Notes under the pieces: model-generated | Told to the model about the DNA's origin: nothing | Database searches by the model: none | What the model saw: only the letters and a program-made list of their open reading frames with translations | Origin: Thermodesulfobacteriota bacterium | GTDB taxonomy: Bacteria; Desulfobacterota; WTBG01; JAGOGO01 | NCBI GenBank assembly: GCA_026625185.1 | Contig: CP113000.1 | Coordinates: 765,622-797,621, forward strand | Direction: 5' to 3' | Length of the DNA: 32,000 nucleotides | In this document: positions 1-32,000 of the stretch, piece by piece | Layout of the letters: each line of letters opens with the position of its first letter | Numbering within the stretch: position 1 is the first letter of the stretch | Made by a program: the position numbers and the translations under genes

Positions 1-202
1 TCGATCCTTGGCCGAAATTCTTGCCTCCCACCACAAAATCCCCGGGCTTAACATTTGAGGGAAATTCCGGCCGTGCATCTTCGAGCACATGTTTGGCTAA
101 ATCCGGGAGATTGCTCCGCAGGTGAAAAAATCTCCCTGGAGCGATATGATCAGTGCTGATTCCATCGCCGAACTTCCAGGCTCTGCCTTTACGCTTATCC
201 AT
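1..202 (-). CDS. leuD: Aconitase-family dehydratase small subunit (3-isopropylmalate/homoaconitate dehydratase, LeuD/HacB type); N-terminal 67 codons only, gene runs off the left edge
   Basis: I translated the minus strand from the ATG at 202-200: [67 protein letters not shown]. The KFGDxISTDxIxPxRF start and the GDxxVGGxNFGxGS motif are typical of LeuD-type small subunits (family knowledge from memory). It is missing from the ORF track because it is truncated. Confidence 0.8.
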
Positions 203-378
203 GCCTTCTCCTGCTTTGATACCAAGTCGCCTTAATTTGCGTATCTTTGTTGTCTCATCGCCATACTCCTCGACGTACTAAAACATACGCCTGCGTCGAT
301 TCCTCGTCCCTGACTCGATCTGCTTTTGAATGCAACTTGGTATCAGGGAATTTTGATTCGCAGATAAAATAAAACTTT

Positions 379-2256
379 TTAAAATTCGAGAACAAGGTTA
401 AAAATTGAGGAATCCACCTCAACCATATTCCTTACTTTTTCGTTAAGGATAATATGAATTCTATCCCCATGCCGAGAAAGTTTTTTCAGAAGCCTATTAA
501 AATGCTTTTGCTGAGCTTCATGAAACTCTTCGATACGGAAAGTAATGGATGAGGTTGTATGTTTGAGAACTTTTTGTAAATGTTTGTCAATCCGCGTAAA
601 GAAATCTTTGTCTAACCATCCCTTCATAGAAATAGAAAGGTTAGAAGCAGCATTTTTCATCTGACTCAAGTTGACCTCCAATGCGCCATGATCGAGATAA
701 CCCTGAAAAGTTTTTTTGATTAGCCCCAGGTAGCTCTTGGCTAAAATATTTACTTTTTCAAACTCCTGAACGAATTGGCGTTCAACGTAGTCTCGCATCG
801 CTAATCCAACAACCCAGTCATGGATCACAATCGGAATCAGTTTCGGCCGGAAAACAGGCAGTGATCGGCAAAAATAGAAGACGCGTGAAAAACCTCCTGG
901 TTTTATTCCCCGGAAAAAGAAATTTTTTATTATCGGCAAAACTTCTCTCAACGGATATTGCTGAATCTTGTGAACGGGGTTGCGGAGATAACGAATTTTA
1001 TTTTTTATTCGGAAAGCAATGTTTCGATCCTTTAACAGTTGATTGTAAAGGCTACGATACCCTTTTACCATTTCCTCATATCCCATCTGTTTGGGCAAAA
1101 AATTTGTTCCGAGTACCGTATTGTCAGCACTATCCGCATCAGCAATAAGCCTTCCTTCTTTTCCCAATCGTTCATAAAGCGGAGTTTTCGGCAAAGCGGT
1201 TAAAAGCCCGATCATCGCTGTTTGGATGCCGGAGTCCATAATAAAGCGGAACTGCTTATCAAAGGTCTTCATGGTGTCATTATCAAAACCGATAATAAAT
1301 CCGGCAAGAATTTCAATGCCATGGGAATAAATTTTTCTTACTGAGGATAATATATCTTGGCGGGTATTTTGAAGTTTTTTTGTTTCTTTAAGGCTTTCTG
1401 CATCCGGGGATTCGATCCCGATGAAAACCCATTCGAAATTCGCCTGATGCAAAAGCTCAAGAAGCTCTTCATCATCAGCCATATCTAAAGAAGCTTCGGT
1501 CCCAAACTGAAACTTATATTTGTACTTGAGCTGGTAGTCGCTAAGGAACCTAAGCAGCTCTTTTGCGACCCGCTTTTTTCCGATCAAGTTATCATCAACA
1601 AAAAAAACATTGTCCGCATGGAGTTTTCTGAGAACGTCCAACTCGCTGCCTATCTGTTCAAGAGATTTAGTGCGGGGTTTGCGACCAAACATCACAATAA
1701 TGTCACAAAATTCGCAGCGATACGGACACCCCCGGGAAAACTGCAGACTTACTCTTTGGTAGCTTTCCAACTTCAAGAGGTCAAAACGGGGTACCGGAGA
1801 ATCTTTCAGGTCAACAGTTCCTGTTTCTTTGTATAATTTCTGTGGCTTGCCCAGTTCAAAGTCAATACAAAACTTCCCCCAGATATACTCAGCTTCACCC
1901 GCCACGACAGTATCGGTAAAAGATTCATAGACCTCTGGGCACAAAGAGGCATAGCTTCCGCCGGCAACAACAAAAAAGCCTTTCTTTTTATAAAACGTGA
2001 GCAACTCTTTTTGCCGCTTAAATTGCACTCCCATCCCGCAAACGCCAATGATGTCAGCCTGAGGTTCTAAGGGGATGGACTCGATGTTTTCATCAATAAT
2101 TTCCACCTCCCAATCTTTTGGACACAGGGCTGCCACAGTTGCTAATCCCAAAGGAGGGTTGATAACTCTTTTATCAGATGATAAAATTTTATCAACTGCC
2201 CATTTAAAGCTCCAGAAACTCTCCGGAACCTTTGGATTAATCAATAATATCTTCAC
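379..2256 (-). CDS. B12-binding-domain radical SAM protein (class B) with a long C-terminal extension of the DUF4070 type
   Basis: 625-aa ORF. The N-terminus (MKILLINP...) resembles a cobalamin-binding Rossmann region. The radical SAM cluster motif SRGCPYRCEFCDI (CxxxCxxC) is visible in the translation. The DUF4070 assignment of the tail is recalled family architecture and was not searched. Confidence 0.8.
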   Translation of the reverse strand: MKILLINPKVPESFWSFKWAVDKILSSDKRVINPPLGLATVAALCPKDWEVEIIDENIESIPLEPQADIIGVCGMGVQFKRQKELLTFYKKKGFFVVAGGSYASLCPEVYESFTDTVVAGEAEYIWGKFCIDFELGKPQKLYKETGTVDLKDSPVPRFDLLKLESYQRVSLQFSRGCPYRCEFCDIIVMFGRKPRTKSLEQIGSELDVLRKLHADNVFFVDDNLIGKKRVAKELLRFLSDYQLKYKYKFQFGTEASLDMADDEELLELLHQANFEWVFIGIESPDAESLKETKKLQNTRQDILSSVRKIYSHGIEILAGFIIGFDNDTMKTFDKQFRFIMDSGIQTAMIGLLTALPKTPLYERLGKEGRLIADADSADNTVLGTNFLPKQMGYEEMVKGYRSLYNQLLKDRNIAFRIKNKIRYLRNPVHKIQQYPLREVLPIIKNFFFRGIKPGGFSRVFYFCRSLPVFRPKLIPIVIHDWVVGLAMRDYVERQFVQEFEKVNILAKSYLGLIKKTFQGYLDHGALEVNLSQMKNAASNLSISMKGWLDKDFFTRIDKHLQKVLKHTTSSITFRIEEFHEAQQKHFNRLLKKLSRHGDRIHIILNEKVRNMVEVDSSIFNLVLEF

Positions 2257-2391
2257 TAAATTCTCCTTTACAATAAGTCAATGTTGCCTTCACTATACCC
2301 AATTGGCTAAAGTAAAGCAATAAGAAATTACCCTATTTTAATAACAAATCCTCCTTAATATTATAGTCCGGAGGTACTAACTGTAGAGAAA

Positions 2392-2533
2392 GTTTACCCC
2401 GTTAGAAAGGCCCCGCTTGCCCAGGGAGATACCAAATATCTAACCGATTAAGAAGCACGGGGGAAACTAAAGATTCTTATACTGTTGCACACGGGGTAGA
2501 TTCCTCGTGTGCAGGCTTTCTAACGAGGTTTAC
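2392..2533. repeat. Dispersed repeat family 1, copy A (about 142 nt). Terminal inverted repeats are GTTTACCCCGTTAGAAA and TTTCTAACGAGGTTTAC.
   Basis: Seen directly. The ends are mutually complementary over about 13-17 nt. An internal 8-bp hairpin is TGCACACG...CGTGTGCA. The interior (TTGCCC, GATACCAAATATCTAA, GAAGCACGG) aligns with copy B at 22519-22627. Confidence 0.75.
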
Positions 2534-2646
2534 CACAAATGCAGTATTAGGGTGAAGGATGATCCCCATCAAAAAAGAGTGATTAGTTTTATTATGTTGT
2601 AAGGATTAAGAATAAAACTCGAGAGAAACCCCAAAAAAATTCTTGC

Positions 2647-2674
2647 TTGACTGAGGTTAGAAAACGTGTAAAAT
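2647..2674 (+). promoter_or_regulatory. Sigma-70-type promoter candidate for the PilZ gene (TTGACT-16 nt-TAAAAT)
   Basis: The -35 box TTGACT is at 2647-2652 and the -10 box TAAAAT at 2669-2674, about 70 nt upstream of the ATG at 2742. This is a pattern match only. Confidence 0.4.
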
Positions 2675-2741
2675 TGTTTTTGATTAAAATAAGTTAACTA
2701 ATTATGTAACCGGGGGAAACAAAGAAAAAGGATAAATAAAA

Positions 2742-3254
2742 ATGGGAGATAAAGAAAAAAAGAGAAAAACAGTTGCCGGGTGTCCTTATTGCACCAAACC
2801 AATACCTTCTGATGCCGGGCAATGCCCTTATTGTGGTGTAAACTTTGGTTCGCAGACGATTAGAATTTTAAGGTCTGTTGTTAACCAAGCGCTCTTTGAT
2901 GCAGACGAAGACCGACGAGGAGTCGATGATCGAATCCCAAAAAAGTTTAAGGTGGTATATAACTCGGGCAATGCCTTGATTCACACTTTTCTTGGCAATA
3001 TCGGCGTGGGTGGAGTTTTTATTCCGACTGAGCACCCCATGGATTCGGGGACACGGTTGCATGTTAAAATTAATCTTCCAAACGGAGAAAAGGATCTGGA
3101 AGTTAATTGTGAGGTGGTGTGGATTCGCAAGCAAGAAATTAGCACCCCATTGGGGAAATTTCCTTCCGGCATGGGAGTCAAGTTCTTAAACCTTTCTCCG
3201 GAAGACAAGAGAAGGATTGAGGGCGTAATAAAGGGCAAAATTCCGTATAGTTAA
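2742..3254 (+). CDS. PilZ-domain protein with an N-terminal double CxxC zinc ribbon
   Basis: 170-aa ORF. The zinc-ribbon-like motif is CPYC...(9)...CPYC. The C-terminal region has a PilZ-like NxGxxG motif (GNIGVGGVFI) and a GMGVKFLNLSPED tail. The arginine motif reads RRGVDDR, one residue longer than the canonical RxxxR. Confidence 0.65.
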   Translation: MGDKEKKRKTVAGCPYCTKPIPSDAGQCPYCGVNFGSQTIRILRSVVNQALFDADEDRRGVDDRIPKKFKVVYNSGNALIHTFLGNIGVGGVFIPTEHPMDSGTRLHVKINLPNGEKDLEVNCEVVWIRKQEISTPLGKFPSGMGVKFLNLSPEDKRRIEGVIKGKIPYS

Positions 3255-3979
3255 TCAATAGTCTCGCCTGGAGTCATAACCAGAACCTTTACCTCGGGAA
3301 CTTTTTCCATCAATTCTAAAAATTTTTCCGGAGTTCCTGAAAGAACCGGAAAGGTTCCATAGTGCATGGGAATCACATACTGAGGTTTTAAAAGTCCACA
3401 AGCGTAAACCGCTTCTTCTGGTCCCATTACATAATGGCTCCCGATAGGGAGCAAGGCAAGTGCAGGCTTATAGAGATCGCTAATGATCTTCATATCCCCA
3501 AAGACCCCCGTGTCTCCAGCGTGGTAAACCGTGAAACCATTATCAAACCGAACGATAAAACCCGCTGCTTCTCCTCCATAAATAATCCGGTTTTCTTCAA
3601 CCATGGAGGAGCTGTGGAAAGCGTGTACCATGGTGATGCGGATATCCGCAGCTATCAGTGATCCTCCTTTATTCATCCCCACGCTTTTTTCAGGATTCAA
3701 ACCTTTCTGAATGAGATAGTGAGCAATTTCAGGCATGGAGATAACCATAGCGCCGGTTTTTTTGGCTATTTCGGTCGTATCCCCAAGATGATCACCGTGT
3801 CCATGCGAAACCAGAATGTAATGTAGTTTGCCTACATTCTCTGCCCCCCTGGGAGCCTGCGGATTATCTTTTACCCACGGATCTATCAGAATAGTGGTTC
3901 CCTGAGGTGATATCAATTTAAAGCAGGCATGGCCAAGAAACGTTATCGTTACCCCTTTATTAATGTTTTGGCTACTCAT
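3251..3979 (-). CDS. UPF0173-type metal-dependent hydrolase (metallo-beta-lactamase fold)
   Basis: 242-aa ORF with the HxHxDH motif (VSHGHGDHLGD). The start (ITFLGHACFKL...ILIDPW) is typical of the UPF0173/YtkL-like family. The 3' end overlaps the convergent PilZ gene by 4 nt. Confidence 0.75.
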   Translation of the reverse strand: MSSQNINKGVTITFLGHACFKLISPQGTTILIDPWVKDNPQAPRGAENVGKLHYILVSHGHGDHLGDTTEIAKKTGAMVISMPEIAHYLIQKGLNPEKSVGMNKGGSLIAADIRITMVHAFHSSSMVEENRIIYGGEAAGFIVRFDNGFTVYHAGDTGVFGDMKIISDLYKPALALLPIGSHYVMGPEEAVYACGLLKPQYVIPMHYGTFPVLSGTPEKFLELMEKVPEVKVLVMTPGETID

Positions 3980-4044
3980 GAGAAAACCTCCTTTTAAAGA
4001 ATTGCCGGCATCAGTTTGCTAAGTATTACGTTTTAATTTCGTTA

Positions 4045-5433
4045 TTAGTCCATTATCCTTTTTCTTCTAACTGGTTTTACTTCCCTTATACTCTCAGCTA
4101 CCTTTTTTTCAACGATTGTTTTAATGTTTTCCAAATTCTTTTCATCCGTAGCTTCAAACCGAAGCACAAGCATTGGTTGGGTATTGGATGCTCTTACTAA
4201 ACCCCATCCGGAGTCAAATAAAATTCTCGCCCCATCAACCTCAATGACGGGATAGTTTTTTTTAAATTTTTCCACTAATTTTTGTATCACCAAAAACTTT
4301 ATCTCATCACTGCATTCAGTCCGTATCTCCGGGGTGACGATTGTTATCGGGACATCCGCGAGCAGCTCGGATAACTTTTTTTCGGTTCTGGAAAGGATTT
4401 CTAAAAGCCGCGCTCCCGCGTAAAGAGCATCATCATATCCGTAATACCGATGCGCAAAAAAGATATGGCCGCTCATTTCTCCTGCCAGTTGGGCTTTTTC
4501 TTCTTTAAGTTTTGCTTTCATAAGCGAATGGCCCACTTTCCACATGATGACCTTCCCCCCGTGTTTTTTGATATCATCAAATAAGGTCTGAGAGCATTTT
4601 ACCTCAGCAACGAAAGTTGCTCCCGGAATTTCAGCGAGGATTGCGCGGGAAAAAAGGATCATCAACTGGTCACCCCAGATGATTTTCCCTTGTTCATCAA
4701 CCACGCCGATCCGATCGGCATCCCCATCAAAACCTATCCCCAAGTCTGCTTTCTGCTCTTTTACTTTAGAAATTAAAGACGTTAGATTTGCCGGAACAGT
4801 GGGGTCCGGGTGGTGATTAGGAAAAGTTCCATCCATCTCGCTAAAAAGTTCACTTACCTCGACTCCTAAGCTCCGGAAAAGCGGGCCGGCTGCTATCCCG
4901 GCAGTTCCGTTCCCGGAATCAATAATCACTTTCCGTTTTTGTTTTCCCATTTTAAGAAAAGCGCTCACGGTCTTTAAATACCGTTCACGAATGTCCTGTG
5001 ATTCTAAGGTTCCTTTTCCGGATTCGAAATCGCCCTTCTCGAACAGCTTTCGTAAGTTCTGAATTTCTTCTCCAAAGATAGTTCCTTTACCTACGCAGAC
5101 TTTGAATCCATTATTATCAGGAGGATTATGACTTCCGGTGATCATAACTCCTCCGTCAACCTCTAAGTTAAAAAGAGCAAAATAGAGGAGCGGGGTGGGG
5201 ATAATGCCGAGGTCAATCACATGACAACCGGTGTCAAGAAGGCCTTCTGAAAGCGCTTGGCGCAGTCGAGGAGAACTCAGCCGACAATCTCTCCCGACGA
5301 CTACTCTTTGGATATTGTTCCTACGAAAATTGGTTCCAAACGTTTTGCCGAGGGTGTAGGTGATTGCGTCAGTAAAATCTTGGTCAGCCACCCCTCGGAT
5401 ATCATATTCCCGAAAAATATACGGATTAACCAT
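4045..5433 (-). CDS. manB: Phosphomannomutase/phosphoglucomutase (alpha-D-phosphohexomutase family)
   Basis: 462-aa ORF. It has the active-site serine loop TGSHNPPDNNGFK, the Mg-binding loop GFDGDADR and the sugar-binding GEMSGH motif. It lies downstream of manC on the same strand. Confidence 0.85.
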   Translation of the reverse strand: MVNPYIFREYDIRGVADQDFTDAITYTLGKTFGTNFRRNNIQRVVVGRDCRLSSPRLRQALSEGLLDTGCHVIDLGIIPTPLLYFALFNLEVDGGVMITGSHNPPDNNGFKVCVGKGTIFGEEIQNLRKLFEKGDFESGKGTLESQDIRERYLKTVSAFLKMGKQKRKVIIDSGNGTAGIAAGPLFRSLGVEVSELFSEMDGTFPNHHPDPTVPANLTSLISKVKEQKADLGIGFDGDADRIGVVDEQGKIIWGDQLMILFSRAILAEIPGATFVAEVKCSQTLFDDIKKHGGKVIMWKVGHSLMKAKLKEEKAQLAGEMSGHIFFAHRYYGYDDALYAGARLLEILSRTEKKLSELLADVPITIVTPEIRTECSDEIKFLVIQKLVEKFKKNYPVIEVDGARILFDSGWGLVRASNTQPMLVLRFEATDEKNLENIKTIVEKKVAESIREVKPVRRKRIMD

Positions 5434-5454
5434 AACCCTTCCTCAGTGTTGAGA

Positions 5455-5729
5455 AACTGTGTCCTTATTAGTCATTCACCCTTCGACAATTCGATTAACT
5501 CATGGCAGGCTTAGCTCAGGTTGACAGCCAGCAATTAGTGAACGTCCTGCTAAAGTAGAGTCATTGGGATGAGCGAAGCGGGGTGGCAATCTCGTGAGAT
5601 TGCTTCACTTCGTTCGCAATGACACTCCGGGAATGTCAACTTATTTTTGGCGTTCACTATAATTGTTTTTAAGGCACCGCAAACATGTCATGGTGAGCGT
5701 GTCGAACCATGATGTGTTTGCGACACGGT
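5455..5729. repeat. Composite nested repeat filling the manC-manB spacer. Family-2 ends enclose about 190 nt of further inverted repeats.
   Basis: The left end (ACTGTGTCC..TTAGTCATTCACCCTTCGACA) and right end (TCATGGTGAGCGTGTCGAACCATGA..TTTGCGACACGG) match the two ends of the 6887-6999 copy. Inside, GTTGACA..TAGTGAACG (5519-5543) pairs with TGTCAAC..CGTTCACTA (5634-5659). There is also a GCAATCTC-GTG-AGATTGC hairpin at 5586-5603. Confidence 0.7.
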
Positions 5730-5732
5730 CAC

Positions 5733-6818
5733 TTAAAGGAGACGATGTTGTTTACGTTTCTTCAGTTCTTCGATGATTTTCCTTATGTCCTGAGATTTTT
5801 TTAAGTTCCCGACTAAGACAACATCCGGAGTATCAACGATCAGTAAATCTTTTATACCTAATCCCACAACCACCTTGTCTGACTGACTGAATACCAAGGA
5901 AGATTTACTATCGATAAGGATGACATCACCTTGGGTTAAATTTTTTTCTTTATCTCTTTTCTCTTTTCTTAAATCATAAACTGAGTCCCAACTTCCTACG
6001 TCGCTCCATCCAAAATCTCCCGGGAGAGAAAGCACGGTCCGTTTCGTTTTTTCCATCAGGCCGTAATCAATGGAAAGGGAAGGAAGGTATTGATAAACCG
6101 ACAATAAAACTTCCTGGTACTTGCTTGTATCCATGGCCTCCTCAATTGTTTGAAGTCCTGCATATAGAGAAGGAAGATGCAGTTTTATTTCCTCGAGGAT
6201 TGTTTTCGGTGTAAATATAAAGATACCGCCGTTCCAAAAATATTTACCGGAATTCAAATATCTTAAAGCGGTTTTTTGATCCGGCTTCTCAACAAACCGT
6301 TTGATGTCATAGACAGTAACTCCTCCAATTTTCCTTTTTACTTCGCCGCGCTCCAGATACCCATAGCCGGTCTCAGGCCGGGTTGGCACGATACCAACAG
6401 TAATAATGTCGCCATCCTGAGCTAACATACAGCCGATAGATAGAATTTTTCGGAAGGTTTCTTCTTCAGCAATAAAGTGATCGGCGGGCAGGACTACCAT
6501 CGGTTTGTCAAGAATGCCTTGTTTTTTTAAATACAGCGCCGCAAGTCCGATGCAGGGAGCAGTGCTCCGGCCCAGTGGTTCTTCCAGGATGACGTAGCGA
6601 TTTTCTCCCAGAAGGGTGTGGAGGATTTGGTGGTGCTCTTTATTGCTGACAATAATGGTTTGCTCTTCTTTTGCGAGCGGTTTTACCCGGTTGAGGGTTT
6701 CTTCCACCATGGTCCCGGAACCAATGATGTTTAAAAACTGCTTCGGATAATGAGCCCGGCTTGCCGGCCAAAATCTGGTTCCTGACCCTCCTGCCATTAT
6801 TACCGGATATAGATCCAC
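5733..6818 (-). CDS. manC: Mannose-1-phosphate guanylyltransferase (short form, no isomerase domain)
   Basis: 361-aa ORF with the N-terminal nucleotidyltransferase loop GGSGTRFWPASR and the overall ManC/CpsB pattern. Confidence 0.85.
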   Translation of the reverse strand: MDLYPVIMAGGSGTRFWPASRAHYPKQFLNIIGSGTMVEETLNRVKPLAKEEQTIIVSNKEHHQILHTLLGENRYVILEEPLGRSTAPCIGLAALYLKKQGILDKPMVVLPADHFIAEEETFRKILSIGCMLAQDGDIITVGIVPTRPETGYGYLERGEVKRKIGGVTVYDIKRFVEKPDQKTALRYLNSGKYFWNGGIFIFTPKTILEEIKLHLPSLYAGLQTIEEAMDTSKYQEVLLSVYQYLPSLSIDYGLMEKTKRTVLSLPGDFGWSDVGSWDSVYDLRKEKRDKEKNLTQGDVILIDSKSSLVFSQSDKVVVGLGIKDLLIVDTPDVVLVGNLKKSQDIRKIIEELKKRKQHRLL

Positions 6819-6886
6819 GGTATCCTCGTTTTTTGAATTAAATTAATTCCCGAAGCAAAAGATGTTTTTCCCTCCGTCCGAGGAGA

Positions 6887-6999
6887 CTGTGTCGCAATTA
6901 GCCATTCACCCTTCGACACGCTCAGGGTGACGGCTAACCCATTCATTTTTAACGGTCATGGTGAGCTTGTCGAACCATGAATTGCCTTGTGACACAGCC
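6887..6999. repeat. Dispersed repeat family 2, compact copy (core 6907-6979)
   Basis: The core is CACCCTTCGACACGCTCAGGGTGACGG...TCATGGTGAGCTTGTCGAACCATGA. It contains two 6-bp hairpins whose loops (TCGACACGCTC and GAGCTTGTCGA) are near-complementary to each other. An outer inverted repeat is CTGTGTCGCAA / TTGTGACACAG. The core recurs at 12788-12860, and its ends recur at 5455-5729. Confidence 0.75.
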
Positions 7000-7208
7000 T
7001 CGAGAAAGGGGGTGTTCCATTTAATTTTTCCTTAATATCATATTATTATAAATTGTGTCCAATAAATCTCTGCCCCTTTTTCCTCTATGAAAGCTGAAGC
7101 AAGGCTTTTGAGAACTGATTTTGCTGTCTGGAGCCGGAAAATTGTGAGGGTTTTCCAAGTACCTGTTTATATGGGCAAGGAATTTGATGACGACTTTTTT
7201 CTAAGGAT

Positions 7209-7250
7209 AAAAAAACAAAGGAGGGCATAAAGACCCCCCTTTGTTTTTTT
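7209..7250 (-). terminator. Rho-independent terminator of the Hsp20 gene (bidirectional architecture)
   Basis: A7-CAAAGGAGGG-loop(CATAAAGA)-CCCCCCTTTG-T7. It is a 10-bp GC-rich stem with one mismatch, flanked by A and T runs, so a U-tract follows the hairpin on either strand. It starts 7 nt after the Hsp20 stop. Confidence 0.8.
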
Positions 7251-7256
7251 ATAAGG

Positions 7257-7724
7257 TTATTCAATTTTTATGGGAATTGCCTTCGGCTTTGCTTCTTCAG
7301 CCTTGGGCATGGTAATTTCCAGAACACCGTCTTTATAATTTGCTTTTACTTTTTCAACCTGGACGGTTTCGGGCAAGGTAAAAGAACGACTGAATTTTCC
7401 ATAGAACCGCTCAATCCTATGATAGTTCTCCTTCTTTGTCTCTTGCTCGTGTTTTCGTTCTCCCGAGAGCGTCAACACATTGTCTTTAATCTCAATAGAC
7501 ACCTCGTCCTTTTTAATGCCCGGGAGTTCTGCTTTCACAATAATACTATCTTTTTCTTCATAAATATCTACGACCGGAGACCAGGTCCGTTCTAAAGTTT
7601 CTCTTTTACCTACGGGATACCGTCCGAAAGTTTCTTCAAAAAGACGGTTAAGTCGGTCCTGAACACCCCCCCATTCTTCAAGGGGATCCCATTCTCTTAA
7701 ACTTCTCCAAGGAATCAGCGCCAT
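7257..7724 (-). CDS. Small heat-shock protein, Hsp20/alpha-crystallin family
   Basis: 155-aa ORF with an alpha-crystallin domain pattern (VDIYEEKDSIIVKAELPGIKKDEVSIEIKDNVLTLSGER...GVLEITMPK). Confidence 0.9.
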   Translation of the reverse strand: MALIPWRSLREWDPLEEWGGVQDRLNRLFEETFGRYPVGKRETLERTWSPVVDIYEEKDSIIVKAELPGIKKDEVSIEIKDNVLTLSGERKHEQETKKENYHRIERFYGKFSRSFTLPETVQVEKVKANYKDGVLEITMPKAEEAKPKAIPIKIE

Positions 7725-7772
7725 AACTATTCACCTCCTTTTTAAATAAGAGTTTATCATTTTCTTTTGATA

Positions 7773-7800
7773 AAAATAAAACCGATTTTCTTTTTGTCAA
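7773..7800 (-). promoter_or_regulatory. Sigma-70-type promoter candidate for the Hsp20 gene (TTGACA-16 nt-TATTTT on the minus strand)
   Basis: The reverse complement of 7795-7800 is TTGACA and of 7773-7778 is TATTTT. This is a pattern match only. It sits back-to-back with the ileS candidate. Confidence 0.3.
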
Positions 7801-7827
7801 GATTTCCCGCCAATGTAGTGATTTTTC

Positions 7828-7855
7828 TTGACAATAAGTCTTTCTGTGCTAACCT
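7828..7855 (+). promoter_or_regulatory. Sigma-70-type promoter candidate for ileS (TTGACA-16 nt-TAACCT)
   Basis: TTGACA is at 7828-7833 and TAACCT at 7850-7855, about 70 nt upstream of the ileS ATG. This is a pattern match only. Confidence 0.3.
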
Positions 7856-7922
7856 TCTAAGTCTATTTTCCCTTTAATATGGTTAATAATAAAAGAGTTC
7901 TTTAATGGTGAACATTTGAGTT

Positions 7923-10700
7923 ATGGACTATAAGGCTACAATCCAACTGCCAAAAACAGGATTTTCTCAAAAAGCCAATCTTGCCCAAAAAGAGCCGGAA
8001 ATTTTAATAAAATGGGAAAAGATGGGTATTTATAAGCTTATTGAACAAACACGAGGTGAGCAGGGCAAGTATATTCTCCATGATGGTCCGCCCTATGCGA
8101 ACGGGCATATCCATATGGGTCATGCCTTAAATAAAATCATAAAAGATATCATTAATAAAGCTAAATTCATGGCCGGCTATGAGATTAACTATATTCCGGG
8201 TTGGGATTGTCATGGATTGCCGATTGAACATGAAGTGGATAAAACCTTGGGAGCGAAAAAAAAGGGGCTTTTCCCTCTAGAGATTCGCAAACGTTGCCGG
8301 GAATATGCGGAGAAATTTGTTCAGATCCAGCGCGACGAGTTCAAGCGCTTAGGAGTTTTTGGGGATTGGGAAAATCCTTATCTAACCATGTCTTTTGATT
8401 ATCAAGCCAGCATTGTGCGCGAGTTTGGAAAATTTGTTGAAAAAGACAGCATCTATCGCCGGAAAAAACCGATTCAATGGTGTTTTACCTGTAGAACTGC
8501 CCTTGCTGAAGCTGAGGTCGAATATAAAGACCACACCTCCCCCTCTATTTACGTAAAGTTTTCTCTGACTTCAGATATCAGTGAGGTTTTGCCCGTATTA
8601 AAAAAAGAAAAAAATATTTCCGTTATTATTTGGACCACGACTCCCTGGACCATACCGGGAAACCTGGCCATTTGTGTACATCCTGACCTTGTCTATGTGG
8701 CAGTGAAGACAAAAGGTGAGGTTTTTATTATGGCGGAGGGTTTATTTAAACGCACGATGGAAACATTAGGCGTTAACGATTATGAGGTCCTTACTACCTT
8801 TCCGGGAACCACGCTCGAAAAGCTGAGGTGCCGTCATCCTTTTATTGAGCGGGATTCGGTTTTGATCTTGGGTGGTCACGTTACCCTGGACACCGGCACC
8901 GGCTGTGTTCATACTGCTCCAGGACATGGACAGGAAGACTATGATGTTGGTCTAACGTATGGTTTAGACATTTACTCTCCGGTTGATAACGAAGGGAAGT
9001 TTACCGAGGACGTGGAGTTTTTTAACGGCCAGAATGTTTTTAGGGCTAATAAGGCAGTGGTTCAAAAACTGAAGGAAACCGGTGCGCTTCTTAAGGAAGA
9101 AGAAATTGTTCATTCCTATCCCCATTGCTGGAGATGTAAAGAGCCCATTATTTTCAGAGCCACGGAACAGTGGTTCGTTGCCATGGATAAAAACGGGTTC
9201 CGCGATAAGGCTCTCGATGAGGTAAAAAGGGTAACATGGATTCCTTACTGGGGAGAAGATCGCATTTACGGCATGGTTGAAAACCGTCCGGATTGGTGCA
9301 TCTCCCGCCAGAGATCTTGGGGGATCCCGATTGCTGTTTTTTATTGCACCTCCTGCCGTCACCCTTTGGCCAAAAAGGATATTATCGATAAGATTGCCGA
9401 CCGTTTCGCGTGCGAAGGAGCGGATGCCTGGTTTGCCCGGAGCGCTGAAGAATTGATACCCCCGGGGATAACATGTCCTATGTGTGGTGGTAGCACTTTC
9501 GAAAAAGAGACGGATATTTTGGATGTGTGGTTTGATTCCGGGGTAAGCTGGGCAGCGGTGATGGAAGGACGAGAGGGGGTCGCGATTCCCGTTGACCTTT
9601 ACTTAGAAGGAAGCGATCAGCATCGAGGATGGTTCCATAGCGCGCTGTTAACGGGAGTAATGACGCGCGCTAAGGCGCCTTACAAGACGGTGCTTACTCA
9701 TGGCTTTGTGGTTGATGGTGAAGGGAAAAAGATGTCCAAAACCCTCGGCAATGTTATTCACCCCAATGATGTGATAAATAAATTTGGCGCGGAAGTCCTG
9801 CGCCTCTGGGTAGCAGCCGAAGATTATCGCGAAGATATACGAATCTCTCCTGAAATAATTCAACGCTTATCCGAAGCGTACCGGAGATTTCGTAACACGT
9901 GCAGATTTTTATTGGGAAATCTGGATGGCTTTAATCCGGATAGGGATAGCGTTTCTTACAACGAACTGGAGGAGATTGACCGGTGGGCGCTTCATAAATT
10001 GCAACACATCTTGAGTAGGGTCATTGATGCCTATGAATCCTTTGAATTTCATAAAGTCTTCTACACGATTCATAATTTTTGTGTCCTAGATTTGAGCGCG
10101 TTTTACTTAGATGTGCTTAAGGATCGTCTTTACTGTGAAAAAACCGATTCCCGGTTGCGACGTTCAGCCCAGACCGTTCTATATGAAATCCTTATCGCCC
10201 TTACCAAACTTTTTGCTCCGGTGCTTCCCTTTACGACCGAGGAGATCTGGGGTTTTCTTCCGCCAAAAAAAGGCGGGCAGGAGAAGAGCGTTCACCTTTC
10301 ACGGTTCCCTTCGGTTAACCCTAAGTATATTGATGTGGAATTAGCTGACCGGTGGGAACAACTTTTAAACATCAGGGGAGAGGTAAACCAGGTTTTAGAA
10401 GCCGCACGGCGGAAGAGAGATATCGGTAGTTCTCTTGAAGCCGAAGTTGTAATCTCCGGCCGGGGCAAACACTTTGAGCTTCTTCGAGATTATGAGGTTT
10501 TTCTCCCCACATTGTTTATTGTCTCCCAAGTCAGTTTGGAAGAAGCGGACGTGGTGCAGGAGGATAAAGAACTTGAAGTAAAAGTAAGAAATGCCTCAGG
10601 CGAAAAATGCGAACGGTGTTGGAATTACCATCATTCGGTGGGGGAAAATCCTCATCATCCCACGATCTGTGAACGGTGTTTAACGGTTTTGGCGGGATAA
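7923..10700 (+). CDS. ileS: Isoleucine--tRNA ligase (type 1, with C-terminal zinc-binding cysteines)
   Basis: 925-aa ORF with the HIGH motif (HMGHALNK), the KMSKS motif (KMSKT), the CP1 editing insertion and a C-terminal CERCWNY...CERC zinc knuckle. The classical ileS-lspA linkage follows. Confidence 0.95.
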   Translation: MDYKATIQLPKTGFSQKANLAQKEPEILIKWEKMGIYKLIEQTRGEQGKYILHDGPPYANGHIHMGHALNKIIKDIINKAKFMAGYEINYIPGWDCHGLPIEHEVDKTLGAKKKGLFPLEIRKRCREYAEKFVQIQRDEFKRLGVFGDWENPYLTMSFDYQASIVREFGKFVEKDSIYRRKKPIQWCFTCRTALAEAEVEYKDHTSPSIYVKFSLTSDISEVLPVLKKEKNISVIIWTTTPWTIPGNLAICVHPDLVYVAVKTKGEVFIMAEGLFKRTMETLGVNDYEVLTTFPGTTLEKLRCRHPFIERDSVLILGGHVTLDTGTGCVHTAPGHGQEDYDVGLTYGLDIYSPVDNEGKFTEDVEFFNGQNVFRANKAVVQKLKETGALLKEEEIVHSYPHCWRCKEPIIFRATEQWFVAMDKNGFRDKALDEVKRVTWIPYWGEDRIYGMVENRPDWCISRQRSWGIPIAVFYCTSCRHPLAKKDIIDKIADRFACEGADAWFARSAEELIPPGITCPMCGGSTFEKETDILDVWFDSGVSWAAVMEGREGVAIPVDLYLEGSDQHRGWFHSALLTGVMTRAKAPYKTVLTHGFVVDGEGKKMSKTLGNVIHPNDVINKFGAEVLRLWVAAEDYREDIRISPEIIQRLSEAYRRFRNTCRFLLGNLDGFNPDRDSVSYNELEEIDRWALHKLQHILSRVIDAYESFEFHKVFYTIHNFCVLDLSAFYLDVLKDRLYCEKTDSRLRRSAQTVLYEILIALTKLFAPVLPFTTEEIWGFLPPKKGGQEKSVHLSRFPSVNPKYIDVELADRWEQLLNIRGEVNQVLEAARRKRDIGSSLEAEVVISGRGKHFELLRDYEVFLPTLFIVSQVSLEEADVVQEDKELEVKVRNASGEKCERCWNYHHSVGENPHHPTICERCLTVLAG

Positions 10701-10721
10701 AACCTGCGGGACTTCCTATTC

Positions 10722-10788
10722 GGTGCGCTCGGGGAGCGCACCCTACAGTTTAATCGTTTTTCCGTAGGGCGTGTTCCCCGAACACGCC
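10722..10788. repeat. Pair of inverted REP-like GC-rich hairpin units downstream of ileS
   Basis: Hairpin 1 is GGTGCGCTC-GGG-GAGCGCACC (10722-10742) followed by CCCTAC. Hairpin 2 is preceded by GTAGGG (10764-10769) and reads GGCGTGTTC-CCC-GAACACGCC (10768-10788). The two units are reverse-complement relatives with stem-preserving substitutions. No U-tract follows. Confidence 0.6.
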
Positions 10789-10892
10789 GAAATATTATCG
10801 GTCAACCCTTTTACACTGTTATCCATTCACTTATTTACTTATTAACTCACTTACTCATTAATCTATCTCAAAAACATTGTCGGGGAAATAAG

Positions 10893-11369
10893 GTGAAATC
10901 CAAATTATTTTTTTTACTTGCCGTTTCTTTTACGGTTATACTCTTGGATCAGATATCCAAAGCTTGGATAGAACATAATGTCTCCTTTTATCAGTCTATC
11001 CAGATAATCCCAAACTTTTTCCATATCACTCATATTAAAAACACGGGCGGGGCTTTTGGAATTCTTGCGGAGTTTAATGGTTTTTATTTTAAAACATTTT
11101 TTATCCTCTTTACGTTACTTAGTATCGGGGTTGTGGGTTTTTTTTACTGGAGACTTAAGCCCAATCAAGATGGACCAGCTTTAGGCATAGCGCTCATCAT
11201 CGGAGGAGCCATCGGGAATCTCATTGATCGGGTCCGTTTAGGTGGGGTCATTGATTTTATTGATGTCCATTATTATTCCCTCCATTGGCCTGCCTTCAAT
11301 GTTGCTGATTCCGCAATTACTATTGGTTCAGCGCTTTTAGGGGTTTTAATTTTTCTAAAAAAATGGTGA
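10893..11369 (+). CDS. lspA: Lipoprotein signal peptidase (signal peptidase II)
   Basis: 158-aa ORF with a GTG start. It has four hydrophobic segments and the LspA motifs IKNTGGAFG and FNVADSAI (catalytic Asp regions). Confidence 0.9.
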   Translation: MKSKLFFLLAVSFTVILLDQISKAWIEHNVSFYQSIQIIPNFFHITHIKNTGGAFGILAEFNGFYFKTFFILFTLLSIGVVGFFYWRLKPNQDGPALGIALIIGGAIGNLIDRVRLGGVIDFIDVHYYSLHWPAFNVADSAITIGSALLGVLIFLKKW

Positions 11370-11376
11370 GTAGAGT

Positions 11377-12147
11377 ATGCACCCGGTTTTATGTCAGGTT
11401 GGTCCTTTAACGATTTATACCTACGGACTTTTTGTTGCCCTGGGATTACTCTTGGGTTTAAGCCTGGCTCTAAAGGAAGCTAAAAGAAACGGGTTTGATC
11501 CTCAAGCGTTTCTTGACCTGGTTTTTTATACGGTTTTGGCAGGGATTATCGGTTCCCGGATTTTTTATGTTGCCCAAAACTTTTCTTTTTACAAAGAGAA
11601 CCTTTTGGGTATCGTGAAAATCTGGGAAGGGGGACTCGTCTTTCAGGGTGGTTTAATCTTTGCCATTCCTATTGCATGGGCTTTAGTTAAAAAAAAGAAA
11701 CTTTCTTTTTGGCAGACATTCGACGTGCTTGCTCCCTACATGGCGCTCGGGCAAGCTTTCGGAAGGATCGGGTGTTTTTTCGCGGGCTGCTGTTATGGAA
11801 GGCCCACCAGCCTTCCTTGGGCAGTAACCTTTACTGATCCGAAAACCCTTGCCCTTGCCGGTATTCCCCTCCATCCTACGCAACTTTACTCAGCCGCGGG
11901 ATTATTTTTTATTTTTCTCATACTGCTTTTTTTACGAAAGCACACAAAATTTTCCGGTCAACTTTCCTGTCTTTATCTCCTCCTCGACTCTTCCTTCCGG
12001 TTTTGGGTTGAATTCTTACGGGGAGACCCTCGAGGACACTTCTGGGGCCCGTTTTCAACCCCGCAGTTAATCTGCCTCATAACGTTCTTTATTGCCTTTT
12101 CTTTTTACTTTTACTTAAAAAACGCTCATCAACAAACGAGGGAATAA
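11377..12147 (+). CDS. lgt: Prolipoprotein diacylglyceryl transferase
   Basis: 256-aa polytopic membrane ORF with the Lgt-type motifs WEGGLVFQGG and GRIGCFFAGCCYGRP. It is adjacent to lspA. Confidence 0.85.
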   Translation: MHPVLCQVGPLTIYTYGLFVALGLLLGLSLALKEAKRNGFDPQAFLDLVFYTVLAGIIGSRIFYVAQNFSFYKENLLGIVKIWEGGLVFQGGLIFAIPIAWALVKKKKLSFWQTFDVLAPYMALGQAFGRIGCFFAGCCYGRPTSLPWAVTFTDPKTLALAGIPLHPTQLYSAAGLFFIFLILLFLRKHTKFSGQLSCLYLLLDSSFRFWVEFLRGDPRGHFWGPFSTPQLICLITFFIAFSFYFYLKNAHQQTRE

Positions 12148-12674
12148 TGTCCTTTCACCTCATTATTGATGGTTATAATCTTATCCGCCAGTCTCCGGAA
12201 TTACTACACTATGAAAAACAAGATTTAGAAAAAGGCCGGGCAATGCTTTTGCGCCGCCTTATTGCCTATCAGCGTATTAAGCATCACTCGATTACGGTAG
12301 TGTTTGACGGCTGGGCGGAAGGAGATATTTTTGAGCGTCGCGGTAAGGAAGGCGGAATTGAAATCATTTTTTCCCGACGCGGAGAAAAAGCAGATGAGGT
12401 CATTAAACGGCTCGCAGCTCAGAAAAAAAGCGAAATAACCGTAGTTACCTCTGATCGTGACTTGGGCCATTCCTGCGCGTTGAACGGATGCACTATTGTT
12501 TCATCACCGGAATTTCTGGAGAAGATGGAGTTTGCGCAGTATTCAGAGGACAAAGGTATCGTGGATGAAACAAAAGATACTCTCCCACCGGTAAAGAGTA
12601 CCAAGAAAAAAGGCCCTTCTAAACGAGCCCCAAAATCAATTCGCCATCACCAATCACTTCTTAAGAAACTTTAG
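12147..12674 (+). CDS. YacP/Rae1-like NYN-domain (PIN-like) predicted ribonuclease
   Basis: 175-aa ORF. The start (LIIDGYNLI...) and the VVFDG...VVTSDRD pattern are characteristic of DUF901/YacP NYN proteins. It has a basic C-terminal tail. Its start overlaps the lgt stop (TAATG). Confidence 0.7.
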   Translation: MSFHLIIDGYNLIRQSPELLHYEKQDLEKGRAMLLRRLIAYQRIKHHSITVVFDGWAEGDIFERRGKEGGIEIIFSRRGEKADEVIKRLAAQKKSEITVVTSDRDLGHSCALNGCTIVSSPEFLEKMEFAQYSEDKGIVDETKDTLPPVKSTKKKGPSKRAPKSIRHHQSLLKKL

Positions 12675-12706
12675 CCTAAATTGCGCGATTTTTAGGACAA
12701 AACAGC

Positions 12707-12733
12707 GTAGGACAGGCGTATCGCCTGTCCTAC
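12707..12733. repeat. Perfect 12-bp REP-like hairpin (GTAGGACAGGCG-TAT-CGCCTGTCCTAC)
   Basis: Seen directly, 33 nt after the NYN gene stop. No U-tract follows, so it is not a canonical intrinsic terminator. It shares the GTAGG/CCTAC foot with the 10722-10788 units. Confidence 0.6.
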
Positions 12734-12787
12734 CGTGGTTTGGACATCTTATACATTACGAACTAATTATTTGCGCATACGTTACAA

Positions 12788-12860
12788 CACCCTTCGACAC
12801 GCTCAGTGCGACGGCTAACCAATTGCTTTTTAACGGTCATGGTGAGCCTGTCGAACCATG
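12788..12860. repeat. Dispersed repeat family 2, copy 3 (core)
   Basis: CACCCTTCGACACGCTCAGTGCGACGGCTAACCAATTGCTTTTTAACGGTCATGGTGAGCCTGTCGAACCATG aligns nearly base-for-base with 6907-6979. It explains the spurious 67-aa ORF at 12763-12966 (...FDRLTMTV...RTERVEG...). Confidence 0.75.
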
Positions 12861-13023
12861 GGCAGGGTATTCTCTTGGCAATGATAGCCAGGCACAATTT
12901 TTTATAACATTGTGTATAGAACGTAATTTGGAATTGAAATGAGTTAGGCCTAAAGAAATAAGGCATCCTCTTTTTTTAAAGTCTTTTTCTAATGGTTCCT
13001 TCGTGGACCCCAACTGATTTTCA

Positions 13024-13632
13024 TCAATGTTTCAAAACTTTCCCCCCGATTTTGTGTTCTTCGCCTTTAATAAGTCTTTTGATATTTTCTTGGTGCCGAA
13101 AAATAATCATAATGGCTAAAAAAGCGGCAGTTGCGCTATAAAGCCAAGGGTACGGGTGCGGTGAAAAAATCATGAGCAGCGGCAACGCAAGAGCAGCTGA
13201 TATAGAACTGAGGGAAACGTAACGAAATAATGCAAGAACAATACAAAAAATCCCAAGGCAGAAAATAAGCGTCTGAGGAGCCAAAAACAAAAAGACTCCA
13301 AGCCCGGTTGCCACTCCTTTTCCTCCGGAAAATTTAAGGTAAACGGGATAGAGATGCCCCAAAAAAGTTGCTAAAGCAGAAAGAGAAGCCCAGGTTTCTG
13401 ATCCGGTTGTTGTGTACACCAGATAAACCGGCAAAAAGCCTTTCAAAGTGTCTCCCAAGAGCGTTAATATCCCCAGCATTTTCCCGGCGCTCCGGTAAAC
13501 ATTAGTGGCGCCGATGTTATGGCTTCCATGCTCCCGAATGTCGATTTTGGCAAAAGCCCGGCCTAAAAGTAAACCCGTAGGGATTGAACCTATAAGATAA
13601 GATACCAGAACAAGTCCTGTGTTTAAGAGCAC
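13024..13632 (-). CDS. plsY: Glycerol-3-phosphate acyltransferase PlsY
   Basis: 202-aa membrane ORF with a GTG start after AGGAGG. It has the PlsY motifs GSHNIGATNVYR and GGKGVATG. Confidence 0.9.
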   Translation of the reverse strand: MLLNTGLVLVSYLIGSIPTGLLLGRAFAKIDIREHGSHNIGATNVYRSAGKMLGILTLLGDTLKGFLPVYLVYTTTGSETWASLSALATFLGHLYPVYLKFSGGKGVATGLGVFLFLAPQTLIFCLGIFCIVLALFRYVSLSSISAALALPLLMIFSPHPYPWLYSATAAFLAIMIIFRHQENIKRLIKGEEHKIGGKVLKH

Positions 13633-13686
13633 ATGTCCTCCTTACGATTTTCATTAAACGAAATAATACTTACCCACTTATTAGTG

Positions 13687-13715
13687 GAATTGGTTTTCAG
13701 TGTCAAGGGAGAATT
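13687..13715 (-). promoter_or_regulatory. Sigma-70-type promoter candidate for plsY (TTGACA-17 nt-TAATAA on the minus strand)
   Basis: The reverse complement of 13710-13715 is TTGACA and of 13687-13692 is TAATAA. This is a pattern match only. Confidence 0.35.
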
Positions 13716-13783
13716 AGCTAATGCCTTAGATTCTAAAGACAGAATGGAAAACTTCGGTTTTAATAGCATCAGGCGGTAAGTGC

Positions 13784-14824
13784 TTAAAGGGCTTCAGTGT
13801 ACCACCGGTAGGTGGTGGCGATACCCTGTTCTAAGCTGATTTTTGCCTTCCAACCAAGGCGGTTAAGTCGTGAAACATCAAGAAGTTTCTGCAGTGTGCC
13901 ATCAGGCTTGGAGGCGTCCCATAAGACTTCTCCCTGGAATCCCACAATCCTTGCGGTCGTCTCAGCGAGCTCGCGAATAGTAAAATCTTTACCAATACCA
14001 ATATTGATAATCTCCCTTTCATCATAATTGTTCATAAGAAAAAGACAAGCATCAGCAAGATCATCCACATGGAGGAACTCGCGTCGCGGTGTACCCGAAC
14101 CCCAGAGCACGACAGTTGGTTTTGCCGGAGTTCCTTGCATACTGGTTTTACGGGTTAAACCGAGAGACGTTTTAATGTCCACGGGGATAGTGCCGAAAGA
14201 TAATTCGTCTTGTTTTAAAGCCTCGATACGGTTTGCGGCCGCTAATTTGGCGAGATGAAACTTTCGTATGAACGCGGGTAAGACATGAGAAGTTTCCAAA
14301 TCAAAGTTATCCTGGGGACCGAAAAGGTTCGTCGGCATCACACTGATAAAATTGGTGCCGTATTGGCGATTGTATGATTGACACATTTTAATGCCGGCAA
14401 TTTTGGCAATGGCATACGGTTCGTTGGTAGGCTCCAGAAAGCCGGAGAGAAGGTAGTCTTCTTTTATTGGTTGAGGACATTGTTTAGGATAAATACAGGA
14501 GCTTCCGAGAAAAAGGAGTTTTTTGACTCCATAGAGGTATGAAGAATGAATGACATGCGCCTGAATTGTTAAATTTTTATAGATGAACTCAGCGGGGAAG
14601 GCGCTGTTGGCCAAAATCCCTCCAACTTTAGCGGCAGCCAGAAACACATATTCAGGAGCTTCGACCTTAAAAAAAGTTTCAACATCTCCCTGGCGTTCCA
14701 GATTCAATGCTTCGTGAGTACGGGTGATGAGATTGGTATACCCTTCAGCCTGAAGTTTTCGGAGTAGAGCGGAACCAACCAGCCCTTTGTGGCCGGCAAT
14801 GTAAATGCGGGATGTTTTTTTCAT
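13784..14824 (-). CDS. fcl: GDP-L-fucose synthase (GDP-4-keto-6-deoxy-D-mannose 3,5-epimerase/4-reductase)
   Basis: 346-aa SDR-type ORF with the GHKGLVGSA nucleotide-binding loop and the catalytic YxxxK (PYAIAKIAG). It lies immediately downstream of gmd. Confidence 0.9.
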
Positions 14825-14873
14825 CGGGCCTCAGAAAATAAAAAAAGTAATTTCTGTGAGAAGCATATTGTTT

Positions 14874-16004
14874 TTACGTACCATTTTCTCTCTTAATGAT
14901 AGTGTGGATAACATCCTGGCACCGCTGAAGGTTAATGAGAGCCTGGATATCTTCGCGCACCATAATCTTCACTAATTCTTTAAACGTTGTTTTAGGTTCC
15001 CAACCCAGAATTTTTTTGGCTTTGGTGGCATCCCCCAGTAGATTATCCACTTCGGTAGGACGAAAGTACCGGGGATCTATGCGCACAATGGTTGAGCCTT
15101 CAGCCGGCAAAACAACGCCGGAAGATGATGGTGAAAATGGTCCTTTAAAACCGCCGAGTATCCCCACTTCTTCAATACCATGACCGCGCCAGGCGATTTC
15201 TATCCCGGCTTCTTGAAAAGCTTGTTCACAAAATTCACGCACCGAATGATTTTCACCGGTAGCGATCACAAAATCCTCCGGGTTTTCCCGCTGCAAGATT
15301 TTCCACATGGCCTCGACATAATCAGGAGCGTATCCCCAATCTCTCCGAGCTTCTAAATTACCCAGATAAAGATTTTCATTAAATCCATACCGGATGCGGG
15401 CAACTGCCCGGGTGATCTTCCGGGTTACGAAGGTTTCCCCCCGGCGGGGGGATTCGTGGTTAAAAAGAATCCCATTGGCGGCAAAAAGCCCGTATCCTTC
15501 GCGGTAGTTTTTTACCATGTGAAAAGCGTACACTTTTGCCGCAGCATATGGGCTTCGGGGTGTAAAGGGAGTTTTTTCATTCTGCGGGGGTGGGGAATTG
15601 CCGTACATCTCCGAAGACGACGCCTGGTAAAAACGTGATTTTAAACCACTGCGGCGTAATGCCTCCAAAATACGGGTGGTGCCTAATCCCACCACATCCC
15701 CGGTGTATTCAGGAATATCGAAGCTAACCCGCACATGACTCTGGGCCGCCAGGTGATAGACCTCATCAGGCTGGATATTATAGATGAGATTGGTGAGCTG
15801 GCCGGCATCGGATAAATCTCCGTAATGAAGGAAAATACGAGCTTGAGGGTCATGAGGGTCTTGGTAAATATGTTCAATGCGTTCGGTATTAAACGTGCTG
15901 GCTCGCCGGATGAGACCATGAACTTCATATCCCTTTTTAAGAAGCAGTTCGGCGAGATACGAGCCATCTTGGCCGGTTATACCGGTAATAATCGCACGGT
16001 TCAT
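14874..16004 (-). CDS. gmd: GDP-mannose 4,6-dehydratase
   Basis: 376-aa ORF with [15 protein letters not shown] at the N-terminus, YAAAKVYA (YxxxK) and NHESPRRG, all Gmd hallmarks. Confidence 0.93.
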
Positions 16005-16164
16005 CAGTCACCTCTTAATTGCGCACCATTGTTGGTAATACAACTCAATCCCTGTTTAAGCAATCAGGTAGTTAAAAGCTTCTCCGCACCGGCAAAATCA
16101 ATCTTCTGATTTATTATTGTGCTGATCATTATTTTCAAACCTTGCATGGAGGGATTTGAGTGTT

Positions 16165-16193
16165 TTAATACCCTAAAAAGAGTTTTGTGTCAA
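16165..16193 (-). promoter_or_regulatory. Sigma-70-type promoter candidate for gmd-fcl (TTGACA-17 nt-TATTAA on the minus strand)
   Basis: The reverse complement of 16188-16193 is TTGACA and of 16165-16170 is TATTAA. This is a pattern match only and would give a 5' UTR of about 150 nt. Confidence 0.4.
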
Positions 16194-16225
16194 TCTTGGG
16201 ATATTTGCCGGGAGCGTAATAATAT

Positions 16226-17794
16226 TTAAGGTTGATGCTCTTTGCGAAGCAGGTCAGTAATGGTTTTAACCGGATTAAAAGTAATCAGCGGAACTTCCAC
16301 AAAAAGACTAATCCAGTCAGCCATGCCCCCGTTCCAGAGGCCGGGAAGCTCCAGTGCTTTTAAGGCGCGGCCATCTTTTGACTTTTGGGAAATAAAAACT
16401 GCATCCTGATTAACGTAATGCTTAAGGTTAAAGGGATTTCCCTTATAATCACGGACCCCGCAGACAAAATCTACCGGGCTGAAATGCGTTGCCGTATTCC
16501 ATATTTTCTGCTGTTCGGCTGATTTTATATCAACTTGGGCGTGTTCCACCGTTTGGAGAGATAAAGATTCTTTTTTCCCTTGCACCCAGAACGGTCCCCC
16601 TCCTGGTTCACCCTGGTTTTTTACCATTCCTCCGATCCGGATAGGACGATTCAGTTTTTTTAAAAGAAACTCCCGTTTCTCGTCCAAGGACTTAAGTTGT
16701 TTCCCCTGGGGAGGAAGGATAAAAAGCTCTTTTTCGGCAAACTCCAGGGCTTCTTCAATTATCTTATTTTCTTTCTGACGTTCAACCTTTTCTAAATATG
16801 TAAAAATTTTTTCTTGAATTTGTATTAGAAGCCCCCCTAAAATCTTTTTCCAGAGAAATGTTTCTCCTTTAAGAGGATCGGGAAAAATGTTGTCGATATT
16901 TTTTATGTAAATTATATCTCCACGGATATCATTTAAATTTTCAATCAGCGCGCCATGTCCTCCGGGCCGAAAAACGAGTTTTCCATCTTTTTCCCGAAAT
17001 GGCTCATTGTTCATATCTACGGCGATCGTATTAGTGGAAGGTTTTTGGAATGAAAAATCTACGTGAAAACGGACACCGTAATTTGTCTCATAGTGCTCCC
17101 TCACTGCTTCGAAATGGTGCATGAATCGCTTGTAATGTTCCGGAGAAACCGTAAAATGGAGCCGGCAAATCCCTGCCTGGTCTTGCACATACGAGATTGC
17201 CTCTACCAGGTGTTCCTCTAAAGCCGTCCGGCAGCCCTCAGGATAAGCGTGAAACTTGAGCAACCCTTTCGGAAGGTTGGCATAGTTAAGACCGCGATCA
17301 GTCACCAGGGCCTCGATGAGGTAGGTGTACTCACCCCGGGCCAATACATCATCCATTGTTAATTCTGTTCGGGCCAGCACACTTTTCAGGTCATCATAAA
17401 AAGCAAACCGTGTGATGCCATTTACAAACGAAAGAACTTGCTTAGCTTCTTGATCGCCGGCTTCAGCCTTTCTGGCAATTTCCTCACGATGCAGGCGCGA
17501 ACCACTTTTTAAGGCCTTCATCAGCACGTCAAACATGCGGCTTGCGGCTCCGGAGGCAGGCACAAATTTAAGGAGTCTTCCTTGATAAGCACCTTCCTGG
17601 TGTTTACTGAGCAATTGCGGGATTTCTTTTTCCGAAATGCTGATTATACCGTCACCGAGACTACATGGACGAATGAGTTTTTGAAAAACAACCCCGTGTT
17701 TAAAAAAAGCGATTTGGGAGTGAACTTTTTTCTCCGTGATCCCCAGAGCTTTTATCTGCTGCAGATCTTTTTCATTCAAGATCAAATGTTCCAT
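16226..17794 (-). CDS. DUF4301-family protein (possible UTP-sugar-1-phosphate uridylyltransferase-like fold)
   Basis: 522-aa ORF. The N-terminus (LNEKDLQQIKALGITEKKVHSQIAFFKHG) and the length match my recollection of DUF4301 (about 500-530 aa). The motifs VPASGAASRMF and FRPGGHGAL resemble the pyrophosphorylase loops of UGPase/UAP-type enzymes (tentative). Confidence 0.6.
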   Translation of the reverse strand: MEHLILNEKDLQQIKALGITEKKVHSQIAFFKHGVVFQKLIRPCSLGDGIISISEKEIPQLLSKHQEGAYQGRLLKFVPASGAASRMFDVLMKALKSGSRLHREEIARKAEAGDQEAKQVLSFVNGITRFAFYDDLKSVLARTELTMDDVLARGEYTYLIEALVTDRGLNYANLPKGLLKFHAYPEGCRTALEEHLVEAISYVQDQAGICRLHFTVSPEHYKRFMHHFEAVREHYETNYGVRFHVDFSFQKPSTNTIAVDMNNEPFREKDGKLVFRPGGHGALIENLNDIRGDIIYIKNIDNIFPDPLKGETFLWKKILGGLLIQIQEKIFTYLEKVERQKENKIIEEALEFAEKELFILPPQGKQLKSLDEKREFLLKKLNRPIRIGGMVKNQGEPGGGPFWVQGKKESLSLQTVEHAQVDIKSAEQQKIWNTATHFSPVDFVCGVRDYKGNPFNLKHYVNQDAVFISQKSKDGRALKALELPGLWNGGMADWISLFVEVPLITFNPVKTITDLLRKEHQP

Positions 17795-17948
17795 TTTTTT
17801 AGGTAGAAAGAAAATAAGAAAAGTAATATAATAATAAAAGGTATTGCTTATTTACCAATTTATTTATTAACTTTAGCAAAACGGCAAAATTTGGCAAGGG
17901 AAAGTTATTGGCGGAATCAGAAGCCTTTAGCTGCTCACTGAGGGTGCT

Positions 17949-18308
17949 ATGGATATTACTAAAGTCATTGCGGAGATGAAAAAGGAACCGGGATTTTCAG
18001 AAAACGTAGGTATGGTTTTGGTTCACAATGGTGTGGTAAGGGGTTGGGCACGCAAGGATCATAAGCCGGTTAAACATATTGATGTGGCAGCGGATGAGCA
18101 AAAAATTGAAATGTTACGTAAGGAGTATTCCCGGAAGGCCGGCATTTACAAAGTCCTTATCGAGTGTCGTTCAGGAAGGCTGAACCCCGGAGATGACCTA
18201 CTTTTTATTGTGGTGGCTGGAGATATTCGGGAAAACGTCAAACCCGTGCTTTCCCAACTCCTTGATCGCATTAAGGCTGAAGCAGTGACCAAGACTGAAC
18301 TGACTTAA
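17949..18308 (+). CDS. MoaE-like protein (molybdopterin synthase catalytic subunit family, short form)
   Basis: 119-aa ORF. GMVLVHNGVVR and LLFIVVAGDIRENVKPVLSQLLDRIKAEAVTKTE parallel E. coli MoaE GAVVTFTGKVR and IVFVGVTSAHRSSAFEAGQFIMDYLKTRAPFWKRE. This is a comparison from memory. Confidence 0.5.
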   Translation: MDITKVIAEMKKEPGFSENVGMVLVHNGVVRGWARKDHKPVKHIDVAADEQKIEMLRKEYSRKAGIYKVLIECRSGRLNPGDDLLFIVVAGDIRENVKPVLSQLLDRIKAEAVTKTELT

Positions 18309-18379
18309 ACTCACTTAGGTTGATGAACAACCGGGAAAATTTTAGCGTCAAAGGGAAATTGAGTTGTCTTACAAGGGTC

Positions 18380-19738
18380 TTAGTCTTTAATGCCCAGTTT
18401 TTTCATCTTGCGCCACAAGGTGACAACATGCATTCCCAGCTCCTTAGCCGCTTTGTTGCGATGGCCTTTATGCTTGGTAAGGACATTGCGAATGACCTGA
18501 GCCTCAGCATGGTCCAACCTCCTCATCCCCAGTGATTCTTTTTCATGGGTCGGAGAAACTCGGCGCAATAAATCCCGCGGCAGATGCGCAGCAGCAATCT
18601 CGGTTCCACGAGAGAGAACAAAAGCATGTTCAATAATATTTTCTAACTCCCTGATATTCCCCGGAAAATCATAGTCCATCAAGAGGTCAAGAACGTTACC
18701 CGAAACCTTGGTAATCCCTTTCCCCATTTTGATATTAAACTGACGAATAAAGTATTCAATAAGGTACGGGATATCCTCCCGCCGGGCGGAAAGAGGGGGA
18801 AGCTCGATTTTAATTACATTGATTCGATAATAGAGATCTTCTCGAAAACTACCTCGCGCCAGAAGCTCAGTCAGGTTTTTATTGGTTGCCGCAATAATAC
18901 GGACATTGGCTTTAAGCGGACAGGTTCCCCCCAGGGGTTCATACTCCTTGTTCTGAAGAAACCTTAAAAGTTTGACCTGGAGACTTATAGAGAGATCTCC
19001 AATCTCATCAAGAAAAAGGGTTCCTCCCTCGGCGAGGGCAAACCGCCCTGGTTTATTCTTATTTGCACCAGTAAATGCACCCTTAACATAACCAAAAAGC
19101 TCTGATTCCAGAAGGGTATCCGGCAGTGCTCCACAGTTTACCACCACATAAGGTCCCTTCTTGCGAGGGCTTAAATTGTGAACCGCCCGGGCAAAAAGCT
19201 CCTTTCCTGATCCACTGGGACCCTGAATTAAGACAGTGCTTTCGCTTTCCGCAATATCCGGCAGTACATCGAAAAGCTCTTGCATTTTATGGTGTTTGCT
19301 GACGATGTCTTCAAAAGAATACTTTTTGGTGATTTCCTTTTTTAGTTTTTCAATCGCCGAAAGGTCACGAAAGGTTTCAACTCCTCCGATTACCTTACCG
19401 TTACTATCCCGCAAGACCGCGGTGCTGATACTCACCGGAACCTCTTTTCCTTCAATGTTAAGGATGTTGACTTTGAGGTCCACAACCTCTTTTCCGGTGC
19501 GCATGGTTTTTGCCAAAGCGCAAGAGCTCTGACAGATGTTGGAGTAAAAAACATCAAAGCATTTTTGTCCAATTGCCTGTTCTTGTCCGATACCCGTGAT
19601 TTTTTCGGCAGCGCGATTAAAGCTGGTGATATTTTTTTCCTGATCAATGGTAAAAACCCCCTCAGCAATGCTGTCGAGGATAACCTCCATTTGGATATGA
19701 GGGCTATTTTTTTTCACCGGATTCTCCTTGTTTTCCAT
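18380..19738 (-). CDS. Sigma-54-dependent transcriptional activator (PAS sensor, AAA+ domain, Fis-type HTH)
   Basis: 452-aa ORF. It has an N-terminal PAS-like domain with a CQSSC cysteine pair, a Walker A motif (GPSGSGKE), the GAFTGA sigma-54 contact loop, and a C-terminal HTH ([22 protein letters not shown]). Confidence 0.9.
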
Positions 19739-19781
19739 CCCCTGTAACCGTAACTCATATAATTAGCATAAGCATAGCAAA

Positions 19782-19815
19782 TTTGCAATGATATCTTTGC
19801 AAGATATTGCAAAAA
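19782..19815. promoter_or_regulatory. Candidate enhancer (UAS) for the sigma-54 activator: TTGCAA repeats, including a near-perfect 20-bp palindrome
   Basis: TTGCAATGATATCTTTGCAA (19783-19802) is palindromic at 18 of 20 positions. A third TGCAA is at 19808-19812. The centre lies about 80-90 nt upstream of the -24 element. Confidence 0.45.
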
Positions 19816-19874
19816 TACAATGCCGCATAAACTTTTAATTTTATAACCCACTTAATATCAATAGCTTTTTAAGT

Positions 19875-19890
19875 TGGCATCCAATATGCA
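19875..19890 (+). promoter_or_regulatory. Sigma-54 (-24/-12) promoter
   Basis: TGGCAT-CCAAT-ATGCA fits the consensus TGGCAC-N5-TTGCA with the correct GG-N10-GC spacing. It lies 27 nt upstream of the ATG at 19917 (SD AGGGAG) and is divergent from a sigma-54 activator gene. Confidence 0.7.
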
Positions 19891-19916
19891 GCACGTTAAC
19901 AACAAGGGAGACAACT

Positions 19917-20324
19917 ATGAAAATCGCTATTCCTTTATTCCATACCCGGGTATCGCCCCGTTTTGATTTTGCACCAACCTTGATGGTGGCAACGGTGGAA
20001 AAGAACCAGGTAGTAGAAAAAAAAGAAATCGACCTTAAAAAATATACTCTCTCCCAGCGGAGTAACTTGCTTCAAGAGTTGGGGGTTAATACTTTAATTT
20101 GCGGAGGGGTTCAAGAGTTCCTCACCCGCTCCTTAGGGAATAAAAACGTCCAGGTGATTGCGCCGGTTGCGGGAGAGGCCATCGAGGTTCTTCAACGTTT
20201 TTTGCATGGAACAATTTGTTCTTCTTTTAAACCCTTTTGTTCCCGTCCTGGGTTCCAGCGTTGTCAGAGAAAACACCAGGGAGTTGGTAATGGAAGGAAA
20301 GGAAAATTATTAAAAAACTTTTGA
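19917..20324 (+). CDS. NifB/NifX-family (dinitrogenase iron-molybdenum cofactor biosynthesis domain) protein with a basic C-terminal tail
   Basis: 135-aa ORF. MKIAIPLFHTRVSPRFDFAP...LICGGV...L...GI.V matches the small NifX/NifB-C-terminal-like domain pattern common in anaerobes (recalled). Confidence 0.65.
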   Translation: MKIAIPLFHTRVSPRFDFAPTLMVATVEKNQVVEKKEIDLKKYTLSQRSNLLQELGVNTLICGGVQEFLTRSLGNKNVQVIAPVAGEAIEVLQRFLHGTICSSFKPFCSRPGFQRCQRKHQGVGNGRKGKLLKNF

Positions 20325-20338
20325 AAGGAGAAAAAAGC

Positions 20339-22042
20339 ATGACCCAAAAGGTGTTGATCATTGGTGGGGTAGCAACCGGAACCAAAGCCGCCGCGAGGAT
20401 TAAGCGACGAAATCCGGATGCCGAAGTTACTATCATTGAACAGGGAGCGATAGCTTCTTATGGAGCCTGTGGCTTGCCGTATTTTATCTCGGATGTGGTG
20501 CATGACCAGAAGGAGTTGTTCAGCACTCCGATCGGGATTCCGCGCGACGAAAACTTTTTTAAAAACGTGAAACGCGTGGCAGTTTATACAAAAACCAGGG
20601 CCGAAAAAATTGACCGGAACAACAAAGTGGTAAAAACAGTTCATATCGAAACCGGAGAGAAAAAAGATTTTTCTTACGATAAACTCATTCTTGCCCTGGG
20701 TGGAATTCCGGTTGCCCCTCCTCTGAAAGGAGTTAATCTTCGGAATATTTTTCAACTCCGAACCATTGAAGATGGTTTGGCCATCAAGCAATACCTTGCG
20801 AAGGGGAAAGCTAACCAAACAGTAATTGTTGGCTCCGGACTTATCGGTATGGAGATGGCCGAGGCGCTGTATGATTGGGGAATTGAGACCTCACTTATAG
20901 AGATGCTGGACTGGATTTTGCCCACTGTTTTCGATAGGGATATGGGACTCATTCTAAGCCGGTACTTAGAAGGTAAAGGTGTTCACATTTTTACCTCGGA
21001 GAAAGTTATTCGGTTTGAAGGGGATGAAAACGGAGCAGTAACAAGGGTTATTACTGATAAGCGGGAATTAGCAGCGGATATGGTTTTTTTAGCTGTCGGG
21101 GTAAAGCCTAACGTAGATTTAGCCAAAAAAGCCGGTCTTGCCCTGGGTGAAACCGGCGCTCTTCAGGTCAACGACTACCTGCAAACCAACGATCCCGATA
21201 TTTACGCTGGCGGTGACTGTGTTGAAAACACCCACCGCTTGAGTGGAAAAAAAATTTACGCGCCCTTAGGCTCTACTGCCAATAAACATGGTCGGATCAT
21301 TGCTGACCATATAACCGGCGGGACATCCTTCTTTCCGGGGGTCTTGGGGACTGCGATTTGCAAAGTAATTGATTTTAATGCGGCCAAAACCGGACTTACG
21401 GAGCGCGAGGCCAGGGCACAAGGGTTTGAGGTGGAAACCGTGATCTGTCCGGGTCCGGACCGGCCCCATTATTTTCCCGGATGGGGCAACATCATTATTA
21501 AGCTCATTGCCGACCGAAAGAAGGGCAAGCTTTTGGGAGCGCAAATAATGGGTCAAGGAGATGTGGCAAAAAGAATAGAAATCGTTGTTTCCGCGCTTAG
21601 TTTAAAGGCTCCGGTTAAAGAAATAGCTACCTTTGATTTAGCCTATGCACCGCCTTTTTCTCCGGCTATGGATAATATCATCACTGCGGCTAATGTTTTG
21701 GAAAATAAACTGAATGGGATTGCAAGAAGCTTATCACCTCTGGAAGTAAGAGAAAAACTTGAGCAAGGAGGTGATTTTATTTTTCTGGATGTCCGTAGTC
21801 CCAAGGAATACGAAGAACTTCGCATTGACCATCCGAAGGTTAAGCTTATTCCTCTTGGAAAGCTTCAGGAGGAATTGAAAAATCTCCCGAAGGATAAGGA
21901 GGTGATAACGTTTTGTCAGATTAGTCTTCGGGGTTATGAGGCGCAGCGAATGTTAGAAGCGCATGGGTTTAAAAAGGTAAAATTTATGGAAGGAGGAGTA
22001 TTAGCCTGGCCCTTTGAAATGGTAGGCAAAATTTGGCAATGA
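20339..22042 (+). CDS. FAD-dependent pyridine nucleotide-disulfide oxidoreductase fused to a C-terminal rhodanese domain (CoA-disulfide/persulfide reductase type)
   Basis: I place the start at ATG 20339 (SD AAGGAG at 20325-20330) rather than the track's TTG at 20321. It has the FAD GxGxxG motif (VLIIGGVATG), the single redox Cys motif SYGACGLPYF, a second dinucleotide fold (VIVGSGLIGMEMAE), and a C-terminal rhodanese with the active-site loop FCQISLRG. Confidence 0.85.
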   Translation: MTQKVLIIGGVATGTKAAARIKRRNPDAEVTIIEQGAIASYGACGLPYFISDVVHDQKELFSTPIGIPRDENFFKNVKRVAVYTKTRAEKIDRNNKVVKTVHIETGEKKDFSYDKLILALGGIPVAPPLKGVNLRNIFQLRTIEDGLAIKQYLAKGKANQTVIVGSGLIGMEMAEALYDWGIETSLIEMLDWILPTVFDRDMGLILSRYLEGKGVHIFTSEKVIRFEGDENGAVTRVITDKRELAADMVFLAVGVKPNVDLAKKAGLALGETGALQVNDYLQTNDPDIYAGGDCVENTHRLSGKKIYAPLGSTANKHGRIIADHITGGTSFFPGVLGTAICKVIDFNAAKTGLTEREARAQGFEVETVICPGPDRPHYFPGWGNIIIKLIADRKKGKLLGAQIMGQGDVAKRIEIVVSALSLKAPVKEIATFDLAYAPPFSPAMDNIITAANVLENKLNGIARSLSPLEVREKLEQGGDFIFLDVRSPKEYEELRIDHPKVKLIPLGKLQEELKNLPKDKEVITFCQISLRGYEAQRMLEAHGFKKVKFMEGGVLAWPFEMVGKIWQ

Positions 22043-22044
22043 GC

Positions 22045-22100
22045 AAATCCCGTTAGCTACTTGAGATCTAACAGAGTTTCTAACGGGGTAAGGACTGCTT
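22045..22100. repeat. Dispersed repeat family 1, short copy C with a right-end extension (..TTTCTAACGGGGTAAGGACTGCTT)
   Basis: AAATCCCGTTAG...GAGATCTAACAG...TTTCTAACGGGG retains both terminal motifs and the internal ATCTAA block of copies A and B, with the middle deleted. It starts 3 nt after the oxidoreductase stop. Confidence 0.65.
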
Positions 22101-22218
22101 TTTGTTAGATATTAAGCCTTACATCCCTGAGTTTGATGTGCATCCGGTGGAGCGGATCGGCTGGGTAGAAAAAGCAAAAGGGAAAGTACAAAATAAACGT
22201 TCTGACGATCGTTTTTGA
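22084..22218 (+). pseudogene. 3' remnant of a TsaA/YaeB-like (UPF0066) methyltransferase gene
   Basis: I translated RGKDCFLLDIKPYIPEFDVHPVERIGWVEKAKGKVQNKRSDDRF*. The LDIKPYIPxFD motif is the signature C-terminal strand of TsaA/YaeB proteins. There is no start codon or N-terminal domain, and the frame is closed by TAA at 22081-22083 inside the repeat. Confidence 0.6.
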
Positions 22219-22258
22219 AAAAGCCCTGAATGAGGTCTTTAAAAAAAAGGGGGTCATA

Positions 22259-22462
22259 ATGTTTGCAAAAAACGTAGACAAAAAAGAAGGAGTAGCGAGG
22301 GTGGTATTAGGTATTATCTTGTTAGCGCTTATGTTCTGGATTGAGGGATGGAAACGGTTGATTTTTGGTATAATCGGTCTATCCCTTATTGGAACTGCTT
22401 TTGTTGGAACTTGACTTTGGAAAGCTTTTTTGCTGAAGGTCTTCAGCAAAAAAATCATGTAA
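22259..22462 (+). CDS. DUF2892/YgaP-like small membrane protein. It is 51 aa if TGA 22412-22414 is a stop, and 67 aa if that TGA is read as selenocysteine.
   Basis: Not in the ORF track. ATG is at 22259 with SD AAGGGGG at 22247-22253. Translation: MFAKNVDKKEGVARVVLGIILLALMFWIEGWKRLIFGIIGLSLIGTAFVGT-TGA-LWKAFLLKVFSKKIM-TAA. The N-terminal NV..E..AR...G pattern and two TM helices fit DUF2892 (recalled consensus NVg..DR..R...G ... G.CPlY.llG). Confidence 0.6.
22426..22453 (+). other. SECIS-like hairpin: 12-bp perfect stem (TTTTTTGCTGAA / TTCAGCAAAAAA) with a GGTC apical loop, starting 11 nt after the in-frame TGA
   Basis: Seen directly. There is no 3' U-tract on either strand, so it is not an intrinsic terminator. 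The loop sequence and the distance from the UGA to the loop (23 nt) fall within what I recall for bacterial SECIS elements. Confidence 0.45.
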
Positions 22463-22518
22463 GTGGAAATTGGATAAATCTTCTCGCTGAAAGTTTTCAG
22501 GAACTATTCCTGGGGAAT

Positions 22519-22627
22519 GTTTACCCCGTTAGAAATCTCCTGTTTGCCCTGTTGGATATCAAGTATCTAAGGGGGTGAAGAGGCACCGGGTAAATGCCCC
22601 GCATGAAATCTTTCTAACGGGGTTTAC
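22519..22627. repeat. Dispersed repeat family 1, copy B (109 nt). Terminal inverted repeats are GTTTACCCCGTTAGAAA and TTTCTAACGGGGTTTAC.
   Basis: Seen directly. There are 13 consecutive complementary terminal bases, and the interior is homologous to copy A. It explains the spurious ORF at 22348-22578. Confidence 0.75.
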
Positions 22628-22644
22628 TCGAAAGAGTTAAGACA

Positions 22645-23583
22645 ATGGTTACTCTGAGAGAGAGTGAGAAAATAGAAGTTGTTACGGTGATAGACAATTA
22701 TACTGATTGCCTCATCCCCTCAAGCCAAAAAGTAAGGAGATGTCCCCATTACAAAAATGGAAAGGTAGCTCCTCCCCTTTTAGCAGAACACGGCTTATCC
22801 TTATTAGTCAGGGTATTCAAAAATGGAAACACCCATACTCTTCTTTTAGATGCCGGTTGGTCAGCGACTGGCGTTTTCCATAACCTGAAAGAACTTGGGA
22901 TAAACATTGACGAGATTGAAGCAGTTGTATTAAGCCACGGCCACATGGACCACTATGGTTCGTTGAGAGGCATTTTAAAACTGATATCCGAGCCTATCCC
23001 GGTAATCGTACATCCTGATGTTTTTTTACAAAATCGCTTCCTTATTTTACCTGATGGAGAAAAGATAACATTTCCCACGCTCAATGAATCTACTTTTCAA
23101 AAGAATGTAGTTAAAATCATAAAAAACACTGAGCCGTATCTTTTGGCGGAAGAATTGGTGCTAGTAACCGGAGAGATTGAAAGAACCACCAATTTTGAAA
23201 AAGGAATTCTCAATGCTTATGTTGACAGGAGAGGGAAAATTGAACGGGATCTCATAATGGATGATCAGGGACTTATCGTTCACCTCAAAGATAAAGGCCT
23301 GGTTATTATTACCGGGTGTGCCCATTCTGGTATTATAAATACTGTTCGCTATGCTCAAAAAGTCACCGGTATTGATCCGGTATACGCAGTGATCGGTGGC
23401 TTTCACTTGAGCGGAACGAAATTTGAAGCAGTTATCCATCCCACCTTAGAAGAAATAAAAAGAGTCAATCCTTTTGTCATTTCGCCCATGCATTGCACTG
23501 GTTTTAAGGCAACGATGGAAATAGCAAAAAATATGCCTCGCCAATTTGTGCTTAGCAGTGTTGGGTCAACCTTATTGCTTTGA
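22645..23583 (+). CDS. Metallo-beta-lactamase-fold hydrolase (COG1237-like family)
   Basis: 312-aa ORF. The N-terminus (IEVVTVIDNYTD...LLAEHGLSLLV...LLLDAG) and the HxHxDH motif (LSHGHMDHYG) are typical of the COG1237 MBL family (recalled). Confidence 0.75.
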   Translation: MVTLRESEKIEVVTVIDNYTDCLIPSSQKVRRCPHYKNGKVAPPLLAEHGLSLLVRVFKNGNTHTLLLDAGWSATGVFHNLKELGINIDEIEAVVLSHGHMDHYGSLRGILKLISEPIPVIVHPDVFLQNRFLILPDGEKITFPTLNESTFQKNVVKIIKNTEPYLLAEELVLVTGEIERTTNFEKGILNAYVDRRGKIERDLIMDDQGLIVHLKDKGLVIITGCAHSGIINTVRYAQKVTGIDPVYAVIGGFHLSGTKFEAVIHPTLEEIKRVNPFVISPMHCTGFKATMEIAKNMPRQFVLSSVGSTLLL

Positions 23584-23780
23584 CAGCGAGGAATATTTTA
23601 CCAGAGGAAATATTCCATATTATGGCGTTTACGGAAATGGTTTCTATGGATGATGATCTGTTCGACCAAGAGTCGTTGGTGCTTTTAAAAAATGAAGAAA
23701 AAATCCATCACCGAATCTATAATAATCAATATTATTACGGGCCGGTTGAAAAGCGTGAAAATTTGCATTTCACTGCCTGA
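23580..23780 (+). CDS. Hypothetical small protein (weak call)
   Basis: 66-aa ORF from the track with a TTG start overlapping the MBL stop by 4 nt. I recognise no motif and see no clear SD. Confidence 0.2.
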   Translation: MTARNILPEEIFHIMAFTEMVSMDDDLFDQESLVLLKNEEKIHHRIYNNQYYYGPVEKRENLHFTA

Positions 23781-23820
23781 TTAAGTTCTTCTGATTAGTA
23801 ACTTATCGCAACACCAATGG

Positions 23821-24579
23821 GTGCTAATGATGCTTACTGATAACATCCGAAAATTTTTAAAAGAACATTTCCGGGAATTTCCGGTTAAGGAAGTAAGGAT
23901 TGGTTTGGGCTATACCGGGGTTCTTTTGGACAATGGTAATGCTGGAGTAGCATACACCTTCAAACAAGGGCTTTTTGAGGGGTGCTCGATGTTTATGGGG
24001 AATCGGCCTCTGGCTGGAAAATCCTCCCATACGTTTTTGGATTATATTGGTTCACCAGTAGCAGTAGAGTCCGCAGTAGGGATTGCTACCGCCAATGCTC
24101 TCGTTAATTACCAAATGGATTGGGGTAACGAGGGGGATGTTTTAGATATACTCCACATCAAAAAAGAAGATCGAGTTGGGATGGTTGGTTTTTTTGGTCC
24201 TTTGGTTCCAACCTTAAAACAATTAGCGAGAGAATTAGTTATTTTTGAACAAACCCCCACAAAAATGAATGGGTTGTTCCCCGCAGAACTGGCGTACAAG
24301 GAATTACCTGCCTGTGATATCGCCCTTATCACCTCGACCTCACTTATTAATGGAACACTGGAATCACTTCTTAATGTCTCACATAAGTGTCGGGAAGTTG
24401 TGCTTCTGGGACCCTCCACCCTTCTTCTTAAGGAGATTTTCGAACCTTTAGGAGTAACCTTGCTCTCCGGGGTCATTATAACTGATCCTCCTGGCATTCT
24501 CCAAATCATAAGCGAAGGGGGAGGAATGAGGTTTTTTAAAAATCACATTAAAAAACTAAATATCCGGCTGAAATCTTGA
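23821..24579 (+). CDS. DUF4213/DUF364-family protein (Rossmann-like 'putative heavy-metal chelation' domain)
   Basis: 252-aa ORF. The N-terminal VKEVRIGLGYTGVLLDNGNAGVAYTF matches the DUF4213 pattern. The C-terminal half (VGMVGFFGP...ALITSTSLINGTLESLL) matches the DUF364 Rossmann-like pattern (recalled). Confidence 0.65.
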   Translation: MLMMLTDNIRKFLKEHFREFPVKEVRIGLGYTGVLLDNGNAGVAYTFKQGLFEGCSMFMGNRPLAGKSSHTFLDYIGSPVAVESAVGIATANALVNYQMDWGNEGDVLDILHIKKEDRVGMVGFFGPLVPTLKQLARELVIFEQTPTKMNGLFPAELAYKELPACDIALITSTSLINGTLESLLNVSHKCREVVLLGPSTLLLKEIFEPLGVTLLSGVIITDPPGILQIISEGGGMRFFKNHIKKLNIRLKS

Positions 24580-24609
24580 CAGCTCGGGAGTAAGACTGCT
24601 TCTCCGCGA

Positions 24610-24879
24610 ATGCCCGGGAAAAATGCGGTAGTTTATTGTAACTACGGGGGAACGCGTACCGGAGTTAAGGAAGCGATTCTGGCGCTAAAATACCTGGCTC
24701 AGCTTTTAGATCACCTTGGTTTTGGGATTCTGGATGAATGGTATATGGTAGGCGAGTATTTGCCGAAAAAGTTTAAAGACTTTAATCGCAGTGGTCGGCT
24801 GGGAGATTTTCGAGGAAGGCCGAATGCTGATGCTTTAAAGGCGATAGCAGGAAGAGGGAAAGGAATATTAAAGGGTTAA
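24610..24879 (+). pseudogene. C-terminal half of a flavodoxin-family protein (probable 5'-truncated remnant)
   Basis: 89-aa ORF. GKNAVVYCNYGG...EWYMVGEY...SGRLGDFRGRPNADAL resembles the C-terminal half of a flavodoxin-like family (..EWxVVGEF..GRLGDIxGRPN..). The N-terminal FMN-phosphate loop region is absent. The repeat-junction motif GTAAGACTGCTTCTCCGC lies immediately upstream. Confidence 0.4.
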
Positions 24880-24921
24880 TGATAATCAATTGTCTGACCT
24901 AAAACTGCGAGCTGTAATTGC

Positions 24922-25188
24922 ATGGGAGATTATTCGGTTCGATACAAAAACTCAAAATTTTCTCATCAGAAGATTGAAGTAGACGGAACGTCTTATAGCA
25001 ACTGTGAGTTTGAAAACTGTATTATTGTTTTAGAAAAAGGGGAAACTGACCTTGAAGGTTGTAAGTTCAAGGACTGCAAACTGATGCTTCGGGGCAATGC
25101 GTACACTATAGGAAAAATAATAAAACTTTTTACCCAAAAAAGCCCATTAAAAGTATTAGATTTTGACGAACCATTGTTTGAAAAGTAA
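24922..25188 (+). CDS. Hypothetical small protein with short Cys-containing internal repeats (NCEFENC, GCKFKDCKL)
   Basis: 88-aa ORF from the track. I recognise no family. The repeated xCxFxxC pattern hints at a small beta-helical or pentapeptide-like fold (speculative). Confidence 0.35.
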   Translation: MGDYSVRYKNSKFSHQKIEVDGTSYSNCEFENCIIVLEKGETDLEGCKFKDCKLMLRGNAYTIGKIIKLFTQKSPLKVLDFDEPLFEK

Positions 25189-25327
25189 AACTCCTTTTCC
25201 TAAAAGTCTGCCTGTGCCGGGTAGACAGGGAGGTTGAGGAGGAAATACTGAAGCTAAAAACAAAGCAAGGGAGGTGGTTATGAATTTACTCGGTGTGAAA
25301 AAGCGTAAGAATTTTTAATTTTACTCC

Positions 25328-25364
25328 CTGCTTCTCCGCACGGAGCTTTTCTAATGAGGTAAAC
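25328..25364. repeat. Repeat family 1, right-end fragment (CTGCTTCTCCGCACGGAGCTTTTCTAATGAGGTAAAC)
   Basis: TTTCTAATGAGGTAAAC aligns with the right terminal repeat of copies A-C. CTGCTTCTCCGC is identical to 24596-24607. Confidence 0.55.
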
Positions 25365-25463
25365 ATTACTTGTTTATTATAACGATTAAACGGGTTGTGA
25401 AAGTGATAGGTTAAAAGGATCGGTCCAAAATATTTTTTTTAAATAAAGGAAGGAAAAAGAAAA

Positions 25464-25832
25464 ATGAAGGTAGCAATTTTAGCATGCAAAAATATCAAAG
25501 ATGAAAGCTGCTTTGGCTGCCACCGCTGCCTTACGGCATTTGATAAAAGAGAAGGCGAGTTTAAGCGTTACAAAGATAACCCCGATTTTAGGCTAAGAGC
25601 AATACTCCACTGTGGGGGATGTCCGGGCATGGCCCCGGTTAACCGCCTTGCTAACCTTAAAACTTGGATGGCCCCTCTGGGTGAAACTATTGATGTGATC
25701 CATATTGGAACCTGTCTGACCAAAAACTGTCCTTACAAAGACTCCATCTTGGCAAAAGTAAAGGAGAAGGCGGGCGTGGAGGTGATTGAAGGCACGCACT
25801 CCTATATGCCACCGACAATTTTTGGGACTTAA
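25464..25832 (+). CDS. CGGC-domain protein
   Basis: 122-aa ORF with the cysteine pattern CxxC (CFGCHRC) and the eponymous HCGGCPG motif. The start (MKVAILAC) is typical of the CGGC family. Confidence 0.8.
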   Translation: MKVAILACKNIKDESCFGCHRCLTAFDKREGEFKRYKDNPDFRLRAILHCGGCPGMAPVNRLANLKTWMAPLGETIDVIHIGTCLTKNCPYKDSILAKVKEKAGVEVIEGTHSYMPPTIFGT

Positions 25833-25836
25833 GTGT

Positions 25837-26361
25837 ATGGGGTTGTATAGATTTGGCGATCGAATACCTGTGGTGAAAAAGGACTCTTATGTCAGTGATT
25901 CGGCGCAGGTGATTGGTGATGTGGTGATAGAAAGTGACTGCTATATCGGTCATGGTGCAATCCTTCGCGGTGATTATGGCAGCATCCGCGTAGGAGAAGG
26001 GACAGCGGTTGAAGAAAACGCTGTCATCCACATCCAGCCCAACTGCGTGAGCCTTATTGGAAGAAAGGTAACCATTGGGCACGGTGCGATTGTGCATTGC
26101 AAACGAATTAATGACTTTGCCGTCATCGGCATGGGAGCCGTCTTGAGTTTTGATGTGGAGATTGGGGAGTGGGCTATCGTGGGTGAAGGGTGCGTTGTGC
26201 CGGCGGGTACGAAAATTTCTTCGGAAAAAATCATGATGGGAGTTCCGGCAAAAATTGTCGGAGAGGTTCACCAGGGCCAGAAAGATTTCTGGCTGTATGG
26301 GAAGCAACTTTACATTGATCTCGCCCATCGCTACGGAAAGAATTTTGAAAGGATCAGTTGA
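25837..26361 (+). CDS. Gamma-class carbonic anhydrase-like / hexapeptide-repeat protein (YrdA/PaaY/CaiE family)
   Basis: I place the start at ATG 25837 (MGLYRFGDRIPVV...), which matches the family's usual N-terminus, rather than the track's 25786. Left-handed beta-helix hexapeptide periodicity is visible, and His residues sit at the expected metal-ligand spacing (VIHIQ...IGHGAIVH). Confidence 0.8.
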   Translation: MGLYRFGDRIPVVKKDSYVSDSAQVIGDVVIESDCYIGHGAILRGDYGSIRVGEGTAVEENAVIHIQPNCVSLIGRKVTIGHGAIVHCKRINDFAVIGMGAVLSFDVEIGEWAIVGEGCVVPAGTKISSEKIMMGVPAKIVGEVHQGQKDFWLYGKQLYIDLAHRYGKNFERIS

Positions 26362-26371
26362 TGTCTCACAC

Positions 26372-26440
26372 TTCCTCCATAAAGATACTATCTTGGCGAA
26401 GGTAAAGGAAAAGGCCGGGGGTGGAGATGATTGAAGTCTC
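26372..26440 (+). pseudogene. Frameshifted 3' remnant of a second CGGC-domain gene
   Basis: CCTCCATAAAGATACTATCTTGGCGAAGGTAAAGGAAAAGGCCGGGGGTGGAGATGATTGAAG aligns at about 80% identity with 25735-25797 of the intact CGGC gene (PYKDSILAKVKEKAGVEVIEG versus HKDTILAKVKEKAGGGDD*). The remnant carries a 1-nt insertion. Confidence 0.65.
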
Positions 26441-26456
26441 CCAAGGAGACTAAGAA

Positions 26457-27173
26457 ATGTATGAAACCTTAAAAGTGAAATTTAAAGCTATCGTGGATAA
26501 ACACAACTGGAGCGCGGAAGAAATCACGGTGACTGCCAATACACTTTCTCCGGAAGAGGCTATCGGCAATCCCGAAGAAGATGACTATCCCATTTTAAAA
26601 GGCAGGGAGCGAATAGTGGAAGCTAAGTTTCGGGGAGCCCGGGGCCATGCGTTTACTGATATGTTCGGAAACTACCGGGGTACCATCAATGAGATTATCG
26701 GAATGGAAATGAAAAACAATTTCCGGCGGGCGATATTCGTGGCTACCTTGAATGCAATATTGCGTCATTTGGGGGTGGTAGAGAGCACCGTTCATTGCAA
26801 GGACCGTGTTCCTCAGGAATGCAGTAAAATTTTAGTAGAAAAAATCCGCTCTGTGTTTGGAAACCCGAAAGTTCTTCTGGTTGGTTTTCAACCCCGGATG
26901 GCCGAGGCTTTAGCGCAGGAGTTCTCCTTACGGATCACTGATCTGGATGTTGCGAACATAGGAACCAAAAAGTTTGGGGTACTAATTCAGTCTCCTCAGG
27001 AGGCGGTGCAGAATATTGAGTGGTGCAACTTGATGGTGGTAACTGGGAGCACTGCGGTGAATAACACCATGCAGGAATTTATCGGAAAAAAGCCGGTAAT
27101 TTTTTATGGAGTAACGGTGGCTGGACCGGCATACCTGTTAGGGTTGAATCGTTTTTGCCCCTTTGGAGACTAA
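26457..27173 (+). CDS. DUF364-like Rossmann-domain protein (divergent paralog of 23821-24579)
   Basis: 238-aa ORF. The C-terminal half (VLLVGFQPRM...LMVVTGSTAVNNTMQEF...FYGVT) parallels VGMVGFFGP...ALITSTSLINGTLESLL...LLGPS of the upstream DUF364 protein. The N-terminal domain differs. Confidence 0.5.
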   Translation: MYETLKVKFKAIVDKHNWSAEEITVTANTLSPEEAIGNPEEDDYPILKGRERIVEAKFRGARGHAFTDMFGNYRGTINEIIGMEMKNNFRRAIFVATLNAILRHLGVVESTVHCKDRVPQECSKILVEKIRSVFGNPKVLLVGFQPRMAEALAQEFSLRITDLDVANIGTKKFGVLIQSPQEAVQNIEWCNLMVVTGSTAVNNTMQEFIGKKPVIFYGVTVAGPAYLLGLNRFCPFGD

Positions 27174-27393
27174 TTTATGTTTGGTTGTTTTTTTGATGGA
27201 GGTTGTATGGATCAGAAAGCATCTAAAGCCAACCCCCTTGGGGGTTCCTCTGGAGGTTAGAGGAAAGGTGAAAAAAATTAAGGGACGGAAGGTGGTATTG
27301 GAAGCCACCGTGACGGCGGAGGGAAAGGTTTGTGCGAAGGGGGAAGAAGTGGGAGTTCAGATGCCTGAGGAAATGAAGCAGACAGGCTTTTAG
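27163..27393 (+). pseudogene. C-terminal fragment of a hotdog-fold (PaaI-like) thioesterase
   Basis: 76-aa ORF. MEVVWIRKHLKPTPLGVPLEVRGKVKKIKGRKVVLEATVTAEGKVCAKGE looks like the last two or three strands of a PaaI/4HBT hotdog domain. The N-terminal helix region is missing. It overlaps the previous gene's end in another frame. Confidence 0.4.
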
Positions 27394-27477
27394 GTTGCGT
27401 TTTATTAACTTTTTTGGATATAGTTTTTGTTATCGGTCGGTTATCGGATTATTAATCGATAAAAAAATGAGGGGAAT

Positions 27478-28929
27478 TTAACCTTCTCCCCCTTTTCCCC
27501 GGGCCAGGGAAGCAAATATCCCGCCAAAAGAAAGGATCGTAAAGACCGTAAAGATTACTTTCACACTTTTTAAAAACTGCGGATAGTGTGGGGGAGTAAT
27601 CTCCACTTTTCCAATTAAGAGAGCAAAGATCACCATAGTTATTCCCATGCTGAACATCATTCCGGTTGACCGCATGGTTGCGAGTATCCCTGATGCTACT
27701 CCGAAAAACTTTTTTTCCACCGAACCCATCACGGAATTGGTATTGGGAGAGGAAAAAAAAGCAAAGCCTAACCCACTTAGAACTAACGTAATAATGATAA
27801 ATCCTAAGGTCGTCTTTTCATCTAAAAACATAAAAAGGAGAAGGCCTGCTGTGATTAACCCCATTCCGCTTGAGGCAACGATGCGCGGCTCCAAGCGATC
27901 GGAAAGCCGACCCGCAAAAGGAGAAAACAACGCCATCACCAAGGGTTGGGAGATTAAAACGAGACCGGCATGATGAGGATTTAACCCTTTTATATACTGC
28001 AGGTAAAGACTTAAGATAAAACCGGTGGCAAACGTAGCGCTATAATTAATGAAGGCGGCTAAACTTGAAAATGTAAGGACGGTATTTTTTCTCAACATCC
28101 CAATCGCTAATACTGGATCATCAACCTTTATCTCCCATTGCAAGAAGGCCATAATGCCAATAATTCCCCCTAAGACCACCCCGAGGCCCAGGACCGAAGG
28201 CAAAAGGGAAAATCCGTACATGATTGCAACAAGAGAAAAAGAATAGATAACAGCGCCGACAAGATCGAACTTTTCCCCTTTAGCTTCCGACCAATCACTA
28301 TCCATTTTGGTAAAGAGCAGATAAATTATTATTACTGCGAGGGGTACGACGGCAAGAAAAATACTCCTCCAACCAAAATATTCCGTGAGCAACCCCCCAA
28401 AAAAGGGACCAACGGAAAGCCCAAAATAAACCGAAGCAACATTAATACCCAACACCCGCCCGCGTTCACCGGAAGGGTATACTGAGGTAAGAATCGCTAC
28501 GCCGGTACTAAAAATCATGGCACTTCCGATTCCATGTAACAGCCGAAAGGCAATAAGCACCTGTGCCGACTGAGATGAGGCCGTTAAAAGTGAGGAAACT
28601 AAAAAAATAAGCATGCCCAAAGTAAAAATTTTCTTTCTTCCATAAATGTCCGCAATCCGTCCAAAAGGCACCAAAAGTATCGCTACTGCTAAGAGATAAG
28701 CAGTGGTAATCCAGCTTAATAAGACTGAATTCATGGAAAATTCTTTACCGATAGCGGGAAGCGCAATATTTACCGAAGAACCCATGAAAGGAGCGAGAAA
28801 AGAAGCCAGCGTTGCAATAAGGAGGACGTATTTTTTTGTTGCTTCTCTTTTTGATGGATTAGAATCAGAAAGTAAAATTTCGTTCATGAGAAGATTACCG
28901 TGCAAAGCAATTTTCCTAAAAAATTCCAA
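27478..28929 (-). CDS. MFS transporter (size consistent with the 14-TMS drug:H+ antiporter type)
   Basis: 483-aa highly hydrophobic ORF with MFS motif A (PFGRIADIYGRKK). The true start may be the internal Met (MNEILL...). Confidence 0.8.
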   Translation of the reverse strand: MEFFRKIALHGNLLMNEILLSDSNPSKREATKKYVLLIATLASFLAPFMGSSVNIALPAIGKEFSMNSVLLSWITTAYLLAVAILLVPFGRIADIYGRKKIFTLGMLIFLVSSLLTASSQSAQVLIAFRLLHGIGSAMIFSTGVAILTSVYPSGERGRVLGINVASVYFGLSVGPFFGGLLTEYFGWRSIFLAVVPLAVIIIYLLFTKMDSDWSEAKGEKFDLVGAVIYSFSLVAIMYGFSLLPSVLGLGVVLGGIIGIMAFLQWEIKVDDPVLAIGMLRKNTVLTFSSLAAFINYSATFATGFILSLYLQYIKGLNPHHAGLVLISQPLVMALFSPFAGRLSDRLEPRIVASSGMGLITAGLLLFMFLDEKTTLGFIIITLVLSGLGFAFFSSPNTNSVMGSVEKKFFGVASGILATMRSTGMMFSMGITMVIFALLIGKVEITPPHYPQFLKSVKVIFTVFTILSFGGIFASLARGKGGEG

Positions 28930-29426
28930 TTACCAAAACCCAGAGAAAATATTTTCCCTCTAAGCTTCTATATAAAAAAAAGTGTATAAAAGATAAATTT
29001 ATTTTTTACTGACAAAAATTAGTTAATTAAATGATTTTTATCTTTAAGTTTTAGTTAATGGCATGTTCTAAATAAATTTCTTAGGAAGATTTTAGAAAGA
29101 GCCATTTTTTTGGGTAAGAAATTTGTTAAAAAAAGCTAACATATAATCTTATCAAGGTGTTTTTTCAATAAATTTTTTAATTTTTAGAAAATTCGAATGA
29201 CTGTCTGGGAATTTACCCCGGGAAATCTGTGCTGGTTTATCAATGGAACCATCTTTCAGGGAAAAACCCATGGGGCTTGGTAGGGAGAATTAAATTTTCT
29301 CTGGAATTTTAGCCAGTTAAGCCGGCTAATTTGTTGTGTTGCTGAAAAGTTTGGGTTGGGGGGGGAAGCAACCTTCTTGGCCAAGGTAAGTAAAAATAAA
29401 TAATTTGTTAAATAGGAGAAAGCATC

Positions 29427-30314
29427 ATGACGTGGCTTCCATATCTGTCATATATCTCCGTGCTGGTCCTCGTTGTAGGAATTTTCGCAAAAGTAATAAA
29501 ATACCTTAGAATGCCAATCCATCTCCGGTGGGAGCTTTATCCTATTCCCCATGAAAAAAAGGATGGCTCCTATTTTGAAGAAGTTGACTGGTGGAAAAAG
29601 CCCCGGAAGAAGCACTATCTTAATCAGATTATCTTTATGGCCCAGGAGATACTTTTTATCCGGGCACTTTATCATCATAACCGGAAGATGTGGTACGCTT
29701 CTTTTCCCTTTCATTTTGGTCTCTACCTAGTGATTGGGTGGCTAGCGCTTCTCGTGGGGGGGGCGTTGCTTAAAATTTTTTGGGTGGCAAGCGGCTTGGC
29801 TGAAACGTTACTGGCTGTGGCGGTTGTTGTGGGAGTAACAGGGATGATCTTAGGGATAATAGGATGTGTTGGGTTGCTCATAATTCGCGCAACCAGTTCC
29901 GATTTGCATGGTTATACCGCCCCGGTTGACTACTTCAATATTCTTTTTATTTTTGCTGTGTTGGGAAGCGGCATCATTGCCTGGGTGTCTGCTGATCCTC
30001 GTTTTTCAATTGTTCAAGAGTATATTCGCCGACTGATCACTTTCAGCGCGGCAACAACAACAAGTAAAACCATCGCCTGGCACATTGCGCTTTTTTCTCT
30101 CTTTCTTATTTATCTGCCCTTCACGCATATGACCCACTTTTTCATGAAATATTTCATGTGGGATAAAGTGCGGTTTGAAGACGAACCAAATTTTCGTGGC
30201 AGCGATATGGAAGGCAAGATTGCAAAAGCATTAACCTACACACAAAACTGGTCAGCTCCGCATATTCAAACCGGCAAGAAATGGAGTGAGACAGCTTCAA
30301 AGGGAGTAGAATAA
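29427..30314 (+). CDS. NarI/DsrM-like integral membrane heme-b protein
   Basis: 295-aa ORF with SD AGGAGA. It has multiple TM helices with conserved His (HLRWELYP, FPFHFGL, THMTHFF), typical of the nitrate-reductase-gamma-like family. It is directly coupled to an HdrD/DsrK-like gene (TAA immediately followed by ATG). Confidence 0.65.
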   Translation: MTWLPYLSYISVLVLVVGIFAKVIKYLRMPIHLRWELYPIPHEKKDGSYFEEVDWWKKPRKKHYLNQIIFMAQEILFIRALYHHNRKMWYASFPFHFGLYLVIGWLALLVGGALLKIFWVASGLAETLLAVAVVVGVTGMILGIIGCVGLLIIRATSSDLHGYTAPVDYFNILFIFAVLGSGIIAWVSADPRFSIVQEYIRRLITFSAATTTSKTIAWHIALFSLFLIYLPFTHMTHFFMKYFMWDKVRFEDEPNFRGSDMEGKIAKALTYTQNWSAPHIQTGKKWSETASKGVE

Positions 30315-31925
30315 ATGAAGAAAAATAAACTCACGTTAAAAGATATGAGTACCGCGTCCGGACAATTGGTGGAACTTAAACAGGAAGAGTTTATGAAGCT
30401 TCCAAATCCGTATGATACTCCAGAAGCTCAACCTCCTCTAAAATCTTTAAGCGACGAGGTGCGGGAGAAATTTGAATGTGACCTTGATGGCTTCATGGCC
30501 ATCAAAATTATCCGGCCAAAGAGCCGAGAAGAAGAAGAACGATTAGTTAACAAATTTTTAGACGGGTTACGTAAGCTCCTCAGCAAGGAAAACAATTGGA
30601 CTTTTTTTATGCCGCTTATGCTTTCTTTGGAATACTGCGCAAAGTGCCAGACCTGTAGTGATGCGTGTCCCATCTACGTGTCGAGCGGGAAAAACGAGGT
30701 TTATCGGCCCACGTTTCGCTCGGAGGCTCTCCGTAGCATTGTCGATAAGTACATTCGAAAAAAAGGCAGCCTTTATCTCAAAATGACCGGCAATGAAATT
30801 GAACTCAACTGGAAGATGGTAGCACGACTGGCTGAGCTTGCCTATCGGTGTACACTTTGTCGAAGATGCGCTCAAACCTGCCCCATCGGAGTGGACAACG
30901 GCCTTATCACACATGAGTTGAGAAAGCTCTTTAGTCAGGAGCTGGGGATAGCCCCGGAAGAGATCCACGCTAAAGGTTCGGTTCAACACCTGCAAAAAGG
31001 CTCCTCCACCGGCATGATCAAGCAGGCATTTGCGGACACTCTTGAGTTCTTGGAGGATGACATTGAGGAGAAAATCGGCCGAAGAATAACCATGCCGATT
31101 GATAAAAAAGGAGCGGAAATTCTTCTCATCCACAATGCCGGCGAGTACCTCTCCTGGCCGGAAAATCCCTCGGCTTTCGCGATCATTTTCGACGCTGCCG
31201 GCGTTGACTATACCTTATCGAGTGAAATTGTAGGGTACGATGCGGTCAATTACGGGCTGTGGTATGACGATTTCCAGCTTGCTCGGGTTGCCTTAAAACA
31301 CGCACAGATTGCTAAGGATTTAGGGGTCAAAAAGATTGTGGTGGGAGAATGTGGACATGCTCACAAAGCTATTTCCGTGATCGCCGACCGGATTCTCATT
31401 GGCGACCTCAATATTCCCCGGGAAAGCTGTATTCCAATTTTGGAAGACATTGTTGTCAACGAAAAAATCAAGCTCGATCCCCGTAAAAATAATTTTCCGG
31501 TGACCCTTCATGACCCTTGTAATATGGTAAGGCTTATGGGGATTGTTGAGCCACAGAGAAGAATATTAAGAAAGATTGCCCCCCGGTTTCGAGAAATGGA
31601 ACCTCATGGAGTGGAAAATTACTGTTGCGGCGGCGGAAGCGGTTTTGCCATCATGCCTTCTCTCAATTTCCCGGACTGGAGATCGGGTGTGTCTGCCCGG
31701 ATGAAGTTTAAACAAATTCTTGATGCTTTTCAGGATGTTATTGACCCGAGCATCAAAAAAATGGTGTGCGCCCCCTGTTCTAATTGTAAAGGAGCAATTC
31801 GAGATCTGTTGGCGTATTACAATGCCTGGGAAAAAACCGGGATTGCTTATACAGGATTAGTCGAATTTATTGTCAATGCCATGGTAGATGTTAAAGAGCC
31901 ATACATCGAATGGCCGGAATTTTAA
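30315..31925 (+). CDS. DsrK/HdrD-like iron-sulfur oxidoreductase (two ferredoxin-type 4Fe-4S motifs plus CCG domains)
   Basis: 536-aa ORF. The motifs are CAKCQTCSDACP and CTLCRRCAQTCP, then the CCG-domain cysteines HDPCNM...YCCGGGSG...CAPCSNCKG. Confidence 0.75.
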   Translation: MKKNKLTLKDMSTASGQLVELKQEEFMKLPNPYDTPEAQPPLKSLSDEVREKFECDLDGFMAIKIIRPKSREEEERLVNKFLDGLRKLLSKENNWTFFMPLMLSLEYCAKCQTCSDACPIYVSSGKNEVYRPTFRSEALRSIVDKYIRKKGSLYLKMTGNEIELNWKMVARLAELAYRCTLCRRCAQTCPIGVDNGLITHELRKLFSQELGIAPEEIHAKGSVQHLQKGSSTGMIKQAFADTLEFLEDDIEEKIGRRITMPIDKKGAEILLIHNAGEYLSWPENPSAFAIIFDAAGVDYTLSSEIVGYDAVNYGLWYDDFQLARVALKHAQIAKDLGVKKIVVGECGHAHKAISVIADRILIGDLNIPRESCIPILEDIVVNEKIKLDPRKNNFPVTLHDPCNMVRLMGIVEPQRRILRKIAPRFREMEPHGVENYCCGGGSGFAIMPSLNFPDWRSGVSARMKFKQILDAFQDVIDPSIKKMVCAPCSNCKGAIRDLLAYYNAWEKTGIAYTGLVEFIVNAMVDVKEPYIEWPEF

Positions 31926-31927
31926 TT

Positions 31928-31957
31928 GACGTTGATAATCAAAAACGTCTTTTTTTT
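31928..31957 (+). terminator. Rho-independent terminator after the DsrK-like gene
   Basis: GACGTT-(10 nt loop)-AACGTC followed by T8, starting 3 nt after the stop codon. Confidence 0.6.
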
Positions 31958-32000
31958 CTTCCGGTTGGTGATTTAATGATCCCTTCGGTTCAGGTCGCTT

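What the first reader, a model, noticed from the sequence alone, without database searches (positions are those of the whole stretch)
22259..22462. Candidate selenoprotein: in-frame UGA at the conserved-Cys position of a DUF2892/YgaP-like membrane protein, followed by a GGUC-loop hairpin
What the sequence shows:
- A small ORF too short for the track starts at ATG 22259, with SD AAGGGGG at 22247-22253.
- It reads MFAKNVDKKEGVARVVLGIILLALMFWIEGWKRLIFGIIGLSLIGTAFVGT and then hits TGA at 22412-22414.
- The same frame stays open for 15 more codons (LWKAFLLKVFSKKIM) and ends at TAA 22460-22462. That gives 67 aa.
- Eleven nt after the TGA, a perfect 12-bp hairpin begins (22426-22437 pairing with 22442-22453). 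Its apical loop is GGTC.
- The hairpin has T6 on its 5' side and A7 on its 3' side on both strands, so it is not an intrinsic terminator.

Recalled knowledge:
- DUF2892 proteins are about 60-70 aa and end in a conserved G-x-C-P-L-Y-x-L-L-G segment. The TGA aligns with that Cys (GT-U-LWKAFLL).
- The E. coli fdhF SECIS presents a GGUC apical loop whose G23 and U24 are essential for SelB.
- Bacterial SECIS loops lie roughly 16-37 nt after the UGA. Here the distance is 23 nt.

Context: the gene sits downstream of a CoADR-rhodanese fusion, with a TsaA gene remnant and a repeat copy in between. E. coli YgaP is a rhodanese fused to this same TM domain, so a redox-active Cys or Sec is plausible.

Alternative explanation: a simple TGY-to-TGA nonsense mutation.
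Basis: partly seen in the sequence, partly recalled or inferred. Interest (0 to 1): 0.78.

Follow-up and report, generated by a model that had tools for sequence, protein, structure and literature searches.

The report
Two-selenocysteine membrane protein family, variant copy
The small gene is very probably a real selenoprotein gene from a widespread family of tiny membrane proteins I could not find described, which normally carry two "stop" codons one codon apart read as selenocysteine with one conserved RNA hairpin; this genome's copy keeps only the first.

Summary
**Observation.** Confirmed to the base: ATG 22259, TGA 22412-14, frame open to TAA 22460-62, and a 12-bp hairpin with a GGTC loop at 22426-22453.

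**Not a nonsense mutation.** Eleven lineages were retrieved using only the N-terminal 51 aa (46-86% identity). All keep the TGA, the downstream frame and an almost invariant 18-nt hairpin (U-GCUGAA-GGUC-UUCAGC-A).
- Pairwise nucleotide identity is 55% upstream, 97% in the hairpin and 51% after it.
- Ten of the eleven carry a second TGA one codon later: TGA-CTN/CCN-TGA, i.e. U-L/P-U.

**Metagenome scan.** I left both codons free. It returned at least 120 loci: TGA at site 1 in 114, TGA at site 2 in 113, and never TAA or TAG. The real terminal stops of the same genes are TAA 51, TAG 39, TGA 18.

**Fit to known models.**
- UGA1 aligns with the conserved Cys of DUF2892/YgaP.
- The hairpin meets every published bacterial SECIS criterion.
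- It shares A-GGUC-U with E. coli fdhF.

**The window copy is derived.** Site 2 is TGG (Trp), while a sister strain has TGA. An A6-to-A7 insertion cuts off the ancestral SCKW tail.

**Prior description.** No NCBIfam model matches, and the 2026 review table of 119 selenoprotein families/subfamilies has no such entry.

**Untested.** Sec machinery in this genome, and any experiment.

The parts
22247..22253 (+). Shine-Dalgarno-like AAGGGGG, 5 nt before the start codon
   Evidence: Read directly
22259..22411 (+). First 51 codons: short basic N-terminus and two hydrophobic helices of a DUF2892/YgaP-like membrane domain. This part is annotated on its own as protein WAC08311.1.
   Evidence: PF11127 29.9 bits vs cut-off 25.3. 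Identical 51-aa database entry P0001. AlphaFold model of a relative shows helices 12-33 and 37-55.
22412..22414 (+). UGA1: predicted selenocysteine codon, at the position of the family's conserved Cys at the end of TM helix 2
   Evidence: Aligns with Cys of GYCP[LAV]Y homologues. TGA in 11/11 unbiased lineages and in 114/120 scan loci.
22415..22417 (+). Leu codon between the two recoding sites (Leu or Pro across the family)
   Evidence: CTT 6, CTC 4, CCT 1 in unbiased lineages, i.e. synonymous variation. CCC dominant in the scan set.
22418..22420 (+). Site 2: TGG (Trp) in this window. It is TGA in nearly all relatives, including a sister strain with an identical N-terminal CDS (L007).
   Evidence: (TGA in 113/120)
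22421..22462 (+). Rest of the read-through ORF (KAFLLKVFSKKIM, then TAA). K-x-hydrophobic-[LMV]-LKVFS is conserved. The last two sense codons and the stop are the product of a frameshift.
22431..22448 (+). Family-wide conserved SECIS-like mini-hairpin: 7 bp (U GCUGAA / UUCAGC A) closing a GGUC tetraloop. The loop starts 23 nt after UGA1 and 17 nt after site 2.
   Evidence: RNAalifold consensus on 108 distinct sequences. 97% pairwise identity against 55% and 51% in the flanks; one codon each for L-K-V-F in 11/11 lineages and for Ser in 10/11 (the eleventh is GGC).
22426..22453 (+). Clade-specific extension of the hairpin to 12 perfect base pairs (U6/A6). Its base lies 11 nt after UGA1.
   Evidence: The lower stem is not supported outside this clade.
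22448..22454 (+). A7 run. The closest relatives have A6 (L001) or AAAAGA (L003). The extra A shifts the frame and ends the ORF at 22462.
   Evidence: A7 is seen in the four other assemblies that extend this far (L005, L006, L007, L009).
22455..22490 (+). Relic of the ancestral C-terminal tail (SCKWKLDKSSR, then a stop), now in the +1 frame. The 33 nt before the stop are identical to L001.
   Evidence: L001 reads ...SKKSCKWKLDKSSR*

Best explanation
The locus is a selenoprotein gene that annotation cuts short at its Sec codon.

**The family.** It belongs to a large clade of proteins of about 70-76 aa with two transmembrane helices, related to DUF2892/YgaP. In this clade the conserved Cys at the cytoplasmic end of helix 2 is replaced by UGA. 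In almost all members the residue two positions later is also UGA, giving the motif U-[P/L]-U.

**Proposed mechanism (inferred).**
- The 18-nt hairpin U-GCUGAA-GGUC-UUCAGC-A lies inside the next codons (L-K-V-F-S).
- It acts as a bacterial SECIS, binding SelB-GTP-Sec-tRNASec through its GGUC loop.
- It delivers Sec to the ribosome at UGA1 (23 nt before the loop) and, in most family members, again at UGA2 (17 nt before the loop).
- Translation then runs through the hairpin and stops after a short Lys/Glu-rich tail.

**The product (inferred).** By analogy with dimeric YgaP, whose Cys159 sits at the helix-2 end, the selenols would lie at the membrane-cytoplasm interface. There they could act as a redox, chalcogen-transfer or soft-metal-binding site.

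**This window's allele.** It is a derived single-Sec form, U-L-W. The C-terminus is truncated by a 1-nt insertion in the A-run, but UGA1 and the hairpin are intact.

**What is shown and what is inferred.**
- Shown: conservation of both UGAs, the downstream frame and the hairpin; alignment of UGA1 to the family Cys.
- Inferred: SelB/Sec decoding, decoding of both UGAs by one hairpin, and the biochemical role.
For: 1. **Unbiased retrieval.** Homologues found with only the N-terminal 51 aa all end at the same residue. Their DNA always reads TGA-C[TC]N-TGA-AAR-N7-TG-CTG-AAG-GTC-TTC-RGC.
2. **Codon identity.** With both codons unconstrained in the scan pattern, TGA occupies site 1 in 114/120 loci and site 2 in 113/120. 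There is no TAA or TAG. Four of the exceptions are unrelated chance hits.
   - Terminal stops of the same ORFs are TAA 51, TAG 39, TGA 18.
   - Window genes end in TAA 18, TGA 7, TAG 1.
3. **The downstream frame is coding.**
   - There are synonymous CTT/CTC, AAA/AAG and TGT/TGC changes.
   - Codon-position entropy is highest at third positions.
   - A hydrophobic residue is kept at +5.
   - The tail motif [ST]-C-x-W is conserved in the window's clade.
4. **RNA-level constraint.** Pairwise identity is 97% in the hairpin against 55% and 51% in the flanks. L-K-V-F-S uses one codon each in 11/11 lineages, except a single AGC-to-GGC change that keeps a G-U pair. Conserved residues upstream use 3-4 codons each.
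5. **bSECIS criteria.** The criteria quoted in PMC13188914 section 5 are all met:
   - 4-nt loop.
   - Stem of 7-12 bp.
   - G in loop positions 1-2.
   - 23 and 17 nt from the UGAs to the loop.
   - MFE -14.3 kcal/mol in the window, and -8.4 to -22.1 across the family.
6. **Resemblance to fdhF.** The loop and its closing pair are identical to E. coli fdhF (A-GGUC-U). The fdhF sequence was verified in 5,419 genomes.
7. **Sec/Cys pair.** UGA1 aligns with Cys in canonical homologues. The Pfam score rises from 29.9 to 39.7 bits on read-through.
8. **A relative uses Sec.** L001, whose orthologue is 86% identical, encodes a TsoX selenoprotein with an in-frame TGA 5.3 kb upstream. Read through, it scores 133 bits on NF045809 against a cut-off of 52.
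9. **Sense offshoots.** In-frame sense variants nested in the clade (AGA-CCG-TGG in L024/L052; TGA-CTC-CTA in L086; TGG here) show that both positions are translated positions.
Against: - No selA, selB, selD or tRNA-Sec lies in the window or in 659 kb of related loci. The rest of this genome could not be searched.
- No TsoX homologue was found on this genome's 3.3-Mb contig.
- Two UGAs 6 nt apart served by one SECIS has not been shown experimentally in bacteria.
- The hairpin lacks the bulged U of the E. coli fdhF element.
- The closest full-length sense relatives carry Arg/Leu and Trp/Tyr, not Cys, at the two sites, and L024 still keeps the hairpin. So the residues are not indispensable everywhere, and the hairpin could have a further role.
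- The window allele has lost UGA2 and the ancestral tail, which could mean decay in this lineage.
- All public annotations call a 51-52-aa protein.
Confidence: 0.75

Rival explanations
1. Relic allele. The family is a genuine selenoprotein family, but the copy in this window is decaying. UGA2 is mutated to TGG and the tail is frameshifted. If the genome has lost Sec decoding, only the 51-aa fragment is made.
For: - TGG against TGA is polymorphic among near-identical strains: window, L005, L006 and L009 against L007.
- A7 replaces A6 and removes the conserved SCKW tail.
- All 7 nucleotide differences from L001 in the 153-nt CDS are non-synonymous (read).
- Sec machinery was not demonstrated for this genome.
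Against: - UGA1, the spacing and a perfect 12-bp hairpin are intact in every assembly of this lineage that covers them.
- Single-Sec forms exist elsewhere (L086, U-L-L).
- Many family members end one codon after the hairpin, so a short tail is tolerated.
- The relic tail is still 100% identical to L001, so the frameshift is recent or bypassed.
Confidence: 0.13
2. SECIS-dependent recoding, but to cysteine. One or both UGAs are read by a tRNA-ReC (SelC*)-type tRNA delivered by SelB, so the mature protein carries Cys or mixed Cys/Sec.
For: PMC13582414 reports that tRNA-ReC-like genes are significantly enriched in genomes whose hydrogenases carry two close UGAs (UXXU). It warns that either UGA may be read as Cys.
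Against: No tRNA of this kind was seen in the fetched loci. If Cys were the product, TGY codons would be expected to replace TGA often, yet none of the 120 loci has an intact Cys form.
Confidence: 0.07
3. Ordinary stop. Translation ends at 22412-14 and gives a naturally short 51-aa DUF2892 variant. The second TGA is a back-up stop, and the hairpin is an mRNA-stability, processing or protein-binding element unrelated to Sec.
For: - Every annotation pipeline-52 aa.
- The hairpin persists in a sense-codon relative (L024).
- The hairpin's folding energy alone is unremarkable.
Against: - TGA is found in 100% of family members that keep a stop codon at these two sites (never TAA or TAG), against 17% at the true terminal stops.
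- There are synonymous-site patterns and conserved residues after the stops.
- The position coincides exactly with the family Cys.
- The loop and spacing fit the bSECIS model.
- There is no conserved downstream gene that the hairpin could regulate.
Confidence: 0.04

Closest known systems
E. coli fdhF SECIS (SelB-binding hairpin of formate dehydrogenase H mRNA)
   Same: - It lies immediately downstream of the UGA, inside the coding region.
- It has the same GGUC tetraloop closed by an A-U pair (A-GGUC-U).
- The loop starts 18 nt after the UGA in fdhF and 17 nt after site 2 here.
- An 11-nt spacer precedes the minimal hairpin in both.

The fdhF sequence was confirmed. The numbering is from the sequence. 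The roles of G23, U24 and U17 are from established knowledge.
   Different: - There is no bulged U: the stem is a perfect 7 bp (12 bp in this window).
- It would serve two UGAs (17 and 23 nt from the loop) instead of one.
- The sequence is nearly invariant across a whole protein family, which is unusual for bacterial SECIS elements (review text).
DUF2892 / YgaP-like transmembrane domain (PF11127), Cys forms
   Same: - Same length and same two-helix membrane hairpin.
- Same N-terminal K-N-V-G motif.
- Pfam match above threshold.
- The recoded position equals the conserved Cys of G-Y-C-P-[LAV]-Y, which is Cys159 at the end of TMH2 in dimeric E. coli YgaP (PMC4730233).
   Different: - Sec replaces Cys.
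- A second Sec replaces the L/A/V two residues later.
- The tail is K-G-F-M-L-K-V-F-S-K..., dictated by the hairpin, instead of Y-x-L-[LF]-G-[IL]-[NS]-T-C.
- There is no fused rhodanese domain.
Bacterial double-Sec motifs UXXU / UxxxxU (Group 4 [NiFeSe] hydrogenases; NF041115 metal-binding protein; TsoB)
   Same: Two closely spaced in-frame UGAs with one predicted downstream SECIS. The authors of PMC13582414 themselves raise decoding of both UGAs by a single SECIS as a possibility. Such families are listed in PMC13188914 Table 1.
   Different: - The spacing here is tighter (U-x-U; the UGAs are 6 nt apart).
- The protein is unrelated and very small.
- No NCBIfam model of those families matches.
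- The motif sits at a membrane interface.
CPx-type (C-P-C) intramembrane metal-binding motif of P1B heavy-metal ATPases (analogy only, from general knowledge)
   Same: An x-P-x arrangement of two chalcogen ligands at or near a transmembrane helix. The dominant family motif is U-P-U.
   Different: There is no sequence or fold relationship, and metal binding is untested here. The window allele is U-L-W.

Membership tests
Bacterial SelB/SECIS-dependent selenoprotein gene | In-frame UGA conserved in orthologues, specifically UGA rather than any stop codon | tested here: met
   TGA at site 1 in 11/11 unbiased lineages and 114/120 scan loci. There is no TAA or TAG. Terminal stops of the same genes are only 17% TGA.
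Bacterial SelB/SECIS-dependent selenoprotein gene | Sec/Cys pair: the UGA aligns with a conserved Cys in homologues | tested here: met
   UGA1 falls in the Cys column of G-Y-C-P-[LAV]-Y in canonical DUF2892 proteins. The Pfam score rises by 9.8 bits on read-through. No Cys form was found within the closest clade.
Bacterial SelB/SECIS-dependent selenoprotein gene | bSECIS model: 3-9-nt loop, 4-16-bp stem, G in loop position 1 or 2, 16-37 nt from UGA to loop, MFE <= -7.5 kcal/mol | tested here: met
   Criteria taken from PMC13188914. Loop GGUC; stem of 7 bp (family) or 12 bp (window); 23 nt from UGA1 and 17 nt from site 2; MFE -14.3 in the window and -8.4 to -22.1 across the family. The bSECISearch program itself was not run.
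Bacterial SelB/SECIS-dependent selenoprotein gene | Protein-level conservation downstream of the UGA | tested here: met
   K-x-hydrophobic-[LMV]-L-K-V-F-S with synonymous variation and third-position entropy maxima. The [ST]-C-x-W tail is conserved in the window's clade. Part of the LKVFS conservation is attributable to the RNA.
Bacterial SelB/SECIS-dependent selenoprotein gene | Genome encodes selA, selB, selC (tRNA-Sec) and selD | not testable with these tools
   None lie in the 32-kb window or in 659 kb of related loci. Indirect support: the related contig L001 carries a TsoX selenoprotein gene with an in-frame TGA.
Bacterial SelB/SECIS-dependent selenoprotein gene | Selenium demonstrated in the protein (75Se labelling or mass spectrometry) | not testable with these tools
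   Requires an experiment.
PF11127 YgaP-like_TM / DUF2892 | Profile match above the Pfam gathering score | tested here: met
   29.9 bits (51 aa) and 39.7 bits (67 aa) against a cut-off of 25.3. All relatives carry precomputed PF11127.
PF11127 YgaP-like_TM / DUF2892 | Two transmembrane helices with the conserved Cys at the end of helix 2 | tested here: met
   The AlphaFold model of relative P0024 (pLDDT 71) has helices 12-33 and 37-55, with the motif at 58-60 in the kink before a third short helix. The Cys is replaced by UGA. YgaP topology comes from PMC4730233.
E. coli fdhF-type SECIS | GGUC apical loop presenting G23/U24 | tested here: met
   Identical A-GGUC-U. The fdhF sequence was verified and the window sequence.
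E. coli fdhF-type SECIS | Bulged U (U17) in the upper stem | tested here: not met
   The stem is perfectly paired, with no bulge.
Described double-Sec or small selenoprotein families with NCBIfam models (TsoA/B/C/X/Y, UXX-star, NF041115, MbdU and others) | Match to the family HMM | tested here: not met
   There are no NCBIfam hits at E <= 1 other than spurious ones for six read-through sequences. In the same run the library recognised TsoX at 133 bits.
Intrinsic (Rho-independent) terminator | GC-rich hairpin followed by a T-run on the transcribed strand | tested here: not met
   The hairpin is followed by A7 on the + strand and A6 on the - strand. The terminator scan finds nothing at 22426-22453.

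The most novel reading that the evidence does not exclude
A widespread family of small membrane selenoproteins, common in sediment and wetland metagenomes and apparently undescribed, carries a Sec-x-Sec motif. Both UGAs, only 6 nt apart, would be decoded with one minimal, nearly invariant 18-nt SECIS. That would be the tightest natural tandem Sec insertion known in bacteria. It would place four selenols per dimer at the cytoplasmic face of the membrane, as a diselenide redox or soft-metal/chalcogen-binding site.
Probability: 0.5. Interest if true: 0.75.

Novelty: new member of a known kind. Interest (0 to 1): 0.62.

Why it matters
**Annotation.** Every public entry seen for this family is cut at the first UGA (51-53 aa, or longer where an upstream start was called) or, in at least one JGI case (P0023/L023), mistranslated with Trp. 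Hundreds of genes are therefore mis-annotated, and a selenoprotein family is missing from current catalogues: NCBIfam 20.0 and the 119-family/subfamily table of the 2026 review.

**Mechanism.** UGA-NNN-UGA followed by a short invariant hairpin is a compact natural test case for a question raised in 2026 for UXXU hydrogenases. Can a single bacterial SECIS and SelB serve two neighbouring UGAs, and over what spacing? The element is small enough (about 45 nt) to move straight into reporter constructs.

**Biology.** It would put selenols at the position of the unexplained conserved Cys of the DUF2892/YgaP membrane domain. That points to a redox, chalcogen or metal function for the whole superfamily.

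**This genome.** Its allele (U-L-W with a frameshifted tail) offers a natural single-Sec comparison.

Tried and rejected
- **Rfam:** no family at gathering threshold in the window.
- **tRNA and selD search:** ARAGORN found no tRNA-Sec in the window or in 145 sequences. tblastn with a recalled E. coli SelD found nothing.
- **Other selenoprotein genes in the window:** I scanned for ORF pairs split by a single TGA. Only a same-frame DUF364 + 89-aa ORF pair turned up, with nothing to support it.
- **NCBIfam:** no model for the family.
- **Cys forms of the close clade:**
  - L101 (TGC-CCC-CTA) looked like one, but its upstream ORF is broken, so it is a remnant.
  - The 'W-P-W' proteins looked like Sec/Trp pairs. 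For P0023 the DNA (L023) reads TGA-CCG-TGA, so the Trp residues come from a JGI call using a TGA = Trp code. P0024 is inferred to be the same, from near-identical UPU loci (L050, L061).
- **Conserved neighbour genes:** the largest cluster (76 loci) was the antisense ORF of the gene itself. No real partner is conserved, and downstream genes differ between lineages: MBL-fold, deacetylase-like, FMN reductase, TrmO, nuclease-like.
- **Lower stem of the hairpin:** pairing beyond 7 bp is no better than in slid controls.
- **Sec use in this genome via TsoX:** no homologue lies on the 3.3-Mb contig.
- **Literature:**
  - No paper combines DUF2892 or YgaP with selenoproteins in a relevant way.
  - The reviews and database papers checked do not list the family.
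  - Haft & Tolstoy 2025 and Haft & Gwadz 2023 are not held. I judged them only through the review's table and the NCBIfam models.
- **Fold search:** not run, because a two-helix hairpin at pLDDT 71 would give meaningless matches.
Full report
**1. The observation**

The sequence is exactly as described.
- AAGGGGG lies at 22247-22253 and the ATG at 22259.
- Fifty-one codons end in ...AFVGT, followed by TGA at 22412-22414.
- The frame stays open through LWKAFLLKVFSKKIM to TAA 22460-22462.
- TTTTTTGCTGAA (22426-22437) pairs perfectly with TTCAGCAAAAAA (22442-22453) around the loop GGTC.
- The stem has A-runs, not T-runs, 3' of it on both strands. No terminator is predicted there.

Pfam places the ORF in PF11127 (YgaP-like_TM). 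It scores 29.9 bits for 51 aa and 39.7 bits when read through with Cys at the TGA, against a cut-off of 25.3.

The hairpin's energy alone is unremarkable (z = -1.72). The question is therefore decided by comparison with relatives.

**2. Relatives retrieved without reference to the downstream region**

A word-indexed search and an exhaustive HMMER search, both using only the N-terminal part, returned proteins of 46-86% identity. Every one ends at the residue matching the window's residue 50/51.

I fetched the DNA for eleven lineages. All read TGA-C[TC]N-TGA-AAR-N7-TG-CTG-AAG-GTC-TTC-RGC. The window itself has TGG at the second site.

So the stop is conserved, and it is followed one codon later by a second TGA. 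The read-through frame is conserved too:

U-[L/P]-U-K-x-(hydrophobic)-[L/M]-L-K-V-F-S-K-K-[S/T]-C-x-W-...

It ends about 23 codons after the first TGA. Synonymous differences are present:
- CTT 6 / CTC 4 between the two TGAs.
- AAA 6 / AAG 5 after them.
- TGT 6 / TGC 2 in the tail.

**3. RNA-level constraint**

In the eleven lineages, mean pairwise nucleotide identity is:

| Region | Identity |
|---|---|
| 60 nt before the TGA | 55% |
| 18 nt of the hairpin | 97% |
| After the hairpin | 51% |

Conserved residues upstream (Thr -6, Gly -15, Ala -5) each use 3-4 synonymous codons. L-K-V-F-S uses a single codon each in 11/11 lineages. The one exception is an AGC-to-GGC change that turns an A-U pair into G-U.

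RNAalifold on 108 distinct family sequences gives one conserved structure: 7 bp (U GCUGAA / UUCAGC A) closing GGUC. Pairing below that is no better than in slid controls. The 12-bp form in the window (U6/A6) is therefore clade-specific.

**4. Breadth and the identity of the two codons**

I scanned the metagenome collection with a pattern that fixes the hairpin and the Lys codon but leaves both candidate codons free.
- Site 1 is TGA in 114 and site 2 in 113. TAA and TAG never occur.
- Four exceptions are unrelated genes that match by chance.
- The other exceptions:

| Locus | Codons | Reading |
|---|---|---|
| L052 (same as L024) | AGA-CCG-TGG | R-P-W |
| L086 | TGA-CTC-CTA | U-L-L |
| L101 | TGC-CCC-CTA | remnant, upstream ORF destroyed |

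- The dominant form is ...GY-U-P-U-K-G-F-M-L-K-V-F-S-K followed by a short Lys/Glu-rich tail.

Two internal controls support recoding.
- The true terminal stops of these same ORFs are TAA 51, TAG 39, TGA 18.
- Pfam-supported genes in the window end in TAA 18, TGA 7, TAG 1.

So the organism uses the standard code, and TGA is its minority stop. Ordinary stops would not be 100% TGA at two positions across this much divergence. Codon-position entropy after the second TGA peaks at third positions.

**5. Fit to the Sec model**

UGA1 falls in the column of the family's conserved Cys (G-Y-C-P-[LAV]-Y). UGA2 falls in the [L/A/V] column.

The bacterial SECIS model quoted in the 2026 review has four criteria:
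- A loop of 3-9 nt and a stem of 4-16 bp.
- G in loop position 1 or 2.
- 16-37 nt from the UGA to the loop.
- MFE at or below -7.5 kcal/mol.

The window meets all of them:
- A 4-nt loop (GGUC) with a G in both of its first two positions.
- A stem of 7-12 bp.
- 23 nt from UGA1 and 17 nt from site 2 to the loop.
- An MFE of -14.3 kcal/mol in the window, and -8.4 to -22.1 across the family.

I confirmed the E. coli fdhF element by search.
- It has the same A-GGUC-U apex.
- Its loop starts 18 nt after the UGA.
- An 11-nt spacer precedes its minimal hairpin, and site 2 here has the same 11-nt spacer.
- In the window, UGA1 is 11 nt from the base of the extended 12-bp stem.
- Unlike fdhF, this hairpin has no bulged U.

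**6. Is Sec used in this lineage?**

The window holds no Sec machinery, and neither do the related loci. The rest of the genome could not be reached.

Contig L001 carries the orthologue that is 86% identical. It encodes MVKMIVFHSGNSV-U-RTCQ... 5.3 kb upstream. Read through, this scores 133 bits on NF045809 (selenoprotein TsoX, cut-off 52).
- Close relatives therefore decode UGA as Sec.
- No TsoX homologue was found on the window's own 3.3-Mb contig.
- For this particular genome the point stays open.

**7. The window allele is derived**

Its N-terminal CDS is identical in five other assemblies (L005-L009). One of them (L007) has TGA at site 2 where the window has TGG. The Sec-to-Trp change is thus a recent polymorphism.

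All four of these assemblies that extend past the hairpin (L005, L006, L007, L009) have A7 at 22448-22454, where L001 has A6 and L003 has AAAAGA. The extra A ends the ORF at ...SKKIM*. It leaves the ancestral tail SCKWKLDKSSR* intact in the +1 frame at 22455-22490, and the 33 nt before that stop are identical to L001.

The allele is therefore a single-Sec form, U-L-W, with a shortened tail. Other family members end one codon after the hairpin, and L086 is also single-Sec. The allele may well be functional, but decay cannot be excluded.

**8. Things that looked contrary**

Two database proteins read W-P-W at the motif (P0023, P0024).
- For P0023 the locus fetched does not translate to the entry under the standard code, and its DNA is TGA-CCG-TGA. 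It was called with a TGA = Trp table.
- P0024 is inferred to be the same, from near-identical UPU loci (L050, L061).

Real sense forms do exist, namely L024/L052 (R-P-W) and P0028 (L-P-Y).
- They sit inside a UPU subclade.
- In L024, whose DNA was read, both replacement codons (AGA, TGG) are one step from TGA. P0028's DNA could not be fetched.
- L024 still has the hairpin.

These forms show that both positions are translated. They also show that Sec or Cys is not indispensable in every lineage. The lack of close Cys forms is unusual for a selenoprotein family.

**9. Mechanism and function**

*Best-supported mechanism.* SelB bound to the GGUC hairpin inserts Sec at UGA1 and, in most members, at UGA2. 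Translation then proceeds through the hairpin to a nearby stop.

*Decoding of two UGAs 6 nt apart by one SECIS is inferred.*
- The nearest precedent is the UXXU motif of Group 4 [NiFeSe] hydrogenases, whose authors raise the same possibility.
- They also note that tRNA-ReC could insert Cys instead.

*Topology.*
- An AlphaFold model of a relative (pLDDT 71) shows helices 12-33 and 37-55.
- The motif sits in the kink before a short third helix.
- In E. coli YgaP the equivalent Cys159 lies at the end of TMH2, in the region that tightens between the two monomers on SCN- binding.

*Function.* I therefore infer a cluster of selenols at the cytoplasmic face of the membrane, acting in redox, chalcogen transfer or soft-metal binding. 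This is speculative. Neighbouring genes are not conserved, so the rhodanese fusion next door in this window is not family-wide evidence.

**10. Novelty**

- No NCBIfam 20.0 model matches six read-through sequences, while TsoX was recognised in the same run.
- The May 2026 review's table of 119 prokaryotic selenoprotein families/subfamilies has no PF11127, DUF2892, YgaP or UxU entry.
- Full-text searches and the deep-Sep, BSepDB and ISME 2016 papers give nothing.
- Two Haft papers could not be read directly.

I rate this a new member of a known kind: a Sec form of a Cys-containing family with a coding-region SECIS. It has two unusual features, a U-x-U motif and a nearly invariant minimal SECIS.

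Noticed in passing
window 2398-2527, 22525-22621, partial 22050-22087; L002 4408-4510 vs L001 ~6265: A MITE-like element of about 100 nt with inverted termini CCCGTTAGAAA / TTTCTAACGGG. There are five termini in the window against 0.74 expected. It is present downstream of the gene in the window and in L002 but absent at the same spot in L001, so it is an insertion polymorphism.
   Followed up: partly
window 22102-22218: The 38-aa ORF MLDIKPYIPEFDVHPVERIGW... resembles the last residues of TrmO/TsaA (Pfam E = 0.27 only). In L017/L018 an intact TrmO_N gene directly follows the orthologous selenoprotein gene, so this looks like a rearranged remnant.
   Followed up: partly
L001 ~472-714: A TsoX selenoprotein gene (HSGNSV-U-RTC) is mis-called as a 66-aa protein from an internal Met. 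Read through, it scores 133 bits on NF045809. Most database homologues are the same truncated 66-aa form.
   Followed up: yes
L023 707-907 (protein P0023); probably also P0024: The public gene call translated TGA as Trp, producing a false 'W-P-W' protein. The DNA reads TGA-CCG-TGA. Such entries could mislead Sec/Cys-pair searches.
   Followed up: yes
window 22448-22490: The A7 run replaces the relatives' A6. The ancestral tail SCKWKLDKSSR, then a stop, survives in the +1 frame, and the 33 nt before the stop are identical to L001. The flanking sequence differs from L001. Transcriptional or +1 ribosomal slippage on the A-run could restore the tail, but this is untested.
   Followed up: partly
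window 23821-24879: The DUF364/DUF4213 gene ends in TGA at 24577-24579. The next 89-aa ORF (24610-24879, no Pfam match) lies in the same frame, giving 264 + 99 codons. This is probably coincidence.
   Followed up: no
window 22105-22458, minus strand: A 117-aa ORF lies antisense to the selenoprotein gene. Equivalent antisense ORFs in relatives formed the largest 'neighbour' cluster in my analysis. That cluster is an artefact of the conserved sense gene, not a gene.
   Followed up: yes
window 22259-22411 vs L001 6001-6153: All seven nucleotide differences between the window and L001 in the 153-nt N-terminal CDS are non-synonymous: D/G, A/V, V/A, I/V, K/T, F/C, S/F (read). The sample is too small to interpret.
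   Followed up: no
window 17949-26400 and L001, L017, L021: The surrounding genes recur in the relatives in varying order. They include MoaE, a sigma-54 activator, a NifX-like Nitro_FeMo-Co protein, CoADR-rhodanese, an MBL-fold protein, DUF364/DUF4213 'metal chelation', CGGC, CbiA/ParA-ferredoxin pairs, FeoAB and NifU. This is a loose metal-cofactor/sulfur neighbourhood rather than a fixed operon.
   Followed up: partly
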